This document shows, in pieces, positions 1-64,000 of a DNA stretch of 64,000 nucleotides (its first letter is position 1; each line of letters begins with the position of its first letter). The DNA is taken from NCBI GenBank assembly GCA_045643605.1, contig JAZULC010000010.1, positions 96,573 through 160,572 of the forward strand. The letters run 5' to 3'. The DNA comes from Alphaproteobacteria bacterium (GTDB lineage Bacteria > Pseudomonadota > Alphaproteobacteria > RF32 > CAG-239). The notes under the pieces were generated by a model. That model was not told the DNA's origin, ran no database searches, and was given only the letters and a program-made list of their open reading frames with translations. Position numbers and translations under genes: made by a program.

Positions 1-361
1 TAGGGCGTGCCTCTAACCTATTAATACCGATAGGTTCTCCGGTTTCTTCACAATATCCGTAAGTTCCATCTTCTATTCTTTTTAAGGCTGCATCTATCTT
101 ATTTATCAATTTTCTTGCACGATCCTTTGTGCGTAAATCAATATTTTTATCTGTTTCTAAAGAAGCTCGGTCTATTTGATCCGGTTGATTTAAGCCTCCC
201 TGCCTTAAATCTTCAAGAGTATCTTCAGATTGTGAAAGCAAAGATTTTCTCCACGAGAGTAATTTCTGACGAAAATACTCTAATTGCATATCGTTCATAT
301 AATCTTCATCTTCCGAAGGTTTATAATCAGGTGACAAAGTTATTAAAGATTTTACTTTCAT
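1..361 (-). CDS. dksA: RNA polymerase-binding transcription factor DksA (C-terminal end truncated by window start)
   Basis: Reverse-strand translation from the ATG at 361 gives MKVKSLITLSPDYKPSEDEDYMNDMQLEYFRQKLLSWRKSLL...DRARKLINKIDAALKRIEDGTYGYCEETGEPIGINRLEARP. This matches the DksA coiled coil plus C4 zinc finger (GYCE..G..IG..RLEARP). The ORF has no stop before the window edge, so it is absent from the ORF track. Confidence 0.75.
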   Translation of the reverse strand, partial: MKVKSLITLSPDYKPSEDEDYMNDMQLEYFRQKLLSWRKSLLSQSEDTLEDLRQGGLNQPDQIDRASLETDKNIDLRTKDRARKLINKIDAALKRIEDGTYGYCEETGEPIGINRLEARP

Positions 362-448
362 TTCACAATCTCCTTATTAATCGTTATATACAAATATTAT
401 CTGCATATATAAACTTAAAATTCAATAAAAAAAATACTTATATACATT

Positions 449-1078
449 TTATTCAAAATAATATCTGATATTTGTGTCCTTTGTGCATAGGCTTGTAACG
501 CTTGTATAATTACTATCTTGTCCTAATTTTATAGGAGCAGTAAATGAGCAAAATGCCTCTTCGTCAGATTTTTTATAACATTGTTTTACAAAATTTGACA
601 GACCATTTTGTATCCAAGGCTGATAAGCTAAAGTAATACATACATTTTTCCATACTTCACTACCAGTAGCCCTAAATTCTATATAGTACATGTTTGTATT
701 GTCATCATCCAGACCAACATAAATATCACCTCCAAAAATATGGGAGCCGATTTTGTTTTCAGAAAAGCACTTCGATTCTATATTCTTACAGCAATCCGAT
801 GAGATTTCTGATGGTAATATTTCACACTCGTTTTCTAAAATTGTAATTAAATCACTATAATCAGCTTTTACCAAAAACCTTGAAGTAATAACTTTTTGTA
901 AATCTATTACCTGTTGAGAAATTCTGCCTAATTTATATCTATCCATAACTCTGTTGACTAACCTGTAAATGCTTACGGTAAGCATTCCTATAATTGCTAT
1001 TACCCCAATCATCTCAACCATTGATCGTCCGGAAATATTGCTGTTTTTTTGCAGGTTATTCATATTTTTTCTCCACAA
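449..1078 (-). CDS. prepilin-type N-terminal cleavage/methylation domain protein (type IV pilin-like)
   Basis: N-terminus ...QKNSNISGRSMVEMIGVIAIIGMLTVSIY has the class III signal (G|RSMVEM, Glu at +5, hydrophobic helix). It is a paralog of the 60523..60951 product. Confidence 0.55.
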   Translation of the reverse strand: MWRKNMNNLQKNSNISGRSMVEMIGVIAIIGMLTVSIYRLVNRVMDRYKLGRISQQVIDLQKVITSRFLVKADYSDLITILENECEILPSEISSDCCKNIESKCFSENKIGSHIFGGDIYVGLDDDNTNMYYIEFRATGSEVWKNVCITLAYQPWIQNGLSNFVKQCYKKSDEEAFCSFTAPIKLGQDSNYTSVTSLCTKDTNIRYYFE

Positions 1079-1198
1079 CAGTTAGCATATATTTGCTATA
1101 ATACATTTTTTGCACTTATACAACAAAAATATTTTACTTTGATTTTTTTATTTGTATATTATTTATATGTTTTATTGATAATAATTTAGAGGTTTGTA

Positions 1199-1738
1199 AT
1201 GAAAAAAATATTAGTACTCGGAATATTGTTTGTGTCTTTTAAATCATATGCGATTGAAAACACTTATCGCCCATATGTCGGTGTTGATTATAGTTATTCT
1301 ACTATAAATCAAAAATCTTTTCATTCATATTTACATTCAGGAACTTTTGCAGTTGGTTCGGAATATAATAAATATTTTAGTACCGAAGTTTTTTACCAGC
1401 GTTCTGCTCAAGAGAATCAACAGTATAATTCTGAAAAAATAAAATCTGTACTTTGGGGATATGGATTAGATATTTATGCTTATTTACCAATGTTTTGTTC
1501 ACAAAATTTTGCTCCTTATGCAACAACAGGTATAGGACATTATACACTTAAACGCAAAATTGACGGCGAAAGTCATAATGACCACAGTGGCTTTGCTTAT
1601 CGTTTTGGAGCAGGAATAATCTATCATTTCAGTGATAATATTATGTCTCGTATCGGATATAGATATATTAATTTTGATAAATTATCCGATATAGAACATT
1701 CTAACGAATTTATCATTTCTTTAAGATATAAACTATAA
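1199..1738 (+). CDS. outer membrane beta-barrel protein (Omp25/Hbp/OmpW-like small porin family)
   Basis: Signal peptide MKKILVLGILFVSFKSYA, alternating aromatic/hydrophilic beta-strand pattern, C-terminal aromatic-rich end. Paralogous to 53610..54158. Confidence 0.6.
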   Translation: MKKILVLGILFVSFKSYAIENTYRPYVGVDYSYSTINQKSFHSYLHSGTFAVGSEYNKYFSTEVFYQRSAQENQQYNSEKIKSVLWGYGLDIYAYLPMFCSQNFAPYATTGIGHYTLKRKIDGESHNDHSGFAYRFGAGIIYHFSDNIMSRIGYRYINFDKLSDIEHSNEFIISLRYKL

Positions 1739-1747
1739 GGAGCCGAT

Positions 1748-2209
1748 ATGAAACCTATTATACTATTTATTGCTTGTTTTATGATAATTTCTTGTTCTCC
1801 GACAGAAGATAATTCACAAAAAGAACAACAAACTTCTTCTGAAAACTTTATTGACCAGGAATATTCTTATAATTTAGAAAACCTAACTGAAGAATGCCTG
1901 TTAAACAGCCAAATTGCATGCACTATTGAGAATGCAGTAAAATGTGTCATAAATCCAAAATTGACAATGTGTGAAGCTCTTGGCTTGCCAAGTTTTGTTT
2001 TTCTTGATGATGAAAGTTTAAAACGTCCTACGGAACAATCTTTTAAAATTACTAAATTAAAACCTTTAACCAATGGTATGTTAGAAGTATATACATTAGG
2101 AAAATGTAATGGTAATTTATTTGGTCTGTGTAATGGCAATATTATCTATGTCCTTAAGCATAAAGATGACAATTCTTGGAAAATTTACGATATGTATGCC
2201 ATAGAATAA
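1748..2209 (+). CDS. hypothetical lipoprotein
   Basis: Lipobox MIISCS after a hydrophobic signal peptide. No recognisable domain. Confidence 0.45.
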   Translation: MKPIILFIACFMIISCSPTEDNSQKEQQTSSENFIDQEYSYNLENLTEECLLNSQIACTIENAVKCVINPKLTMCEALGLPSFVFLDDESLKRPTEQSFKITKLKPLTNGMLEVYTLGKCNGNLFGLCNGNIIYVLKHKDDNSWKIYDMYAIE

Positions 2210-2215
2210 AATATA

Positions 2216-2247
2216 TAAAAAACCTCTTTAAATTAAGAGGTTTTTCA
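2216..2247. terminator. bidirectional rho-independent terminator
   Basis: aacctcttTAAATTaagaggtt hairpin flanked by A/T runs, between convergent genes. Confidence 0.4.
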
Positions 2248-2256
2248 TTAATGTTT

Positions 2257-3129
2257 TTAATCTAATTTCCACATTTCACCCGTTCTTAAAAATTCCGGAA
2301 GCTCATCAAGGGAGGAAGCCCCAGCAGCTCCGGCATGCCCGCCACCGCCAAATTTTGCAGCTAAAACAGAACAATCTACTTTGGGATTTTCCGAATAAAA
2401 AGACAAGTTCCATTTCATTTGCTTATTCATATAAAACAGAACCATAACATCATATTTTTTTATATTTTCCAAAGAATCAAAAAATTCCGAATATCCGCGT
2501 GCCATATTTGCGCAAATACACGAAAAACCATCTAATGAAGATATAAAAGACATTCCTCTGGCTAATCTGAAATTACGGGATTTTATAAAATCTAAAATAG
2601 CCTGACCTTTTTCAACCATTGCATTAACATCAAATTTTTTAGATAATAATTTATCCCATACTGAGTCTTCCGGGCGATTTACTCCCAAAGATTGCACAGC
2701 ATATTCAAAAGGACGGACCTTTGGATTTCGCAAATCAAAAACATCGTTTAATCCTAATAATTCTACAACTTCAGGTGCGGGTTCGTTAGGATGATAATAT
2801 TGCCATGTGAGCATAATAGCAGCAGTTCCGACTTGCCTGATTCCGGGTATTTCATCATATTTTCCGGTTGCCATATATTCATTATATTTTTCAATTGCAG
2901 AAACGTGATGGTCAATCCATGTAATTTTTTTTGTTTTATTAAGTTCAAACATATAATCCATTGGCAAAGAAACATCACAAATTATAATTTCATCATTTTT
3001 GTTTATCAAATCATAAGGAATATCCATGTCATAATTATATCCCGAACAAAAAACTTTTGGCAGACTTCTTTTTACTATTGCTGCAGAACCTTTTCCATCG
3101 TGGTCTGCCATATGATATAAACAAAGCAT
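2257..3129 (-). CDS. nrnA: DHH/DHHA1 family phosphoesterase (NrnA-like oligoribonuclease/pAp phosphatase)
   Basis: Motifs HMADHDGKGS (motif I), ICDVS, IDHHVS (DHH) and the C-terminal GGGH of DHHA1. Confidence 0.7.
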   Translation of the reverse strand: MLCLYHMADHDGKGSAAIVKRSLPKVFCSGYNYDMDIPYDLINKNDEIIICDVSLPMDYMFELNKTKKITWIDHHVSAIEKYNEYMATGKYDEIPGIRQVGTAAIMLTWQYYHPNEPAPEVVELLGLNDVFDLRNPKVRPFEYAVQSLGVNRPEDSVWDKLLSKKFDVNAMVEKGQAILDFIKSRNFRLARGMSFISSLDGFSCICANMARGYSEFFDSLENIKKYDVMVLFYMNKQMKWNLSFYSENPKVDCSVLAAKFGGGGHAGAAGASSLDELPEFLRTGEMWKLD

Positions 3130-3132
3130 TTT

Positions 3133-3927
3133 CTATTTCTCCAAATTTATTTCAAATCCATCGTATGCAATTTCTACAAAATCAGGTGTTGATGAGCAAA
3201 GCGTATCATAATCACATTCTACTGCCATATGATTTATTATTATTTTTTCCGGTTTTATAATCTTTGCATAATTAATAATTTCTTCTAACCCCATATGAAA
3301 ACTTACTTTAGACGGACAGGTTAGAGGCATAATCATAATTTTGACATTACTGTTTTTTAGCTTATCAACTTCATAGTCAGCTATATTTTCACAATCAGAA
3401 ATAACAACTATTTCCCCATCATTAAAAACATATCCTGTTGATGGTTGATTATGACCCTCAAGTGAAATCGGCTCAATTTTTACATCGTTAATAAAAAATG
3501 GCTTATCACATTCAATAACATGAGGTATTATATAACCACGATTGCGCACCTGTGGTACATCGTGAGTGTTAGTCAGCATATAGCCAAAACGCTGTTGCAC
3601 ACATAATATATTATTTTCAGTTGCATAAAAATCTATTGCTTTTCCACAAACACGATTAACTTCTCTTAAGTCATCAAGGCCGTGTAAATGATCAGCATGC
3701 GCATGTGTTAATAGCACTGCATCTAAATTGAGAATATTATGTGTAAGAAGATGATGCCTTAAATCCGGTGAAGTATCTATTAAAATATTGGTATTTCCGT
3801 ATTCTATTTTTATACCGGCACGTAAACGACAATTTTTTGGATTGTTGGGATCACATTTTCCCCATCCTTTTGCTAAAGAAGGGACGCCCGGTGCAGCACC
3901 GGAACCCATTATAATCACTTTTGGCAT
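3133..3927 (-). CDS. MBL-fold metallo-hydrolase (PhnP-like)
   Basis: HAHADHLHG (HxHxDH) zinc-binding motif. Length 264 aa. Confidence 0.7.
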   Translation of the reverse strand: MPKVIIMGSGAAPGVPSLAKGWGKCDPNNPKNCRLRAGIKIEYGNTNILIDTSPDLRHHLLTHNILNLDAVLLTHAHADHLHGLDDLREVNRVCGKAIDFYATENNILCVQQRFGYMLTNTHDVPQVRNRGYIIPHVIECDKPFFINDVKIEPISLEGHNQPSTGYVFNDGEIVVISDCENIADYEVDKLKNSNVKIMIMPLTCPSKVSFHMGLEEIINYAKIIKPEKIIINHMAVECDYDTLCSSTPDFVEIAYDGFEINLEK

Positions 3928-4721
3928 CTTATGTTATATCTCCCTTTATCACTGGCTTTGCGGTATAATCTGAAAAAATTATCAGATGTAATTTGTGCAA
4001 GTTTTTCATATTCAATATTTTTTAATTGCGCTAAAACTTCTGCTGTATGAGTAATAAACGAAGGTTCATTTCTTCTTCCACGCAAAGGAACAGGAGCTAA
4101 AAATGGGGCATCAGTTTCAATCAATAATCTTTCAAGAGGAATGTCTGCAAAAATATCCCGTATTTCTTGGCTTTTATTGAATGTGATAATACCTGATGCT
4201 GATAAATAAAAACCTATAGATAGAGCAAAATCTGCTAATTTTTTTGAGGAAGAAAAACAATGAATTTCTCCCGAAAACGGAGCGTCTTCGTACATCTCCT
4301 TCAAAATAGCAATAGTATCATCATCAGCAGATCTTGTATGTATAATCAAAGGTAAATTAGTAGCTTGTGCGGCTTTAATTTGTTCAATAAAAATTTTTTG
4401 TTGTATGTCTTTGGTTTCATAATCATAATAATAATCCAGCCCGCATTCTCCTATACCTATAACCTTATCATTTTTTGTCTTTTCAATAAACGACTCTGCT
4501 TTAATATTTGTATATTCTAAAGCATTTTCAGGATGAACTCCGACAGCTGTATAAATAAACGGAAATCTTTCAGAAATTTCCAGTTGTTGATCTAACTCAT
4601 TAATATTATTACCGGCATTTAAAATAGTGGTAATTCCTGCTTCTTTTGCTCTGATTATTATATCTTCAAAATCTTCTTCAAAATCATTATAATCAAGATG
4701 ACAATGACTATCTACTAACAT
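3915..4721 (-). CDS. tatD: TatD family deoxyribonuclease/hydrolase
   Basis: MLVDSHCHLD... N-terminal motif, GECGLDYY, and overall TatD length. Confidence 0.85.
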   Translation of the reverse strand: MLVDSHCHLDYNDFEEDFEDIIIRAKEAGITTILNAGNNINELDQQLEISERFPFIYTAVGVHPENALEYTNIKAESFIEKTKNDKVIGIGECGLDYYYDYETKDIQQKIFIEQIKAAQATNLPLIIHTRSADDDTIAILKEMYEDAPFSGEIHCFSSSKKLADFALSIGFYLSASGIITFNKSQEIRDIFADIPLERLLIETDAPFLAPVPLRGRRNEPSFITHTAEVLAQLKNIEYEKLAQITSDNFFRLYRKASDKGRYNIRCQK

Positions 4722-4725
4722 GTTT

Positions 4726-5790
4726 TTATCCTATCGCGTTACATATTTTATATATTACGGTTAAAAGAACTTGTTTTTTATCCATATTAATTCTTGTGGC
4801 TTCTTCAAATATTTTAAGAATATCTTCCCAAACAGCAATTATTTTATCGGCATTTTCTCCATATTTTATATTTTCAGATAAAAGTCTTAAAATAATATCG
4901 CAACACAAATTATAACTTTGCTCATCACTTACAGCAATTTCAACAAATTGTAATAATTCATCAACTTTAAAATTTTTACCGGATAAAATAATTTTGCATA
5001 AACTATCATAATATTTTTTGATATCATTGTCCGCATACAACAATGCTTTGCCAATACTTCCATCACTGAATGAAGCTATGTTTTTTAAAATATTTTCCGG
5101 CAAATCGGGACGATATCTGCGCAATAAAGAAACTATATTATTGTTTTCTAAAGGATGTAAATCCAAACGCATACATCTTGATTTAATTGTCGGTAATAAC
5201 TGTTCAGGATTATGACTAATTAATATTAACATACTTTTTGCTGGTGGTTCTTCTAATATTTTCAAGAAGGCATTTGCGCTATTGATATTCATATCATCAA
5301 TACTATCAACAATAACTATTCTCCATTTATCATCATATGAAGTTTTTGCAAAAAACTCATTTATTGTACGCACTTCATCAATTTTGATTACGGCAGATTT
5401 TTTTAGTTCGGCTAAATCCTCATCTTGAAGAGCCTTTCCATCTTTAATAGCTTTGACAATCTTCTTTTTATCTTCCTCAGTATAATCTCGCTCAATAGTT
5501 TTTAAGTTATAACAGGAATCTTGCGTAATCTGACTAACAATTGGCTCCTTTTCACTATACTCAAGAGCCTCATATTCTGCTTTTTTGTTTTCATCGGCAG
5601 ACAACAAAAATTTTGCCATTTTATAAGCAAAAGTCGCCTTACCTATACCTTTTAATCCGCATAACAGCCAAGCATGATGCAGATTTGAACTTTTCCACGC
5701 CTGCAAAAAAATATTTTCGGCTTCATCATGACCAATCAGATAGTTATTGCTTCTCGGAGAGATAGTATATTTTGTTTGATCTGTACTCAA
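4726..5790 (-). CDS. holB: DNA polymerase III subunit delta'
   Basis: AAA+ clamp-loader motifs (HAWLLCGLKGIGKATFA, SRC-like SRCMRL). Position upstream of tmk is typical. Confidence 0.8.
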   Translation of the reverse strand: MSTDQTKYTISPRSNNYLIGHDEAENIFLQAWKSSNLHHAWLLCGLKGIGKATFAYKMAKFLLSADENKKAEYEALEYSEKEPIVSQITQDSCYNLKTIERDYTEEDKKKIVKAIKDGKALQDEDLAELKKSAVIKIDEVRTINEFFAKTSYDDKWRIVIVDSIDDMNINSANAFLKILEEPPAKSMLILISHNPEQLLPTIKSRCMRLDLHPLENNNIVSLLRRYRPDLPENILKNIASFSDGSIGKALLYADNDIKKYYDSLCKIILSGKNFKVDELLQFVEIAVSDEQSYNLCCDIILRLLSENIKYGENADKIIAVWEDILKIFEEATRINMDKKQVLLTVIYKICNAIG

Positions 5791-6437
5791 AAACTTTCCC
5801 CAAAACGTTGTGTTATAATTGTTTTAATCTCGTCATGTATTTCTTCAATACCTCTGTCAGCATTGATAACAACACATCTTTGAGGATTTTCTTTGGCAAT
5901 TTGCAAAAATCCTTGTCGGATATTTTCGTGAAAATGCAAATCCATATTTTCAAATCTTAATTCTTTTTCTTGCATCTTTTTTGCTTTTTCAAAAGATCGT
6001 TGCAATCCTTTTTTTGCATCAATATCAAGAATAATGGTTAAATCAGGCAAAAAATTACCAGCAACCAGATTATACATATTCATCAATAAATTTTTTTCTA
6101 TGCGACATTCATAACCATAGTATTGATAAGCAACAGTAGAATCGGCGAATCTATCACTTATAACCCATTTATTTTCGGCAAGCGCAGGCCAAACTTTTGA
6201 AGATAAATGAATTCTTCTATCAGCATAATAAAGAAGCATTTCACTTATACAATCCAATTTATCGGTGTTTCCTTGTACCAAAATTTTGCGCAATTCTTGC
6301 CCAATATCAGTACCTCCCGGTTCTTTGGTACATATCGCTTCAATAGATTTAGATTTCAACCACTCTACCAACAAACTTGACTGTACAGATTTGCCACACC
6401 CTTCGCCACCTTCAAATGTAATAAAATGAGCACTCAC
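5787..6437 (-). CDS. tmk: dTMP kinase
   Basis: FITFEGGEGCGKSVQ P-loop, DRF/DSTVAYQ motifs. Confidence 0.9.
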   Translation of the reverse strand: MSAHFITFEGGEGCGKSVQSSLLVEWLKSKSIEAICTKEPGGTDIGQELRKILVQGNTDKLDCISEMLLYYADRRIHLSSKVWPALAENKWVISDRFADSTVAYQYYGYECRIEKNLLMNMYNLVAGNFLPDLTIILDIDAKKGLQRSFEKAKKMQEKELRFENMDLHFHENIRQGFLQIAKENPQRCVVINADRGIEEIHDEIKTIITQRFGESF

Positions 6438-7576
6438 TATTTATCTCCGAAAATGATATATTTTACATTTGTTAAGAACTTTTCCAACATGCCGATTTTA
6501 TTTACAGACTTTTGAGCGACTAAAGGATATTTTTCAATATTTTTATTATATTCAACTATAAGTTCACCAACTTTATCACCTTTAGCAATCGGTGCAACTA
6601 TAGGCGTATCGTATGATAATTTAATTTTTATAGTTTTTGATTTATTTTTTTTCATAGTTTTAATAATTGTCTTACTGACACCGACAGGAACTTCTTTTTC
6701 TTCTCCATACCAAACGGCAATATTATCTAAAGCATCTGAAGCGTTAGCTATCTCATAATTATCAAACTCATAAAAGCCATAATTCATAAGATTGTTTGCT
6801 TCTTCGGAGCGTTCTTTATTACTTTTCATTCCGGCCATTACTTCTATCAATCTTCTGTCTTTGTATTTTGCAGAAGCAACTAAACTAAAGCCGGCTTCTT
6901 CCGTATGTCCGGTTTTCAATCCGTCTGCATTTTTCATAGTATACAACAAAGGATTACGGTTCCATTGTTTTATACCATTGTATGTAAACTCTTGTTGAGA
7001 AAAGATATGGTAAAATTCAGGAAAATCATTGATAATTAACATAGCTAATTTTGCCAAATCTTCTACAGACATTCTATGCTCCGGATGAGGCCATCCTGTT
7101 GCATTAGCAAAATGAGAATTTTCAAGATGTAATTCTTCGGCTTTTTTATTCATATCTTCTACAAAAGCCGTTTCACTGCCGGATAAATTTTCTGCAACAG
7201 TGATACAAGCATCATTCCCGGATTGAATAATAATGCCACGAATTAAATCTTCAACCTTAACTTTATCTCCAACATTTAAAAACATAGTAGAACTACCCGA
7301 AGCAACTCCACCTTTTTTCCAAGCGTTTTCACTAACATCAAATGTATCTTCCAATGAAACATCACCTTTTTTGAGAGCGTCAAACAATAAATAAATTGTC
7401 ATCAATTTACTCATAGATGCAGGAGGAATCATCTGATCATGATTTTTTACAAATAAATATTCTCCTGTTGAAGCGTCCATTAAAATAGCGTTTTTAGCTT
7501 CTGTTTCAAAAGAAAAAGATTGATTTGTAAACAAAATTGCACTCAACATTATATAAAAAATATAACTTTTTTTCAT
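6437..7576 (-). CDS. dacC: D-alanyl-D-alanine carboxypeptidase (PBP5/6 family)
   Basis: Signal peptide, SMSKLMT (SxxK), SGN and KTG motifs. Confidence 0.85.
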   Translation of the reverse strand: MKKSYIFYIMLSAILFTNQSFSFETEAKNAILMDASTGEYLFVKNHDQMIPPASMSKLMTIYLLFDALKKGDVSLEDTFDVSENAWKKGGVASGSSTMFLNVGDKVKVEDLIRGIIIQSGNDACITVAENLSGSETAFVEDMNKKAEELHLENSHFANATGWPHPEHRMSVEDLAKLAMLIINDFPEFYHIFSQQEFTYNGIKQWNRNPLLYTMKNADGLKTGHTEEAGFSLVASAKYKDRRLIEVMAGMKSNKERSEEANNLMNYGFYEFDNYEIANASDALDNIAVWYGEEKEVPVGVSKTIIKTMKKNKSKTIKIKLSYDTPIVAPIAKGDKVGELIVEYNKNIEKYPLVAQKSVNKIGMLEKFLTNVKYIIFGDK

Positions 7577-7580
7577 TTTT

Positions 7581-8456
7581 TTAGTCCTTCACCAGTTTTG
7601 CTTCATATATTCCGTATTTTTTTAATTTGTCAAGCATATCCATTGCGTCAGTTTCATCATAAAAAGGTCCGACTCTTACGCGATAAAATGTTGTATTGTT
7701 AATATCTATTGTGGAAATTCCGGCTGTACCAAACTCAGATAATGTATCTTTCAAATTTTTTGCTAACACATTTTGTGAAAATGATCCGGCTTGCACAAAA
7801 AATTGTTTTTTTGCTGTAGGTTTTTTTGGTGAAATATTTGTAATTTGCATAGGTTTTATAGGTTCTTGTTTTACCGGATTCATTAAATATTCATCAGGTA
7901 TTTTTTTGCCTAACAGAGCATTTTTTAACATCTTACTTTCTTTTTCTAGAATTTCTACTTTTACTTTAGTAATGCCTTTATCTTTATATCCAAGAAGTGT
8001 TGCTCCTCTCTTGGAAATATCAATAATTCTGTTTTTTGCATACGGACCTCTGTCATTTACTCTTAATATCAAAGAACGTCCATTTTCTAAATTTGTAACC
8101 CTCACAATAGATGGTAGAGGTAAAGTACGATGAGCTGCAGTTAATGTATTCATATCGTATTTTTCACCATTTGCAGTTTTTTTAGCATGAAATGCTTCTC
8201 CATACCAAGATGCCATACCTACTTCAGAATAGTTGTAATCTTCTTTGGGATAATACCATTTGCCTGAAATTTTATATGGATTTCCGACTTTATAAAAACC
8301 ACCTTGTTTTTTTATTCTTGTAATCTGTGCAGAATAACTTTCACCGCCATAAATTTCTGCCCCTTTATCTAAAACGCAAGAGGTTAACAATATTGATACC
8401 GCAAAGATAAATGCAAGTGATAAAAAAGTTGTACATATTTTCATTATTTTTTTCAT
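7581..8456 (-). CDS. rlpA: septal ring lytic transglycosylase RlpA family lipoprotein with C-terminal SPOR domain
   Basis: DPBB/RlpA core (MASWYGEAFHAKKTANGEKYD...LPLPS..RVTNLENGRS) and SPOR-like C-terminus. Lipoprotein start MKKIMKICTT at 8456 is preferred over the upstream in-frame ATG at 8552. Confidence 0.8.
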   Translation of the reverse strand: MKKIMKICTTFLSLAFIFAVSILLTSCVLDKGAEIYGGESYSAQITRIKKQGGFYKVGNPYKISGKWYYPKEDYNYSEVGMASWYGEAFHAKKTANGEKYDMNTLTAAHRTLPLPSIVRVTNLENGRSLILRVNDRGPYAKNRIIDISKRGATLLGYKDKGITKVKVEILEKESKMLKNALLGKKIPDEYLMNPVKQEPIKPMQITNISPKKPTAKKQFFVQAGSFSQNVLAKNLKDTLSEFGTAGISTIDINNTTFYRVRVGPFYDETDAMDMLDKLKKYGIYEAKLVKD

Positions 8457-8508
8457 TTCTCGGCGATAGTACAACATTTTTTTTCTTTCGTAAAGCATAA
8501 AAAAATTA

Positions 8509-9747
8509 TCAACTTTTTTGCTTTTTTGGAGGTAAAGGTCTGTAATTTTCATATTTTTTACGATTTTTAATGCGTTTTAATAAATTCCAATCCGGATAAC
8601 CATCTGCAGAAAGCTTATATTTTTTCTGTAAAGATTGTACAGCGTGTCTGGTTTCCGGTCCAAGTCTGCCGTCTAATCTGATTTGTTTTTTGAATACACG
8701 ATTATAAGCATTTTGAATATTTTTAATATCTTCTTTGGTGTTTTTATATACAAAGGTATCTATTTCCTGCCATTTTTTATCGGAAATAATATAATCCGCT
8801 AAAATCCCGACGGATAAAGCATAGTTAGATGAATGATTCCAACGAGTAATTACTTCAAAATTTTTAAATACTAAATATGCTATTCCCCGATTTCCTTCCG
8901 GCAAAAATAAATAAGATTCATCGTTTTTCATACTTTCCGGGATATTCGCCTTTATGCCGAGTTTTTGCCATTCTGCATATGTTTTTTTATTTTTATTTCC
9001 ACTGTTTGCATAATCAAAATTCCAAGGAATCTCTACTTCGGTTCCCCAAATTTTATCTTTTTGCCACCCTTCATAAATTAAATATTTATTGGCAGAGGCA
9101 AAAGCATCTGCTTCATCATTCCATAAATCTATTTTACCGTTGTTGTCGTAGTCTACGGCAAAATTGTTATAGGTAGAAGGCATAAATTGAAAATGTCCAA
9201 TACCTCCGTCCCATGAACTTTTAACTTCTTTAAAATCAAGATTATTGTCCTGAATTATTTTTAGAGCATAATATAACTCTTTTCTGAAATAATCTGTTCT
9301 GCGCCCATAAAAAGCCAGCATTGTTAATGACTTGATTAAATTAAAATTGCCCTTGTTTTTTCCAAAATTTGTCTCAAGCGACCAAAATGCAACTAAGTAG
9401 TGTAGAGGAACAACTGTTTCCATATTGTTATATTGTTTTTTTGCATACTCATATTTTTTTCTTGCCGCATTAACTCTTTCTTTTGTAACAATGCGGTTTA
9501 GATATTCGTAAGAAGTCGGAAGAAACTCTTGCATAGCTTTGTCTTTTTTTAAAACTTCCGGTCTTGATTCATAATAATCAACAGCATAAACCCTGTCAAA
9601 AAATTCCGCTTTGATACCTGATGAAATCATTTCTTTTCTTAAATTTTTTAGCCAATTTTCATATTCAACAGGTGCTGCAAACAACTTTACTGAACAGCAA
9701 AAAATTAACAATAAAAAAAATATAAATTTCTTAACTTTTAAGAGCAT
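8509..9747 (-). CDS. mltB: lytic murein transglycosylase (MltB family) with C-terminal peptidoglycan-binding domain
   Basis: Signal peptide, SLETNFG catalytic region of the MltB/Slt35 family, C-terminal PG-binding-like repeat. Confidence 0.8.
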   Translation of the reverse strand: MLLKVKKFIFFLLLIFCCSVKLFAAPVEYENWLKNLRKEMISSGIKAEFFDRVYAVDYYESRPEVLKKDKAMQEFLPTSYEYLNRIVTKERVNAARKKYEYAKKQYNNMETVVPLHYLVAFWSLETNFGKNKGNFNLIKSLTMLAFYGRRTDYFRKELYYALKIIQDNNLDFKEVKSSWDGGIGHFQFMPSTYNNFAVDYDNNGKIDLWNDEADAFASANKYLIYEGWQKDKIWGTEVEIPWNFDYANSGNKNKKTYAEWQKLGIKANIPESMKNDESYLFLPEGNRGIAYLVFKNFEVITRWNHSSNYALSVGILADYIISDKKWQEIDTFVYKNTKEDIKNIQNAYNRVFKKQIRLDGRLGPETRHAVQSLQKKYKLSADGYPDWNLLKRIKNRKKYENYRPLPPKKQKS

Positions 9748-9781
9748 ATTTATTTCATAAAAAACTATTATCTAAACACAA

Positions 9782-9806
9782 AAGAATCAGGGAATCCCTG
9801 ATTCTT
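9782..9806 (-). terminator. rho-independent terminator downstream of 9811..11538
   Basis: Perfect inverted repeat aagaatcaggg-aa-tccctgattctt followed by a T-run on the minus strand. Confidence 0.45.
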
Positions 9807-9810
9807 TAAA

Positions 9811-11538
9811 TTATCTTCCTTGATTACGCGTAGGCGTAGGAATGATTGGAGCCTTCGGTGTTGAAGAATTATTTGCTTCTTCTTGTTTATTCTTTTCCTC
9901 TTCTCTTTTTTTCTTTTCAGCCTCATCTTTTTCGTGTTGTTTCAAGAATTCACTACCAGGTTTATAACTTGTAGGCGGTTCCATTTTTGGTAATGAAAGC
10001 TCGCAATGTCCCTTGCTTTTTAAGTTATCAATGGTATTATCAAGATCTTTCTTCGCAGATTTCCAAACATCAGCAACATAAGTGTTTTGGCTTCTTTTTG
10101 GTCCAGGTAGTACAGCCAGCTTATATTGTTCCATTAATCTGTTTTCTGCATCGACAGTTTCACGACGCATAAATACACCGAACATAAATTTCATATCTTC
10201 TGCGCTCATGGTTTCAACAGCTGATTCCAGTCTGCCATCAAAATGCTTAAGTAAAGCTTCTTTTTCCATAGGATCCTTTGCAGAAGTAATTAAATGAGCG
10301 ATACTTCTGCTGTTTTGGTAAGATTTAAGTACTCTATTGACAGAAGAAATAGCTGCAATAGACTTTTCTGCATCGCCAAGTTCTCTTCCTACAGGCAACA
10401 AATCTTTTAGTCCTCCGTTATCCCAAGCATCTTTCAATGTATTGTTACGTATTTCCGACTCTTGTCCAACAAAGTACTCTTTTAAATCCGAGTTCATTCT
10501 GCCAGAATATTGCTTTTCCATTCTTCTAATAAATTTTTTCTGAAATTTTTTATATTCATCTGCACCCATTTTCTTTTGTGCTTCTTCAAGCAGTTCTTTC
10601 ATATCTTGAACAGAAAAATCTACACCGGTCGGAACGATTCCTTTTTTAGCCAATTCTTTCTGAATAGGACCTCTATCTTTAGGTAATACTCCGCTAATAT
10701 TCATGTATGCATGACCTGTAGATTTTATCGCTGCAGCTAATGTTTTAGCAATATCATCGCTAACTTTGCCATTATTTTTGATATGATATTTAAAAGAAGC
10801 TGGTTTTCCTGGAAATTGTTTTACATAAAGCCTTGCATCCGGTATAACACGTCCTTTATCTATTTTTTCTTTCAAACTGCGTGCATCAGGATCTTCATCA
10901 TATAAATTATAAACAGTATCAAACACCCCAAAGCCACGAGATTTTTTAACTACTTTTCCCATATTTGCATCTATGGCTTTTGCCATTGCTGAATACGCAT
11001 CATTAAATACCACGGACTTAGCATTGATACCCCTAGCTTGATCTCCAAAATCTTTTAGCTGATCCGGTGTCAATGTACCATTGTTCAGCATTTTTTGCAT
11101 TTCTTCAATTAATCTGGCCAATTTTTCATCATTTGAAGCCATAGTTGACAAGTCAATGCCTGTTGCTTCCATTTGTTCACAAAATCCTTTAATATTTGTT
11201 CCGGATTCTGCTATTTTATCTACTAATTTATCACCAATAACTGAAGTTTTTATTTCACCACCATCAGTTTTTTCCGAACGAATGACAAAATCTTTTTCAA
11301 AACCTTTTAATAGCAGAGCGGGTTGCCCTTGTTGATCTGCAGAAATTACTAAATTATCCTTATTTTTCAGCTTAATTTTATCTTTTATTTGGTATAAACG
11401 AGCAAAATCATCGGGATACTTAGCGTATAATTCTTCATATTGTTTTTTATTAGGATCTTTGCTAATCATTTCTTTCATAGATTTTGGATCCTGATATTCA
11501 GGGGATAATGTAAAACCTAAAAACTCTATTGATTTCAT
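9811..11538 (-). CDS. large hypothetical protein (575 aa), no signal peptide, Lys/Glu-rich C-terminal tail
   Basis: Long ORF with coding periodicity and RBS. No recognisable catalytic motif. Several spurious antisense ORFs lie inside it. Confidence 0.5.
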   Translation of the reverse strand: MKSIEFLGFTLSPEYQDPKSMKEMISKDPNKKQYEELYAKYPDDFARLYQIKDKIKLKNKDNLVISADQQGQPALLLKGFEKDFVIRSEKTDGGEIKTSVIGDKLVDKIAESGTNIKGFCEQMEATGIDLSTMASNDEKLARLIEEMQKMLNNGTLTPDQLKDFGDQARGINAKSVVFNDAYSAMAKAIDANMGKVVKKSRGFGVFDTVYNLYDEDPDARSLKEKIDKGRVIPDARLYVKQFPGKPASFKYHIKNNGKVSDDIAKTLAAAIKSTGHAYMNISGVLPKDRGPIQKELAKKGIVPTGVDFSVQDMKELLEEAQKKMGADEYKKFQKKFIRRMEKQYSGRMNSDLKEYFVGQESEIRNNTLKDAWDNGGLKDLLPVGRELGDAEKSIAAISSVNRVLKSYQNSRSIAHLITSAKDPMEKEALLKHFDGRLESAVETMSAEDMKFMFGVFMRRETVDAENRLMEQYKLAVLPGPKRSQNTYVADVWKSAKKDLDNTIDNLKSKGHCELSLPKMEPPTSYKPGSEFLKQHEKDEAEKKKREEEKNKQEEANNSSTPKAPIIPTPTRNQGR

Positions 11539-11636
11539 GATGATTTACTCCTTATAACCTATCAAATATAACGTTATAATAGCATATATATTTTTAATTG
11601 CAAGTTTTTTGTCAAAAATTTTTATGCAAATTTAGA

Positions 11637-11654
11637 ATCTGGTGCCCCGAAGAA
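11637..11654. repeat. 18-bp direct repeat: copy of the tRNA-Leu(CAG) 3' end (att-like)
   Basis: atctggtgccccgaagaa is identical to 12768..12785 (3' end of tRNA-Leu plus 3 nt). Confidence 0.55.
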
Positions 11655-11756
11655 ACGATTATCTGGCTAACCGCCATAATAAACTAATAAACCTAAAGCT
11701 AAAATAGACTCTTTTTATGAAAAGATATCAAGCAATTTTTAAAGGAATACAAAGGT

Positions 11757-12524
11757 TTATTTTTTTGTGTGTTTCTTTAAAAACTCAATAGATTTTTCGG
11801 AATCAATTAAATGACATTCAACAGCTAATTTTGCCTTAGGACAATATTGTTGTGTCAATTTTAATAATTTCTTAAAATCAATCGTTCCACCATCAAACCC
11901 ATTATGTTCATCATTATGAGTATTATTTAATTGCCCATGGTTATTATGTAGATGCATATAACCAATACGTTTATTTAATGTTTTTATCCAATCATAAACG
12001 GACATATCCGAATTACAATGTGCATGACCGACATCTAAACAAATCTTTAAACGTTTATCATTAACAGCATCAACTTCTTTCAACATAATACTACTGTCTA
12101 ATTCTAACATATTTTCAATCATCATTGTGATTGAATCATCTTTATCAGCAAAGAATTCTTGCCAAAATGTTGTTGCTCTTTTTATCCAGTTTGGAATATT
12201 GGATGTAAGTGGTACATATCCATCATGAACAACAATGCTATCACAACCTAACTCCTTTGCTATTTTATAGGCATAGTTAAACCATTTCATAGTTTCTTTT
12301 CTTAAACTAGGCATAGCAGAACCTAGATTTAAATCCCAAAAAGGAGCATGAAGGGATCTATGTTTAATTCCTTTTGAAAGCTCTTTTTCGTGGATAACCT
12401 CTCTTTTAACATTTTTCAATAATGGATCCGCAAATGTTTGAAATTCTATACCAATCTTTTGGCGTTTAATGATTTCCAAAGCATTATCAAACTTACCTGA
12501 ATCGCACAATCTAATATCTACCAT
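11757..12524 (-). CDS. sugar phosphate isomerase/epimerase family protein (xylose isomerase-like TIM barrel)
   Basis: 255 aa with the His/Asp/Glu metal-ligand pattern of the AP endonuclease 2/TIM-barrel family (HAPF..., VVHDG, IENM.E, DVGHAH). Confidence 0.65.
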   Translation of the reverse strand: MVDIRLCDSGKFDNALEIIKRQKIGIEFQTFADPLLKNVKREVIHEKELSKGIKHRSLHAPFWDLNLGSAMPSLRKETMKWFNYAYKIAKELGCDSIVVHDGYVPLTSNIPNWIKRATTFWQEFFADKDDSITMMIENMLELDSSIMLKEVDAVNDKRLKICLDVGHAHCNSDMSVYDWIKTLNKRIGYMHLHNNHGQLNNTHNDEHNGFDGGTIDFKKLLKLTQQYCPKAKLAVECHLIDSEKSIEFLKKHTKK

Positions 12525-12770
12525 ATTACTCCCTTTTCTGTTATAATCTATACTTTACATAATTATTATTAAAACACAATAAATTATTTCATTTCACCTT
12601 TGGTGCTGATTAAACTCGAACTTAAATAAGTGCTTGTTTTTTAAAGAAATTAATTTTATCGGTTCGATAATTCATAAAAAATACACTTTTTTAAACTCGT
12701 CATTATCGAACTCATCAGAAGCCATATAGGATAAGGAAAAAGCCACCTTTTGACAGGTTGCTGTAAGATC

Positions 12771-12856
12771 TGGTGCCCCGAAGAAGACTCGAACTTCCAC
12801 TGCCATCGGCAACATGCACCTGAAGCATGCGCGTCTACCAATTTCGCCATCGGGGC
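12771..12856 (-). tRNA. tRNA-Leu(CAG)
   Basis: 86-nt cloverleaf on the minus strand: GCCCCGA acceptor, anticodon loop tTCAGgt, long variable arm, GTTCGAGTC T-loop, CCA end. Confidence 0.85.
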
Positions 12857-12868
12857 TTTAATATCTTT

Positions 12869-13690
12869 TTACCAAGTTATATGCAAAATATTATAAGAAT
12901 CAAGTAATAAATATGTTCCCAGAACAATTCTGTATATAACAAAAGGCAAAAATGTTGATTTTTTTAACCACCACATCATAACATATATGGCAATTAAAGA
13001 AACAACAAAAGAATACCATATTGCTTGATACATATATATAATATTCTCATCAATGCCATTCATGTAAATTTCTATTGTTTGCAATATTCCAGCACATAAA
13101 ATTGCAGGTATAGCTAATAACATAGAAAATTTAGCAGCTTCTCTTCTTTCCAAACCGATAAATCTTCCCATCGTAATAGTAATACCGGAACGAGAAACCC
13201 CCGGAATTAAAGCAAGACATTGAGCACATCCTATAATAACCGCATCTTTAATTGTTAAGGAGTGTATTTTTTTGACCATGATACTTAATCTATCAGCAAA
13301 TAACAATAAAATTCCGCCTAAGAGAATCGTCCATCCTATAATTTTAGGATTTCTCAACCACTCCATACCGTATAATTTAAGGATGATTCCACAAATTATT
13401 GCCGGAATTGTTGCAACAACAATAGTATAAAAGAGTTTATTTCCTTCATATTCAAAATTCGGCAATATTTTTCCATAATATAAACCCTTGAGCATATTTA
13501 TCAATTCTTTACTGAAATATATACAAACAGCAATTATAGATCCAATATGTAGAGCAATATCTATGGCAATTCCCTGGTCCACAAAATCAGTAAATTTTGA
13601 GAATAAAATTAAATGTCCCGAAGAACTGACAGGCAAAAATTCTGTTAATCCCTGTAAAATAGAAAGCATTAAAATCTGTAATGTACTCAT
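12869..13690 (-). CDS. uppP: undecaprenyl-diphosphate phosphatase
   Basis: LQGLTEFLPVSSSGHL... BacA signature, 8 TM helices. Confidence 0.9.
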   Translation of the reverse strand: MSTLQILMLSILQGLTEFLPVSSSGHLILFSKFTDFVDQGIAIDIALHIGSIIAVCIYFSKELINMLKGLYYGKILPNFEYEGNKLFYTIVVATIPAIICGIILKLYGMEWLRNPKIIGWTILLGGILLLFADRLSIMVKKIHSLTIKDAVIIGCAQCLALIPGVSRSGITITMGRFIGLERREAAKFSMLLAIPAILCAGILQTIEIYMNGIDENIIYMYQAIWYSFVVSLIAIYVMMWWLKKSTFLPFVIYRIVLGTYLLLDSYNILHITW

Positions 13691-13708
13691 ATTATATTTC
13701 CAAGATTG

Positions 13709-14542
13709 TTATAAATCAAAACACAAAGAATCTTTATTCATATTTTGCAATGAAGCCGGGTTAAAACGAACATTATTTAATGAAACTCCATAATGCAAAT
13801 GCGGACCTGTGGCTCTCCCTGTTTTCCCGACAGTACCTATTATTTCACCTTGTTTTACCTGTTGCCCTTCTTTAACTTTCGTTGTTTTCATATGCGCATA
13901 AATAGTAAACAGATTATGTCCGTGATCAATAACTACCATATTACCGGAATAAAAATAATTTCCACCGCTTAATCTCACAACACCATCATTTGCAGCAAAA
14001 ATTTCCGTTCCTTCCGGAGCTGCTATATCTATTCCTCTGTGATAACTTTTAGGCTCTCCGTTAATAATTCTCTGACCGCCAAATTCTCCACTGATACGGC
14101 CACCTTTGATAGGATTTATAAAGCCATTATGCCAAAAATTAAAATCTGACTGTATTGACAAAGCTCTGTTCAAGTCATCATTTTCTTTTTGTATTTTAGC
14201 TAAATTTTCTCCTGATGGATTAACGGTTTTTTGTGGAACACCATCAACTTTTTGAATATCCCATTTTGTAGGCTTTACAAACAAATAATAATCGTGTTTT
14301 TCTTTCTCTTTATCAACAGTAACAAGGTGTATTTCTTTCTTTTCATCACGAGATATTGCTATACCGAACTGTCCATCCTGGGTCAAAGGCAATTGATTAC
14401 TTTTAAAAAATACTTTTTGAGCAGAAGCATCTTTTCCTATCAACATTTCACCTTGAATAGCTTTGCCGCAAATCGTCAAAGCGTTAGCTGACAAACAATT
14501 CATGATTAAAATGCTACTCAAATAAATCGCCTTGCAATTCAT
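13709..14542 (-). CDS. M23 family metallopeptidase (LytM domain), secreted
   Basis: Signal peptide. HxxxD...HLHY zinc motifs (YHRGIDIAAPEGT, GPHLHYGV). Confidence 0.8.
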   Translation of the reverse strand: MNCKAIYLSSILIMNCLSANALTICGKAIQGEMLIGKDASAQKVFFKSNQLPLTQDGQFGIAISRDEKKEIHLVTVDKEKEKHDYYLFVKPTKWDIQKVDGVPQKTVNPSGENLAKIQKENDDLNRALSIQSDFNFWHNGFINPIKGGRISGEFGGQRIINGEPKSYHRGIDIAAPEGTEIFAANDGVVRLSGGNYFYSGNMVVIDHGHNLFTIYAHMKTTKVKEGQQVKQGEIIGTVGKTGRATGPHLHYGVSLNNVRFNPASLQNMNKDSLCFDL

Positions 14543-15806
14543 TATTTTTCTCCATAATTTTTGTTTTTATATTGCCATCAGCAAAATTAACTTGCAGATA
14601 TTTTTGTTTTAGAGCATCTTTTGATGTATAAATTGTTTTACCCTTTTCATTTTTAATCCACGCAAAACCCCTGTGCATAATAGCTTCAACAGAAGAAGCC
14701 TGTAATCTCTCTGATAAAATTCTTAACACATCAGAATTTTTTTCTACCATGCTTTTAATTAAAAAAGGCTTTAAATTGCAAGATAATAAGTATTGTTTTT
14801 TTGCGTGCAACATAGAGATAAATGCAGTTTTCAATCTATCAATTCTATCATCTAATTTCTGCCTGCTTTCATCTAATATCTGTTCTAACTTCGGAATACC
14901 TCTTTCAAGGCCGTCTAATCTGTATTTTAGTTCTGATAAATATCTGTTAAGAGCATCTGTTTTTCTGTTACCGAGAACACTTATACGAGTTTGTAATTCG
15001 GCTTTTACAGGAACGGCAAATTCTGCGGCTCCCGTAGGTGTAGGTGCTCTTAAATCAGCAACATAATCTATCAGCATTGTATCTGTTTCATGTCCCACAG
15101 CAGATATAATCGGAATTTGAGATTCGAACACAGCTTTAATCACAACCTCCTCATTAAAAGCCCATAAATCTTCTAAACTTCCGCCTCCTCTTGCAACAAT
15201 AATTACATCAGGTTTGGGAATATTGTTTTTTGGAAAGCTGTTAAATAAACGAATATTTTCTGCAATTTTTTCAGCAGAACCTTCTCCTTGAACCGGAGTA
15301 GGTAACAATAAAATACGAGATGGAAAACGATCTCTAATACGATGAATAATATCTCTGATTACGGCACCGCTGGCACTGGTAACTACTCCTATTGTATCAG
15401 GCAAATATGGTATTTTTTTCTTATGTTCTATATCAAAATAACCCATTTCACTGAATTTTTGTTTGCGTTCTTCTAATAATTTTAAGAGTGTTCCAACACC
15501 GGCAATTTCCATATTCTCTATTACTAATTGATAAGAAGATTTTCCTGAAAAAGTAGTAATTTTTCCTGTTGCCACGACTTCTATTCCGTCTTCTATTTTA
15601 AGTGGCAGTGAAAGGGCTACACCTTTCCAGCAAACAGCAGAAATAATTGCATTTTCATCTTTTAAAGATAAATACCAGTGCCCTGAATCGGCTTTTTTGG
15701 CACCAAAGATTTCTCCTCGTATTCTGACTTTGCTAAAAGTCATTTCCACGCATTGCTTAATTGCAAAAGAAATTTGGCTGACACTATATTCTGTTATTTC
15801 ATTCAT
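14514..15806 (-). CDS. xseA: exodeoxyribonuclease VII large subunit
   Basis: OB-fold N-terminus (VRIRGEI...), central catalytic region, coiled-coil C-terminus. Length 430 aa. Confidence 0.9.
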   Translation of the reverse strand: MNEITEYSVSQISFAIKQCVEMTFSKVRIRGEIFGAKKADSGHWYLSLKDENAIISAVCWKGVALSLPLKIEDGIEVVATGKITTFSGKSSYQLVIENMEIAGVGTLLKLLEERKQKFSEMGYFDIEHKKKIPYLPDTIGVVTSASGAVIRDIIHRIRDRFPSRILLLPTPVQGEGSAEKIAENIRLFNSFPKNNIPKPDVIIVARGGGSLEDLWAFNEEVVIKAVFESQIPIISAVGHETDTMLIDYVADLRAPTPTGAAEFAVPVKAELQTRISVLGNRKTDALNRYLSELKYRLDGLERGIPKLEQILDESRQKLDDRIDRLKTAFISMLHAKKQYLLSCNLKPFLIKSMVEKNSDVLRILSERLQASSVEAIMHRGFAWIKNEKGKTIYTSKDALKQKYLQVNFADGNIKTKIMEKNNELQGDLFE

Positions 15807-16735
15807 ATTCCCAATAACCCTTTTGCAAAACTTGCACTTTCAAAAACATCTAAATCTTCTATTTGTTCGCCTATCCCTATAAAATAAATCGGCAAATTAT
15901 ATTGTTGTGAAACTGCAACTAAAATACCTCCTTTTGAAGTTCCGTCAAGTTTGGTAATAATTAATCCGGAAACATCACTAATTTTATTGAATGATTCAAC
16001 TTGAGAAAGTGCATTTTGACCGGTTGTTGCATCTATGGTAAGCAAAGTCTGATGTGGTGCATCAGGAATAACTTTTTTTATAACTCGATTTATTTTTGCC
16101 AACTCGTCCATTAAATCAGTTTTATTTTGTAATCTTCCGGCAGTATCAATAAATACAATATCATCATGTTGTTTTATTGCCTCTGTCAAACCATCAAAAC
16201 AAAGTCCAGCGGCATCACAACCGTTTTCTCCCGAAAACACTCTTATATTATTTCTGTTACCCCATATTTTTAACTGTTCTACTGCGGCTGCTCTGAATGT
16301 ATCTGCAGCAATAAAAGAAATTTTTGGTTGTCTGTGGCCAAAAACATCACTTTTTTGAAATCTTGCTGCTAATTTTCCTATAGTAGTAGTTTTTCCTCCG
16401 CCGTTTACTCCAACCATTAAAATAACAAACGGCTTTTTATTATCATCAATAACAAAAGTTTTTTCATTATTTTTAAGAATTTGAGAAATTTTGTCTGCCA
16501 AAATCAGTTTAATATCATCTTCACTGCAATCTTTACCGAATTTTTCTTTTTTTAATTCATCAATAATTTTTTTTGTTACTGCTACACCCAAATCAGCCAT
16601 CAATAACGTATCTTCTAAACTTTCTAATGTTTGATTATCTATTTTTTTCTTTGAAAAAATATCACTTAATTCTAAAGATAAATGAGATGAAGATTTTTTA
16701 AGTCCATTGCTTAATCTTTGAAAAAAATTATTCAT
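15803..16735 (-). CDS. ftsY: signal recognition particle-docking protein FtsY
   Basis: SRP GTPase NG domain (GVNGGGKTTTIGKLA, DTAGR, TKLDG). Confidence 0.9.
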   Translation of the reverse strand: MNNFFQRLSNGLKKSSSHLSLELSDIFSKKKIDNQTLESLEDTLLMADLGVAVTKKIIDELKKEKFGKDCSEDDIKLILADKISQILKNNEKTFVIDDNKKPFVILMVGVNGGGKTTTIGKLAARFQKSDVFGHRQPKISFIAADTFRAAAVEQLKIWGNRNNIRVFSGENGCDAAGLCFDGLTEAIKQHDDIVFIDTAGRLQNKTDLMDELAKINRVIKKVIPDAPHQTLLTIDATTGQNALSQVESFNKISDVSGLIITKLDGTSKGGILVAVSQQYNLPIYFIGIGEQIEDLDVFESASFAKGLLGI

Positions 16736-17765
16736 TGCTCATTCCTTTTTCTCTCAAAACTTTTGCTCTTTGTCTGCGTGTATACATATCAACCTGTGGC
16801 ATTAGAGCCGCAGGCGTGCCTTTTCGTTCAGAATATGGAAATACATGCAAATTTGTAATTCCGGCTTCTTCTATAAGTTTATATGTATTTTTAAAATTTT
16901 CTTCAGTTTCTGTAGGAAATCCACAGATAAAATCTGCACCAAAAATTGCATCTGCACGTTTTTCCTTAATTTTTTTGCAAATATTGATAACATCTTCTCT
17001 TGAATGTCTTCTGCACATACGCTTTAAGATTAAGTTATCTCCCGATTGTACAGAAAAATGGAAATATGGCTTTATTCGTAAATTTGATGATAATTCTACA
17101 AATTTATCATCAATCATTGCCGGATCAAGAGAACCTAAAGCCAATTTATATGTATCTGCCGTATTTTCCAAAATGTATTCTATCAAACTTGAAAGTGACG
17201 GTTCATAAGAACAAATATCAACACCGGTTAAACAAATTTCTGTAAATCCTTTGGCTGTTAATTCATTAATTTGTTCTACAATATGGGCTTTGTCAACACA
17301 ACGATTATTTCCTCTGGCAAAAGGAATTATGCAATATGTACAACGATGATTGCAACCTTGTTGAATTTGCACAAAAGCCTTTTGTCTGCCCTCAAAACCG
17401 GTAATCATGTATTCATCACATTCTTTGTAAGAAGCAATATCTCCAACGATAACTTTTTCTGAAAGATTTTTTGAAATATATTTTTCTATTTGAGTTTTTT
17501 CCTTATTGCCAAGAATTAAATCAACTTCTTTCATTGTTGAAAATTTGTTGGGATACAATTGAGCAGCACAACCGGTCACAATAATTTTCGCAAGAGGATT
17601 TTCTTTTTTTAATTTACGGACAGTCTGACGACATTGGCGTTCTGCTTCTGAGGTAACAGCGCACGTATTTACGACAATTACATTATCATAATCAGCAAGT
17701 TTTTCTTTAAAGATTTCTGATTCAAAAGAATTTATTCTGCAACCGAAAGTAACAACTTTTGCCAT
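16728..17765 (-). CDS. MiaB/MtaB-family radical SAM tRNA methylthiotransferase (short form, no TRAM domain)
   Basis: N-terminal MTTase Cys triad (FGCRIN...CAVT) plus radical SAM CNHRCTYC. Confidence 0.75.
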   Translation of the reverse strand: MAKVVTFGCRINSFESEIFKEKLADYDNVIVVNTCAVTSEAERQCRQTVRKLKKENPLAKIIVTGCAAQLYPNKFSTMKEVDLILGNKEKTQIEKYISKNLSEKVIVGDIASYKECDEYMITGFEGRQKAFVQIQQGCNHRCTYCIIPFARGNNRCVDKAHIVEQINELTAKGFTEICLTGVDICSYEPSLSSLIEYILENTADTYKLALGSLDPAMIDDKFVELSSNLRIKPYFHFSVQSGDNLILKRMCRRHSREDVINICKKIKEKRADAIFGADFICGFPTETEENFKNTYKLIEEAGITNLHVFPYSERKGTPAALMPQVDMYTRRQRAKVLREKGMSNE

Positions 17766-17919
17766 ATTTATTTCCCAAATATATTGGTATTTTGTGTATC
17801 ATAAGGTATAAGGATTGTCAATATTGTATATTTATATAACATATAGTTATTTTTTTATTTATTTTTAATTTTTAGCTCATATATATGCTGTATACTGCTT
17901 TAACATAAGGAGATTTTTT

Positions 17920-19338
17920 ATGCCGGCAAATACTTTTACAAAAATTTTAGCTACTATTGGCCCTGCTTCTGCTACAAAAGAAGTCCTATCTTCTTTAATA
18001 GATGCCGGGGCTGATGCTTTTCGTTTTAATTTTTCTCATGGAAAGTATGAAGAACATAAAGAAAGATATTTAACACTCCGAACACTGGCAAAAGAAAAAA
18101 ATCTTCCTTTGTGTATAGTAGCTGATATGCAAGGACCTAAATTACGTATCGGCACTTTTGAAAATGAGAAAATTTTATTGGAACCCGGAGATAAATTTAC
18201 TTTAGATTTAAATGAAATACCTGGAGATAAAACACGAGTTACACTTCCTCATAAAGAGATTTTTCAAGCATTAAAAGTCGGAGATAATTTATTATTAAAT
18301 GACGGCAATATCACATTAATCGTTGATGAAGTCGGAAATGATTATGCTAAAACAACTGTAAAATACGGTGGAATCCTTTCTTCTCATAAAGGCGTAAATT
18401 TACCGAATACAAAGTTAAATATCTCTGCTTTAACGCCAAAAGATATGCAAGATTTAAATTTTGCCCTTGATTTAGGTGTTGATTGGGTCAGTTTATCTTT
18501 TGTTCAAACCGTGCAAGATGTTATTATGGCGAAAAAGATAATCAACGGAAGAGCTTTGATTATATCTAAATTAGAAAAACCTGCTGCTATTGATGAGCTG
18601 GAAGAAATAGTAAAAGAATCTGACGGTATTATGGTTGCCCGAGGAGATTTAGGAGTAGAATGTCCGATTCAACAAGTTCCGGTTCTGCAGAAAAAAATTA
18701 TTGAAATGTGCAGAAAATATGCAAAACCTGTAATTGTTGCAACACAAATGCTCGAATCTATGATTACTGCTCCTACACCGACAAGAGCAGAAGTTTCTGA
18801 TATAGCTTCAGCAGTATATGATGGTGCTGATGCCGTTATGCTTTCTGCAGAAACTGCTGTCGGCTCGTTTCCTGTGGAAGCTGTTGCCATGATGCACAAA
18901 ACCATTAAAGAAGTTGAAAAGGATAAAAATTTTGAAGCATATATGAATAATTCACGTATTCATAATCATTCTGTTTCAGAAGCCGATGCTATTACCGTTG
19001 CTGCCGGTGAAATGTCTGGTATTTTAGAAAATGTTGCCGGTATTGTAACTTATAGTATAAGTGGGCACTCTGCTTTTTTAATGGCAAAAGAACGCCGATA
19101 TTTGCCAATTATTGCTATCGTTAGTACAGAAACTGTAGCGCAAAGATTAAATCTATGCTGGGGAATAACAAGCTTTGTAAATAAAGATGTATTTGATAAT
19201 TTTAAAATAGAAACAGTAGCAAAAAATATTGCTTTAAATCATAATTTTGCAAAAAACGGTCAATATTTAATTCTGATTGCCGGATATCCTTTCGGTGAAG
19301 CGGAACATACAAATTTACTCCATACTATAAAAATATGA
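17920..19338 (+). CDS. pyk: pyruvate kinase
   Basis: TKILATIGPAS, MVARGDLG and the full PK barrel/C-terminal domain. Confidence 0.9.
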   Translation: MPANTFTKILATIGPASATKEVLSSLIDAGADAFRFNFSHGKYEEHKERYLTLRTLAKEKNLPLCIVADMQGPKLRIGTFENEKILLEPGDKFTLDLNEIPGDKTRVTLPHKEIFQALKVGDNLLLNDGNITLIVDEVGNDYAKTTVKYGGILSSHKGVNLPNTKLNISALTPKDMQDLNFALDLGVDWVSLSFVQTVQDVIMAKKIINGRALIISKLEKPAAIDELEEIVKESDGIMVARGDLGVECPIQQVPVLQKKIIEMCRKYAKPVIVATQMLESMITAPTPTRAEVSDIASAVYDGADAVMLSAETAVGSFPVEAVAMMHKTIKEVEKDKNFEAYMNNSRIHNHSVSEADAITVAAGEMSGILENVAGIVTYSISGHSAFLMAKERRYLPIIAIVSTETVAQRLNLCWGITSFVNKDVFDNFKIETVAKNIALNHNFAKNGQYLILIAGYPFGEAEHTNLLHTIKI

Positions 19339-19348
19339 TAAAAAAATA

Positions 19349-19377
19349 AAAACTCCGATATTCGGAGTTTTATTTTT
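19349..19377. terminator. bidirectional rho-independent terminator (pyk / rpmJ)
   Basis: aaactccgATAttcggagttt hairpin with flanking A/T runs. Confidence 0.45.
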
Positions 19378-19400
19378 CTAAACTAAAAAAGTACAACAAA

Positions 19401-19526
19401 TTAGCCCTGACGAACTTTCATTTTAGGGTTCTTTTTGTTAATAATATAAACACGACCATGACGACGAACGAGCTTGCAATCAGCATCACGAACTTTTTTA
19501 GATTTTAATGAACTACAAACTTTCAT
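19401..19526 (-). CDS. rpmJ: 50S ribosomal protein L36
   Basis: 41-aa [44 protein letters not shown] with RBS GAGAGGA. Matches the L36 consensus (MKV.SS.K..C..C....R.GR.Y.I...NP..K.RQG). Not in the ORF track because it is shorter than 60 aa. Confidence 0.75.
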
Positions 19527-19678
19527 ATTAATGTCCTCTCATTTCTTTTGAGCGCAATCTATTCTAAAAATATACTGTTGTCAACTGTATTTTTTGAAAA
19601 ATTATAAAAAATATGTCAGAGTTGTTGCAAAATTAAATATATTCGTTATAATTACCACGAACGTGAAAGGAAAAAATT

Positions 19679-20200
19679 ATGAAACAAGTATTTGCTCTGT
19701 TTTTGTGCTTATTTACTTATGTGCAAGTTTCTATGGCCGAAGATGTCCCATCATATTTAGAAGAGGTTGAGGGATTAGGTCTAATAGCAGGACAAGGGTT
19801 AGCCTGCAAAGCCTCAAAATACGATACATTTGAACTATTAGCCAGAGCATATATAATCTCAAAAGCTACATCTGATGCTGAACAAGCAGAAGGCGTCCGT
19901 GAATTTAGCAGAGCAAAATCAAAAACATACATGTCTAAACAAATGAGTGGTTTTTTTGACTGCGCTTCTGTTCGTAAAAGATTTGATAATCAGCTTATTT
20001 TTAAGACAGTTTTATATGGGGATGGAACTATTAAAACCCCTGATGGAAAAATTATTACTCCACGTCAACCATATGATGCTACATTAATATACAAAAAAGA
20101 CCCTAAAATCTATGATGAATTGAATGAAATGAGCATAAGAGCTGAAGAAAAAGCAAAAAAACGCATAGAACGTTCTAAAAGATTAAAAAATCAAAAATAA
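19679..20200 (+). CDS. secreted hypothetical protein
   Basis: Signal peptide MKQVFALFLCLFTYVQVSMA. Basic C-terminal tail. Confidence 0.5.
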   Translation: MKQVFALFLCLFTYVQVSMAEDVPSYLEEVEGLGLIAGQGLACKASKYDTFELLARAYIISKATSDAEQAEGVREFSRAKSKTYMSKQMSGFFDCASVRKRFDNQLIFKTVLYGDGTIKTPDGKIITPRQPYDATLIYKKDPKIYDELNEMSIRAEEKAKKRIERSKRLKNQK

Positions 20201-20237
20201 ATAAAATTAATAATTTTTAATAATGTGAGGATATTAA

Positions 20238-21917
20238 ATGTCATCTTATCAGTATGTTTTTGTAATGCAAAATTTAAGTAAAGTTTTCCCTGGAGGAAAG
20301 GAACTTTTCAAGGGTATTACACTTTCTTTTTTACCTGGAGCAAAAATAGGTGTCTTGGGAGTTAATGGAGCAGGTAAATCAACTTTATTAAAAATCATGG
20401 CCGGTGTTGATAAGGACTTTAACGGGGAAGCATGGCCTGCAGAGGGTATAAAAATAGGTTATCTTGAGCAAGAACCTAAACTTGATGCAACAAAAAATGT
20501 CATTGAAAACATTATGGATGGTTTGGGAGATATTCGTGATTTGCTCAAGAAATTTGAAGAAATTTCTTTAAAATTTGCTGAGCCAATGTCTGATGATGAA
20601 ATGAATACTCTTATTGAACAACAAGCAGAATTACAAGAAAAAATAGATGCGTGTAACGGCTGGGATTTTGAAAGAACAATAGAAATTGCTATGGATGCTT
20701 TACGATGTCCTGATAAAACTGCAGATGTAACAAAACTTTCCGGTGGAGAAAGACGTCGCGTTGCTTTATGTAGATTACTTTTGCAAAAACCTGACATGTT
20801 GTTGTTGGATGAACCAACAAATCACCTTGACGCAGAGTCGGTCGCATGGCTTGAAAAATATTTGCAAGATTATAAAGGGACTGTCGTTATGGTTACCCAC
20901 GACCGATACTTTTTGGATAACGTTACCGGTTGGATTTTAGAATTAGACAGAGGACAGGGCATTCCTTATGAAGGAAATTATTCTTCTTGGTTGGAACAAA
21001 AACAAAAAAGAATTGAACAAGAAGAAAAAGAAGAATCTTCTCGCCAGCGCATTTTAGCTAATGAGTTGGAATGGATTCACAAAAATCCCAAAGCTCGTCA
21101 GGCAAAATCAAAGGCCAGAATAAATGCTTACGAAGAATTGCTCAATGAAGCATCTAAAGATAAAATTACGCAGGCATATATTAACATTCCTATGACAGAT
21201 CGTCTGGGCGATTTAGTTATTGAAGCAAATAATATTTCTAAAGGTTTCGGAGATAAGTTGCTTATAGATAATCTTTCTTTCAAAATTCCAAAGGGTGCTA
21301 TTGTTGGAATTATCGGACCTAACGGAGCAGGAAAAACTACCTTGTTTAAACTTATTACCGGACAAGAAAAACCGGATTCCGGCACAATTCGTATAGGAGA
21401 TACCGTTGATTTAGGATATGTTGATCAAACCAGAGACGAACTTTCTGATGACAAAACTGTTTGGCAAGAAATATCTGATGGACTTGATATAATTGAGTTA
21501 GGTAAAAAACAAATGTCTTCTCGTGCATATGTCGGACAATTTAATTTTAAAGGCACAGACCAACAGAAAAAAGTCGGACAACTTTCCGGAGGAGAACGCA
21601 ATCGCGTACATTTAGCTAAAATGTTACGCAAGGGTGCAAATGTAATTATGCTTGACGAACCTACAAATGATTTAGATGTAGATACATTACGTTCATTAGA
21701 AGAAGGTATTATGGCATATCCCGGATGCGTGCTTGTTACATCTCACGACAGATGGTTTTTGGATCGTTTAGCTACACACATATTGGCTTATGAAGGCGAT
21801 TCTCAAGTTGTTTGGTTTGAAGGTAACTTTGAAGAATACGAAAAAGATAAAAAGCGCCGTCTCGGAGAAAGCGCTTGTAATCCTCATGCTATTCACTATA
21901 AACCTTTAACAAGATAA
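20238..21917 (+). CDS. ettA: energy-dependent translational throttle protein EttA (ABC-F ATPase)
   Basis: Two ABC cassettes ([23 protein letters not shown] and a second set), arm/linker region, about 555 aa as in EttA. Confidence 0.9.
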
Positions 21918-21926
21918 AGCTATAAT

Positions 21927-22370
21927 TTATAAGTCAATTACGTCTGTTAAAAGAAAGTTTTCATCATAAATGAATCTTCTTTTAACAAATTTTCCCGCCA
22001 AAATTTCAGGTAGAAAATTGCTATCTGCTTGGCGCATTTTATCGTATGGAACTTTATCACAATCAACCCAAAAAGCGCTCACTTCTCCATCATGCGCGGT
22101 AACATCGCCTGAAAATTTTGTACTCTTAAATATATATACATAAAAATCCTGATTTGGAAATTCAATATATCCGACTTGTACAGGATTTTCTATGATAATT
22201 CCGGTTTCTTCCATGGTTTCTCTTTTGACGCAATCAATCATCGTTTCGCCTTCTTCCATTTTTCCGCCAGGAAAATTTACATAACCTTTATTTATGCCAC
22301 GCTGATGTTTAATCATTAAAAATTTATGATTAACAGTATCTTCAATAATAGATAATGATGCTTTTTTCAT
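21927..22370 (-). CDS. NUDIX hydrolase
   Basis: Nudix box GGKMEEGETMIDCVKRETMEETGI. Confidence 0.75.
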   Translation of the reverse strand: MKKASLSIIEDTVNHKFLMIKHQRGINKGYVNFPGGKMEEGETMIDCVKRETMEETGIIIENPVQVGYIEFPNQDFYVYIFKSTKFSGDVTAHDGEVSAFWVDCDKVPYDKMRQADSNFLPEILAGKFVKRRFIYDENFLLTDVIDL

Positions 22371-22515
22371 ATTGAGTCCTTCAAAAATATTTATGGTATT
22401 TTTTGTACAACAATATTCTCATACTTGCAATATAATATATTCAAATATGTTTTAATTTAATAAAGGCAGATTAGTTAATAATCTGCCTTATTGTGTAATA
22501 TGATAATTATATCAA

Positions 22516-24366
22516 TTAAAAGCCGTCTTTTTCTATACAGTCAGCAGATGCACATCTTTGTAAAACCATTGTTTTACGTTTTCCGTTGAGACCTTTAACG
22601 TTCATTGTAGGTATATAAAAATCGCGAACAATTACATTAAATGTTGTAAATCCAACATTTCCTGCCTCATCAGTAGCATATACTTTTATGATATATTCTC
22701 CACCATCGTTAGGATAAGCTCTTCCGGTAAAAGTTCTGGTATTAGCATCATATTTTATCCAACTTGGTAAAGGTGCATCGTTAGACAATCCAGCTTTAGT
22801 AGAAACATCACCTTTCCATTTAATTCCTTTAAATGCATCATCAGGAAGTGTATAAGTAAAAGCTTTTCCTGTTTCTACAGATAAATCTGTACTTTTTTTA
22901 GTTAAATTTACTGGTGGACGTTTTGAAGGAATTTCCATCAAATAAGGGCGACTTGAAGGAAGTAAATCGCCTTCATACCATTTTTGCAAAGTTTCTTGTA
23001 AAGAAATAGCTATCTTTGAAGGTTTTTCTCCAAGCATATAATATGGTATTGCATCAAGACCTATAGTAGCATATAAGTTACCTAAAGAATCCTGCAAATC
23101 AACATAAGATAAAAATGCTTTCGTTTCGTCTTCAATAGCTCTTGCAGCTTCTAACTGACTTTTTTGATCTTGTACACCGTCAGATAATGACATATCTTCT
23201 GCAATATTTTCTGAAGTATTTGCTAACTCTGTTTTAAGTTGATAAGCCTCGGTTGCAGCATTATATCTTGCCCAAGAAACATAAACTTGACTTAAAATTA
23301 AGTTTGTCATTCTTTGTCTGCGCAAAGTAACCAAATCTTCTGAATTAAGATTATTTACATCTTCAAAAACGGTTCTACCCATATCACGAGCATTGCGAAC
23401 CAGCATTTTATTGTAATATTCTGGATCTTTAGAAGAAGCAATTTGATTTTCACTATTATACTCTTTAATTACAAGTTGCAAATCTTCTCCGGAAACGAGT
23501 AAATCTTGAGTTTTTAATTCCGGACGATTTGTTAATGCCAACCATTCCAATTGTGCTAAATCGGCTTTCATTTGCGGTAATGCAAAATTGCCGTATTCAG
23601 GTCCGACAAGTTTATATTGAGTAGACGGGTGGAAACCCATTAAACTTGCCAAACGAACTTCTGCAGTTTCCATATTTCTTTTTAATTTTGTCAGTTTATC
23701 TATTGATTCTATGTATTTTCTCTTTTGCAACATAGTTTCTCTTGAAATATTTTCACCTTTTTGGGCTAATTCTTTTTCTTGAGCATTTATTTCATCAACA
23801 TGCAATGTCATATATTCTGACATATCATCAATTGTTGGCAACAATCTTTGAGCTGTAAGTGTTTGCCAATATAATACTCTGGTTTCTTGTAAAATATTAT
23901 GGATAACCTTGCGACTCTGTTCAAAAGCAACATTCGCCTTAAAAGCAGGATCAGCATTTTGATAATATAACAAAGATACATCAAGAACATTCCAAGCTGC
24001 TTTCAAATCTGCGCTGGTTTCAGAAATATCTTTTAATTCCACATATCCGGCATTGCTGATAATTTCCGGCAACTGGTTGAAAGATGACTTTCCTGCACGA
24101 ATCAAACTTTCTTCGTAACTCATCATCCTTCTGGTATAGTTATATTTCAAAGCTAAAGCCATAACCATATACATATCTAAAGGTTTTTCTATCTTTCTGG
24201 GTGTGCGTACAAACATATTTTGCATATCTGTATCAGCACGAACAGCTCTATCCCAGTCTTGATAATAAGCAGGGTCAGGGATTCGTTTCACTTGACGTTC
24301 GGCATTATTGACCTCACAAGCTGTTACGGCTAATATGCCAGCGATAATTGTTATAATTTTTTTCAT
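22516..24366 (-). CDS. TolC/OMF-like outer membrane lipoprotein with C-terminal cadherin-like/Ig-like domain
   Basis: Lipobox LAVTAC, long coiled-coil and beta repeats like outer membrane efflux proteins. The C-terminal 100 aa resembles a dystroglycan-type cadherin-like Ig fold (KAFTYTLPDDAF...YIIKVYATDEAGN...FNVIV). Confidence 0.5.
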   Translation of the reverse strand: MKKIITIIAGILAVTACEVNNAERQVKRIPDPAYYQDWDRAVRADTDMQNMFVRTPRKIEKPLDMYMVMALALKYNYTRRMMSYEESLIRAGKSSFNQLPEIISNAGYVELKDISETSADLKAAWNVLDVSLLYYQNADPAFKANVAFEQSRKVIHNILQETRVLYWQTLTAQRLLPTIDDMSEYMTLHVDEINAQEKELAQKGENISRETMLQKRKYIESIDKLTKLKRNMETAEVRLASLMGFHPSTQYKLVGPEYGNFALPQMKADLAQLEWLALTNRPELKTQDLLVSGEDLQLVIKEYNSENQIASSKDPEYYNKMLVRNARDMGRTVFEDVNNLNSEDLVTLRRQRMTNLILSQVYVSWARYNAATEAYQLKTELANTSENIAEDMSLSDGVQDQKSQLEAARAIEDETKAFLSYVDLQDSLGNLYATIGLDAIPYYMLGEKPSKIAISLQETLQKWYEGDLLPSSRPYLMEIPSKRPPVNLTKKSTDLSVETGKAFTYTLPDDAFKGIKWKGDVSTKAGLSNDAPLPSWIKYDANTRTFTGRAYPNDGGEYIIKVYATDEAGNVGFTTFNVIVRDFYIPTMNVKGLNGKRKTMVLQRCASADCIEKDGF

Positions 24367-24467
24367 TTTTTAGATCCTTAAAAATTTTATTACACGTGTT
24401 TAAAATTTAATAGTATTTTTATTTGATTTTATTCAAATTTAGTATAAAATAACACCAAATTATAAAT

Positions 24468-25259
24468 TTGAGGTTAAAATTTACAATGTTTGAAATATTT
24501 CATACAATTTTTCGATATAGAGAAAAAGAAAGCCCTGATGTGCTCGGTTTATACCCTGAAAAAGTACACGTGGATGCTATGCCGGAACGCCGTTATTTAT
24601 GGACATCAAGGGTTTTGGTAATCATTTCATTTATATGTATATGCCTGTGCATGATGCTTTCTTTATGTATATATATTATGATACCTCAGCGACAAGTGTC
24701 CCCAATTTTTTTAAGAATTAATGATTATTTTTCTCAATTAGAAGTTGTTCAGCCTGGAGAAATTAATTATCCGGTCAGCGATTTAGTAACCGAGGCCAAT
24801 GTTCGTGAATATATTTTGCGCAGATATTTAGTTACGGATGATTACGACGAAATGTTATCCCGTTGGCGAGTAGGTTCTATTTTTTATTGGTTTTCATCTC
24901 CAAGAATATATGCTGAATTCGCTGATGGAGAAGCATTAAATAACTTAAGACTTTTCCGTGAAAAATCTTTAATCAGAAGTGTAACCATACATTGGGCACG
25001 TCCTTTAGCTCAAAATTTATGGCAGGTTCAGTTTGAAACTATAGATGTTATTCCGGAAGAAGATATGCCAAAAACAACTATTTGGCGAGCAACACTACGT
25101 GTGGGTTATTTTGATATTCCTTTTTCTAAAAAAGATGATGCAATTTTGAATCCTTACGGATTTATGGTTATAGGATATTCTCTTGCCTTTCACAGCAATC
25201 CGGATTCTAATGCTTCTTATATGGAAACTGTTAAGAAACAAGCAGAAGACGAGTATTAA
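24468..25259 (+). CDS. virB8: VirB8-family type IV secretion system protein (orphan copy)
   Basis: Bitopic topology (cytoplasmic N-terminus, one TM, periplasmic NTF2-like domain). VirB8-like stretches ...NVREYILRRYLVTDDYDEM... and C-terminal NPYGF. Confidence 0.5.
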   Translation: MRLKFTMFEIFHTIFRYREKESPDVLGLYPEKVHVDAMPERRYLWTSRVLVIISFICICLCMMLSLCIYIMIPQRQVSPIFLRINDYFSQLEVVQPGEINYPVSDLVTEANVREYILRRYLVTDDYDEMLSRWRVGSIFYWFSSPRIYAEFADGEALNNLRLFREKSLIRSVTIHWARPLAQNLWQVQFETIDVIPEEDMPKTTIWRATLRVGYFDIPFSKKDDAILNPYGFMVIGYSLAFHSNPDSNASYMETVKKQAEDEY

Positions 25260-25330
25260 TATAAATCTGTTTGGTAAATAGAAAAATTACTTGATTTATA
25301 AAATTAAATAATATATAAGTCTTGTGTTTT

Positions 25331-25406
25331 AGGGGTATAGCTCAGTTGGTAGAGCATCGGTCTCCAAAACCGAGTGTCGTGAGTTCGAATCTTACTGCCC
25401 CTGCCA
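25331..25406 (+). tRNA. tRNA-Trp(CCA)
   Basis: 76-nt cloverleaf: AGGGGTA acceptor, anticodon loop cTCCAaa, GTTCGAATC T-loop, 3' CCA. Confidence 0.9.
25359..25405 (+). repeat. attL core (3' half of tRNA-Trp)
   Basis: 47/47 identical to 33829..33875. Confidence 0.75.
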
Positions 25407-25695
25407 ATAATATCAAGGCTTTGAAGGTTTTTCTTCAGAGCCTTTTTTATTTGCAGGGACACTGGTGGGACAACAAAAAATATAAAATACCAATAGATGC
25501 AAAAAATATTTTCTATTCAAAATCGGCTAAAAATATAAGGCTACGATGCCCGTAGTCCCCTAAATGTCCCTCAAAAATGCGGCTTTTAAAAATGTATAAT
25601 AATTTCAAATAGATATATAGTCTGTCATTCAGTTTGTTAATCTTGTTGACATTGTTTCTTATTTATTGTAGTCTATTTGTATCAACTAAGGAGAT

Positions 25696-26763
25696 ATGAA
25701 AATGGCTTCAATAGAAAAAAGAATAAGCAAAAAAGGTGTAGTTTCTTATAGGGTAAAAATAAGACTATACGGTTATCCGGTTCAAACAGCTACATTTGAG
25801 AAATTAACACTGGCTAAAGAATGGGCTTCGAAGACAGAAACGGAAATAAAAGAAGGCAGATATTTTAACAGGTTAAAATCCCAAAAATATACTGTTTCCG
25901 ACATCATTGAGAAATATAAAAAAATGTTGAAGGCACAAAATAAATACGCAAGTACAGACTTAACAGCTCATTTTAGATGGTGGCAAGAAAATATCGGTAA
26001 ATACAGTCTTGCTGAAGTAACACCGGCGCTTATATCTGATATGAAGAATAAATTGTTGACAGAGCAAAATTCCAGAGGGCAGAATCGCTCCCCTTCCACA
26101 GTTAATCGGTATTTGACCACAATGCAAGGTGTCTTTTCTGTCGCAGTTAAGGAGTGGGAGCTTATCGATATAAACCCATTTTTTAGAGTTAAAAAGCTCA
26201 AAGAACCACAAGGTCGTATCAGATTTTTAGAAAAAGACGAAATGGAAAGATTGCTGAAAGAGTGTAAGAAGGCCGCTAATCCGTATTTATATCCTGCGGT
26301 AATTGTTGCTCTATCTACAGGTGCGAGAAAAATGGAAGTTCTTAGCCTGAAATGGGAAAATGTAGATTTACCTAATGAGCGAGCAATTCTTCAGGATACA
26401 AAGAACGGAGAAAGAAGAAGTATAAATCTGATTGGCGAAGTCAATAGCATAATAAGCGAGCTATACCATAATCGAAAACCTGATGATGTTTATGTGTTTC
26501 CAAGTCAGGATGGCAAAAAGCCTTTTGACATCATGAGAAGCTGGAGAGCTGCAATAAAGCGAGCTGGAATAGAGAATTTTAGATTTCACGATTTAAGACA
26601 TACTACAGCAAGTTATTTAGCAATGAATGGGAAATCATTAGGTGAAATTGCTGATGTATTAGGACACAAAACGTTACAAATGGTCAAGCGATATGCCCAT
26701 TTGTCGGATGCGCATAAAAAATCGCTGACAGCAGATATGAATAAAACAATTTTTGGAGAGTAA
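25696..26763 (+). CDS. int: tyrosine-type site-specific integrase (phage integrase family)
   Basis: N-terminal SAM-like domain plus C-terminal catalytic domain with R...HDLRHT...Y (ARKMEV..., FHDLRHTTASYL, LGHKTLQMVKRYAH). Confidence 0.9.
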   Translation: MKMASIEKRISKKGVVSYRVKIRLYGYPVQTATFEKLTLAKEWASKTETEIKEGRYFNRLKSQKYTVSDIIEKYKKMLKAQNKYASTDLTAHFRWWQENIGKYSLAEVTPALISDMKNKLLTEQNSRGQNRSPSTVNRYLTTMQGVFSVAVKEWELIDINPFFRVKKLKEPQGRIRFLEKDEMERLLKECKKAANPYLYPAVIVALSTGARKMEVLSLKWENVDLPNERAILQDTKNGERRSINLIGEVNSIISELYHNRKPDDVYVFPSQDGKKPFDIMRSWRAAIKRAGIENFRFHDLRHTTASYLAMNGKSLGEIADVLGHKTLQMVKRYAHLSDAHKKSLTADMNKTIFGE

Positions 26764-26766
26764 GAA

Positions 26767-27426
26767 ATGAATAAAAATATTCCAGATTATACAAAACCAG
26801 ATGGGAAATGGGGATGGTTTCATTATTATAATCCGGTAAAAATAAATGCATTCAAAAATATTAATAAAATCGCTAACTCATATCATATAAGAGCTTTAAG
26901 CAAAATATTCAAAAACAAAAAAGAAATATCTTTAGATAAAATAAATCAATATATATCAGATGCAAATAAAGGCTGTATATATGAAGGCTATTCTGTAGAT
27001 AATTCTCCTATTCTTAATGTGTTATACTCACCTTTTCTGGATATCAAAATGAAAAATAGAAAGACTACACAGAAAGATATTGTAAGTTTATCACTATTTA
27101 TTTTGCTGTGCTTAGATGTTATAGTAAGGAACTCTAAGTATTTGTTTATAGATGATACAATAATAAAATCACATGATTTAATTTATGCATTAAAAGTAAT
27201 CGAACCGCGCTTAAATATAGAAAAGCAGCTAGGCAAAATTTATGGAGCAAACAAAAACAAGAGCAAAAGAGAAAAAATATTAGAAGACGCTAAAAAACAT
27301 GGCAGTGATTTTTGGCAAGGAGAAAGGAAGTATATTAGCAGAATAAATTTAATTATAGAAAAATATAAAGTTTGCGAAAACACCGCAAAAAAATATTATA
27401 AAGATATAAAAAAAATAATATCTTAG
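26767..27426 (+). CDS. hypothetical protein (island, immediately downstream of int)
   Basis: 219-aa Lys-rich ORF, 4-nt gap after int. No recognisable motif. Confidence 0.45.
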   Translation: MNKNIPDYTKPDGKWGWFHYYNPVKINAFKNINKIANSYHIRALSKIFKNKKEISLDKINQYISDANKGCIYEGYSVDNSPILNVLYSPFLDIKMKNRKTTQKDIVSLSLFILLCLDVIVRNSKYLFIDDTIIKSHDLIYALKVIEPRLNIEKQLGKIYGANKNKSKREKILEDAKKHGSDFWQGERKYISRINLIIEKYKVCENTAKKYYKDIKKIIS

Positions 27427-27433
27427 AAAAAAA

Positions 27434-27461
27434 TAGTTCCATTAGGCTTCCTATTGGAATT
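27434..27461 (+). terminator. possible hairpin terminator/operator after orf219
   Basis: ttccattagg-cttc-ctattggaa inverted repeat followed by a T-run. Confidence 0.3.
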
Positions 27462-27541
27462 GTTTTTATATATCAATAGTTCAAAATACACCTCAGAAAG
27501 TCACAATGGTTGTGGCTAAATAATAGTAAAAGAGGTGTAAA

Positions 27542-27751
27542 ATGGAATATCCAACATTACTGACAATAAATGATTTTTGCGCAAAGCATAAATTTTTGTC
27601 ACCTGCAGCCTTAAGAAATAAGATTTTTTATGCCAGTCAGAACGAAATGGCAAAATTTAAGGTAACTACTAAATTAGGTAAGCGAGTTTATATAAACGAA
27701 GCAAATTTTTTCAAATGGATTGAGGCTCTTAACGGAGGTAATCATGAATAA
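27542..27751 (+). CDS. alpA: AlpA-family phage transcriptional regulator / excisionase-like HTH protein
   Basis: 69-aa winged-HTH protein (LTINDFCAKHKFLSPAALRNKIF...). Good RBS. Position downstream of int. Confidence 0.6.
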   Translation: MEYPTLLTINDFCAKHKFLSPAALRNKIFYASQNEMAKFKVTTKLGKRVYINEANFFKWIEALNGGNHE

Positions 27752-27950
27752 TTTAACCCCATTAAAGGCCATAAAACTTCGCTGTATAGATTGTTCCGGC
27801 GATGACCATCCGCGTAAATGTGTTTCAAAAAATTGCGCTCTTTATCCATTTCGCCTAGGTAAAAACACTTTGCTTTCTAAAAGAAATGTAAGCGAAAAAC
27901 AAAGAGAAATATTGCTGAAAAACATTCAAAAAAGATGGGAGAAGAGATGA
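27744..27950 (+). CDS. small Cys4 zinc-finger protein (Ogr/Delta-like late activator candidate)
   Basis: Start MNNLTPLKAIKLRCIDCSGDDHPRKCVSKNCALY... gives C-x2-C-x9-C-x4-C, with a basic C-terminus. RBS GGAGG. Confidence 0.4.
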   Translation: MNNLTPLKAIKLRCIDCSGDDHPRKCVSKNCALYPFRLGKNTLLSKRNVSEKQREILLKNIQKRWEKR

Positions 27951-28588
27951 TGAAAAAAAAGGAAAGATTTTTTTGCAACTGCATTTCCGTCAATAATCAA
28001 TCAGAAAAGGGCTTTTCATATTTTAAAAGTATAGCTAAATCAAGCAAGTCTTTAGTAAATAATAATATAATATATAATTTAAATAACATAAATATACCAC
28101 GCTGGAAGGATTTAAGTAAAGTCCAAAAGGTTGAGTTGTTTTTTGATTATATCGTTGATATTAACTGGTACGCGATAACGTTAAGATTTTCAGATGAGTT
28201 CGTTAGAGGATGTATTCATAATTTAAAAATTACAGATTTTATTCGGCGGCGTATTAATGAGAATTTCAAAAATAGGCTCGGATATGTGCCGGAATATTTA
28301 TTTTGTATTGAGTTTGATAAGACAACTTTTCATATTCATGGAGCAATAAATTCCAATAACAATATAGACCTAATCAAAAAAATATTAAAAACTACAGCAT
28401 TTAATAAAATGTATCTTAAGTTGCCGGAACAATATAAACTTCGATGTGTGATGATTTACGATGCAAAAGGATGGAAGCAATACATTCTTAAAAATCGCAA
28501 TCACCCCAGATTTGATATTTATATTTGCCGAGAAATTACGCAAAAAACAAAAGATATTTACAATAAAAGATTGAAAAATTTTTATTAG
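27935..28588 (+). CDS. putative HUH-family rolling-circle replication initiator
   Basis: Three motifs in canonical order and spacing: YAITLRF (motif 1-like), FHIHGAI (HUH, motif 2), KQYILKN (catalytic Tyr, motif 3). Confidence 0.4.
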   Translation: MGEEMMKKKERFFCNCISVNNQSEKGFSYFKSIAKSSKSLVNNNIIYNLNNINIPRWKDLSKVQKVELFFDYIVDINWYAITLRFSDEFVRGCIHNLKITDFIRRRINENFKNRLGYVPEYLFCIEFDKTTFHIHGAINSNNNIDLIKKILKTTAFNKMYLKLPEQYKLRCVMIYDAKGWKQYILKNRNHPRFDIYICREITQKTKDIYNKRLKNFY

Positions 28589-28638
28589 ATAAAATTTTGC
28601 GATAAGCCATATATAGAAAATATATCAAGGAAAAAATC

Positions 28639-28854
28639 ATGAATAAAATATTGAAAGAAAATAGAGATATGAGCAGTATTTTGATTGAGTATTTAGAAAA
28701 TGCTGAAAACGGTAACAATCTCAAAGAGGAAATTGCTAAAGGTATAATAAAAAAAGCGATGGATGGTAATGTAAGAGCGTTTGAAACCATCGCTAAGTTT
28801 ATCGGAGAATATCCGGCATTAAAAAATATTTCTAAATTAGATAAAAATAGATAA
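28639..28854 (+). CDS. hypothetical small protein (71 aa)
   Basis: ORF with RBS inside the island. No motif. Confidence 0.4.
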   Translation: MNKILKENRDMSSILIEYLENAENGNNLKEEIAKGIIKKAMDGNVRAFETIAKFIGEYPALKNISKLDKNR

Positions 28855-28874
28855 ATTAGGCAAGAGGAATAAAG

Positions 28875-29486
28875 ATGATTTATGGATATGTGCGAGTTAG
28901 TACGGATAAGCAGGATTGCGAAAATCAAAAACTCGGGATAGAGCAAAAAGCAAAACAGCTTGGATTTACTATTGAAAAATACATAGAAGATGATGGAGTT
29001 TCCGGAACAAAAGAACCGGAAGAAAGACATTTGGGTAAAATACTAAAAAAAATACAGTATGGTGATGTAATTATATGCTCAGAACTCTCCAGATTAGGCA
29101 GAAAACTTTTTATGATTATGAGAATTTTGGAACATTGTATGAAGTGCGGAGCAAAAGTCTATACCGTAAAAGATAATTATGAGCTCGGAGATGATTTAGT
29201 TTCTAAAGTTTTGGCTTTTTCTTTTGGGCTTTCGGCAGAAATAGAGCGCAACCTTATAAGCCAGCGCACAAAAGAAGCTTTAGCAAGGAGGAAACTCTCC
29301 GGAAAGTACATCGGTCGTAAAAAGGGAAGTAAGAATTTACACTGCAAACTTGAAGGCAAAGACGACCAAATTAAAAAATTCCTAAATAGAAAAATATCTA
29401 AAAGCATGATTGCTAAAAACTTAAAAGTAAGCATACCTACACTTAATAAATATATTTGCGAGAAAAAACTTATAACGAAGGCTTAA
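28875..29486 (+). CDS. serine recombinase (resolvase/invertase family) with C-terminal HTH
   Basis: MIYGYVRVSTDKQD catalytic Ser motif, SRLGR, C-terminal HTH (SKSMIAKNLKVSIPTLNKYI). 203 aa, typical of Hin/Gin/Tn3-type enzymes. Confidence 0.85.
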   Translation: MIYGYVRVSTDKQDCENQKLGIEQKAKQLGFTIEKYIEDDGVSGTKEPEERHLGKILKKIQYGDVIICSELSRLGRKLFMIMRILEHCMKCGAKVYTVKDNYELGDDLVSKVLAFSFGLSAEIERNLISQRTKEALARRKLSGKYIGRKKGSKNLHCKLEGKDDQIKKFLNRKISKSMIAKNLKVSIPTLNKYICEKKLITKA

Positions 29487-29659
29487 ATTTGAAAAAATAA
29501 CAAACTTTAAATTTTGATACTTGATCATAAAATATTTGAAAAATAATAAATTTTTAGTTGCTATAATATAATTAATTATTTACTATAGGCACAAATAATT
29601 AGGGTTGGCTATTTTTTTATTTGCGGCAGCCCTTAGAGCTTTAAAATAGGGGTTGTGCT

Positions 29660-32068
29660 ATGTCGTATGCAAATAATTTACGCGAAGAAGAACTTAAAAA
29701 CAAAATAGCGAATGATTATTTCAAATCTTATGATTCAACCCAAATAATAGGAAATATCGATTTCTGTATTGCTAAATACATTGATTCTTCAGAAGGGCGG
29801 CAAGGGGCATTGTTTGATTTTGAAACAACGACTCAATCTTTTCTATGGGCAGAAGCTAAAAGGGGAACTACTCACAATATTTACGAATCTTTCGTTCAGC
29901 TAATTATGACCATCGGAAAAGCGAGAACTTTTGAAAAGTATCTTCCTCCGATTTTTTTTGGTGCTTTTGATGCAGAAAAAATAGCTTTTATCGAATATGA
30001 CACTATATCAGAAATATTTACTCAAAATGATTTCGACTGGACTATTGCCCCGTCGAATCATGAGAGCAAAGAGTTTAAGCAATTATTTAACCTCGTACAA
30101 CATGAATTAGAAAAAAAATCTTTCATATTTTATTATGATAAGGATGAAAATGAACTGAAAAAATTTATAAAAAATAATTTTGTTCTAGGCCGTAAAGGTA
30201 TTTCCCAAATTATTATTACTAAAAATAATTTTACAACGGTATATTTCAAGTGGTTGCAAGAGGTCAAGCCGACAATCAACATAAACTGGGAAAAATCTAA
30301 AAAGCACGGCATTATAGATGCTGATTTTTATTTGGCTGATTTATTGTCAGAAGATAATACTTCAATTAAAGACAGCCTATTTGTATTACTCTCTCGAAAC
30401 AAATATGAAATTGTAAAAGACAATGACAATGAACTAGGTCTGCAGTCAACTTATGATGTTTCCTTCAATGATGGTCAAAAGGCACATATTCGCTTTTGGA
30501 GTATGTATAAACGTCCTCCCCGTAAAGAATTTTGGAATTATATTGTTGAAAGGCGCGACTTATTAGTTCCTCAAGATATCCGAGAAAGAAAAGGTTCATT
30601 TTTTACTCCGCAAAAATGGGTTGAATTAAGCCAAAAATATTTAGAAGATGTTTTGGGCGAAAATTGGCAGGATGAATATTATATTTGGGATTGTTGTGCC
30701 GGAACAGGAAATATGGAAAACGGTTTAACCAATAAATATAATATTTGGGCTTCAACACTTGATAAAGCCGATGTTGATGTTATGAAAGACCGTATAAAAA
30801 ATGGAGCTAATTTGCTTGAAAGTCACGTTTTTCAGATGGACTTCTTAAATGATGATTTTGAAGATAAATGTCCGAAAGACCTGCTGGAAATAATTAATAA
30901 TCCGGAAAAAAGAAAAAAATTAGTTATTTATATTAACCCTCCTTATGCGGAAGCGACTACAGCAACAACAGTTACAGGTAATGGAGCAAATAAATCAAAA
31001 GTATCCATATCAAATAAAACTTATGAGAGGTATAAAAACTTAATAGGTAATGCCAGTAATGAACTGTTTGCGCAGTTTTTTGTTCGTATTTATAAAGAAT
31101 TATCTGGCTGTATACTTGGAGAATTTTCAACTTTGAAAATTCTCCAATCGAGCAACTTTTCCAAGTTTCGTAAAATATTTTTAGCAGACTTAAAAAAAAT
31201 GTTTGTCGTTCCGGCAAACACTTTTGATAATGTTAAAGGACAATTTCCGATTGGTTTTATGATTTGGGATACTACCAACAAAACAGAATTTATATCTAAA
31301 CAATCAGATGTTTATGATAAAAATGCAGTAGAATTAGCAAGTAAAACTTTTTATACTCTTGATGCAAACAGAGGAACAATAAATAGGTGGATAAAATTAA
31401 TAGAAAAACAAGGTGAAAGTACAATTGGGTTTTTGCCAAACCCAGCACCTGATTATCAGAATAATAATTATCTATTTTTGACTATTCTATGTGGTTCTAG
31501 GCACGTCAATTATACACCTATTAATACTTTTACCTTATTAAGTTGTTGTCTATACTTTTCCGTTCGTCATTGTATTGAAGCTACGTGGCTGAATGATAGA
31601 GACCAATTCTTATACCCGAATGATGGATGGCAAGATGATAAAGAGTTCCAATCTGATTGTTTAGCTTTTACTCTTTTTCATGGTCAAAACCGTATAAAAT
31701 CTCAAGATGGCATAAATCACTGGATTCCATTTACTGAAAAGGAAGTAGAACCATTAAATTCTTTCGAAAGTCATTTTATGACTGATTATATAAAGGAAAA
31801 TCAGATTGTATTTTCCAATGCTGCGCAAGTTGTTTTTGCTGCCGGAAGAGAATTATGGAGATATTACCACAAGCAACCAAATGCTAATCCTGATGCAAGT
31901 TTTTATGATATTCGCGCTTATTTCCAAGGAATAGATAAAAGCGGAAAAATGAATAAGGATAGCCAAGATAAAATGTATATGGAACTTATATCTGATTTGC
32001 GTAAAAAAGAGAGAGCTCTGGCGGAAAAAATATCTGAAAAAGTTTATGAATACGGATTTTTAAAATGA
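29660..32068 (+). CDS. fused restriction endonuclease / N6-adenine DNA methyltransferase, Type IIL/IIG (MmeI-like) candidate
   Basis: N-terminal PD-(D/E)xK-like motif (LFDFETT...LWAEAKRG). Gamma-class MTase motifs in order: X (GSFFTPQKWVELSQ), I (WDCCAGTGNMENG), IV (VIYINPPYAE). About 300 aa follow, consistent with a TRD. Confidence 0.55.
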   Translation: MSYANNLREEELKNKIANDYFKSYDSTQIIGNIDFCIAKYIDSSEGRQGALFDFETTTQSFLWAEAKRGTTHNIYESFVQLIMTIGKARTFEKYLPPIFFGAFDAEKIAFIEYDTISEIFTQNDFDWTIAPSNHESKEFKQLFNLVQHELEKKSFIFYYDKDENELKKFIKNNFVLGRKGISQIIITKNNFTTVYFKWLQEVKPTININWEKSKKHGIIDADFYLADLLSEDNTSIKDSLFVLLSRNKYEIVKDNDNELGLQSTYDVSFNDGQKAHIRFWSMYKRPPRKEFWNYIVERRDLLVPQDIRERKGSFFTPQKWVELSQKYLEDVLGENWQDEYYIWDCCAGTGNMENGLTNKYNIWASTLDKADVDVMKDRIKNGANLLESHVFQMDFLNDDFEDKCPKDLLEIINNPEKRKKLVIYINPPYAEATTATTVTGNGANKSKVSISNKTYERYKNLIGNASNELFAQFFVRIYKELSGCILGEFSTLKILQSSNFSKFRKIFLADLKKMFVVPANTFDNVKGQFPIGFMIWDTTNKTEFISKQSDVYDKNAVELASKTFYTLDANRGTINRWIKLIEKQGESTIGFLPNPAPDYQNNNYLFLTILCGSRHVNYTPINTFTLLSCCLYFSVRHCIEATWLNDRDQFLYPNDGWQDDKEFQSDCLAFTLFHGQNRIKSQDGINHWIPFTEKEVEPLNSFESHFMTDYIKENQIVFSNAAQVVFAAGRELWRYYHKQPNANPDASFYDIRAYFQGIDKSGKMNKDSQDKMYMELISDLRKKERALAEKISEKVYEYGFLK

Positions 32069-32070
32069 TG

Positions 32071-32132
32071 TGTCATTTTCTGACATTTGCAGATTTGTTT
32101 AATTTTGACATTGCATAAAAAAATGATAAAAT
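32071..32132 (+). promoter_or_regulatory. putative sigma70 promoter with upstream palindromic operator for the small-ORF/terS module
   Basis: TGTCA-N5-TGACA palindrome at 32071..32085. TTGACA (32105..32110), 16-nt spacer, TAAAAT (32127..32132). Strong RBS follows (AAGGAGAAAG). Confidence 0.35.
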
Positions 32133-32154
32133 AAGAAAAAAAAGGAGAAAGAAA

Positions 32155-32346
32155 ATGTGGTTTGAAAGAAAAAATATAACGCATGAAGAAGCTGAGAAAG
32201 AATATAAAAGACTTATAGCTTTGGAAGAGCGTGAAGATGATGAGTTCGATGAATACAGAATTTCACATATGACTAATGCTGATGATTTAGAAGCGTTAAA
32301 AGGCATAGAAGATTATAATGGAACAAAAAAAACAAAGAAAAAATAA
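32155..32346 (+). CDS. hypothetical small acidic protein (63 aa)
   Basis: Strong RBS, Glu/Asp-rich. Confidence 0.4.
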   Translation: MWFERKNITHEEAEKEYKRLIALEEREDDEFDEYRISHMTNADDLEALKGIEDYNGTKKTKKK

Positions 32347-32355
32347 TATAAAGAT

Positions 32356-32562
32356 ATGAAGATGACTTATGAAGAATTTAAAACAAAATCTAAAGAAAGT
32401 GCTAGAGAGCAATTAAAAGCTTTTGACAAAGAAGAAGTTGAGGAATTTTTACAAAGTGAAGAAGTGGAAAATGTTTTGAAGTCAGAGTGGAATTGTTGGC
32501 AGAATACGCATAGTGAAGAGAAAAAATCGGATATGGGTTATTGCCTAGCAATGATGTTTTAA
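32356..32562 (+). CDS. hypothetical small acidic protein (68 aa), C-terminal ...GYCLAMMF
   Basis: An intact paralog of the frameshifted ORF at 32819..32968. Confidence 0.4.
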   Translation: MKMTYEEFKTKSKESAREQLKAFDKEEVEEFLQSEEVENVLKSEWNCWQNTHSEEKKSDMGYCLAMMF

Positions 32563-32583
32563 AAAATAAAAGGAGCTGAATAA

Positions 32584-32817
32584 ATGTCCGAATTTTTAGA
32601 AAAATATTTGGAATTAAGAAAACATTGGAGCAAATTAGCTCATGAAGGCAAAGATGATGAATATACAAAACTCGTTGAGAAAGCTCATGATGAACTATAC
32701 CCTAAGTTTTCAAGAGAAGACTGGGAATATTTAATAAAAACAGCTCCGAATGCTATGGCAAAAATTGAATTTAAAAAGAGCATGGATTCTTTTATCGGTA
32801 AACAGGAAGGCAAGTAA
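32584..32817 (+). CDS. hypothetical small protein (77 aa)
   Basis: Strong RBS AAGGAG. Confidence 0.45.
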   Translation: MSEFLEKYLELRKHWSKLAHEGKDDEYTKLVEKAHDELYPKFSREDWEYLIKTAPNAMAKIEFKKSMDSFIGKQEGK

Positions 32818-32818
32818 T

Positions 32819-32968
32819 ATGATTGAAAATGTAAAAAATTGGGCAAAAGATTTGGGCTATGATGATGTTGTCTTCTTGAAGAAGTCGAAGAATACTTGCG
32901 GAGTGATGAAGTCAAAGAAACTTTGCAAGAGCATTATAGATGTCGTGGAGAGAACTGCAATCCGATAG
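32819..32968 (+). pseudogene. frameshifted paralog of the 32356..32562 small acidic protein
   Basis: Frame A gives MIENVKNWAKDLGYDD... A second frame continues ...EEVEEYLRSDEVKETLQEHYRCRGENCNPIGDCLALMF*, which parallels ...EEVEEFLQSEEVENVLKSEWNCWQ...GYCLAMMF* of the upstream ORF. Confidence 0.35.
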
Positions 32969-33011
32969 GCGATTGCTTAGCTTTGATGTTTTAATAAGTA
33001 GAGGCTTAAGA

Positions 33012-33227
33012 ATGACGAAAGAAGAGATAACAAAAAAAGTTGGAGCCGAATCTTTTTTTTACCAGACCATGTGGAATGGTTATAAAGTCTATGGTTTAGA
33101 GTTTGGGGAAGATGCTACGATAGGACTTCCTATGTTTATTCTTGAAAAAGGTAGTAAAGCAAGATTGACTACTGAAGATGAAGCATTTGCTATTATTGAT
33201 ACTTTTGAGGATGGAAAAGATGACTAA
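33012..33227 (+). CDS. hypothetical small protein (71 aa)
   Basis: Internal start MTKEEITKKVGAESFF... with RBS. Overlaps the terS start by 8 nt. Confidence 0.35.
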   Translation: MTKEEITKKVGAESFFYQTMWNGYKVYGLEFGEDATIGLPMFILEKGSKARLTTEDEAFAIIDTFEDGKDD

Positions 33228-33621
33228 AACTAATAACTCAAAATATATAGAAACACGTGGTCGTAAGACTGTTATGACTCCCGAAATAATAGATAAATTA
33301 GAGGGGGCTTTTTCTTTGGGATGTACCGATATAGAAGCTTGTTTTATGGCCAATATAAGCAAAACAACCCTCTATAATTATCAAAATACTCATCCGGATT
33401 TTTTGGAGCGAAAAGAGCAATTAAAAGACTCTCTTATTTTGCAAGCTCGTCATGTTATATATGATGCCTTACAAAATAATGATAAAGAAATGGCAAAATG
33501 GTATTTAGAGCGTAAGAAAAAATCTGAGTTCAGCACAAGACAAGAAGTAACAGGAGAAGATTGTCACCCACTCATTCCAAAAATTGAAATTCTTCCTATG
33601 GCTGTTATGAGAGAAGATTAA
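33220..33621 (+). CDS. terS: phage terminase small subunit-like HTH protein (TerS)
   Basis: MTKTNNSKYIETRGRKTVMTPEIIDKLEGAFSLGCTDIEACFMANISKTTLYNYQNTHPDFLERKEQLKDSLILQARHV...EMAKWYLERKKKSEF matches the common proteobacterial small-terminase pattern (KYTPE...IC..L..G.S....C.......ST.Y.W......F...Y.......AKWYLERK..EF). No terL follows. Confidence 0.6.
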   Translation: MTKTNNSKYIETRGRKTVMTPEIIDKLEGAFSLGCTDIEACFMANISKTTLYNYQNTHPDFLERKEQLKDSLILQARHVIYDALQNNDKEMAKWYLERKKKSEFSTRQEVTGEDCHPLIPKIEILPMAVMRED

Positions 33622-33828
33622 TTTTTTTTGTAAATATAAAAAAATAATCCAAATGGGATATTGCGCTTAATTATAATTTTTAATCTGTTTTTAAGGGACA
33701 AATATGGGTCAGTAAGATGAAAAAATAACAATAAATAATAATAAATAAAAACAAACTTATTTTTCATAACTGTTTGATTTTATTGTTTTTATTTCTTCTT
33801 GCTTGTTGCTATTTTTAATCTGGATAAT

Positions 33829-33875
33829 TCTCCAAAACCGAGTGTCGTGAGTTCGAATCTTACTGCCCCTGCCAA
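33829..33875 (+). repeat. attR (duplicated 3' half of tRNA-Trp)
   Basis: 47/47 identical to 25359..25405. Confidence 0.75.
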
Positions 33876-33882
33876 AATAAAA

Positions 33883-33907
33883 ATCGCCAGAAATGGCGAT
33901 TTTTTTA
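33883..33907 (+). terminator. rho-independent terminator (probably the original tRNA-Trp terminator, displaced by the insertion)
   Basis: atcgcca-gaaa-tggcgat followed by TTTTTTT, immediately after attR. Confidence 0.45.
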
Positions 33908-33990
33908 TTTTTCAATATTGTTTCAAAAATTTGTGTTGATATTTTATGCGTCTTGTTATATAACTCGCGTATATAAGATGGAGATGTAAA

Positions 33991-34521
33991 ATGATTTATT
34001 ATAATGTAAACGATATAGTTGTCAGAGACATGATTGATACAGACCCGGAAATAATTACACACGAGGAACATTTGCAAGGTTGGGTTCATCAAAAAGTTGA
34101 AAAATACACACAAAGATTAAAGGACGTTGCAGAAGGTAAATGTGTTGCATTAGTTGCAGAATACAAAGGTAACATAGCTGGTTATTTCAATGTATATCCA
34201 AATTCAGCAGGGGGTTCTTTTGGAGGAAAAGGATTGCCTGAATTAGTTGATTTTGGTGTGCTGGCAAAATACAGAAGACATGGTATCGGAAACGTTTTAA
34301 TGCAAGTGGCAGAAGACATAGCAAAAAGATATTCAGATACTGTTTATTTGGGTGTTGGATTACACAGAGATTATGGTTCTGCACAAAGATTATATATCAA
34401 ACGTGGCTTTATTCCTGACGGAACAGGATTATGGTGGAACGGAAAAAATTTAGAACCATATGCAGATATGAAAAATGATGATGAAGCCGCAATTTATATG
34501 TCAAAGAAGATATCTAAATAA
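33991..34521 (+). CDS. GNAT family N-acetyltransferase
   Basis: Motif A RRHGIGNVLM and overall GNAT fold length. Confidence 0.75.
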   Translation: MIYYNVNDIVVRDMIDTDPEIITHEEHLQGWVHQKVEKYTQRLKDVAEGKCVALVAEYKGNIAGYFNVYPNSAGGSFGGKGLPELVDFGVLAKYRRHGIGNVLMQVAEDIAKRYSDTVYLGVGLHRDYGSAQRLYIKRGFIPDGTGLWWNGKNLEPYADMKNDDEAAIYMSKKISK

Positions 34522-34620
34522 AAGTACCGAGGGATAACTCCCGTGTACTTTTATTTGTTTTCAAATGTTTTTTCCTTTGGTGTCAAAAATAGATACGATT
34601 TTGTAGAAACACCTTCTTTT

Positions 34621-35133
34621 TTATCCTATTTCATTAAGAATAAATTGAAATACTATTTCAGGATATTTATCTCTATACACACGGTGTTGGAATTCTTTGC
34701 CTCCCAATTTTTTATAAAATCCACACGATTTATTTTGCTCCAAGCAACCGATTATAAATTTTTGACCACCATTTTGTTTAACCCAATCTGCAAATGCGTG
34801 TACAAGTTTTTTACCGGCTCCATAACCAATATATTTAGGATCAACATACAAAAATTGCAGTTCAAATATTTTTTCACCTGTTTCAGATACAAACGTATAT
34901 CCGGCCATTGTACCAATGACTAAATCCGTTTCATTTATAGCAACCAATTTTATACCGCTATCTTTGGATAAATATTCTGTGGTTTTTGCAATGTTTGTTC
35001 TAAATTTTTCTTTTGCTGTATCTAAAAATTCGTCATCAAAAATACCTCTATATGCATATTCCCAACTGTTTGCATGAATTTCTTCCCAACGGACGGCATC
35101 TGATGCCTTTGCAGAACGTATTGTGATATTCAT
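34621..35133 (-). CDS. GNAT family N-acetyltransferase
   Basis: Motif A (I/V)GYGAGKKLV... Confidence 0.75.
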   Translation of the reverse strand: MNITIRSAKASDAVRWEEIHANSWEYAYRGIFDDEFLDTAKEKFRTNIAKTTEYLSKDSGIKLVAINETDLVIGTMAGYTFVSETGEKIFELQFLYVDPKYIGYGAGKKLVHAFADWVKQNGGQKFIIGCLEQNKSCGFYKKLGGKEFQHRVYRDKYPEIVFQFILNEIG

Positions 35134-35303
35134 AGTTTGTCTCCTTTTATTTTTAGTCTTATTACGCTTATATCATAATTTTTTTAAAAAGCATCTGCAA
35201 ATTTTTTCAAACAACATCTGTTATTAGTATTCTAACTTGACAAATTAAATTTCTTCATTATACAATTTCGCCAGCTATATTCGATGTTTAAAAAGGGGAA
35301 AAA

Positions 35304-36689
35304 ATGGCAATAACGTGGGCATCAAAATTTGGTTTTATTTTAGCAACGGCCGGTGCTGCCATTGGGCTTGGCAATATTTGGCGATTTCCTTATTTATTTG
35401 CCCAATATGGAGCAATATTCCTTTATATGTATCTTGCATGTGTTATAGGTATAGGTGCTCTCATTGTAATGTCAAAACTTGCTTTTGGGCGCGCTGCACA
35501 TACAGACCTTTTAAAAAGTTTTGATATAGTAGCTAATCAGCAAAATGAGAAAATATCCAAATTATGGACGATTTGTGGATCATGGCTATGTTTGCTAAAT
35601 CTGCTCTTAATCTCGGCTGTTTATGTGATTGTTATCGGGTGGACTCTTTGCTATACATTTTATGGAATCCATAATCTGCTTGCCATAAATGCAATAAATT
35701 TAGATACCGAATTTTTTAATGGTTTAACCGGTTCGTTCGGACAACAATTCTTTTGGCTGATTTGTTGCGTTTTAATCTGCTGCATCATCCTGATGCGTGG
35801 AGTCCAAAAAGGAATAGAACGTATTTGCTCGATTTTGATTCCCGGATTGTTTCTGATATTGATAGGTCTGACAATATGGTTGAGCACAACAGTAGATTTA
35901 CCAAAATTATTCAATTTTTTATTTAATCCTGATTGGTCAAAAATCGGCTTTTCCTCTGTTGGTTTAGATATGCACATTTTTGGAAATGCTGTTTTGGAAG
36001 CGCTGGGACAAGCCATGTATTCACTTTCATTGGGATTTGGAGTTTCATATATCTATGGTTCATATTTAGATAAAAAAATAGATATTGTAAAAAGCACTAA
36101 ATATATTGTCGCTATGGATACATTGGTTGCCTTTTTAGCTGGATTTATTGTTATCGGTGCATTTATTAAAGCTGATCTTCCATTTTCGCAAGGGCCAACG
36201 CTCACTTTTATCAGTATGCCCATGATTTTTAACGATATTCAAGGAGGACATTATTTAGCCTTCGCCTTTTTCTTATTGTTGCTTATGGCTGCTATAACTT
36301 CACTTATATCCATGTATGAACCTGTCATAAATTTGCTTATTACCGAAAAGAAATATTCACGAATTAAAGCTACGTTTTTGGTTGGTTTAGAGAATACCAT
36401 ATTGGGAAGTGTTATTTTGCTGTCATTTTGCAATGTTATCAAACTAAAAGTATTTAATTATAATCTTTTTGATTTTTGTGATAGATTGACAGGAAGATAT
36501 CTTATACCTTTTGTAATAGCCATATATAGTTTATTTATGGGATGGAAAGTATTCCCTATCATTTGGAAGGAACTCCAAAAAGGACATCCAAAAAATATGC
36601 CTGAGTACTTTAAAAAGTATCTGTACGTACTTTTAAAATTTGTTATTCCTGTAATTATTCTCTTTTTGCTGTTAAGCGTAATTATTTAA
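35304..36689 (+). CDS. sodium-dependent transporter (SNF/NSS family)
   Basis: N-terminal GLGNIWRFPY signature. 11-12 predicted TM helices. Confidence 0.85.
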   Translation: MAITWASKFGFILATAGAAIGLGNIWRFPYLFAQYGAIFLYMYLACVIGIGALIVMSKLAFGRAAHTDLLKSFDIVANQQNEKISKLWTICGSWLCLLNLLLISAVYVIVIGWTLCYTFYGIHNLLAINAINLDTEFFNGLTGSFGQQFFWLICCVLICCIILMRGVQKGIERICSILIPGLFLILIGLTIWLSTTVDLPKLFNFLFNPDWSKIGFSSVGLDMHIFGNAVLEALGQAMYSLSLGFGVSYIYGSYLDKKIDIVKSTKYIVAMDTLVAFLAGFIVIGAFIKADLPFSQGPTLTFISMPMIFNDIQGGHYLAFAFFLLLLMAAITSLISMYEPVINLLITEKKYSRIKATFLVGLENTILGSVILLSFCNVIKLKVFNYNLFDFCDRLTGRYLIPFVIAIYSLFMGWKVFPIIWKELQKGHPKNMPEYFKKYLYVLLKFVIPVIILFLLLSVII

Positions 36690-36712
36690 TTTGAAATAGA
36701 AATAAGTGTAAT

Positions 36713-36750
36713 AAATAAGCCGTTTGATAAGTTATTTCAAACGGCTTATT
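36713..36750. terminator. bidirectional rho-independent terminator
   Basis: aataagccgtttga...tcaaacggcttatt perfect 14-bp stem. Confidence 0.45.
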
Positions 36751-36756
36751 TATTAT

Positions 36757-36843
36757 TGGTGCGCTAGGCCAGAATCGAACTGGCACGGGATTGCTCCCAA
36801 CAGATTTTAAGTCTGCAGCGTCTACCTGTTCCGCCACAAGCGC
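36757..36843 (-). tRNA. tRNA-Leu(TAA)
   Basis: 87-nt minus-strand cloverleaf: GCGCTTG acceptor, anticodon loop cTTAAaa, long variable arm, GTTCGATTC T-loop. Confidence 0.85.
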
Positions 36844-37017
36844 AAATCTTTCATGAAAGTAGTTATACCTACTTTTTTTTTATTTGCAACATAAAACTTG
36901 TATTTTTTTTTAAAATGTGCGATATAGTGCTAAACCGTAAGATAAATTTATGGTTTTATACTAACAAACAACACGTCAGAAACAGCGTTTCGGTGTTTAA
37001 TAGAAGGAATATGATTT

Positions 37018-37725
37018 ATGAATAACTTAAATATTTCACTAAAAAATTATATTTTTCCACATATCAATCCTGAAGGATGGAGATTTGTGGGTATTTTTGC
37101 GCTAATAACAGCGTTATTAGCCTGTGTTTGTTCCTTTTTGGGAATAATTGGAATAATTTTAACAATTTGGTGTGTATATTTTTTCCGCGATCCGCAAAGA
37201 ATTACACCTCAAATTAAAGATGTTGTGGTTTCTCCTGCCGATGGTATCGTGCAAATGATTACTGAAGTTAACGGACCGGAAGAACTCAATTTGCAAGACA
37301 AAAAATTTACGCGCATAAGTATTTTTATGAGCGTATTTAATGTTCATGTAAACAGAGCTCCAGCCAGTGGAAAAATTACAAAAACATGCTATGTAAAAGG
37401 TAAATTTTTCAATGCAACTCTTGATAAAGCCAGCAAAGATAATGAACGCCAACTTTTAGCAATGGAAACATCAACAGGTAAAGAAATTGCTTTTGTACAA
37501 ATTGCAGGCCTGATTGCTCGTCGTATTTTATGCTTTGCAAAACCCGGTTCGTCTTACGAGGCCGGAGAACGATTCGGACTAATTCGATTCGGGTCCAGAC
37601 TTGATGTATATTTACCAACAGAAGTAAATCCAAAAGTATGTATCGGACAAACAATGGTAGCCGGAGAGACTGTTCTCGCTAATCTTTCTGATAATAGCCC
37701 TGTGGTTGAAGGAGTAATCAAGTAA
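37018..37725 (+). CDS. psd: phosphatidylserine decarboxylase proenzyme (short form)
   Basis: Self-cleavage site region LIRFGSRLDV (G-S) and overall Psd fold. Overlaps pssA. Confidence 0.85.
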   Translation: MNNLNISLKNYIFPHINPEGWRFVGIFALITALLACVCSFLGIIGIILTIWCVYFFRDPQRITPQIKDVVVSPADGIVQMITEVNGPEELNLQDKKFTRISIFMSVFNVHVNRAPASGKITKTCYVKGKFFNATLDKASKDNERQLLAMETSTGKEIAFVQIAGLIARRILCFAKPGSSYEAGERFGLIRFGSRLDVYLPTEVNPKVCIGQTMVAGETVLANLSDNSPVVEGVIK

Positions 37726-38525
37726 TGAGAGAAAAAATAAACAATATGTTAGCAAAACATAATTTGAAAAATTTGCAAAATTTAAAAGAAATACCATTCA
37801 GAAAAATGCTTCCTAACATGGTTACAACCATGGCTTTGTGCTCCGGTATAACATCTATTCGTTATGCTATCATGGGAGAATGGACCAAGGCTGTTATATG
37901 CATTTTCCTGTCAGCATTGTTTGATGGGTTAGATGGACGAGTCGCTCGTATGTTAAAAGCCTCATCAAAATTTGGAGCAGAATTAGATTCCTTGTCTGAT
38001 TTTGTAAGCTTCGGTGTAGCTCCGGCATTGTTGATTTATTTATGGCAATTAAAAGATTTTCCTCGATTCGGTTGGATTTTCTGCTTGTTATTTGCTGTAT
38101 GTATGGCTATGCGTTTAGCTCGTTTCAACACGATGTTAGAAGATGAAAAGCATCCGGCTTATTGGGATAATTGGTTTGTCGGAGTACCGGCTCCTGCAGA
38201 TGCTGCAATAGCACTTATGCCGTTATTAATTTCTTTTGATTTTCCGGAGTTTGAAAGTTTCTTGAGAACAAATCTTTTTTGTAGCCTTTTGATGATAGTT
38301 GTAGGTACCTTGATGGTTAGCCGAATCCCGACAATTTCTACAAAAAAGATGAAAATTCATACATCAATGATGATTCCTATGTTGCTTTTGGTTGCTATAA
38401 TTGCTCATTTTCTGATGACACAGCCATGGATTACTTTAGGAATCATGATAATTCTTTATATTATTACGATTCCTGTTGGTGTAATAATTTTCTTAAAACA
38501 AAAACATCAATATTCAAAAAAATAA
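37725..38525 (+). CDS. pssA: CDP-diacylglycerol--serine O-phosphatidyltransferase
   Basis: CDP-alcohol phosphatidyltransferase motif DGLDGRVARML...GAELDSLSD. Multi-TM protein. Confidence 0.85.
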   Translation: MREKINNMLAKHNLKNLQNLKEIPFRKMLPNMVTTMALCSGITSIRYAIMGEWTKAVICIFLSALFDGLDGRVARMLKASSKFGAELDSLSDFVSFGVAPALLIYLWQLKDFPRFGWIFCLLFAVCMAMRLARFNTMLEDEKHPAYWDNWFVGVPAPADAAIALMPLLISFDFPEFESFLRTNLFCSLLMIVVGTLMVSRIPTISTKKMKIHTSMMIPMLLLVAIIAHFLMTQPWITLGIMIILYIITIPVGVIIFLKQKHQYSKK

Positions 38526-38714
38526 TACAAATATTTGTATAAATATCTGCCAAGCCTGTGTATAAGTTTTATTATGCACAGGCTTTTGTTATGGTAAGAT
38601 ATTGTAAATTCATAATAAAAAAAATCTTGTATAAATGTAAAAATTTTCCTTGCACCAAAGCATAGAATCTTGCAAAATACAAAACATCAAATTTTTATGT
38701 CATTACAAGAAAAA

Positions 38715-38762
38715 TATACCATATATTGTTTATTTACTTTTTATTTACACAATATATAGTAT
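38715..38762 (+). promoter_or_regulatory. tandem NrdR-box-like palindromes upstream of nrdD
   Basis: ataccatatattgttt (38715..38730) and acacaatatatagtat (38747..38762) resemble the NrdR consensus acaCwAtATaTwGtgt. Centres are 32 bp apart, the usual tandem spacing. Confidence 0.4.
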
Positions 38763-38801
38763 CTTTTGCGCACTAACGGATTAAAAGGGAAAATATATAA
38801 A

Positions 38802-40838
38802 ATGGATAAATTGACGCAGGTACATAACGATAATATACCATTCAAAAATATCTTAAAAAGAGATGGTGTAATAGCACCTTTTGACAGTGATAAAATTTAT
38901 AATGCGATTTTAAAGGCAGGAACATCTACAGGTGATTTTGGTGAGGGAGAATCATCTTTATTAACAGCTCAAGTTTTAAAAGTTTTAAAACATAAATTTT
39001 CAGAAACTATACCAAATGTTGAAAATATCCAAGATATTGTTGAGCAGGTTTTGATTTCTGCAAATTATTTTGCAACAGCAAAAGCATATATTTTGTACAG
39101 AGATAAAAGATCTATGGCTCGTAATAATCAAAAAGTAAAAATTGATGTTGAAAGCTCCGTTAACGAATATTTGGAAAAACTTGACTGGCGTGTTAATGCT
39201 AATGCGAATCAAGGTTATTCAAACGGCGGATTGATTTTAAATGTATCCGGCAAAGTAATGGCAAATTATTGGTTGTCAAACGTATATCCTGCAAATGTCG
39301 GTGAAGCGCATCGTAACGGAGATATTCATATTCATGATTTGGATATGTTAGCCGCTTATTGTGCCGGATGGTCGCTTAAAAATTTATTACACGAAGGATT
39401 TAACGGTGTTCCTGGAAAGACAGAAGCAGGTCCAGCAAAACACCTTTCTGCAGCCATTGGACAAATGGTAAATTTTATGGGAACTTTGCAAAACGAGTGG
39501 GCAGGGGCACAAGCTTTTTCTTCTATTGATACATATCTTGCACCTTATGTTAGAAAAGATCATTTAACATATGAGCAAGTTGAACAAAATTTCCAAGAGC
39601 TTGTTTATAATTTGAATGTTCCTTCTCGTTGGGGATCTCAAACTCCATTTACTAACTTTACATTTGATTGGGTTTGTCCGGAAGATTATCGCAACAAACA
39701 TCCTATGATTGCAGGAGAAGAGCAGGATTTCACTTATGGTGATTTACAAAAAGAAATGGATATGATTAATAAAGCATATATTACCGTAATGATGAGAGGT
39801 GATACAAAAGGTCGTCCATTTACTTTCCCAATTCCAACATATAATATTACCCCTGACTTTCCTTGGGAAAATGAAAATACAGATTTATTATTTGAAATGA
39901 CAGCAAAATACGGATTACCTTATTTCCAAAACTTTATAAATTCAGTTTTGAAACCAGGACAAATTCGTTCTATGTGCTGTCGTTTGCAACTTGATTTAAG
40001 AGAACTTTTAGCAAAAGGAAACGGCTTATTCGGTTCCGCAGAACAAACAGGTTCTATAGGTGTTGTTACTTTTAACTGTGCTCGCTTGGGTTATGTTTAT
40101 AAAGGCAATGAGCAAGCATTGTTTGCAAGAGTTGATGAATTGATGAATATTGCTAAAGTTTCTTTGGAATTAAAAAGAAAAACAATTCAACGTTTAATAG
40201 ATAATGGTTTGTTCCCATTCACAAAAAGGTATTTAGGAACATTACGTAATCACTTCTCAACTATCGGTGTTAACGGTATCAATGAAATGATTCGTAACTA
40301 TACAGATGATGAACATAATATAGCAGATGAATGGGGACAAAATTTTGCAATTAAATTCTTGGATTATATTCGTGCAAGATTGCTCAAAATTCAAGAAGAA
40401 ACCGGACATATGTATAACTTGGAGGCAACACCTGCTGAAAGTGCTACATATCGTTTTGCTCGCGAAGACAAAAAGAGATTTCCGGGTATTATTCAGGCAG
40501 GGACTAAAGAAGACCCGTATTATACTAATTCATCCCAACTTCCTATGGGTTATACAGATGATCCGTTTGAAGCATTGGATTTGCAATCTGTTTTGCAAAC
40601 AAAATATACTGGAGGCACGGTACTTCACCTTTATATGAACCAACGCATATCTTCTTCAAAAGTATGCAAAGAATTGGTTAAAAAAGTTCTGACGAATTAT
40701 CGTTTGCCTTATATCACAATTACTCCAACTTTTTCTGTTTGCCCTAAACATGGATATTTAGAGGGAGAACATGAATATTGCCCTATTTGTGATGAAGAGA
40801 AAAAAATAGCCAAGCTTAAATTAGCTGAAGAAAAATAA
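38802..40838 (+). CDS. nrdD: anaerobic ribonucleoside-triphosphate reductase large subunit (class III), ending after the Zn-ribbon
   Basis: ATP-cone-like N-terminus and the class III RNR core. C-terminal C-x2-H...C-x2-C (FSVCPKHGYLEGEHEYCPICDEE). The ATG at 38802 with RBS is preferred over the upstream TTG at 38766. Confidence 0.9.
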   Translation: MDKLTQVHNDNIPFKNILKRDGVIAPFDSDKIYNAILKAGTSTGDFGEGESSLLTAQVLKVLKHKFSETIPNVENIQDIVEQVLISANYFATAKAYILYRDKRSMARNNQKVKIDVESSVNEYLEKLDWRVNANANQGYSNGGLILNVSGKVMANYWLSNVYPANVGEAHRNGDIHIHDLDMLAAYCAGWSLKNLLHEGFNGVPGKTEAGPAKHLSAAIGQMVNFMGTLQNEWAGAQAFSSIDTYLAPYVRKDHLTYEQVEQNFQELVYNLNVPSRWGSQTPFTNFTFDWVCPEDYRNKHPMIAGEEQDFTYGDLQKEMDMINKAYITVMMRGDTKGRPFTFPIPTYNITPDFPWENENTDLLFEMTAKYGLPYFQNFINSVLKPGQIRSMCCRLQLDLRELLAKGNGLFGSAEQTGSIGVVTFNCARLGYVYKGNEQALFARVDELMNIAKVSLELKRKTIQRLIDNGLFPFTKRYLGTLRNHFSTIGVNGINEMIRNYTDDEHNIADEWGQNFAIKFLDYIRARLLKIQEETGHMYNLEATPAESATYRFAREDKKRFPGIIQAGTKEDPYYTNSSQLPMGYTDDPFEALDLQSVLQTKYTGGTVLHLYMNQRISSSKVCKELVKKVLTNYRLPYITITPTFSVCPKHGYLEGEHEYCPICDEEKKIAKLKLAEEK

Positions 40839-40860
40839 TACACTTAAATGGAGAATACTT

Positions 40861-41070
40861 ATGACTGTAGTAAATTTTGAAGATATAAAATTAGATAATA
40901 GCGAAAGACAAAAATGTGAAATTTGGACTCGTGTTATGGGATATTATCGTCCTGTTTCTGAATTTAATAAAGGTAAAAAATCAGAATATTATGAGCGTTC
41001 CGCTTGTTGTTTTACAGAAGAAAAAGCTCTTGAAGGAATGAAAGAAAATTTGTGTTGCGCTGCAGAATAA
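40861..41070 (+). CDS. stand-alone glycyl-radical domain protein (NrdD C-terminal segment as a separate ORF)
   Basis: 69 aa with its own RBS (GGAG), 22 nt after the nrdD stop and in a different frame. Contains RVMGYYRPVSEFNKGKKSEYYER, resembling the class III RNR glycyl-radical signature R-x-C/M-G-Y...N-x-GK..E...R. The C-terminus has CC-x15-CC. Confidence 0.5.
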   Translation: MTVVNFEDIKLDNSERQKCEIWTRVMGYYRPVSEFNKGKKSEYYERSACCFTEEKALEGMKENLCCAAE

Positions 41071-41074
41071 TTGA

Positions 41075-41794
41075 ATGTCAGATATAAATACTAAATCTAA
41101 AATAAAAATTGGCGATGTTGAAACTTTCAGCATCGTCGATTTTCCTGATACAATATCAGCTGTTGTTTTTATGCAAGGATGCCCTTGGCGGTGTCCTTTT
41201 TGTTATAATAAAATTTTACAAAATCAGGCTCAAGAATCTAATGTAAATTGGCCAAAATTTTTAGAATTTTTGCAAAAGAGAAAAGGCGTTTTAGAAGGTG
41301 TTGTATTCTCCGGAGGAGAACCTTTATTACAAGATAAAGATTTAGAAATGGCTATAGATGATGTCAAAGCTATTGGTTATAAAGTCGGGTTACATACCGG
41401 TGGTTTCTATCCTGAAGCATTACAAAAAATAGTAAAAAAAACAGATTGGGTAGGTTTAGATATTAAAGCCCCGCTAAAACCTAAAATATATAAAGATATT
41501 ACCGGTGGAAGAGCTGATGTTAAAAAAGTCATTGAAAGTTTAAATATTTTAATCGCTTCAAAAGTTCATTTTGAATGCAGGACAACCTGTGATCCAAGAT
41601 TTTTAGGCATTAACGATATATATGAAATAGCCGAATATTTACATAAATTAGGTGTTCAAGAATATTATTTGCAGAAATATCGTCCTGTAGACGGAGACAC
41701 AACATCAGAAGATGAAGTAAATAAATTCTTTAACAATTTTTCCTTACAAGCATATTTACACAATATATTTCCAATATTTGAATCAAGAAAATAA
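41075..41794 (+). CDS. nrdG: anaerobic ribonucleoside-triphosphate reductase activating protein (radical SAM)
   Basis: CPWRCPFCYN radical SAM cluster motif. SGGEP. Confidence 0.85.
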   Translation: MSDINTKSKIKIGDVETFSIVDFPDTISAVVFMQGCPWRCPFCYNKILQNQAQESNVNWPKFLEFLQKRKGVLEGVVFSGGEPLLQDKDLEMAIDDVKAIGYKVGLHTGGFYPEALQKIVKKTDWVGLDIKAPLKPKIYKDITGGRADVKKVIESLNILIASKVHFECRTTCDPRFLGINDIYEIAEYLHKLGVQEYYLQKYRPVDGDTTSEDEVNKFFNNFSLQAYLHNIFPIFESRK

Positions 41795-41803
41795 TGAATC
41801 AAA

Positions 41804-42847
41804 CTATTTTTCAAATTCTGACTTATTTGGAAATCTTTGTTGCATATAATCCATTTGAGCTTGAGATTCTTCATCTGTAAAATTGATGCTATCATTTAAG
41901 CAAAACGTACAAGGATTATATTCTTCCAGAGATACAATATTTTTAAGAACAAACAACCCCGCCGGATCACATTTAAAATGTGTTTTTGTAAAATTAAGCG
42001 GGAGCATTGTATATCTTTTTTCTAAAATCTCGGCGTAGGATATTATACCCGAAAACAAGTCCGTTGTTGTACGAAATTTTGCATCTGTTGTAAAATCAGT
42101 TTTAAGCAAATTAATCATATCCACATAATCTTTTTTAATATGAGGCATAAATGTATGTGTTCCATTCATACTAACAGCTTTACGTTTCAAAATTTTTTCA
42201 ATTGTTTTATTTCTAAAATTATAAGCCTCATATGAAAAATCACCCATATATTCTCTGGTAGAATATTTTTGTTCAATTTTTTTTGACATATAACCGCCAT
42301 AATAAATAGGTTTTCCATCTTTATCAAAAAAGAAATCCGGTGTTAAAGGTGCGTTCACAAATATATCATCATTTGTGTATATAAAATGTTCTGAAAGTCC
42401 TTTAATATTTGCAATACCCATTTCTATAGCGGACGAATTGAATAACGGCAAAACTTCTTGAGGTAAAATATCTTTATGATCAACAATTTTAATTTTCGGA
42501 TGGGCAATATTTAACCACGAAGGCACTTGTCCGTCTGTCACAATATAGATTGTTCGTATCCACGGCATATATTGTGCTACAGAACGTAATGAATGTTTTA
42601 ATTCACCTCTGTCTCTCCAGCGAGATTTATTTGTTGAATATAATCTTTTTTCTCCGGTTTGTTGTAGCCAATAATCTCGTTTTTGTTGCCATACCTCATC
42701 TGAACCATCAACCCATAGATAAACTAAATCTATAGGAAAATACTTCTTCTGATATTTGTATATTCCAAATATTGTTGTTACTACAACCAATAAAGCTATA
42801 AATATAATTATTATATATTTTTTCTGCATGATATTATATTTTATCAT
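41804..42847 (-). CDS. Stealth family protein (capsular polysaccharide hexose-1-phosphoryl transferase-like)
   Basis: Conserved regions CR1 (VYLWVDGSD), CR2 (LKHSLRSV...IRTIYIVTDGQVPSWL) and CR3 (FIYTNDDIF). N-terminal TM anchor. Confidence 0.6.
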   Translation of the reverse strand: MIKYNIMQKKYIIIIFIALLVVVTTIFGIYKYQKKYFPIDLVYLWVDGSDEVWQQKRDYWLQQTGEKRLYSTNKSRWRDRGELKHSLRSVAQYMPWIRTIYIVTDGQVPSWLNIAHPKIKIVDHKDILPQEVLPLFNSSAIEMGIANIKGLSEHFIYTNDDIFVNAPLTPDFFFDKDGKPIYYGGYMSKKIEQKYSTREYMGDFSYEAYNFRNKTIEKILKRKAVSMNGTHTFMPHIKKDYVDMINLLKTDFTTDAKFRTTTDLFSGIISYAEILEKRYTMLPLNFTKTHFKCDPAGLFVLKNIVSLEEYNPCTFCLNDSINFTDEESQAQMDYMQQRFPNKSEFEK

Positions 42848-42850
42848 AAA

Positions 42851-44215
42851 TTATAAAAAATATTCCTTCAAATAACGAGGTAAATCTTCTACATTTACTC
42901 TTGTTTGAGCCATTGTATCACGGTCACGAACAGTTACTGACGCCGGGTTATTTTCAATAGTTTCAAAATCAACGGTAATGCACAAAGGTGTACCTACTTC
43001 ATCGTGACGACGATAAGCCTTACCAATGTTGCCGGTATTTTCCAAAGCTACACGACCAATTCCCAGTTTCATTAAATCTTGTTTTATTTCATGACATTTA
43101 GCCATAATTTGATCATTGTTCTTTTTAAGAGGAATAACTGCAACTTTTATTGGTGCAAGATGCTTCTTTAATTTTAGAACTATACGTGAGTTGTTATCTC
43201 CTAAATCTTCTTCAGTATAAGCTTCGGTTAAAACTGCCAAAACTGCACGGTCAACACCCATTGACGGTTCTATAACAAAAGGCACTATCCAAGTTTTGTT
43301 ATCATCATCCAAAATTGCCATTTTTGTATTTGAATCGGTGTTCTTATGACAATGAGCTTCCAGATTAAATTCTTCTTGATTTTTACTATGATTACCAAGA
43401 TCATAATCTCGCCTGTTGGCGATTCCTTCTAATTCTTCCATGCCATGTGGAAATTGATATTCTATATCATAACAAGCTTTAGCATAGTGCGCTAAATCTT
43501 CTTTCGGTGTTTTATAAAGATTTATATGTTCACGAGGAAGACCTTGTTCTTCCCACCATTGTAAACGATTTTCTTTCCAAGTTTCGTGCCATTTTTCATC
43601 TTCTCCGGGGTGAACAAAATACTCTAATTCTGCTTGTTCAAATTCTCTTACGCGAAAAATAAAATTACGAGGAGTAATTTCATTACGGAAAGATTTACCT
43701 ATTTGTGCAATACCAAAAGGTAATTTGCGTGAAGTTGAATCCACAACATTTTTAAATTGTGTAAAAATCGCTTGAGCTGTTTCCGGACGCAAATATGCTA
43801 AATTTTCATCATTTTCAACCGGACCAACCTGTGTTTTAAACATCAGATTAAACGGTCTTGGATCGGTTAATTCTGTAGATCCGCAATTTGGACATTTGCC
43901 ATCTTTAATAAAATCTGCACGAAAACGGCTTTTACATTTTTTGCAATCAACCATCGGGTCAGAAAAAGTGTCTTCATGGCCGGAATATTTCAACACTTTA
44001 CGATTTGTTAAAATGGATGCATCCAATCCCTCAACATCATCTCTTTCATAAACCATAGATCTCCACCAAGCATTCTTTATGTTGTTTTTTAATTCTACGC
44101 CAAGTGGACCATAATCATATACGCCTTGCATTCCGCCATATATATCGGCATTTTGAAAAACAAAACCTCTGCGTTTACACAAAGAAACTAGCTGATCCAT
44201 CGTTTTTGCTACCAT
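42851..44215 (-). CDS. glyQS: glycine--tRNA ligase (homodimeric alpha2 type)
   Basis: Class II aaRS motifs and the GlyRS insertion. 454 aa. Confidence 0.9.
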
Positions 44216-44305
44216 TTTAACATCCTCATCAAAAAATTTTGTAATTTATTAACTCCTTGTGTTGTATTATATTCTTTTAGAAAAAGCAAGCGGAGATAAT
44301 AAAAA

Positions 44306-45154
44306 ATGACCAAAAATTGCAAAGTTGCACTGATTTATGACTTTGATGGAACATTAAGCACAACAGATATGCAAGATTATGCTTTGATTCCGGAGTTTGG
44401 TATGAAACCTAAAACTTTTTGGAAAAAAGCTAACCAGTGGTCTATTGATAATTGCGCAGATCAAGTAACCGGTTCAATGTATTATTTTGTAAAAACAGCA
44501 AAGGAAAAAGGTATTTCTTTAACGCGCGAAAATTTTAAAAAAACCGGAGAAAATATTCAGTATTTTGAGGGCGTGGAAACTTGGTTCAATCGTATTAATA
44601 AATTCGGTGAAGAACTGGGATTGACTGTTGAACATTATATTATTTCTGCCGGATATGAAGAAATTATTGCCGGAACTAAAATCAGAAAGCATTTTAAAGA
44701 TGTTTTCGGGTGTTCCTTTGCTTTTGATGATAATGGTGAACCAATTTGGCCGGCAAGGGTTGTTAACTACTCCTCAAAAACACAATATCTTTCTAAAATT
44801 AACAAAGGTTTGGGAAAACTTGAGGACCGAGCGGTAAATGAATTTATGCCGGATAATTTAAGATCAATTCCTTTTACATCAATGATATATTTTGGTGATG
44901 GACAGACTGATATTCCTTCCATGAAATTAACAAAAGAAAGAGGCGGAACCGCTATAGCTGTTTACAAACCCAAAAGTAAAAACAGAATTAAAGCCATAAA
45001 ACTATTGAAAGACGGGCGAGTAGATTTTGCTCTTCCTGCAGATTATCGTGCAGGTAAAGATATTGATTATGTCGTTAAAACAATCTTAGAAAAAATTCGC
45101 AAAAATTTTGACTTGCAAATTCTTAAAAATAAAGAAGAAAAAAAGAAAAAATAA
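44306..45154 (+). CDS. HAD-like hydrolase family protein
   Basis: DFDGTL (motif I), ...S/T..., GDGQTD (motif IV). Confidence 0.55.
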   Translation: MTKNCKVALIYDFDGTLSTTDMQDYALIPEFGMKPKTFWKKANQWSIDNCADQVTGSMYYFVKTAKEKGISLTRENFKKTGENIQYFEGVETWFNRINKFGEELGLTVEHYIISAGYEEIIAGTKIRKHFKDVFGCSFAFDDNGEPIWPARVVNYSSKTQYLSKINKGLGKLEDRAVNEFMPDNLRSIPFTSMIYFGDGQTDIPSMKLTKERGGTAIAVYKPKSKNRIKAIKLLKDGRVDFALPADYRAGKDIDYVVKTILEKIRKNFDLQILKNKEEKKKK

Positions 45155-45200
45155 ATAAGAATATTTTTGATATTTGATTGTCATCTAACCAACTACAAAG

Positions 45201-46262
45201 TTAGTTGTTATTATCTGACAATAGGTCATATTGCTTTGTATTTTCTTTTTTATTTATTTTAGCGACACCGAGATATTTACACCCCAACTCTGAAATCATA
45301 CGACCGCGAGGAGTTCTCTGTAAAAAACCTAATTTTAATAAAAATGGCTCTATTACTTCTTCTATAGTATCTCTTTCTTCGGATAATGCTGCAGCTAACG
45401 TATCGGCTCCGACAGGTCCGCCGCCATAATTTTTGAGAATACATTCCAAATATCTACGGTCAAATGCATCAAGCCCGTAATTATCAACATCTAAACGTTT
45501 CAATGCCTCGTTTACAACGGGAGTGTCAACTTCGTCAACATTTGCAACTGCACCAAAATCTCGTACACGACGCAAAAGACGTCCGGCAACACGAGGTGTT
45601 CCCCTTGAACGTAATGCAATCTCTCTTGCACCTTTTTCTGAAATATGCATACCTAATATACGTGCACCACGTATGATAATTTTTTCCAAATCATCAGGAT
45701 TATAAAAATCTAAACGCAAAGGTATTCCAAAGCGATCACGCAATGGTGTTGAAAGCAATCCTGAACGAGTTGTTGCCCCAACCAATGTAAACGGTTGCAA
45801 ATCAATTCTGACGGAACGTGCTGACGGACCTTCCCCTATGATAATATCAAGTTGAAAATCTTCCATTGCTGAATATAAAACTTCTTCTATTGCAGGATTC
45901 AAACGATGTATTTCATCAATAAACAAGACATCATTTTTTTCTAAATTTGTTAAAATAGCAGCTAAATCTCCGGTTTTAGTAATCATTGGAGCAGAACTGG
46001 CTCTAAAACCTACTTTCAGTTCTTTAGCTATGATAGACGCAAGTGTAGTTTTTCCAAGTCCAGGAGGTCCAAATAGCAGCACATGATCTAGAGATTCTCC
46101 TCTGGATTTTGCGGATTCTATATATACTTTCAAGTTATCACAAATTTCTCTCTGCCCAATAAAATCTTCAAGACTATTTGGGCGTAAATTCATTGTATTT
46201 ATTGAATTTACATCATCTTCCGCCGTTTGTTTTGTTGATACTAATCTATCTTGTTCATTCAT
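45201..46262 (-). CDS. ruvB: Holliday junction branch migration DNA helicase RuvB
   Basis: AAA+ [11 protein letters not shown], sensor motifs, winged-helix C-terminus. Confidence 0.95.
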
Positions 46263-46921
46263 TATTTAAAATCCTTATTGGCAAATTCTTTAAGAGCTTT
46301 TTTAAATAATATTTCAAAATCATCATTTGGATTATCAGCTAATACTTTTGTAGTTACATGATAAGCGTCTATGCGTGAATATCCTAAATTTGTTAAGGCA
46401 GAAATTAAATCCTCACTGATTGCTGCCGTTGACTCATTTAAGTGAATATCTTGAGTGCTTTCCGCAGAATCTTCAACTACATTTTGTAAAGTACTGTCTT
46501 TTTCTGTCGCTTCAATAGGAGAGGTTACTATTTTATCTTTTAATTCAACAACCAAACGTGCTGCTAATTTTGGTCCTACTCCTGCAGCTTTTGCAAAAGA
46601 ACTTTTATCTTGTGCAGCTAAAGCTTGTGCAATTTGAAAAGGGGATAACACGCTTAAAATACTCAATCCTACTTTTGCACCGACACCTTGAACTTTTGTT
46701 AAAACAGAAAACCACTCTTTTTCTAAAGAATCTCCAAATCCGAAAAGAGTTATACTGTCTTCTCTGACAACAGTTTCAATTAAGAGAGATATTGCATTAC
46801 CTAACACCATTCTGGCCAACGTTTTTGCAGAAGCATACACCAGATAACCAACACCGTTAACATCAATAATACAATAATCTTCGCCTATTGTATCAACAAC
46901 ACCTCTTAATTTTGCAATCAT
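46262..46921 (-). CDS. ruvA: Holliday junction branch migration protein RuvA
   Basis: OB domain plus two HhH motifs ([27 protein letters not shown]). Overlapping stop/start with ruvB. Confidence 0.9.
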
Positions 46922-46960
46922 CTGTTTCTCCTTAAATACCTATTTTATAATAGCTTAATT

Positions 46961-48067
46961 TTAATCACCTTCAAGATGCAGTAAAATGGCTGTTGATATT
47001 AATATTATTATTAGTGAAGGTGAACATGCTGATAAAATAGGAGGAATATAGCCGTTCATACCAAAAGCATAAATAACTTGAGAAATAAAATACACCATAA
47101 ACCCTGTGATAATACCACCGACTATCATTATCATAGTGCCACCTTTTCTAACGCTTGTTTTTAAAGCAAAAATCGCAGCAATAAATACCATAGAGCACAA
47201 CAATAATGGGGATATTAATAAAGTAAAATATCTCATCTTATGTGCAGTAGCCGTAAATCCTGAACTTTCATAAAAATTTATAGTATCCGGCAATACCCAA
47301 AAAGATATGGCATTCGGTTCAACAAAATTTTCTTTTATTCTGTCTGCATTCAAAGAAGTAGCATATTCCAGATTATTTATTGTTTCTGTTTTTTCTCCGC
47401 TTTTAAATATCTTAACATCACGCAAAAGCATTTTCCCATTTTCAAGAGTCGCAGCAAAAGATTCTATTTGTCGTAAAATTTGAGATTCTCTATCCATTTC
47501 TAAAATACTGACATCCCTTAAAAATAATGTTTTTTTCTCCTGTTTTATGCTCTTTGCTTGCAATATGCTGATAGTGTTATCATTTAAGGCTTCCCGTATC
47601 CACAGACCTTTACTTGAAAACAACATTGCTTTAGGATTTTTAGTTTTTAAACGCAAGTCTAAAGTTTCATAAGTTTCGTATAATTTTGCAGATAACGGAT
47701 TTACTAATGTAATATTTGCTACACCTAAAAGAAAAACTGTAACAAATACCGGTAATAAAAATCCCCAAATAGGAACACCTGCCGCAGTAATAACTGCATA
47801 TTCATTAGATTTGCTAAATTTCCAAAAGGTAATCATTGAAGCAATCATAAGCACAAACGGAAAAACTATATCTAAGGTTTGAGGTGTTTTTGTTAAGGCC
47901 ATTTGCAATACAAACCAGCCGTCAATATCACTTCTTCCGGAAGTTCGCCTTAAAAGTTCTATGGTTTCAAACATAAGGATAATGCCTAAAATCATAAACA
48001 GTACGCCAAAAAAATTGATTAAAATTTGTTTGCTTAAATATCTGCCTAATATGGAAGTCGGTTTCAT
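46961..48067 (-). CDS. LptF/LptG family LPS export permease
   Basis: YjgP/YjgQ topology: 3 TM, large periplasmic beta-jellyroll, 3 TM. Confidence 0.75.
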   Translation of the reverse strand: MKPTSILGRYLSKQILINFFGVLFMILGIILMFETIELLRRTSGRSDIDGWFVLQMALTKTPQTLDIVFPFVLMIASMITFWKFSKSNEYAVITAAGVPIWGFLLPVFVTVFLLGVANITLVNPLSAKLYETYETLDLRLKTKNPKAMLFSSKGLWIREALNDNTISILQAKSIKQEKKTLFLRDVSILEMDRESQILRQIESFAATLENGKMLLRDVKIFKSGEKTETINNLEYATSLNADRIKENFVEPNAISFWVLPDTINFYESSGFTATAHKMRYFTLLISPLLLCSMVFIAAIFALKTSVRKGGTMIMIVGGIITGFMVYFISQVIYAFGMNGYIPPILSACSPSLIIILISTAILLHLEGD

Positions 48068-48110
48068 TTTTTTACTTCTTTAAATCTAGATGTTTAGTAC
48101 CATATAAAAA

Positions 48111-49034
48111 TTAAGCAAATCCGTCAACTGAAAAATATTTATCGGCAGAATCAGGGACAATTACAACAATATTTTTATTTTTCATACCATCTCTTTTGGC
48201 TATTTCAACAGCGGCATAAAGTGCTGCTCCGGCAGAGATTCCTACTGAAAGACCTTCTGTTAAAGCAATTTCTTTAGCCATATAAAATGCATTTTCATCA
48301 TCTATTGGAATAATTTCATTTACTAAAGATTTATCATAAAATTTAGGAATAAATCCCGCTCCTATGCCATAAATATGGTGTTGTCCTGCTTTTTTTCCAC
48401 TTAAAACTGAACTTTTTTTAGGTTCTACGGCGACTACATACAAATCAGGATTATATGTTTTTAAGGCAGTTGCTACTCCACTTAATGTTCCGGATGTTCC
48501 GACACCTGCAACAAAAACATCTACGGCCCCTTGTGTATCTTCTAAAATTTCTATACTTGTGCCTAATTTATGAGCATTCAAATTTGCTTCATTTTCAAAT
48601 TGTTTTAAGAGAACGACTTTAGGATTTTTTTGAGCCAACATCTCTGCTTTAGATATGGCCCCTTTCATTCCGTCTGTTGCAGGCGTTAAGATAATTTCTG
48701 CACCAAAATGTTTGATAATTTTTTGCCGTTCTTGTGGCATATTTTCGGGCATAATTATAACCAATTTATAATTTTTTGCGGCACAAATTGCTGCAAGAGA
48801 TATACCCATATTTCCGGAAGTAGCTTCTACAAAAATTGTATCTGCATCAATTCCTCTTTTTTCAGCTTCATTGATTATAAATGCGGCTGCACGATCTTTA
48901 ACAGAAAAAGTCGGATTGAAAAATTCGCATTTTGCTAAAATATTAGCATTAAATTTTAATTTTTGTTGCAATTTATTTAATCTTAACAAAGGTGTATTAC
49001 CTATTAAATCTGTTATACTATCGTATATTTTCAT
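48111..49034 (-). CDS. cysK: cysteine synthase A (PLP-dependent)
   Basis: FNPTFSVKDRAA (PLP lysine), GTSGT, SSG motifs. Confidence 0.85.
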   Translation of the reverse strand: MKIYDSITDLIGNTPLLRLNKLQQKLKFNANILAKCEFFNPTFSVKDRAAAFIINEAEKRGIDADTIFVEATSGNMGISLAAICAAKNYKLVIIMPENMPQERQKIIKHFGAEIILTPATDGMKGAISKAEMLAQKNPKVVLLKQFENEANLNAHKLGTSIEILEDTQGAVDVFVAGVGTSGTLSGVATALKTYNPDLYVVAVEPKKSSVLSGKKAGQHHIYGIGAGFIPKFYDKSLVNEIIPIDDENAFYMAKEIALTEGLSVGISAGAALYAAVEIAKRDGMKNKNIVVIVPDSADKYFSVDGFA

Positions 49035-49039
49035 AAAGA

Positions 49040-49717
49040 CTATGCCTCCTGGATTTCTTTCATTAATCCATCCACAAATTTAGTAATACCCTTTTGTCTT
49101 GTTCTCTTCATACGTTCACCGGAAATAATTTTTTGAATTTTGAGAACAGTTTCGTTAATATCAACATTAACTATAACATAATCAAATTCGTCCCAGTGTT
49201 TTAATTTTTCATAAATTAAGGACATGCGTTTTTCAATAACTTCTTTGGAATCTGTGCCTCTATTTTCTAATCTTCTACGTAATTCTTTAATAGAAGGAGG
49301 TAATAAATAAATAGAAACAACATCTTCAGGGGCTTTTGCTTTAATTTGTCGCATACCTTCCCAATCAACATCAAAAACAACATCTTGACCAATATTTAAG
49401 AAACTGTCAACTTCGGAACGTAAAGTTCCGTATCTGTTTCCGTATTGAGAATCCACATATTCATAAAACGCATCTTGAGATAAAAGCTCATTATATTTAG
49501 CATCATCTATGTAATGATAATCAACACCGTCCGTTTCCCCTTCTCTTTTTGCTCTGGTCGTAACTGAAACCGAAAATTTCAAATTACTATCCTGACGCAA
49601 AAGCTCTTTTATCACAACGCTTTTTCCCGTTCCTGAGGGAGCTTCTATTATAAACATTGCTCCTTTGCGTAGTTGTTTTATGCTATCAATAATGTCGCCC
49701 ATAAATTTTCTCCACAT
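49040..49717 (-). CDS. gmk: guanylate kinase
   Basis: APSGTGKSVV P-loop, TTRAKREGE, and GMP-binding Tyr/Arg residues. Confidence 0.85.
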   Translation of the reverse strand: MWRKFMGDIIDSIKQLRKGAMFIIEAPSGTGKSVVIKELLRQDSNLKFSVSVTTRAKREGETDGVDYHYIDDAKYNELLSQDAFYEYVDSQYGNRYGTLRSEVDSFLNIGQDVVFDVDWEGMRQIKAKAPEDVVSIYLLPPSIKELRRRLENRGTDSKEVIEKRMSLIYEKLKHWDEFDYVIVNVDINETVLKIQKIISGERMKRTRQKGITKFVDGLMKEIQEA

Positions 49718-49782
49718 TTATTTTTTTTTAATTATTATATATGCTAATATAGTTAAAAATAAATTACTGTAAAGGACTGATA

Positions 49783-50535
49783 ATGGATAAAAATATACTC
49801 ATCACCGGTGCATCTTCTGGGATAGGCGAGGCTCTTGCTTTGTATTATGCACAGAATGGTGCAACAAATTTATTTATATGCGGAAGAAATGCTGAAAGAT
49901 TAGAAAAAGTAAAAAAACATTGTGAGCAATTCGGAACAAAAGTTTTTGCTGAGGTTTTAGATGTAACTCAAAAAGTTCTTGTTGAAAAATGGCTGAAAAA
50001 ATGCGAAAAAAAAGCTCCATTAAATATTGTTTTTGCTAATGCCGGAGTTTCTACAGGAACAGAAATACCCGAACATATTTTTAATACTTTTAATATAAAT
50101 GTTTTTGGTATTTTAAACATTGTAGTTCCATGTGTTGAAATTTTTAAGAAGCGCAAAGATACAAATAAACAAATTGTCATTACATCATCTATCGCCGGAT
50201 ACCACGGACTGCCGTCTTGTCCGTCTTATAGTGCATCAAAAGCTTGTATAAAAGCTTATGGTGAAGCATTACGGGGAGATCTTAAAAAATATAACATAAA
50301 AGTATGTACTGTTTGCCCGGGTTTTGTGCGTTCTCGTATTACAGATAAAAATAAATGCCCGATGCCGTTTTTTATGGAAGCAGATAAAGCTGCCAAAATT
50401 ATTGCAAAACGAGTTGATAAAAATATCGGTCTTATTGCATTCCCTTGGCCTATGCGTTTTACAACATGGCTAATGTCAATTTTGCCCAATAGAATAAGCG
50501 ACTTTATCTATGAAAAATTACCTCATAAGGTATAA
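49783..50535 (+). CDS. SDR family oxidoreductase
   Basis: TGASSGIGEA Rossmann motif, YSASK catalytic motif. Confidence 0.75.
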   Translation: MDKNILITGASSGIGEALALYYAQNGATNLFICGRNAERLEKVKKHCEQFGTKVFAEVLDVTQKVLVEKWLKKCEKKAPLNIVFANAGVSTGTEIPEHIFNTFNINVFGILNIVVPCVEIFKKRKDTNKQIVITSSIAGYHGLPSCPSYSASKACIKAYGEALRGDLKKYNIKVCTVCPGFVRSRITDKNKCPMPFFMEADKAAKIIAKRVDKNIGLIAFPWPMRFTTWLMSILPNRISDFIYEKLPHKV

Positions 50536-50539
50536 AAAA

Positions 50540-51058
50540 TTATTGGCGTTTTCTACGCAATATAATATACAAAGCACCTGTTCCACCGAGTTTTTCCGCA
50601 GGGTTATTAACAGATAAAATTAACGGCCTTATATCTGCATCGTTCAACCATACAGGTACACTGTCACGCAATACTCCGCCGGTAGAAAAAATGTTGTCGT
50701 TATCTTTGTGAACACCTTTTCCCGTAACTATTATGATACAACGTTTACCTCCGTTATAACAAGAAAACACAAAATTTCGTACGGCAGTATATGCCTGATC
50801 CAAAGTATATCCGTGTAAATCCAGTTTAGCTTCTATTTTAAAAGAATTACGTTTAATTTTTTTTGCGGTAGAAGCATCAACATTATGAAAATCTGATAAT
50901 TGCAAATTATCTGTAAATCCGCTGTGAGAAACGAAAGGAATAGATTCTTCCTTTTTTGCTGTATGTGATTTTATTTTGTGAGAAACTACAAGATTGGAAG
51001 AAATTTTTCTAATTCCGGCCACAGTGTCTTCCCAAAATTTTTCTTCATCATCAGTCAT
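50540..51058 (-). CDS. Smr/MutS2-family domain protein
   Basis: C-terminal Smr domain (LDLHGYTLDQAYTAV...VTGKG). Confidence 0.7.
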   Translation of the reverse strand: MTDDEEKFWEDTVAGIRKISSNLVVSHKIKSHTAKKEESIPFVSHSGFTDNLQLSDFHNVDASTAKKIKRNSFKIEAKLDLHGYTLDQAYTAVRNFVFSCYNGGKRCIIIVTGKGVHKDNDNIFSTGGVLRDSVPVWLNDADIRPLILSVNNPAEKLGGTGALYIILRRKRQ

Positions 51059-52259
51059 TGTTTTTCGGCATTAAAATATAATAACGACCGGAAGAACTCA
51101 TTTTGCCGGCATTTTCAAGAGCAGTTTCTCCATATCCCCAAAAAAAGTCTCCGCGTATTGTCCCGACAATAGCTTTTCCAACGTCTTGTGCTATAACTAA
51201 TTTTTCTAAAGGTTTTTTATCAGGATAACTTGTTTCCAACCATAGCATTGTTCCGAGAGGAATTTTAGTCCTGTCAACAGCAATACTTCTTTGCGGGGTT
51301 AATTCTATGCCTTGAGCTCCGATAGCACCTTTTGTATCAGATATTTTGAAAAAAACAAAACGTTCGTTTCTTTGCATATATTTCAATCCTTCTTCAGGAT
51401 GTGCTTTTAACCATTTTTTGACTTCCGACATAGAGGCTTTACCGGATTCAACTTTTTTATCTTCCAAAAGCATTGCCCCGATACCTCTAAATTGTTTGCC
51501 GTTATTCTCAATATAATTTATTGAAACAAAACTTCCATCGGGTAAAACAGCTATCGCTGAACCTTGAATTTGCATAATAAAAACATCTACCAAATTATCG
51601 GCCCATAACAATACAGGAAATTTTTTTGTATCAGCTATATTTTGTTCTATTTCGGCACGGGTATAATAGGGAATAAATTCTCCGTTTTCAACACGACCGA
51701 CAAGTCTTTCTTTTGGAAAAGAACTGTCAAATTTTTGCAAATTAGCAAAAACTAAATCTTCAGGTTTGGCGTATATAGGATATTTATATATATCAGATTT
51801 TTGTTTAGAAACATTGATAGTTGCATTGTAATAAGCTGTAATTCTTCCATCATAGATTCCATTTTCACTGATAGAATAAGGAATAAAATTATCCTCTACG
51901 AAAGTTTTAAAGCTATCGTTGTTTTTTATTTTTTCATCAAAAAAATTTTTACATATATTTTGATATTGTATTGTAGGTATTTTTATAACAGTATCACCAA
52001 GAAATTCTTTTTTCTCTTTTAAAATCTGATTACAAGACAGTGAAAATGCTTTTATAAAATCATCAAAATTTTCTTTTTTCCAACTTTTGAAATCAGAAAA
52101 TGATACCTTTTGCAATTTAACTTCTTTGCCGTCTGATGACACAAAAGATAATTCTTCTGCGATATTATCTTGTTTTTTAGAACAAGAAAACAGAAAAAAA
52201 ACACTAAAAATTATTATGCAAAAATTTTTTATCATTTTTTTGTTGAAGCCAATAACCAT
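51051..52259 (-). CDS. mltA: murein transglycosylase A
   Basis: MltA domain plus C-terminal 3D domain (GYGETALENAG). Lipoprotein signal LFSCS. Confidence 0.8.
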   Translation of the reverse strand: MVIGFNKKMIKNFCIIIFSVFFLFSCSKKQDNIAEELSFVSSDGKEVKLQKVSFSDFKSWKKENFDDFIKAFSLSCNQILKEKKEFLGDTVIKIPTIQYQNICKNFFDEKIKNNDSFKTFVEDNFIPYSISENGIYDGRITAYYNATINVSKQKSDIYKYPIYAKPEDLVFANLQKFDSSFPKERLVGRVENGEFIPYYTRAEIEQNIADTKKFPVLLWADNLVDVFIMQIQGSAIAVLPDGSFVSINYIENNGKQFRGIGAMLLEDKKVESGKASMSEVKKWLKAHPEEGLKYMQRNERFVFFKISDTKGAIGAQGIELTPQRSIAVDRTKIPLGTMLWLETSYPDKKPLEKLVIAQDVGKAIVGTIRGDFFWGYGETALENAGKMSSSGRYYILMPKNND

Positions 52260-52855
52260 ACATTACTTTGTTTATTTAAATCTCGTTCAAAAGTCCAAAC
52301 ATCATCTATTTTTTGAACAAAATTTTCATCACCTTTAATAATTTTCCCATCAGAATCTTTCAACACGTTTACTTGTTCTGAAATAAAATTAACGCTAATT
52401 TTCGCCAAAGTTTTTGTAATTTTAGCATCAATAATTTCTGTTTTATCAAAGCCGACAAAATCCGTTTCTGCAACTTGCCCGTCAGCATGTCGTTGCAAAA
52501 TAATTTCTTCAAATTTTGAGTATATTTTTTTAGTTGTTAAAAATTTTAATGTTTCTAAATCTTCTTCAGCAAAAGCTTTAATAATTATTTCAAAAGCACG
52601 TGAAGCACCTTTCAAAAACAGGTCCTTATTGAAATCTGGTATTTTGGATAAGGTGATATCCATATCAGATAACGGCTCTGTTTCCGGAAGTCCTTCTAAA
52701 GTATTTTCGCTTAATGCCTCAATAATTTCTTTTGCTTTTTCTTTATTAACAATAATTACTTTTTCGTTGCCCGGACGAGAACCTAACAAACCATTTAATC
52801 TGACAAAAATTATTATCGCAACTATTAACCAAAATAAGATATCTACATAAGCCAT
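52232..52855 (-). CDS. Tim44-like domain protein
   Basis: N-terminal TM, C-terminal NTF2-like Tim44 domain, as in alphaproteobacterial Tim44 homologs. Confidence 0.7.
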   Translation of the reverse strand: MAYVDILFWLIVAIIIFVRLNGLLGSRPGNEKVIIVNKEKAKEIIEALSENTLEGLPETEPLSDMDITLSKIPDFNKDLFLKGASRAFEIIIKAFAEEDLETLKFLTTKKIYSKFEEIILQRHADGQVAETDFVGFDKTEIIDAKITKTLAKISVNFISEQVNVLKDSDGKIIKGDENFVQKIDDVWTFERDLNKQSNVWLLASTKK

Positions 52856-52976
52856 TTATTTTCTCCTTACGAGTAATATATATTTGAAAAATTATATTAT
52901 CAACCATAAATATTTGACTACTTAAAATATTTGTTGTATGTTGCAGAAAAATTGACAATAAGAAAGGAATATTAAT

Positions 52977-53444
52977 ATGGCAGAAGATACCCAAAAACAA
53001 ACTCCGGCAGTAGTTTTTAACAATCAATATATTAAGGATTTATCGTTAGAAATTCCATTTGCTCCTGAAATTTTTCGTGAAATAAAAGAAGCTCCAAAAG
53101 TAAATATTGATGTTGATATAAATGCTAAAAATTTAGGCGAAAGTTACTATAATGTTGATTTACATATTACAATCAATGGCGACATAAATGAGAAAAAATT
53201 ATTTGTTCTTGAATTAACTTATTCATCTGTAGTTAATATCAATGTACCGGAAGAGCATTTGGAACCTGTTTTATTAATTGAAGTTCCAAGATTATTGTTC
53301 CCGTTTGCACGAAATGTTGTTACTCAATGCTTAACTGAAGGTGGATTGCCTCCGTTTATGATTAATCCGATAGATTTCGGTGCTATATATGCAGCAAAAA
53401 AGCTCAAAGAAACAACAAAAGAATCTGAAAAAAAATCAAATTAA
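52977..53444 (+). CDS. secB: protein-export chaperone SecB
   Basis: SecB fold signature (...LLIEVPRLLFPFARNVVTQCLTEGGLPP...). Confidence 0.85.
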   Translation: MAEDTQKQTPAVVFNNQYIKDLSLEIPFAPEIFREIKEAPKVNIDVDINAKNLGESYYNVDLHITINGDINEKKLFVLELTYSSVVNINVPEEHLEPVLLIEVPRLLFPFARNVVTQCLTEGGLPPFMINPIDFGAIYAAKKLKETTKESEKKSN

Positions 53445-53609
53445 TTAAGAACAATTATCGTTTTTGCCCTTATGTTCATAAATTTATTTGTTCATAAGGG
53501 CTTTTTTTTGCTATGTTAACTTATTCATAATATTTTTGAAATATATTACAGCACGAATATTGCAAAACTGTAATATTAAAAATTGAGTTTAGTTAGAAAG
53601 GAATTTTTT

Positions 53610-54158
53610 ATGAATAAAACTTTATTGCTTGCCGGTGTTGCTTGCTTATTTGCTGCAAATGCCAGTGCAGAAATGACACCTTATGTTGGTGCAGATTATG
53701 TTTATACTATGCGTGGTATGGATCAAGATGCTGAAAATGCTCTAGTTGATCATTCTCATGGTGGCGCTCTCGTTGCCGGTGCAAAATTCAATAAGTGGAC
53801 AGGTGTTGAAGCATTCTATTCATTAACAAAACAAAACAGCAATCATTTTGGAGGTAATAAATATCATGACCGTGTACAAGCTTATGGTATTGATGCTTTA
53901 GGATATTTGCCTCTCGGATGTGATCAAAAAGTAGAATTGTTGGCTGGTTTAGGTATTGCTGAATACGAAATGAAATGGAGAAAGGCTGGCGATGGTTCAG
54001 ATAAAGAAGAAATGGTTGGCTATCGTGCAACTGTAGGTGCTCAATATAATATTGATGAAAACTGGTCTGCTCGTGCAGCATATCGTCATGTATATATGCA
54101 ACATTCATTTGTAAATGATTTGAATGAATTATCTTTAGGTATCAGATATAATTTCTAA
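53610..54158 (+). CDS. outer membrane beta-barrel protein (Omp25/Hbp-like), paralog of 1199..1738
   Basis: Signal peptide MNKTLLLAGVACLFAANASA, C-terminal ...GIRYNF. Confidence 0.6.
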   Translation: MNKTLLLAGVACLFAANASAEMTPYVGADYVYTMRGMDQDAENALVDHSHGGALVAGAKFNKWTGVEAFYSLTKQNSNHFGGNKYHDRVQAYGIDALGYLPLGCDQKVELLAGLGIAEYEMKWRKAGDGSDKEEMVGYRATVGAQYNIDENWSARAAYRHVYMQHSFVNDLNELSLGIRYNF

Positions 54159-54184
54159 TCAACAAAGAATAACTAAAAAAAATA

Positions 54185-54216
54185 AAACTCCGGTAATTTT
54201 TATCGGAGTTTTATTT
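54185..54216. terminator. bidirectional rho-independent terminator
   Basis: aaactccg...cggagttt hairpin between convergent genes. Confidence 0.45.
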
Positions 54217-54227
54217 TCTGTATTAAT

Positions 54228-54983
54228 TTATTTATATAATTCATAAAGGATAATAGATGCTGCCGTTGCAACGTTTAAGCTCTCTACATTTTCACTCATA
54301 GGTATTTTAACGCTTATATCACAGGATTCTTCTACTAAACGGCGCATACCTTTTCCTTCAGACCCCATAACTATCGCAATTTTTCCGTTTTTATCTAAAG
54401 TGCTGATTGTTTCTTTTGCATAACCATCAAGACCTACGACCCAAAAACCGTAATCTTTTAATTTTTCTATTGTTCTGGATATATTAGTAACCCTTATAAT
54501 CGGCAAATGCTCAATTGTTCCTACAGAAGCTTTTACTATTGCGGATGTTTCTTGTGGCGAATTTTTATCCTGCATAATTAAGGCATCACAACCAAAAGCG
54601 ACGCAAGACCTGATAATTGTCCCAATGTTTTGTGGATCTGTTACCTGATCCAAAATCATTATGTTCGCTTTTGTGTGGTCTTTTATTTTGTCGCAAATTT
54701 CTTCAATAGTGTAATCTTTCAGCTTTGAACAAAACAACAAAAAACCTTGGTGAACAGAATTTTGTGGTAATAACTTTTCAATTTCTTTACGTTCAACAAC
54801 CTGCAACAAAGTTTTATCCGTGTTGTTTTGTTGTAATATGGAATTCAATTCTTTAAAATTTTCCTGCGTACACATTATTTTGCTGATTTTCCGTTGAGGA
54901 TTTTGCAAAGCACTAATTACAGCATGGCGCCCATAAAGCAATACACTGTCAGGTGATTGTATCTTTTCTTTTTTATATTGCAT
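54228..54983 (-). CDS. rlmB: 23S rRNA (guanosine-2'-O)-methyltransferase RlmB (SpoU/TrmH family)
   Basis: SpoU-type motifs (ILDQVTDPQNIGTIIRS, IVMGSEGKG, SLNVATAAS). Confidence 0.8.
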   Translation of the reverse strand: MQYKKEKIQSPDSVLLYGRHAVISALQNPQRKISKIMCTQENFKELNSILQQNNTDKTLLQVVERKEIEKLLPQNSVHQGFLLFCSKLKDYTIEEICDKIKDHTKANIMILDQVTDPQNIGTIIRSCVAFGCDALIMQDKNSPQETSAIVKASVGTIEHLPIIRVTNISRTIEKLKDYGFWVVGLDGYAKETISTLDKNGKIAIVMGSEGKGMRRLVEESCDISVKIPMSENVESLNVATAASIILYELYK

Positions 54984-55140
54984 AATATATCTCTCTATAA
55001 ATGATATTAAAAACTATATTTTATATTTTTTAGTGGATAATATTTAATAAAAGCATAAAAAACTGTTGACAATAACAAAAAAATAAGGTTATGTACACGA
55101 AGAATTATTTAAAGGACTAAAGCTTTTATTCCTTTTATCT

Positions 55141-55226
55141 GGAGGGGTGGCAGAGCGGTCAAATGCAACGGACTGTAAATCCGTCGACTTTCGTCTACGA
55201 TGGTTCGAATCCATCCCCCTCCACCA
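55141..55226 (+). tRNA. tRNA-Tyr(GTA)
   Basis: 86 nt: GGAGGGG acceptor, anticodon loop cTGTAaa, long variable arm, CCA. Confidence 0.9.
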
Positions 55227-55252
55227 TTAACTTTGGTTCTCAAGGTTTATAA

Positions 55253-55326
55253 GCGGGTGTAGCTCAATGGTAGAGCAGAAGCCTTCCAAGCTTATGACGG
55301 GGGTTCGATTCCCCTCACCCGCTCCA
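55253..55326 (+). tRNA. tRNA-Gly(TCC)
   Basis: 74 nt: GCGGGTG acceptor, anticodon loop cTTCCaa, GTTCGATTC T-loop, CCA. Confidence 0.9.
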
Positions 55327-55380
55327 ATTATATTTCTCGAGAATCTGTCTTAAACAATGCATTTTTAGGAAAACAAAACA

Positions 55381-56571
55381 ATGGCAAAAGAGAAGTTTGA
55401 ACGCAGTAAGCCGCACTGCAATATCGGAACGATAGGACACGTAGACCACGGAAAGACAACATTGACGGCAGCAATAACAAAAGTGTTGGCAGAGAACGGA
55501 GCAGCAGAATTTGTAGATTATGCAAATATCGATAAAGCCCCAGAAGAGAGAGCACGTGGAATAACGATAAACACATCACACGTAGAATATGAGACAGAGA
55601 ACAGACACTACGCACACGTAGACTGTCCTGGCCACGCAGACTATGTAAAGAATATGATAACCGGAGCAGCTCAAATGGATGGAGCGATTTTGGTAGTATC
55701 ATCAGCAGACGGTCCAATGCCACAAACAAGAGAACATATATTGTTGGCAAGACAAGTAGGCGTACCAGCAATTGTAGTATACATGAACAAAGTAGATCAA
55801 GTAGATGATCCGGAATTATTAGAATTGGTAGAAATGGAAATCAGAGATTTGTTAAGTTCATATGACTTCCCAGGAGATGAAATACCAATCATAAAAGGAT
55901 CAGCATTAACAGTATTAGAGAACGGAGATCCAAAGATCGGACACGATTCAATAATAGAATTGATGAAGGCAGTAGATAGTTATATACCACAGCCAGAAAG
56001 ACCAAAGGATCAACCATTCTTGATGCCAATAGAAGATGTATTCTCAATCTCAGGAAGAGGAACAGTGGTAACCGGACGTGTAGAAAGAGGCGTGTTGAAA
56101 GTAGGCGATGAAATAGAAATCGTAGGTATCAAACCAACACAAAGAACAACATGTACAGGCGTAGAAATGTTCCGTAAGTTGTTAGATCAAGGCGAAGCCG
56201 GAGATAACATCGGAGTATTGTTAAGAGGAACAAAGAGAGAAGAAGTAGAAAGAGGACAAGTATTGGCAGCGCCAGGAACAATAACACCACATACAGAATT
56301 TGAATGTGAATGTTATATCTTGACGAAAGAAGAAGGAGGAAGACATACACCATTCTTTAACAACTATCGTCCACAATTTTATTTCAGAACAACAGACGTA
56401 ACCGGAGCAATAGAATTGCCAGCAGGAGTAGAAATGGTAATGCCAGGAGATAACATCAAAATGACAGCAAAATTGATACACCCAATTGCAATGAACGAAG
56501 GTTTAAGATTTGCTATAAGAGAAGGCGGCCACACAGTAGGAGCCGGAGTAGTAGCAAAGATTTTGAAATAA
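55381..56571 (+). CDS. tuf: elongation factor Tu
   Basis: [18 protein letters not shown] GTPase motifs. Full-length 396 aa. Local codon bias is typical of highly expressed genes. Confidence 0.97.
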
Positions 56572-56597
56572 TCTCAACTTTGTGAATAAAAAAATAA

Positions 56598-56630
56598 AAA
56601 CCTCTGATGAATAATCAGGGGTTTTTGTTT
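56598..56630 (+). terminator. rho-independent terminator after tuf
   Basis: aacctctgat-gaata-atcaggggtt followed by a T-run. Confidence 0.45.
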
Positions 56631-56942
56631 GTTTTTTTATCTATATAAAATTGAAATTAACACATAAAAACAATGTGTTACACAACAAAAAACTGCATCA
56701 AAAAAGCAACCTTTTTGCTGTTTTTATCAAACATAGAAAGATATCTATAATCTTCTTCTCTTATTTTATATTTTGTCATAAGCATATATAGATAAACTTT
56801 CATGAGATATCTCCTTCGTTTAAGAGCATAAAATAATCAAAAATAATGTAAATCAAGAAAATAGTTGCAATATTATTTTAATTGACAAAAAAACAAAATC
56901 TGCTAAAATTTTGGCATTATATTTTATGATGAGCGTAATAAA

Positions 56943-57716
56943 ATGAAACTGCGTGATATATTTATAGTCAGTCAAGATGGGCTTGACCCTGAAGTAAATG
57001 CTGTTGCTGTTGAAGCAATAAATGATATGATGGATTGCTTCCCAAAATATAAAGCTAATTATCCGATAACAGATCTTGGTCCATGGAAAGATCCTAATGG
57101 TTATCGCTATATTGAAGACGGGCATATTTATTTGGATGATTATAAAAGCACAAAGTGGCATATAGAAAAAGCAAGGAAAAAAGCTCGTGAGGATGGCAGA
57201 CTTAACCAACTCAATGCAAATGAATTGCTAAACACTATGAGCACAGATCCAACTAATCATCAAATTCCACAGTTTACAATTGTGCTTACCAAAGATGATT
57301 TATATCCGAATAAGAATATGAACTATTGCTTAGGTATAGGATATGAAGGATTGGGATGTATTGTTTCTGCTTATAGATATTCAGATAAAAATGGTAAGTT
57401 AATCGATAAAGAGACCTTCAAAACAGTTCTTATGCATGAATTCGGACACGTTATACAGCTCACCTATGAAGGCAGAAAAAATTCAGTAGAAATGTATGGA
57501 CCACACTGTACTGATAAATGTGGCTTATGCATTATGCAACAACGTGCTAATGGTGATTATAGTAAAATAACCAGAGCAAGGTTAGCAGCAAAGAAAATAG
57601 GTTTACCCCCAATATGTCCTGATTGTGTAGAAGCTGGAAATAGGTTTTTCAGTAAAGAATACGAGAGATTATGCGTTCTAGAAACTATGAGAGATTTTGG
57701 TATAAATCGCCGATAA
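56943..57716 (+). CDS. archaemetzincin-like zinc metalloprotease (HExxH plus Cys-rich motif)
   Basis: HEFGHVIQL...GPHCTDKCGLCIM...CPDC resembles the archaemetzincin HExxH-x-G-x3-C-x4-C-x-M...C-x2-C signature, with atypical spacing. Confidence 0.35.
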   Translation: MKLRDIFIVSQDGLDPEVNAVAVEAINDMMDCFPKYKANYPITDLGPWKDPNGYRYIEDGHIYLDDYKSTKWHIEKARKKAREDGRLNQLNANELLNTMSTDPTNHQIPQFTIVLTKDDLYPNKNMNYCLGIGYEGLGCIVSAYRYSDKNGKLIDKETFKTVLMHEFGHVIQLTYEGRKNSVEMYGPHCTDKCGLCIMQQRANGDYSKITRARLAAKKIGLPPICPDCVEAGNRFFSKEYERLCVLETMRDFGINRR

Positions 57717-57791
57717 ACAAACTTCATGCTTTATTAATTTAGAAACTATATACTATATACTTAACATCTGCTTGTTCAAGGTTTATAGTTT

Positions 57792-57998
57792 ATGTATATT
57801 ACAACTATAAAGTATAAGGTAAAGATGCTGGAGATACTATCTAAAATTGAAGAAAACCGCAAGAAATTACAAAGACTTTTGAAGAATAAGGATAATCAAA
57901 AGTCACTCAAGGCTTGGCTTGACCTAAAATGGTACCACCGGCGTAAGCCGATAGAGGTTAGTGCCTTAATATTCCTGCGGAACTGTCTTTACATTTAA
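57792..57998 (+). CDS. hypothetical small basic protein (68 aa)
   Basis: ORF only. No RBS or motif support. Confidence 0.25.
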   Translation: MYITTIKYKVKMLEILSKIEENRKKLQRLLKNKDNQKSLKAWLDLKWYHRRKPIEVSALIFLRNCLYI

Positions 57999-58059
57999 AT
58001 GAAAGCTGTACCGGAAAACTAAAAATGTTTGAGATATTTTCTCAAACATTTAATATTAT

Positions 58060-58136
58060 TGGCGTCAGCGGCGGGACTCGAACCCACTACCCACAGTTTA
58101 GGAAACTGTTGCTCTATCCTGATGAGCTACGCCGAC
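58060..58136 (-). tRNA. tRNA-Arg(CCT)
   Basis: 77-nt minus-strand cloverleaf: GTCGGCG acceptor, anticodon loop tTCCTaa, GTTCGAGTC T-loop. A terminator hairpin at 58024..58052 follows. Confidence 0.85.
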
Positions 58137-58354
58137 GCAACTGGCTTTTTATACAACCGTTTTTATAAATCTGCAAGAAATTTTTCGGAACATATTTACC
58201 AGATAATTTTTTTGTATTTCAAAGATACTTTCATAAATAGCTATGTGTTTCTTTTGTTTAAAGTAAAGTCATAATATTTATCTTTGTTAGTACTTATTTA
58301 ATACAATTATATATATAACACATATTAAAAATAACCGAAATTAAAGGAAAAAAT

Positions 58355-58858
58355 ATGAAAAAATATATGTTATTGTTTTTAGGATTGTTTCTATTTTATT
58401 CTGGAACTGTAATTGCAAAAAATACTGATGAGGTATTGCCCAGATTTGCTTCTTTGCGGTCAGGCTTGATAAATTCTCGTTCGGGTCCAAGCAAAAAATA
58501 TCCTATACAATGGGTATATACACAAAAAACTGCTCCTGTAGAAATTTTACAAGAACATATGTACGAAAAAGAAAAATGGTACAAAATAAGAGATTGGGAA
58601 AATGATGAAAGTTGGGTTCATCATACCATGATATCCGATAATCGTTATATTAAAGTAGTATCGCCGGGAGAAAATAATTTATATGACAATCCTGATTATA
58701 ACTCTGAAGTTGTCGCTAAAGTAGAAGCTGGAGTTGTCGGAGAAATTAAAAAATGCCCCAAACAAAAACAATTTTGTTTAGCAAAATTTCAAAATATAGA
58801 AGCATGGATATCAAAAAATGATATTTTCGGCATTTATAATGATGAAGATATAAAATAA
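58355..58858 (+). CDS. secreted SH3b-like domain protein
   Basis: Signal peptide. Two SH3b-like repeats (..WYKIRDWENDESWVHHTM.. and ..AKVEAGVVGEIKKC..). Confidence 0.45.
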   Translation: MKKYMLLFLGLFLFYSGTVIAKNTDEVLPRFASLRSGLINSRSGPSKKYPIQWVYTQKTAPVEILQEHMYEKEKWYKIRDWENDESWVHHTMISDNRYIKVVSPGENNLYDNPDYNSEVVAKVEAGVVGEIKKCPKQKQFCLAKFQNIEAWISKNDIFGIYNDEDIK

Positions 58859-58958
58859 ATCATGCAAAGTTTATTTTTGCAGTTATTTTTTGAAAAAATA
58901 ATAAAAAAGTTCTTGCAAGTTAAAATAAAATGGGATAAAAGGTCTGAACAGATGCACT

Positions 58959-59035
58959 GCGCCCGTAGCTCAATTGGATAGAGCATCTGACTACGGATCA
59001 GAAGGTTGTGAGTTCGAATCCCGCCGGGCGCGCCA
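58959..59035 (+). tRNA. tRNA-Arg(ACG)
   Basis: 77 nt: GCGCCCG acceptor, anticodon loop cTACGga, GTTCGAATC T-loop, CCA. Confidence 0.9.
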
Positions 59036-59087
59036 ATTAAATCAGGGGTTTCCGTTTTTGGAAACCCTTTTATTTTACAAAAATTAT

Positions 59088-60020
59088 CTAAATATTTTTA
59101 AGATACATTTTTACAGCTTCCACAAATATATCTTTACATTGTTCGGGATTTTCTGTTATCAGTTGTTTCAGTTCTAATGGTGTAAACTCTTTAGTTTCTT
59201 CAACTTCGGACTTGTCAGGAATAATAGCATCATCTGAAATCACTTTAAAAACGTGAAAAAAAGCCCGAGGTTTTCCGTCTTTCATTAAATGAGTTTCACC
59301 TATAAATGATTGAATAGCTCCACTAACCCCCATTTCTTCTTTTAATTCACGAACAGCAGCAATTTCATAATTTTCCGTAGCATCAACATGACCGGCAGCA
59401 GAGAAACTCCATTTTCCCGGATCTGCATTTTTGGTCAAAGCAATTCGTTGCAAAATAATGTTTCCCTTATTATTATACAACAAAATCGCAGCAATCATTG
59501 GATGTCTGTCAGATGGAATAGGTTGTTTACGAACAGCACAACCTGCTAAATTATCATAATCATCAGCAAGAGCTATTATTTCTTTTCCAATTCCAATCAG
59601 AACAAAAGGTGTAGCATTTTCCATAGAAAGTGTATCTATATCAATCCAAACGGCACCATTAGAATCCAGTCCGTCTCCGGACTCTGATGGTTTTCCTGTA
59701 ATTTTAACATCAAACAAGACACCTGTATGTTGCAAACAACCAACTTCTCCGCTTTCTTTGGTAAAATCAGAAAAGATTATTGTTTTTTCTCTAATATTAT
59801 CAAATTCTAACACATCACAATTTGTTTCTTCTTTAATCTCTCGGATAAGAGTTTGTTCAACGGTTTCTCCAGGTTCTGGGCTACCACCTGGTAAATCATA
59901 TAAGCCTGTATAAGGACCTCTGGCTTTTTTGATTACCAGTATTTTTCCATTTTCCTTAATAATTCCGTAAATACCGCGATGAGAACGAGTTACAACGGGT
60001 GAAATATATTGATTTGTCAT
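59088..60020 (-). CDS. tandem NUDIX hydrolase domain protein
   Basis: Two Nudix boxes (GGSPEPGETVEQTLIREIKEETN and a second ...AAVRELKEEMGV). Start MTNQYIS with RBS AAGGAGGA is preferred over the longer ORF. Confidence 0.65.
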   Translation of the reverse strand: MTNQYISPVVTRSHRGIYGIIKENGKILVIKKARGPYTGLYDLPGGSPEPGETVEQTLIREIKEETNCDVLEFDNIREKTIIFSDFTKESGEVGCLQHTGVLFDVKITGKPSESGDGLDSNGAVWIDIDTLSMENATPFVLIGIGKEIIALADDYDNLAGCAVRKQPIPSDRHPMIAAILLYNNKGNIILQRIALTKNADPGKWSFSAAGHVDATENYEIAAVRELKEEMGVSGAIQSFIGETHLMKDGKPRAFFHVFKVISDDAIIPDKSEVEETKEFTPLELKQLITENPEQCKDIFVEAVKMYLKNI

Positions 60021-60141
60021 AAGTCCTCCTTTTTTTCGTGGAATTAGTTTATCTGAAAAATACAACGAATGCAAATCATTTTATTTTAAAGGCTTTATTT
60101 TATAGCTATAACTTTTAGAAATCATAAAAAACTCTTAAGAC

Positions 60142-60182
60142 AAAAAAAAAGCCACAAGATATTTACAAGTATCCTGTGGCTT
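60142..60182 (-). terminator. rho-independent terminator downstream of 60195..60500
   Basis: agccacaaga...tcctgtggct hairpin with a T-run in minus-strand sense. Confidence 0.4.
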
Positions 60183-60194
60183 GATTGTTATCAA

Positions 60195-60500
60195 TTAAAA
60201 ATTGATAGTTACAGAATTTTTATCACTGTTGTTGATAACATCAGCTGCTTCTGCCGGTGTAAATGGACGATTTTTTACATTTTGGCTAGAAGTTGCTCCT
60301 GTATCGGAAGATGTTTTCTCATCTGCTTCCGGAGTAACGATAACTGGAATTTCTCTGCCTTCATCACCACTATCTCTGCCAATATCACCAATCTCTGGTG
60401 CAATTTTCGCTTCTATAGACGGAACAAAGTCAACCGCAAAACTTTTTGTAGTAAGAGCAAAAGATGCTAAAAGAGCAAGCATAAATATTATTTTTTTCAT
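60195..60500 (-). CDS. secreted acidic hypothetical protein
   Basis: Signal peptide MKKIIFMLALLASFALTTKSFA with RBS. Immediately downstream of the pilin-like gene. Confidence 0.4.
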   Translation of the reverse strand: MKKIIFMLALLASFALTTKSFAVDFVPSIEAKIAPEIGDIGRDSGDEGREIPVIVTPEADEKTSSDTGATSSQNVKNRPFTPAEAADVINNSDKNSVTINF

Positions 60501-60522
60501 TTTATTTTTCCTTTCTTTAATT

Positions 60523-60951
60523 TTATTCAGATGCGAGAGCGTATGTATTTGCATGGAAGTCAGTAATTGCTAATGCAAGAGCTGCTTCTTTGGTTAAATC
60601 ATTAAATGAAACAGAAGCATTAGTATCATTAAAAGCTATTGTAACCGTACCGCTTCCGGCATGTCTAACTTCTCCGGTTGTGGCATAAGTTCTGGTCATT
60701 TCTTCAGGGAATATACCCAGAGCAACAGCATCATCTAATGATTCTAAACCATCATAAGAGCGTTGTTTTAAATAAATTTCTTGCAAATTATGTTGAATGA
60801 AAGTCATTTGATCAACAATTTGATTTGCTTTATATTTACCCATAGCTTTTGAATAACCCTGAATACCGGCAACGGATAAAACACCTACGATTGCCAATAC
60901 ACCGAGCATTTCAATCATTGAACGTCCTTGTTCATTTGTATATCTACTCAT
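60523..60951 (-). CDS. prepilin-type N-terminal cleavage/methylation domain protein (type IV pilin-like)
   Basis: QGRSMIEMLGVLAIVGVLSVAGI class III signal/N-methylation motif. 142 aa. Confidence 0.55.
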   Translation of the reverse strand: MSRYTNEQGRSMIEMLGVLAIVGVLSVAGIQGYSKAMGKYKANQIVDQMTFIQHNLQEIYLKQRSYDGLESLDDAVALGIFPEEMTRTYATTGEVRHAGSGTVTIAFNDTNASVSFNDLTKEAALALAITDFHANTYALASE

Positions 60952-61315
60952 AATTATATATTTCTCCTTATGATTTAATACAAAAGCAGTGTATCAAAAA
61001 ACAACGTTTTTGGTCAGGTGAAAATAGGCTGATTTTTGGTGAGTCCGAATGATTGCTTATTTTTATGTAATGTATTGATTTTTATATATTTTATCTTGTT
61101 TTCCAGAAAAAACATAAAATAGTAAAAAAAGTTGTTGCAAAAAACGTTGGTTTTTTGAACACATTTTTAGGATAAAAAATATTGTAATTTCAAATAAATA
61201 AGCACATAAGAAATGAAATAATATATTTTAGTGGAAAAGTTTTAATTGTCTGGACTTTCTCTTTCTTTATACTATGATTAAATAATCATAATAATTTTTT
61301 GAAAGGATATAATTC

Positions 61316-62533
61316 ATGAATAATGATAATGCTATTTATGCTCCGTTTATAGGGATTGTCCCAACTGCACAATATGCAGGACAAGTGGCAGCTCCTCCTT
61401 ATGATGTACTTTCTGCTGAAGAAGCAAAAGTAAAGGCACAAGGAAAACCTTATAGCTTTTTGCATGTATCAAAAGCTGAAATTGATTTTGAAGGAGAAGT
61501 TTCTCCTTATGAAGAAAAAGTATATCTTAAAGCTGCTGAAAATTTTAAAAATATGCTTGCAAAAGGTGTGCTTTATAGAACAGAAAAACCTTGTTATTAT
61601 GTTTATCAAATGATTATGGGCGCACATATCCAAACGGGTTTGGCTGTTGCTGCTTCTGTAAAAGCCTATGAGCAAGGACGCATTAAAAGACATGAACTTA
61701 CTCGTGTAGCTAAAGAAAACGATCGTGTAAAACAAATTCGTACTGTTGGTGCACAGACAGGTCCGGCTCTTCTCATCAATAAAGATTTGCCAGATATTAA
61801 GGCGTTGTTAAAAAATATTGTTAATACACGTAAGCCAGCATTTTCTGTTGTTGGAGATTATGGTGTTAAGCATAATTTATGGATTGTTGATGATGATGCG
61901 GAAATCTCTCAAATTTCAGAAGAATTTGCCAAACAAAATGAGGCTTATATTGCTGACGGACACCATCGTTCAGCTGCGGCAACACGTTTAGCAAATGAAG
62001 ACGGAACTACAGATACTGCTCGTTTTTTGGCTGTTGCTTATTTTGAAGATGAAATGAAAATTTGGGATTATAACCGCGTAGTTTTTGATTTAAATAACAA
62101 TACACAAGAACAATTTTTGAATAAATTAAAAGCAGATTTTGAAATTTCTAAAATTTCTATGGCTAAACCGGATAGAAAAGGTGATTTTACAATGTATATG
62201 AATCACCAATGGTACAAATTAACACATATTGGCACACCAATGCCTGCAGATCCTGTATCACAACTTGATGTTAGTTTGCTCAGTGAAAAAGTACTGAAAA
62301 ATATTTTGGGTATTGAAGATTTACGAAATGACGAACGTATTGATTTTATCGGAGGAATTCGCGGTGCCGAAGAAATTCAGAAGGTAGTTGATGAGCATAA
62401 TGGCAGTGTCGGATTTATGGTATATCCTACTGCTGTTGATGAGCTTATTGCCGTTGCTGATAAGAAAATGCTCATGCCTCCTAAGTCAACATGGTTTGAA
62501 CCAAAATTGGCGGATGGCGTAGTATCTAAATAG
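61316..62533 (+). CDS. DUF1015 family protein
   Basis: N-terminal ...YAPFIGIVP...PPYDVLS... and about 405 aa length, characteristic of the conserved DUF1015 family. Confidence 0.6.
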   Translation: MNNDNAIYAPFIGIVPTAQYAGQVAAPPYDVLSAEEAKVKAQGKPYSFLHVSKAEIDFEGEVSPYEEKVYLKAAENFKNMLAKGVLYRTEKPCYYVYQMIMGAHIQTGLAVAASVKAYEQGRIKRHELTRVAKENDRVKQIRTVGAQTGPALLINKDLPDIKALLKNIVNTRKPAFSVVGDYGVKHNLWIVDDDAEISQISEEFAKQNEAYIADGHHRSAAATRLANEDGTTDTARFLAVAYFEDEMKIWDYNRVVFDLNNNTQEQFLNKLKADFEISKISMAKPDRKGDFTMYMNHQWYKLTHIGTPMPADPVSQLDVSLLSEKVLKNILGIEDLRNDERIDFIGGIRGAEEIQKVVDEHNGSVGFMVYPTAVDELIAVADKKMLMPPKSTWFEPKLADGVVSK

Positions 62534-62553
62534 AAATATTTTTTTAATCTGCA

Positions 62554-62584
62554 ACACCTCTTAAATTTAAGAGGTGTTTTTTTA
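62554..62584 (+). terminator. rho-independent terminator
   Basis: acacctctt-aaattt-aagaggtgt followed by a T-run. Confidence 0.45.
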
Positions 62585-62672
62585 TGTATTATCCATCCTG
62601 TTGACATGTTGTATAAATAATGTTATAGCGCAAAGCGAATTTTTATTATTAATTTTTAAATTTTGTAGTTTT

Positions 62673-63098
62673 ATGAAAAAGAATTATTATTTTTGTTTGG
62701 CTGTCATTGTGGCATCAGTTATGTTTATTGTCGGAATTGTTATATATCCCGACTTTTTAGATCGTCGTGCTGATACGGAAGTTGTTGCTGTTAAACATAT
62801 TGAAAATGCTAATGGAATTCTGTATGTAAATATAGATTCCACTTGGCTTCCGATAGAAAATGTCTATACAGGAACAAAATCCAGAGATGGGCTAGTTAAA
62901 ATACCACCTGTTTTAGGTATGGAAGTAACAGCTTTTAAGCTTGATGATCAACTGCGATTTATTGCAGGAGAATGGACCAAAGAAGAACTTGATGAGTTTT
63001 TTGGAAAGAATTATTTGCTTATGGCTCTATTCTTTGCCTCGATTATTTGTTCCGCAATGATTGTGACTGCTCATGATTTACGTAGTAAAGAACATTGA
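62673..63098 (+). CDS. hypothetical membrane protein (2 TM flanking a periplasmic domain)
   Basis: Start MKKNYYFCLAVIVASVMFIVGIV preferred. C-terminal second TM. Confidence 0.4.
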   Translation: MKKNYYFCLAVIVASVMFIVGIVIYPDFLDRRADTEVVAVKHIENANGILYVNIDSTWLPIENVYTGTKSRDGLVKIPPVLGMEVTAFKLDDQLRFIAGEWTKEELDEFFGKNYLLMALFFASIICSAMIVTAHDLRSKEH

Positions 63099-63193
63099 TG
63101 TAAGTTAAAAAACTCCGCAATTTTTAGATTGTGGAGTTTTTTATGGTTCGAATGTAACATTACTTGCGTGACAGGTAGAGTTTTATTGATTTG

Positions 63194-64000
63194 TTATTTA
63201 TTGGTAAAAAGAAATTGATTATATATTGCCGACTCTTTATCCAGCTCTTTATTCAAATAATCAACCGTAAATCCTTTTTCTAACAATGTCGGAAGACCCG
63301 AAAATAAAGAAACACCCAAACCAAGTTTGTGCCCTTCTATGGTGTAGCCAATACTTTCTAATATAGTCGGCATTGTATCCAAAGCCGTAAAATGGCGATT
63401 TTTTGTATGTTCTTTATTTTGAACAATAGAGTTTATATAAGTATTATAAATTGTTCTATCCATATCCTTGCTGAATATAGATGACGACATAGTCAGATGG
63501 TCTCCGACAATTACAATTTCCGTATTACTATAAAATGGTTGAGCTTTAATCCATTCCACAAAATCATGAATTTGTTTGTCAGAACAAGAAACAACATTTT
63601 TGAAATGTTCCCATTTGTTTATGTGTTTTATATTCTTTAATGAGAGTGGAAACATTCAATATATTCCAACACAGTATGTTTGAAACAATAAAACAAATTA
63701 CAGAAACAACGAAACTCTTCTTATTGCCTATTTTTAATGTAAGCAAATAAAATAAAACAGATACGATTACTGCTATCATCAGTGTATTTTGAAAATAGCT
63801 GATTATGAGCTTTGTTTCTGAAGGTAGTCCTTTTCATATAAATTATTATAAAAATTTTATGCTAAAACAGTCAAGACTATTCCAATAGTCAAAGGTATTG
63901 AAACGTTGTCGTCAATTTTGAGCCATTGTTCAAAGAGTTCCATAAATGCAGCAAGTATGCAAGCTACAACACTGGCATACGAAAAAGTATATACCGGATT
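63194..64000 (-). pseudogene. degraded sulfatase-family membrane protein gene (phosphoethanolamine transferase/LTA synthase-like), in at least three frame-disrupted pieces, runs off the window
   Basis: 63194..63655 encodes only the C-terminal about 150 aa of an alkaline-phosphatase/sulfatase domain (GDHLT motif). Upstream TM-helix segments (63579..63779 and 63859..64000) are in different frames. Confidence 0.35.

What the first reader, a model, noticed from the sequence alone, without database searches (positions are those of the whole stretch)
25331..33907. Satellite-like (PICI-like) integrative element at tRNA-Trp with terS but no terL or structural genes
A perfect 47-bp direct repeat of the tRNA-Trp 3' half (25359..25405 and 33829..33875) brackets an 8.5-kb insert. 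Its gene order is int, orf219, alpA-like, Zn-finger, HUH Rep candidate, orf71, serine recombinase, fused RM enzyme, five small ORFs, terS. It has its own integration, excision, replication and small-terminase functions but no capsid, tail or terL. That matches phage-inducible chromosomal islands, which hijack a helper phage's TerL and capsid. The displaced tRNA terminator sits right after attR at 33883..33907. Satellites of this type are poorly described in alphaproteobacteria, and this one carries defence cargo.
Basis: partly seen in the sequence, partly recalled or inferred. Interest (0 to 1): 0.8.

Follow-up and report, generated by a model that had tools for sequence, protein, structure and literature searches.

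The report
Small tRNA island carrying phage TerS
An 8.5-kb mobile island sits in a tRNA-Trp gene of a low-GC Gram-negative bacterium; it belongs to a previously undescribed island family with a rolling-circle replication protein, and this member has captured a phage DNA-packaging subunit, so it probably rides in phage capsids, which remains unproven.

Summary
An intact tRNA-Trp (25331-25406) and a perfect 47-nt repeat of its 3' part (25361-25407 / 33829-33875) bracket an 8,468-bp insert with the stated gene order. No TerL, portal, capsid, tail or lysis gene lies inside it or beyond attR.

The element belongs to a small, unannotated family of 8.1-8.8 kb islands at tRNA-Trp, tRNA-Met or tRNA-Lys in gut metagenomes. 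The shared backbone is int, a gene abutting int, a 69-aa winged-helix-like protein, a 4-Cys protein, a Rep-class HUH endonuclease and usually a serine recombinase. Cargo varies and is mostly defence-like.

TerS is not a family core gene. It occurs in this island and in one other tRNA-Trp island (87% identity, dN/dS 0.13). It is 63-69% identical to TerS proteins that directly precede TerL in E217-like myophage contigs. Its family is also the last gene of Streptococcus suis satellite prophages.

The island fails the PICI core set: no primase-replicase, no capsid-morphogenesis gene, AlpA unconfirmed. Best reading (about 0.45): a new satellite-like variant that excises, replicates by rolling circle and is packaged headful by a helper. 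Rivals are a conjugatively mobilised island and TerS as an anti-packaging decoy.

The parts
25331..25406 (+). Intact tRNA-Trp (anticodon CCA); its 3' 46 nt lie in the attL core
   Evidence: ARAGORN; Rfam tRNA 68.3 bits
25361..25407 (.). attL core: left copy of the perfect 47-nt direct repeat
   Evidence: the repeat finder family D2, 100% identity
25415..25444 (+). Island-borne replacement terminator hairpin for the tRNA
   Evidence: Terminator scan, 13-pair stem plus T run; an equivalent hairpin is present in L004 and L012
25456..25472 (+). Two direct GGGACA motifs 11 nt apart; putative arm-type integrase sites on the int-proximal arm
   Evidence: Invariant in the window, L004, L007 and L012; their function is inferred
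25554..25570 (-). Two inverted copies of the same motif (AGTCCC / TGTCCC)
   Evidence: Conserved TGTCCC-n5-TGTCCC block in four islands
25696..26763 (+). Tyrosine integrase; the true start is probably at 25702, MASIEK
   Evidence: Pfam Phage_integrase 1.2e-32 and phrog_1 1e-71; 68-69% identical to the integrases of L004, L007 and L012
26767..27426 (+). orf219, unknown function; abuts int (4-nt gap); poorly conserved partner gene (219-350 aa) in every island
   Evidence: No HMM hit; 32% identical to the L004 equivalent, which overlaps int by 4 nt
27542..27751 (+). orf69, conserved small protein with a winged-helix / excisionase-like pattern (unproven)
   Evidence: 67-97% identity across islands; no Pfam, PHROG or PDB hit. 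The L010 protein in the same position hits HTH_17 at E=6e-4; hhalign between the two is not significant
27720..27950 (+). orf76, 4-Cys (CxxC...C....C) putative zinc-binding protein
   Evidence: Four invariant Cys plus a PFRLGKN block in four islands
27935..28588 (+). HUH endonuclease of the Rep class (deposited form is 213 aa, starting at 27947)
28639..28854 (+). orf71, conserved small protein
   Evidence: 44-51% identical in L007 and L010; phrog_2412 at 5.7e-5 and a weak DUF5681 hit
28875..29486 (+). Small serine recombinase (resolvase/invertase type) at the backbone-cargo junction
   Evidence: Pfam Resolvase 2e-33. NCBIfam Mpi-family invertase 268.7 bits against a cutoff of 272. Present in L004, L010 and L012 at 54-72% identity, absent in L007
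29660..32068 (+). 802-aa gamma-class N6-adenine methyltransferase fusion, type IIG-like (cargo)
   Evidence: Invariant CAGTGN and NPPY motifs. Foldseek top hits are BpuSI, CamA, DrdV, MmeI and LlaBIII, on a low-confidence model with pLDDT 64. No Pfam, NCBIfam, PADLOC or PHROG model. More than 8,000 relatives
32105..32132 (+). Near-consensus sigma-70 promoter (TTGACA-16-TGnTAAAAT) ahead of the small-ORF/terS module, preceded by a TGTCA-n5-TGACA palindrome
   Evidence: 11 of 12 matches with an extended -10; sequence read directly. Consensus match only
32155..33227 (+). Cluster of about five small, mostly acidic ORFs (63, 68, 77, about 49 and about 71 aa) of unknown function
   Evidence: ORF list. 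No Pfam or PHROG family. Partly shared with L020, in rearranged order. orf77 is weakly similar to a 70-aa phage ORF in L017
33178..33621 (+). Small terminase subunit TerS (deposited form is 133 aa, starting at 33220)
   Evidence: phrog_4102 at 1.9e-20. 63-69% identical to TerS proteins lying next to TerL in phage contigs L017, L019 and L023. 87% identical to the L020 island TerS, dN/dS 0.13
33695..33711 (+). GGGACA / GGGTCA direct pair on the attR-proximal arm
   Evidence: Conserved in the window, L020, L004, L007 and L012
33773..33794 (+). Conserved 22-mer TTTGATTTTATTGTTTTTATTT about 35 nt before the core
   Evidence: Nearly invariant in five islands, including islands at a different tRNA
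33829..33875 (.). attR core: displaced 3' part of tRNA-Trp
   Evidence: the repeat finder family D2
33879..33904 (+). Native tRNA-Trp terminator, displaced by the insertion
   Evidence: Terminator scan, 11-pair stem plus T run

Best explanation
The 8,468-bp insert is a site-specific integrative island of a previously uncatalogued family.

Shown:
- It sits in the 3' half of tRNA-Trp between perfect 47-nt repeats.
- It carries a tyrosine integrase, and conserved GGGACA motifs lie on both arms.
- It encodes a Rep-class HUH endonuclease.
- It carries a phage-type TerS kept under purifying selection, with no TerL and no virion genes.

Inferred mechanism:
1. On infection or induction of a helper phage, Int excises the island as a circle. 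The adjoining orf219 and the 69-aa winged-helix-like protein probably act as directionality or regulatory factors.
2. The HUH Rep nicks an origin and drives rolling-circle replication, which yields head-to-tail concatemers.
3. The island TerS loads the helper's TerL onto island DNA. Alternatively, a pac site lying inside the captured terS gene does so. The helper TerL is of the Terminase_3 type, from an E217/Pa193-like myophage of about 43 kb.
4. Roughly five island copies are packaged headful into helper capsids and transduced.
5. Int re-integrates the island at tRNA-Trp in the new cell.

The 802-aa type IIG-like enzyme is defence-type cargo. Functionally the island would be a phage satellite, but built on a backbone different from PICI, P4, PLE, cfPICI and PICMI.
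For: - Integration: intact tRNA, perfect repeat and integrase.
- Family: five independent islands share int, X, orf69, orf76, Rep, orf71 and (usually) the serine recombinase, with bounded sizes of 8,060, 8,468, 8,778, 8,784 and 8,791 bp despite different cargo, and one has a different integrase.
- Arm motifs are conserved across islands that use different tRNAs.
- Past inter-species transfer: the attL and attR tRNA halves in L007 differ by compensatory T-stem changes, and the tRNA-Trp fragment in L020 differs from the window's in the same way.
- Rep: invariant HUH and YxxK motifs in Rep order, and an HUH fold.
- TerS: phrog_4102. Homologues at 63-69% identity directly precede TerL, portal, Mu-F and major capsid in three phage contigs, and at 44-45% in two IMG/VR contigs.
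- The C-terminal tail of TerS is retained.
- A second island end, L020, has the order small ORFs, TerS (87%), arm motifs, tRNA-Trp fragment.
- dN/dS for TerS between the two islands is 0.13 at dS 0.81.
- The same TerS family is the terminal gene of 8.7-11 kb Streptococcus suis satellite prophages.
- No phage structural gene lies in the island or next to it.
- Precedent: PICMI satellites replicate by rolling circle and are packaged as concatemers in full-size capsids (PMC10803314).
Against: - There is no evidence of excision, replication or packaging.
- No helper prophage was found in the 64-kb window.
- TerS is absent from four of the six family members examined. The family as a whole therefore does not depend on it.
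- No relative of the Rep occurs in IMG/VR viral contigs or in INPHARED phages, so the backbone has never been caught in a 'viral' data set.
- The AlpA-like assignment is unproven.
- No capsid-size or packaging-interference gene is recognisable.
- The size regularity rests on only five elements and could simply reflect a shared 4-5 kb backbone.
Confidence: 0.45

Rival explanations
1. It is an integrative mobilizable element (a conjugative hitcher). The HUH protein acts as a Rep-like relaxase at an oriT, and the excised island is transferred through a T4SS supplied by another element. TerS is incidental cargo or offers a second route.
For: - The backbone (int, small DNA-binding proteins, HUH enzyme) is what integrative mobilizable elements carry.
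- Four relatives have no TerS or any other phage gene.
- The family is absent from viral collections.
- A VirB8-domain gene lies directly upstream of the tRNA, so the host may have a T4SS.
- Rep-like relaxases are known in Firmicutes mobilizable elements (own knowledge).
Against: - The motif order is HUH before Tyr, as in Rep proteins. Classical relaxases have the order reversed (own knowledge: Chandler et al. 2013).
- The best structural matches are viral and plasmid Reps and Y1 transposases, not relaxases.
- No coupling protein or accessory Mob gene is present.
- VirB8 is a lone gene.
- A TerS held at dN/dS 0.13 in two islands needs a phage-related function.
Confidence: 0.2
2. It is a defence island whose TerS is an anti-phage decoy. 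The island moves rarely, by whatever route. Its cargo slot holds defence genes, and the captured TerS, with the small acidic ORFs, poisons or misdirects the terminase of invading E217-like phages rather than packaging the island.
For: - The same cargo slot in relatives holds defence-type genes: an EcoRI-like methyltransferase with GmrSD/HNH, HipA with an HTH protein, SocA/Panacea, and the 802-aa type IIG-like enzyme.
- The N-terminal DNA-binding half of TerS is about 80% identical to the phage TerS, so it could compete for the same pac site and TerL.
- The module has its own near-consensus promoter.
- Terminase-targeting defences are described, for example in bioRxiv 10.1101/2025.02.27.640495 (title and abstract seen).
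Against: - In known satellites, interference and self-packaging come together, so this reading does not exclude the satellite reading.
- A full-length TerS with a conserved C-terminal tail is competent for productive packaging.
- No experimental precedent for a stand-alone TerS decoy was retrieved here.
Confidence: 0.15
3. It is a degraded prophage remnant, or a duplicated tRNA fragment with no current mobility.
For: TerS is a phage gene, and activity was not tested.
Against: - All ORFs are intact and under purifying selection, with dN/dS 0.08-0.16 for int, Rep, orf69, the 802-aa gene and TerS.
- The same compact architecture recurs at three different tRNAs with precise repeats.
- Host genes follow attR directly.
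- None of the other genes of the TerS-related phage is present in the window.
Confidence: 0.05
4. It is an integrated filamentous (inovirus-like) or other ssDNA phage. This is prompted by the weak match of the Rep to the ORF2/G2P replication-protein family and by the 8.5-kb size.
For: - Pfam REP_ORF2-G2P at E=0.0028, with weak hits also in remote relatives.
- The size lies within the inovirus range (own knowledge).
Against: - No Zot/pI-type ATPase and no hydrophobic coat-like small proteins are present; the small ORFs are acidic and soluble-looking.
- TerS belongs to tailed phages.
Confidence: 0.03

Closest known systems
PICI (phage-inducible chromosomal islands, including SaPIs and the Streptococcus 'Javan' satellite prophages)
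   Same: - Size of about 8-15 kb, and site-specific integration with its own integrase.
- No virion or lysis genes.
- terS is the last gene. The very same TerS family (43-46% identity) ends the S. suis satellite prophages Javan560, Javan594 and Javan559.
- It carries accessory or defence cargo.
   Different: - There is no primase-replicase; a Rep-class HUH endonuclease takes its place.
- No divergent repressor/activator pair exists, since all genes are co-oriented.
- No AlpA, MerR or Stl HMM match, and no capsid-morphogenesis or Ppi/Rpp gene.
- TerS is not conserved across the family.
- At most 3 of the 5 SatelliteFinder core components are met, which is 'Type C', a class the authors excluded (PMC10085698).
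PICMI (phage-inducible chromosomal minimalist islands of Vibrionaceae)
   Same: - Very small, with a minimal int / regulator / replication core plus a variable defence hotspot.
- A gene of unknown function abuts or overlaps int (iolg there; orf219 and its equivalents here).
- There, rolling-circle-like replication and concatemer packaging into full-size capsids were shown experimentally (PMC10803314). That is the mechanism proposed here.
   Different: - PICMI integrates next to fis, uses a DUF3987/DUF5906 primase and has no terS.
- This island integrates in tRNA genes, uses an HUH Rep and (in this member) has terS.
- No sequence relationship was detected.
Integrative mobilizable elements with Rep-like (HUH) relaxases
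   Same: An integrase plus small DNA-binding proteins plus a single HUH enzyme, in a compact island with cargo.
   Different: - No recognised relaxase family, coupling protein or oriT is present.
- It carries a phage TerS.
- Sizes fall in a narrow band.
RS1 and TLC satellite elements of Vibrio filamentous phages (own knowledge, not tested here)
   Same: They are bacterial phage satellites that encode their own HUH rolling-circle initiator and rely on a helper for particles.
   Different: They parasitise inoviruses, integrate at dif through XerCD, and have no integrase or TerS.
Type IIG / IIL restriction-modification enzymes (BpuSI, MmeI, DrdV), for the 802-aa cargo protein
   Same: A gamma-class N6-adenine methyltransferase core with NPPY, a long N-terminal extension with a conserved D...ExK pattern, and a C-terminal region of target-recognition size.
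   Different: - No sequence-level hit to any PDB chain.
- No hit to Pfam, NCBIfam, PADLOC or PHROGs.
- The model has low confidence (pLDDT 64, pTM 0.39).
- Nuclease activity is unproven.

Membership tests
PICI (SatelliteFinder core set, PMC10085698) | Integrase | tested here: met
   Phage_integrase 1.2e-32 and phrog_1 1e-71
PICI (SatelliteFinder core set, PMC10085698) | Regulation module homologous to alpA, merR or stl | tested here: inconclusive
   orf69 has no Pfam, PHROG, NCBIfam or PDB hit. Only its sequence pattern and its position suggest a winged helix. Its positional counterpart in L010 hits HTH_17 at E=6e-4, but hhalign between the two gives E=0.2.
PICI (SatelliteFinder core set, PMC10085698) | Primase-replicase module | tested here: not met
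   No primase or helicase domain occurs in any ORF. The replication candidate is a 213-aa HUH endonuclease.
PICI (SatelliteFinder core set, PMC10085698) | Capsid-morphogenesis gene | tested here: not met
   No such family was detected. The small ORFs are unassigned, so an unrecognisable analogue cannot be excluded.
PICI (SatelliteFinder core set, PMC10085698) | Small terminase subunit | tested here: met
   phrog_4102 at 1.9e-20; homologues lie next to TerL in phage contigs
PICI (SatelliteFinder core set, PMC10085698) | Absence of tail, holin, portal and connector genes | tested here: met
   None in the island or its immediate flanks
PICI / any phage satellite | Induction, replication and packaging dependent on a helper phage | not testable with these tools
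   This needs read-level or experimental data. No helper prophage is present in the window.
PICMI (PMC10803314) | Integration next to fis; AlpA; DUF3987/DUF5906 primase | tested here: not met
   The integration site is tRNA-Trp. There is no primase domain and no AlpA hit.
PICMI (PMC10803314) | Gene of unknown function overlapping or abutting int (iolg) | tested here: inconclusive
   orf219 starts 4 nt after int, and the L004 equivalent overlaps int by 4 nt. This is a positional resemblance only, with no homology test possible.
HUH endonuclease superfamily, Rep class | HUH metal-binding motif followed by a catalytic Tyr (YxxK), plus the HUH fold | tested here: met
HUH endonuclease superfamily, Rep class | Origin-specific nicking and initiation of rolling-circle replication | not testable with these tools
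   No origin was identified. A conserved imperfect palindrome upstream of orf69 (around 27496-27515, shared with L007) is only a candidate.
Integrative mobilizable element | Relaxase of a recognised MOB family and oriT (with or without a coupling protein) | tested here: inconclusive
   There is no hit to relaxase families and no coupling protein. The motif order is Rep-like. Rep-like relaxases exist, so the role cannot be excluded.
Small terminase of pac-type tailed phages | Homology to proteins encoded immediately upstream of TerL; N-terminal HTH and C-terminal tail retained | tested here: met
   63-69% identity to TerS in L017, L019 and L023, next to Terminase_3; alignment A8
Type IIG/IIL restriction-modification enzyme (802-aa protein) | SAM-binding motif I and NPPY motif IV of an N6-adenine methyltransferase | tested here: met
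   Invariant C345-C346-A-G-T-G-N351 and N426-P-P-Y429; Foldseek hits to BpuSI, CamA, DrdV and MmeI
Type IIG/IIL restriction-modification enzyme (802-aa protein) | N-terminal PD-(D/E)xK nuclease | tested here: inconclusive
   D34, E65 and K67 are invariant, but the N-terminus is modelled at pLDDT below 50. There is no HMM, PDB or PADLOC hit.
Inovirus-type prophage | Zot/pI morphogenesis ATPase and small hydrophobic coat proteins | tested here: not met
   None found in the window island or its relatives

The most novel reading that the evidence does not exclude
This would be a previously undescribed family of phage satellites in uncultured gut Gram-negative bacteria.
- Its members are tRNA-integrating islands of about 8.5 kb.
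- A Rep-class HUH endonuclease, not a primase-helicase, makes rolling-circle concatemers.
- A cargo slot next to a conserved serine recombinase swaps between defence cassettes and a captured TerS/pac cassette.
- That cassette plugs the island into the headful packaging machinery of E217-like myophages.
Probability: 0.3. Interest if true: 0.8.

Novelty: new variant of a known kind. Interest (0 to 1): 0.6.

Why it matters
- Known bacterial satellites of tailed phages (P4-like, PICI, cfPICI, PLE, PICMI) all replicate with primase- or helicase-type initiators, and nearly all come from cultured Proteobacteria, Firmicutes or Actinobacteria.
- A satellite lineage built on an HUH rolling-circle Rep, in uncultured low-GC gut diderms, would add an independent origin of phage parasitism.
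- It would also give a simple route from replication to packaging, because rolling-circle concatemers are the natural substrate of headful terminases.
- TerS is present in only some members of one backbone family. This offers a natural experiment on how a generic integrative island becomes a satellite by capturing a single phage gene.
- The family also points to an abundant type IIG-like enzyme family (more than 8,000 relatives) that has no model in Pfam, NCBIfam, PADLOC or PHROGs.

Tried and rejected
1. Empty-site search. Exact-protein look-ups of three flanking genes and of the 802-aa protein found no other contig. The source contig is not in the position index, so no empty attB could be recovered.
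2. Organism names. Cluster look-ups returned no names. Host taxonomy stays unresolved beyond 'diderm, 32% GC'. The 'Candidatus Enterousia' label belongs only to a 60%-identical homologue of the cargo enzyme.
3. Rep relatives in other collections. None in IMG/VR with a single sequence or a profile, none in INPHARED phages, none in PLSDB plasmids. JGI metagenomes gave one 1.4-kb contig.
4. Integrase scan of species-representative genomes. It found only one true relative, L004.
5. AlpA test of orf69 by Pfam, PHROGs, NCBIfam, a PDB profile search and hhalign. All non-significant.
6. PADLOC on all main island proteins. No hit.
7. Invertible-segment idea for the Mpi-like recombinase. No convincing inverted repeats flank any segment, and no site downstream of the gene is conserved in all four islands compared. 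Not supported, and its role remains unknown.
8. Search for a helper prophage in the window using the 35 proteins of phage contig L017. Only TerS and one small ORF matched.
9. Excised-circle signal in short related contigs (L009, L011, L015). They simply break at the tRNA repeat and are uninformative.
10. Remote Rep relatives from the 1.84-billion representative search were scanned against Pfam. Only weak REP_ORF2-G2P hits appeared, so the Rep cannot be placed in a curated plasmid, phage or relaxase family.
11. Rfam scan. No ncRNA in the island apart from the tRNA.

Full report
**1. Observation**

ARAGORN finds an intact tRNA-Trp(cca) at 25331-25406 on the + strand, and Rfam confirms it at 68.3 bits. 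The repeat finder reports one outstanding direct repeat in 24-36 kb. It is 47 nt, 100% identical, at 25361-25407 and 33829-33875, with a spacing of 8,468 bp.

The repeat runs from the anticodon loop to just past the CCA end, which is the usual crossover region for tRNA-targeting tyrosine integrases.

Downstream of attR there is a stem-loop with a T run at 33879-33904. A second hairpin of the same kind lies at 25415-25444, just after the intact tRNA, so the island brings a replacement terminator.

GC content is about 0.29-0.33 inside and 0.32-0.35 outside, so there is no compositional break.

**2. What the genes are**

- **Integrase (25696-26763).** Pfam Phage_integrase 1.2e-32 and phrog_1 1e-71.
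- **orf219.** No match in Pfam, PHROGs, NCBIfam or PADLOC.
- **orf69.** No HMM match, so 'alpA-like' is not demonstrated. Its sequence reads like a MerR/excisionase-type winged helix. In the relative L010, the protein in the same position hits HTH_17 at E=6e-4. However, hhalign between the two is not significant, and a PDB profile search gives nothing.
- **orf76.** Four invariant cysteines (CxxC...C....C) and a PFRLGKN block in four islands. The 'Zn-finger' label is reasonable.
- **217-aa protein (deposited as 213 aa).** An HUH endonuclease.
  - In 24-25 family members, H129-x-H131 and, downstream, Y179-x-x-K182 are invariant.
  - HUH before Tyr is the Rep-class order. Relaxases have the reverse order (own knowledge: Chandler et al. 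2013).
  - The only Pfam signal is a sub-threshold REP_ORF2-G2P hit. The same weak hit appears in remote relatives.
- **Serine recombinase (28875-29486).** Resolvase 2e-33. It scores 268.7 bits on NCBIfam's Mpi-family invertase model, whose cutoff is 272.
- **802-aa protein.** No match in any of the four HMM libraries or by sequence in the PDB.
  - It has more than 8,000 unnamed relatives.
  - Invariant CAGTGN and NPPY motifs are present.
  - A low-confidence model (pLDDT 64) gives Foldseek top hits to BpuSI (type IIG), CamA, M.BseCI, DrdV, MmeI and LlaBIII.
  - It is therefore a gamma-class N6-adenine methyltransferase fusion of type IIG-like build. The nuclease half is suggested only by invariant D34...E65-x-K67.
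- **Small ORFs (32155-33227).** No family found.
- **TerS (33178-33621; deposited form 133 aa from 33220).** It hits phrog_4102 'terminase small subunit' at 1.9e-20.

**3. Is the TerS real, and where does it come from?**

Its relatives sit where a TerS should.

- In two IMG/VR contigs (44-45% identity), the homologue directly precedes TerL, portal and a head protein.
- At 69% identity it directly precedes a Terminase_3 TerL, in L019 and in L017; in L017 (a 43-kb contig), portal, Mu-F and a major capsid protein lie further downstream.
- At 63% identity, L023 shows the same E217/Pa193-like myophage module.
- The island protein is full length. Its N-terminal HTH half is about 80% identical to the phage proteins, and its C-terminal tail resembles theirs.
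- None of the other 34 proteins of L017 has a match in the window, apart from one small ORF at E=2e-4.
- The genes beyond attR are GNAT acetyltransferases, a sodium-dependent transporter and tRNA-Leu.

**4. The island belongs to a family, and TerS is not part of its core**

The integrase, the Rep and look-ups by exact protein led to four further islands.

| Locus | tRNA target | Repeat spacing | Note |
|---|---|---|---|
| L004 | tRNA-Met | 8,060 bp | |
| L007, L008 | tRNA-Met | 8,778 bp | |
| L010 | tRNA-Lys | 8,784 bp | integrase of a different type (Arm-DNA-bind_3) |
| L012 | tRNA-Met | 8,791 bp | |

tblastn defines the shared backbone and its identity to the window. Not every block is detected in every island:

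- int, 68-69%
- a poorly conserved gene abutting int (219-350 aa)
- orf69, 70-73%
- orf76, 62-73%
- Rep, 44-68%
- orf71, 44-51%
- in the relatives, an extra Zn-ribbon protein of about 190-204 aa
- the serine recombinase, 54-72% (absent in L007)

After the recombinase the content differs:

- L012: a 798-aa homologue of the cargo enzyme, plus SocA/Panacea with a partner gene
- L004: an EcoRI-like methyltransferase, a GmrSD_N/HNH nuclease and DUF1810
- L010: HipA with an HTH protein, and small ORFs on the opposite strand
- L007: unknown proteins

None of the four has a TerS homologue at E<=1e-4.

The family is rare. It has 25 Rep clusters among 5.8 billion proteins. Only 40 representatives at E<=1e-10 occur among 1.84 billion. 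None is in IMG/VR, INPHARED or PLSDB.

Non-coding features are conserved even between islands at different tRNAs:

- two direct GGGACA motifs and two inverted copies on the int-proximal arm
- a GGGACA pair plus a 22-mer on the other arm
- a -35 TTGACA before int

This is what a functional attP with arm-type sites looks like. Binding itself is inferred.

In L007 the two tRNA-Met halves differ by compensatory T-stem changes. The island therefore brought a tRNA half from another host, which is direct evidence of past inter-species movement.

**5. A second TerS-bearing island**

The closest TerS relative (87%) lies on a 1,690-bp contig from another sample, L020. Aligned to the window, that contig shows the same order: small ORFs, TerS, a non-coding arm with the GGGACA pair and the 22-mer, then a tRNA-Trp 3' fragment.

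That fragment differs from the window's tRNA by compensatory T-stem changes, so its host is different. TerS next to attR is thus a stable feature of a sub-lineage.

Between the two islands TerS has dS 0.81 and dN/dS 0.13, similar to int, Rep and the cargo enzyme at 0.08-0.16. The gene is being used.

A 250-bp block is 100% identical between the two amid about 80% identity elsewhere. This indicates recent recombination between such islands.

**6. Precedent for this TerS in satellites**

tblastn against deposited phage records finds the same TerS family (43-46% identity) as the terminal or near-terminal gene of the S. suis 'satellite phages' Javan560, 594, 559, 581, 588 and 596, which are 8.7-11.3 kb.

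Javan560 has the PICI layout: int, regulators, a replication gene, then the TerS homologue at 7785-8186 of 8,750 bp.

**7. Mechanism**

Shown: integration architecture, an HUH Rep, a captured and selectively maintained TerS, absence of TerL and virion genes, and family-wide size of 8.06-8.79 kb.

Inferred: excision by Int; rolling-circle replication by Rep, giving concatemers; recognition of the island by its TerS, or by helper TerS at a pac site that may lie within the captured terS gene, as in many pac phages (own knowledge); then headful packaging by the helper's Terminase_3 TerL.

A 43-kb helper head would take about five island copies. PICMI satellites are a documented case of rolling-circle-like replication and concatemer packaging in full-size capsids without capsid remodelling (PMC10803314).

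A near-consensus promoter at 32105-32132, preceded by a TGTCA-n5-TGACA palindrome, heads the small-ORF/terS module. This is a consensus match only.

**8. Rivals**

- **(a) Mobilizable element.** The backbone fits, four relatives have no phage gene, and a VirB8-domain gene lies directly upstream. Against this, the HUH enzyme is Rep-class and resembles Reps rather than relaxases, there is no coupling protein, and the conserved TerS needs explaining.
- **(b) TerS as an anti-packaging decoy in a defence slot.** The slot carries defence genes in relatives, and the TerS DNA-binding half is close to the phage's. This does not exclude self-packaging.
- **(c) Prophage remnant.** Rejected on the basis of intact, constrained genes, recurrent precise architecture and host genes at both flanks.
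- **(d) Inovirus-like prophage.** Rejected, because there is no Zot-type ATPase or coat-like protein, and TerS belongs to tailed phages.

**9. Comparison with known systems**

Against the SatelliteFinder PICI definition of int, regulator, primase-replicase, capsid morphogenesis and terS (PMC10085698), the island meets int and terS. It is inconclusive for the regulator and fails the other two. That would be 'Type C', a class the authors set aside as unreliable. It also fails the PICMI model (fis site, primase).

It works like a minimal PICI or PICMI but is not a member of either family.

The host is a diderm (LptG, MltA, MltB). An alphaproteobacterial identity could not be tested with these tools.

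**10. Verdict**

The more interesting result is the family. It has a conserved HUH-Rep backbone of constant size and a swappable cargo slot, and one sub-lineage has acquired a myophage TerS.

- Probability that it is a mobile integrative island of this family: about 0.95.
- Probability that this member is a functional phage satellite: about 0.45.
- Novelty: new variant of a known kind.
- Interest: 0.6.

Noticed in passing
window 24468-25259 (+): A lone VirB8-domain gene (Pfam VirB8, 60.9 bits) lies directly upstream of the tRNA-Trp. No other T4SS gene is beside it; its neighbours are an Ig-domain protein and a NUDIX hydrolase.
   Followed up: partly
window 31116-31147: A perfect 15+15-nt palindrome (TTGGAGAATTTTCAA nn TTGAAAATTCTCCAA) lies inside the 802-aa gene. 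The homologous stretch in L003 is also palindromic. One arm resembles the sequence at the start of the attR core.
   Followed up: no
window 32520-32770 versus L020 21-270: A 250-bp block is 100% identical between two TerS-bearing islands from different samples, while the flanking shared sequence is about 80% identical. This indicates recent recombination between islands.
   Followed up: partly
L004 14187-16444; L017 9137-9988; L019 1108-1887; L002 803-1570: The L004 island carries an EcoRI-like methyltransferase plus a GmrSD_N/HNH nuclease, a type IV restriction type that targets modified DNA (own knowledge). The TerS-related phages encode TAGT or glucosyl-HMC glucosyltransferase-like genes next to terS. 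This hints at an arms race over DNA hypermodification.
   Followed up: no
L007 7051-7106 versus 15829-15884; L020 about 1600-1690: The attL and attR tRNA halves differ by compensatory T-stem substitutions. The islands therefore carry tRNA halves from earlier hosts, which shows inter-species transfer.
   Followed up: yes
window 28875-29486; L004, L010, L012: An Mpi-like small serine recombinase sits exactly at the junction of conserved backbone and variable cargo in 4 of 5 islands and is absent in L007. No invertible segment was found. L010 and L012 share a conserved stretch just downstream of the gene that the window lacks. Its role (multimer resolution or cargo exchange) is unknown.
   Followed up: partly
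window 29660-32068; P0001-P0120; L003: The 802-aa type IIG-like enzyme belongs to a family with more than 8,000 relatives in gut metagenomes (named sources include Paludibacteraceae, Bacteroidales and Candidatus Enterousia). No model for it exists in Pfam, NCBIfam, PADLOC or PHROGs. In L003 an 85% homologue sits outside any island, next to a 336-aa unknown gene.
   Followed up: partly
L009 versus L007: Contig L009 joins L007 position 13332 directly to 20125 at 100% identity. This is either a 6.8-kb deletion spanning the island's right part and the flank, or an assembly chimera.
   Followed up: no
window 27496-27515: An imperfect palindrome GTCACAATGGTTGTGGC lies upstream of orf69 and is conserved with L007. 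It is a candidate operator or rolling-circle origin hairpin.
   Followed up: no
window 32819-33227 versus L020 303-733: Two small ORFs of the terS module are paralogous and occur in swapped order in L020. The window copy beginning MIENVKNW looks truncated (about 49 aa against 72 aa in L020).
   Followed up: no

What the first reader, a model, noticed from the sequence alone, without database searches (positions are those of the whole stretch)
28875..32068. Serine recombinase immediately upstream of an 802-aa fused nuclease/MTase (Type IIL/IIG-like) as island cargo
The 802-aa ORF has a PD-(D/E)xK-like motif (FDFE...EAK), then gamma-class N6-A MTase motifs X (GSFFTP), I (DCCAGTGN) and IV (NPPY), then a putative TRD. 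This is an MmeI-like single-chain RM architecture and would act as anti-phage defence carried by the satellite. A Hin/Gin/resolvase-type serine recombinase lies 173 bp upstream on the same strand. Such pairs sometimes drive phase variation of RM specificity or expression. The 29487..29659 spacer holds a TATAAT-containing promoter and an imperfect 18-nt direct repeat (atttgaaaaaataacaaa and atttgaaaaataataaat).
Basis: partly seen in the sequence, partly recalled or inferred. Interest (0 to 1): 0.65.

Follow-up and report, generated by a model that had tools for sequence, protein, structure and literature searches.

The report
Restriction gene with a flipping palindrome
An unannotated one-protein restriction-modification enzyme carried by a small phage-satellite island sits next to a DNA invertase that has nothing to invert here, but the enzyme gene holds a perfect palindrome whose two central bases keep flipping, which swaps one amino acid beside the active site.

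Summary
The ORFs, the 173-bp spacer and the methyltransferase motifs are real. The 802-aa protein belongs to a large 'hypothetical' family with no Pfam match (at least 8,000 proteins, at least 547 species). It has an invariant D34...E65-x-K67...Q80 nuclease signature, a gamma-class N6-adenine methyltransferase core and swappable specificity modules. Its AlphaFold model matches Type IIG/IIL enzymes (BpuSI, DrdV, MmeI). It is a solitary, self-contained RM gene, here cargo of an 8.47-kb tRNA-Trp island with an integrase and a TerS. The recombinase belongs to the Mpi-like invertase clade, which elsewhere borders inverted-repeat shufflons of Eco57I/TaqI_C RM genes. Here there is no inverted repeat, silent cassette or cognate site, and none of 87 homologous RM loci has such a recombinase. 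Inversion-driven phase variation is therefore not supported at this locus. Unexpectedly, the RM gene carries a perfect palindrome (31116-31147). Homologues have arms up to 23 nt and always a 2-nt centre. That centre flips CT<->AG between otherwise identical genes, toggling Thr/Lys491. Among near-identical alleles, 18-46% differ there, against 0% in a clade without the palindrome. The likeliest cause is template-switch spacer inversion. Whether it is a selected switch remains open.

The parts
25331..25407 (+). tRNA-Trp (CCA) with attL: its 3' 47 nt (25361-25407) are the left copy of the island's direct repeat
   Evidence: ARAGORN; perfect 47-nt direct repeat D2; Rfam tRNA
25696..26763 (+). Tyrosine integrase of the island
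   Evidence: PF00589 E 1.2e-32; phrog_1 integrase E 1.1e-71
28875..29486 (+). Small serine recombinase (203 aa) of the Mpi-like DNA-invertase clade. The catalytic YVRVSTDKQ motif is intact. No substrate site was found in the window.
   Evidence: PF00239; NF009949 at 268.7 bits against a cut-off of 272; phrog_125 DNA invertase E 5.8e-43; alignment; contexts of relatives
29487..29659 (+). 173-bp spacer. It holds the extended -10 TGCTATAAT (29558-29566) and two low-complexity ATTTGAAAAA-led repeats (29487, 29534).
   Evidence: Sequence read; 10-mer frequency not above chance; no inverted repeat of note
29660..32068 (+). 802-aa single-chain RM enzyme of a family with no Pfam match (Type IIG/IIL-like architecture)
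29660..30064 (+). N-terminal PD-(D/E)xK-type nuclease domain (aa 1-135): D34 (29759-29761), E65 (29852-29854), K67 (29858-29860), Q80 (29897-29899)
   Evidence: All four residues invariant in 127 sequences down to 32% identity. The AF2 model gives helix 9-20, strands 35-38 and 60-66, helix 74-88, strands 99-103 and 107-112. A distant member has a weak Cas4 hit, and one homologue carries a JGI 'RecB-superfamily nuclease' label.
30593..30946 (+). Gamma-class N6-adenine methyltransferase motifs: X GSFFTP (30593-30610), I DCCAGTGN (30689-30712), IV NPPY (30935-30946)
   Evidence: Invariant columns; sub-threshold N6_Mtase hits in 10 of 42 relatives; fold matches
30956..31012 (+). Variable loop module after NPPY (aa 433-451), swapped together with the TRD on otherwise identical backbones
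31116..31147 (.). Perfect palindrome TTGGAGAATTTTCAA-CT-TTGAAAATTCTCCAA (15-nt arms). The centre CT (31131-31132) is the last two bases of codon T491 (ACT, 31130-32). The centre flips to AG (Lys) in near-identical homologues.
31283..31561 (+). Hypervariable target-recognition module (aa 542-634)
   Evidence: Highest column entropy, 2.3-2.8 bits; block boundaries 534/542 to 634/637 on backbones at least 98.5% identical
31562..32068 (+). Conserved helical C-terminal domain (aa 635-802) and the stop codon
33178..33621 (+). Terminase small-subunit homologue, a hallmark of a phage-satellite island
   Evidence: phrog_4102 E 1.9e-20
33829..33875 (.). attR: the right copy of the 47-nt direct repeat

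Best explanation
The 802-aa ORF is a self-contained, single-polypeptide restriction-modification enzyme of a very large family that has never been annotated. From N- to C-terminus it has a PD-(D/E)xK nuclease (D34, E65-x-K67, Q80), a helical linker, a gamma-class N6-adenine DNA methyltransferase (motifs X, I, IV), two exchangeable specificity modules (aa 433-451 and 542-634) and a conserved helical C-terminus. It most likely works like a Type IIG/IIL enzyme: one specificity module directs both methylation of host DNA and cleavage of unmethylated invading DNA. Here it protects the host and the 8.47-kb tRNA-Trp-integrated satellite that carries it (this step is inferred).

The upstream serine recombinase belongs to the Mpi-like invertase clade, whose members elsewhere flip 3' halves of Eco57I/TaqI_C RM genes. 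At this locus it has no inverted repeats or cognate site, so it is not coupled to the RM gene by inversion. It is most likely a stranded or trans-acting invertase that travelled with defence cargo (inferred).

The RM gene has its own hypermutable element. This is a perfect palindrome in the coding sequence (31116-31147) whose 2-bp centre inverts (CT<->AG), switching residue 491 between Thr and Lys. By model topology that residue lies at the end of the beta-strand neighbouring the NPPY strand. The flip itself is shown by comparative data. Its mechanism is inferred to be recombinase-independent template switching between the palindrome arms during replication (IR spacer inversion). Whether Thr/Lys changes enzyme behaviour is unknown.
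For: RM enzyme. Motifs X, I and IV and D34/E65/K67/Q80 are invariant in 127 sequences, and in a 42-sequence set down to 31% identity D34 and K67 stay invariant while E65 and Q80 are conserved in at least 90%. The AF2 model has pLDDT 85.3 and an alpha/beta nuclease-like N-terminus. The best Foldseek matches are Type IIG BpuSI (9.4e-11, 620 columns), Type IIL DrdV and MmeI, BsaXI, CamA, M.BseCI and Type ISP LlaBIII. The specificity block is hypervariable, and 25 pairs are at least 90% identical in the backbone but under 35% identical in the TRD, for example P0105/P0108 at 100% against 29%. The block boundaries are given. No neighbour is conserved in 87 loci. In three loci a methyltransferase-only paralogue (aa 300-802) sits beside the full-length gene. 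Some copies lie in defence contexts.

Island.

Recombinase clade. At least 550 metagenome loci encode a relative. Of 81 loci examined, 35 have inverted repeats abutting the gene. Of 50 downstream genes, 11 have TaqI_C, 5 Eco57I, 2 MmeI_Mtase and 1 EcoRI methylase domains. In L091 and L148, 3' halves of methyltransferase genes starting near NPPY have inverted copies 2.4-4 kb away. A conserved shufflon site is shared by many of these loci. Literature.

No coupling here.

Palindrome. It is the longest perfect palindrome in the window. Of 41 palindromes found in 88 family genes, 36 lie at the same position, against 6 in shuffled genes. Twenty-eight of 92 gene copies have arms of 13-23 nt, always with a 2-nt spacer. 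The centre is CT or AG in 26 of those 28, whereas palindrome-less genes use AAA, ACA, AAG or ACT. The arms contain no G:T pairs, and changes in them covary even when they alter amino acids. Third-codon-position identity is 0.94 in the palindrome core and 0.43 elsewhere. L170 and L171 differ at 3 of 4,397 nt, two of which are CT->AG at the centre. The L169 and L004 genes differ only by CT->AG. Of 1,107 near-identical protein pairs, 298 differ at this residue. In a palindrome-less clade, 0 of 219 pairs do. Template-switch spacer inversion, including 2-bp spacers in coding DNA, is documented in yeast (PMC8604942).
Confidence: 0.65

Rival explanations
1. One reading: the adjacent serine recombinase inverts the promoter or the TRD-coding part of the RM gene, giving phase-variable expression or specificity at this locus.
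For: The recombinase scores 268.7 bits on the Mpi master-invertase model. Relatives abut inverted repeats in 35 of 81 loci, and many of those repeats lie in Eco57I/TaqI_C RM genes. The enrichment is published.
Against: Around 28.4-30.4 kb and across the island only weak AT-rich inverted repeats are found. tblastn finds no second partial copy of the gene on either strand of the window. A PWM of the shufflon site scores at most 6.0 in the window, against a training minimum of 13.7. The Mpi motif is not enriched. None of 87 homologous RM loci has a related recombinase, and only 3 of 87 have any inverted repeat touching the gene.
Confidence: 0.07
2. The palindrome is a crossover site for this or another serine recombinase, and the enzyme causes the centre flip or uses the site to exchange specificity cassettes.
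For: The site is dyad-symmetric with a strict 2-bp centre, like hix, gix and res site I (my knowledge of those systems). The centre is restricted to one dinucleotide and its reverse complement. The outer arm GGAGAATTTT loosely resembles the shufflon-site half GGAGGATTTTT. The window is the one place where the two features are adjacent.
Against: The flip occurs in loci with no recombinase within 8 kb, such as L004 and L169 inside the dcw cluster, and L170/L171. The 81 recombinase-family loci do not carry the palindrome. The PWM ranks the palindrome 138th at -11 bits. By the subunit-rotation chemistry of serine recombinases, as I understand it, a 2-nt overhang cannot be religated in inverted form. 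Cassette boundaries (433, 534/542, 634) do not coincide with the palindrome.
Confidence: 0.08
3. The palindrome is a neutral, self-perpetuating mutational hotspot. Template switching both perfects the arms and flips the spacer, and Thr and Lys are simply the two tolerated outcomes. It has no switching function.
For: Arm homogenisation and spacer inversion are known by-products of template switching. T or K is the residue in 405 of 406 family proteins, including palindrome-less clades. Many lineages have lost the palindrome without losing the gene. A frequent flip combined with protein-level selection would by itself restrict the centre to CT/AG.
Against: The palindrome has persisted across phyla at about 55% protein identity, with third-position identity of 0.94. 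Its arms were kept complementary at the cost of amino-acid changes such as E488 to D, A or I. Long perfect palindromes are usually counter-selected in bacteria (my knowledge). RM genes are classic contingency loci.
Confidence: 0.4
4. The 802-aa protein is not a restriction enzyme. It is instead an orphan or regulatory DNA methyltransferase, or part of another defence type, and its N-terminal domain is not a DNA-cleaving nuclease.
For: No curated RM model is matched. Methyltransferases without nuclease activity (CamA, M.BseCI) are among the best fold matches. In Paludibacteraceae the gene sits inside the dcw cell-division cluster.
Against: D34/E65/K67/Q80 are invariant in 127 sequences. Nuclease-less paralogues exist as separate genes beside full-length ones (lengths). 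The top fold match is the Type IIG enzyme BpuSI, over 620 columns. Specificity-module swapping is typical of restriction under phage pressure (inference).
Confidence: 0.15
5. The recombinase serves the island itself, for example by resolving multimers of the excised, replicating satellite. Its position next to the RM gene is incidental.
For: The island encodes a weak Rep-like protein (PF23343, E 0.0028), an integrase and a TerS, so a circular replicative form is plausible. Small serine recombinases often act as resolvases (my knowledge).
Against: No res-like array of repeats was found near the gene. Its clade is dominated by invertase contexts. No related island was found for comparison.
Confidence: 0.2

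Closest known systems
Type IIG restriction-modification enzymes (BpuSI, PDB 3S1S; Eco57I family)
   Same: One polypeptide with an N-terminal PD-(D/E)xK nuclease, a gamma-class N6-adenine methyltransferase and a C-terminal specificity region. BpuSI is the best structural match (E 9.4e-11, 620 aligned columns). A companion methyltransferase-only gene is present in some loci, as for Eco57I (my knowledge).
   Different: There is no sequence-level membership: no Eco57I, N6_Mtase or TaqI_C Pfam hit for this protein, and only sub-threshold hits in relatives. It is shorter (about 800 aa). The variable specificity module is only about 90 aa plus a 19-aa loop. The C-terminal helical domain is conserved.
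Type IIL enzymes MmeI and DrdV (PDB 5HR4, 7LO5)
   Same: The domain order is the same and the gene is solitary. Specificity changes through exchange of a few segments. Both are fold matches (E 8e-7 and 5e-8).
   Different: None of the MmeI-specific Pfam domains is matched. Sequence identity is 8-12%. Single-strand methylation and cleavage at a fixed distance were not tested.
Programmed inversions of Eco57I/Cj0031-type RM genes next to Mpi-family serine invertases (Milman et al. 2023, PMC9881135)
   Same: The recombinase belongs to this clade. Its relatives show exactly this architecture in L088, L091, L148, L155 and L157.
   Different: At this locus there are no inverted repeats or silent cassettes, and the RM gene belongs to another family.
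Inverted-repeat spacer inversion by polymerase template switching (yeast SPO75, YBZ1; PMC8604942)
   Same: A perfect intragenic inverted repeat with a 2-bp spacer flips back and forth and swaps one amino acid, and the arms stay homogenised.
   Different: The arms here reach 23 nt, against about 10-16 nt in yeast. The element is conserved at one position of a horizontally spreading prokaryotic defence gene across phyla. The flip is near equilibrium among near-identical alleles.
Phage-inducible chromosomal islands (PICI-like satellites)
   Same: A small island of 8.47 kb in a tRNA gene, with an integrase at one end, a TerS homologue at the other, no capsid or tail genes, and defence cargo.
   Different: No helper phage, excision or packaging data exist. 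The replication module is only weakly recognisable. No related island was found.

Membership tests
Type IIG/IIL single-chain RM enzymes | N-terminal PD-(D/E)xK endonuclease domain with catalytic D...(D/E)xK | tested here: met
   D34, E65-x-K67 and Q80 are invariant in 127 sequences. The model shows helix-strand-strand-helix-strand-strand around them. No solved nuclease was found by sequence, so homology of the fold is inferred.
Type IIG/IIL single-chain RM enzymes | Gamma-class N6-adenine methyltransferase, motif order X-I-IV, fused in the same chain | tested here: met
   GSFFTP, DCCAGTGN and NPPY occur in that order and are invariant. The fold matches gamma-class DNA methyltransferases.
Type IIG/IIL single-chain RM enzymes | Variable target-recognition domain after the methyltransferase core | tested here: met
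   Entropy peaks at aa 541-620, and modules are swapped on identical backbones.
Type IIG/IIL single-chain RM enzymes | Site-specific methylation and cleavage at a distance from the site | not testable with these tools
   This needs enzymology or a methylome.
MmeI family / Eco57I family (Pfam PF20464-PF20473, PF07669, PF12950) | Match to the family's curated sequence models | tested here: not met
   The window protein has no Pfam hit at E<=1. Among 42 relatives, 10 give sub-threshold N6_Mtase hits and 1 a sub-threshold Eco57I hit.
Hin/Gin/Mpi-type serine DNA invertases | Resolvase-type catalytic domain with the nucleophile Ser in Y-x-R-V-S-T-x-x-Q, and full-length similarity including the C-terminal DNA-binding part | tested here: met
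   YVRVSTDKQ at aa 5-13; PF00239 over aa 2-145; NF009949 aligned over 1-199 of 203; phrog_125 'DNA invertase'.
Hin/Gin/Mpi-type serine DNA invertases | A pair of inverted crossover sites flanking an invertible segment near the gene | tested here: not met
   for the window. The feature is met in 35 of 81 loci of relatives.
Mpi family (NCBIfam NF009949) | Score at or above the curated cut-off, and the Mpi inverted-repeat motif ARACGTWCGT at its targets | tested here: not met
   268.7 bits against a cut-off of 272. The motif gives 10 hits against 7.0 expected.
Phage satellite (PICI-like) | tRNA-integrated island under 15 kb with an integrase, att repeats and a packaging-hijack gene (TerS), and no virion structural genes | tested here: met
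   No structural-protein PHROG hit among the 10 island proteins scanned.
Phage satellite (PICI-like) | Helper-phage-dependent excision, replication and packaging | not testable with these tools
   Experimental.
Template-switch IR spacer inversion | Perfect arms; the two alleles differ only by the reverse complement of the spacer; events recur on a tree | tested here: met
Template-switch IR spacer inversion | Dependence on replication and on arm complementarity, independence of site-specific recombinases | not testable with these tools
   Indirect only: the flips occur in loci without nearby recombinases.

The most novel reading that the evidence does not exclude
The intragenic palindrome is a selected, recombinase-independent contingency switch, a '2-bp inverton'. 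Bacteria of several phyla would keep a perfect 30-48-bp palindrome inside a restriction-modification gene so that replication flips its central dinucleotide at high frequency. That toggles Thr/Lys491 beside the catalytic cleft, and with it the activity or specificity of the enzyme. It would be a new class of phase variation that inverton finders and SSR scans cannot see.
Probability: 0.3. Interest if true: 0.9.

Novelty: new variant of a known kind. Interest (0 to 1): 0.72.

Why it matters
First, thousands of gut, rumen and environmental genomes, including cultured Brachyspira and Riemerella, carry an RM enzyme family that every source examined here labels 'hypothetical'. Recognising it adds a widespread barrier to gene flow. 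It also offers a compact, modular scaffold of about 800 aa with naturally swapped specificity modules for enzyme engineering.

Second, a phage satellite carrying it is another case of satellites delivering defence.

Third, the flipping palindrome shows a heritable, reversible, two-nucleotide switch in a defence gene that needs no recombinase and no repeat tract. If it is functional, it widens the catalogue of phase-variation mechanisms. If it is neutral, it is a clear prokaryotic example of template-switch spacer inversion running near equilibrium. It also warns that 'double SNPs' at palindrome centres are single events.

Either reading can be tested directly with existing metagenome reads and a simple cloning experiment.

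Tried and rejected
- **Inverted repeats:** I searched the spacer, the gene, the island and 20 kb around them. Only weak AT-rich matches and the palindrome turned up.
- **Mpi motif:** ARACGTWCGT is not enriched.
- **Shufflon site:** I derived the site of the recombinase clade (GGAGGATTTTTCTAARCMRAAAAT, coding [YW]WEDFSK[QP]KI) and scanned the window with a pattern and a PWM. There was no site, and the palindrome scores -11 bits. I therefore dropped the idea that the palindrome is this clade's crossover site, despite a loose half-site resemblance.
- **Palindrome as cassette boundary:** rejected. The boundaries lie at aa 433, 534/542 and 634.
- **RNA-structure reading:** disfavoured. The arms contain no G:T pairs, pairing ends abruptly, and there is no Rfam match.
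- **Conserved partner gene:** none exists. The 182-aa ORF downstream is specific to the Paludibacteraceae loci examined.
- **Sequence searches of PDB:** the protein, the family profile and the N-terminal profile gave no RM or nuclease hit. They gave only a spurious-looking Rab GTPase similarity.
- **Related islands:** no island protein has a homologue in any fetched locus.
- **Assembly artefact for the flip:** considered and rejected. Both flanks are intact, the palindrome is shorter than the assemblers' k-mers where contig names give one (k109, k141), and both states recur across samples and pipelines. This is an inference.

Full report
**What is at the coordinates**

ORF 28875-29486 (+, 203 aa) and ORF 29660-32068 (+, 802 aa) are separated by 173 bp. 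They lie inside an 8.47-kb island bounded by a perfect 47-nt direct repeat (25361-25407 and 33829-33875). The left copy of the repeat is the 3' part of tRNA-Trp.

The island starts with a tyrosine integrase (PF00589). It ends with a terminase small-subunit homologue (phrog_4102, E 1.9e-20). No virion structural gene was detected among the ten island proteins scanned. It is therefore a PICI-like satellite by gene content. GC content is about 31%, like the surroundings. The closest relatives of the big gene come from uncultured gut and rumen Alphaproteobacteria.

**The 802-aa protein**

The protein matches no Pfam, PADLOC or PHROG model and no PDB sequence. Its only hit is a weak PrmC match over aa 337-442. 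Even so, it has more than 8,000 homologues in the protein collection. Almost all are labelled 'hypothetical' or carry no name.

The family has 2,433 representatives at 50% clustering. At least 547 species genomes encode a relative. These include Alphaproteobacteria, Bacteroidota, Thermoguttaceae, Brachyspira, Treponema, Fibrobacter and Riemerella, and the family also reaches Aenigmatarchaeota.

In 127 aligned sequences the following are invariant: D34, E65, K67, Q80, the cores of GSFFTP and DCCAGTGN, and NPP of NPPY. D34 is the conserved acidic residue.

With this alignment AlphaFold gives pLDDT 85.3. The N-terminus has helix 9-20, strands 35-38 and 60-66, helix 74-88, and strands 99-103 and 107-112. 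The invariant residues sit where a PD-(D/E)xK site would place them. A first model from 29 sequences was poor (pLDDT 67.5).

Foldseek against the PDB returns these matches:
- Type IIG BpuSI first (9.4e-11, 620 columns)
- Type IIL DrdV and MmeI
- BsaXI
- the DNA adenine methyltransferases CamA and M.BseCI
- Type ISP LlaBIII

TM-scores are low (0.2-0.3), as expected for multi-domain proteins with different domain packing. Ten of 42 distant relatives give sub-threshold N6_Mtase hits. One gives a weak Cas4 hit on its N-terminus.

**Specificity modules**

Column entropy peaks at aa 541-620 and 441-460. On backbones at least 98.5% identical, two blocks are exchanged: aa 433-451 and aa 534/542-634. 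P0105 and P0108 are 100% identical outside the middle region and 29% identical in the TRD. This is the behaviour of a target-recognition module under diversifying exchange.

The gene has no conserved neighbour in 87 loci, so it is a one-gene system. In three loci a paralogue covering only aa 300-802 sits next to the full-length gene. That paralogue has the methyltransferase and TRD but no nuclease domain. Proteins of 490-546 aa with this extent are common among the representatives. This looks like the companion methyltransferases of some Type IIG/IIS systems.

I conclude that this is a Type IIG/IIL-like RM enzyme of a new sequence family. The architecture and the conservation are shown. The activity is inferred.

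**The recombinase**

It has the resolvase catalytic domain with the YVRVSTDKQ motif. It scores 268.7 bits on the NCBIfam 'master DNA invertase Mpi' model, just under the cut-off of 272, and it matches the PHROG 'DNA invertase' family.

More than 550 metagenome loci encode relatives that are 50-70% identical. Among the 81 loci examined:
- 35 have inverted repeats of 20-700 bp directly next to the gene.
- Of 50 genes just downstream, 11 carry TaqI_C, 5 Eco57I, 2 MmeI_Mtase and 1 EcoRI-methylase domains.
- In L091 and L148 the ORF that starts 17-18 nt after the recombinase is the 3' half of an Eco57I-type methyltransferase, from the NPPY region onward, plus TaqI_C. An inverted copy of its start lies 2.4-4 kb away.
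- About 25 loci share a shufflon site, GGAGGATTTTTCTAARCMRAAAAT, present in both orientations.

The closest relative (L089, 71% identity) is next to an EcoRI-type methyltransferase and a PLD nuclease. L090 is next to an Mrr/ResIII protein.

This agrees with Milman et al. (PMC9881135).

**But not for this locus**

The spacer, the gene and the island contain only weak AT-rich inverted matches. No second, partial copy of the RM gene exists on either strand of the 64-kb window. The shufflon site is absent: the best PWM score is 6.0, against a training minimum of 13.7. The Mpi motif is at chance level.

None of 87 loci with a homologous RM gene has a related recombinase within 6-8 kb. None of 81 recombinase loci has a member of the RM family. 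The 18-nt direct repeat in the spacer is low-complexity and not above chance. The extended -10 TGCTATAAT at 29558-29566 is plausible as the RM gene's own promoter, although promoter-like matches are common in this AT-rich DNA.

The recombinase is best seen as a stranded or trans-acting invertase that travels with defence cargo. A role in resolving satellite multimers cannot be excluded.

**The unexpected element**

Window 31116-31147 reads TTGGAGAATTTTCAA-CT-TTGAAAATTCTCCAA. It is a perfect palindrome with 15-nt arms and a 2-nt centre, and it is the longest in the window. It encodes L486-S497, and the centre forms the last two bases of codon T491 (ACT).

Its DNA hairpin energy is -12.8 kcal/mol (z -6.3). 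A 23-nt-arm homologue gives -21.4 kcal/mol.

The palindrome recurs at the same place in the family:
- Of 41 perfect palindromes with arms of at least 10 nt in 88 family genes, 36 lie at this relative position. Shuffled genes give 6 in all.
- In 92 gene copies, 28 have perfect arms of 13-23 nt, always with a 2-nt spacer.
- The arms end abruptly and contain no G:T pairs, which points to a DNA-level rather than an RNA-level feature.
- Arm sequences differ between lineages but stay complementary, even when that changes amino acids. For example, E488 to D, A or I is paired with a matching codon change at I494 in the other arm (to N or T, or silently ATT to ATA).
- Among distant palindrome-bearing genes, third-codon-position identity is 0.94 in the core. 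It is 0.43 elsewhere, including the catalytic motifs.

**The centre flips**

In palindrome-bearing genes the centre is CT (14) or AG (12) in 26 of 28 cases. Genes without the palindrome use AAA, ACA, AAG, ACT or ACG. CT and AG are reverse complements, and they give Thr (ACT) or Lys (AAG).

The comparative evidence:
- Among 406 family proteins the residue is T (220) or K (185).
- Of 1,107 full-length pairs at least 97% identical, 298 differ at this residue. Three pairs differ nowhere else.
- At the DNA level, L170 and L171 (4,397 nt, two samples) differ at three positions, two of which are the adjacent CT->AG. The 2,448-nt genes of L169 and L004 differ only by CT->AG. Neither locus has a recombinase nearby.
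- The fraction of pairs that differ rises from 0.18 at 0-1 mismatches to 0.46-0.48 at more than 9 mismatches, that is, toward equilibrium. In the Brachyspira clade, whose four genes examined at the DNA level (L028, L029, L034, L043) lack the palindrome, 0 of 219 pairs with at most 24 mismatches differ.

The flip is therefore a recurrent, fast, palindrome-dependent event.

**Mechanism**

Inversion of a short spacer between perfect inverted repeats by intermolecular polymerase template switching is documented. So is homogenisation of the arms. Examples include 2-bp spacers that toggle one amino acid in yeast genes (PMC8604942). That model explains four things:
- the perfect arms
- the covariation
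- the reverse-complement alleles
- the restriction of the centre to CT/AG: with frequent flipping, both orientations must encode a tolerated residue, and CA would give Met while AA would give Ile

A serine recombinase is an unlikely agent, for the reasons given under the rival explanations. Residue 491 follows the beta-strand 485-490, which by methyltransferase topology neighbours the NPPY strand (inference). A functional effect of Thr against Lys is therefore plausible but untested. Whether the palindrome is selected as a contingency switch or is a self-maintaining hotspot cannot be decided here. I give the selected-switch reading about 0.3.

**Comparison with the known, and verdict**

The enzyme works like a Type IIG/IIL RM enzyme but fails the sequence-model membership tests for the MmeI and Eco57I families. 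It is a new family of a known kind. The recombinase is a member of a known invertase clade, without its usual substrate. The satellite context is known in kind. I found no literature on the palindrome in bacteria or RM genes. Its presumed mechanism is known from yeast.

Overall this is a new variant of known kinds, with one surprising feature that is worth an experiment.

Noticed in passing
L004 8001-11041, L169 1001-4041, L014, L016: In Paludibacteraceae the RM gene and a 182-aa ORF of unknown function are inserted inside the dcw cell-division cluster, between murG and murC. This is an odd place for a defence gene.
   Followed up: partly
L068 8555-10135, L078 2764-4338, L082 1841-8406: Methyltransferase-only paralogues (aa 300-802, no nuclease domain) lie directly beside full-length genes. 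L082 has two full-length genes plus one short gene in tandem.
   Followed up: partly
L089-L168 (recombinase loci): About 19 of 80 metagenome contigs begin less than 450 nt upstream of the recombinase gene. This is the pattern expected if assemblies break at invertible or variable DNA next to it.
   Followed up: no
L088 1572-9395 (IMG/VR contig): In a prophage, a 51%-identical recombinase lies after a tail tip (J-like) gene and before an Eco57I-type methylase and an N6_Mtase fragment. A DUF1016/YhcG nuclease gene lies upstream. This recalls both Mu gin-mom and the Cj0031-type inversion loci in the literature.
   Followed up: partly
window 31202-31510 (aa 515-617 of the 802-aa protein): The family profile hits Rab/Ras GTPases at E of about 1e-3 around the 'IWDT' block, and one homologue carries a precomputed Ras Pfam label. 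This is probably a chance similarity.
   Followed up: no
window 33879-33904: A 26-nt palindrome, AAAAATCGCCAGAAATGGCGATTTTT, lies 4 nt after attR. It could be a terminator-like hairpin or part of the attachment region.
   Followed up: no
window 29602-29634: An imperfect G+C-rich stem (AGGGTTGGC...GCGGCAGCCCT) lies in the 5' leader of the RM gene, about 25 nt before the start codon. It was not analysed.
   Followed up: no
L078 about 2345-2373 and 4043-4071; L068 8129-8161 and 9822-9854: In this lineage a second intragenic palindrome (14-nt arms, 1-nt spacer) sits at about 88% of the gene length, in both the full-length gene and its paralogue.
   Followed up: no
window 27935-28588: This 217-aa island ORF has only a weak match to a replication-associated ORF2/G2P domain (E 0.0028). 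The island's replication module is essentially unrecognised.
   Followed up: no
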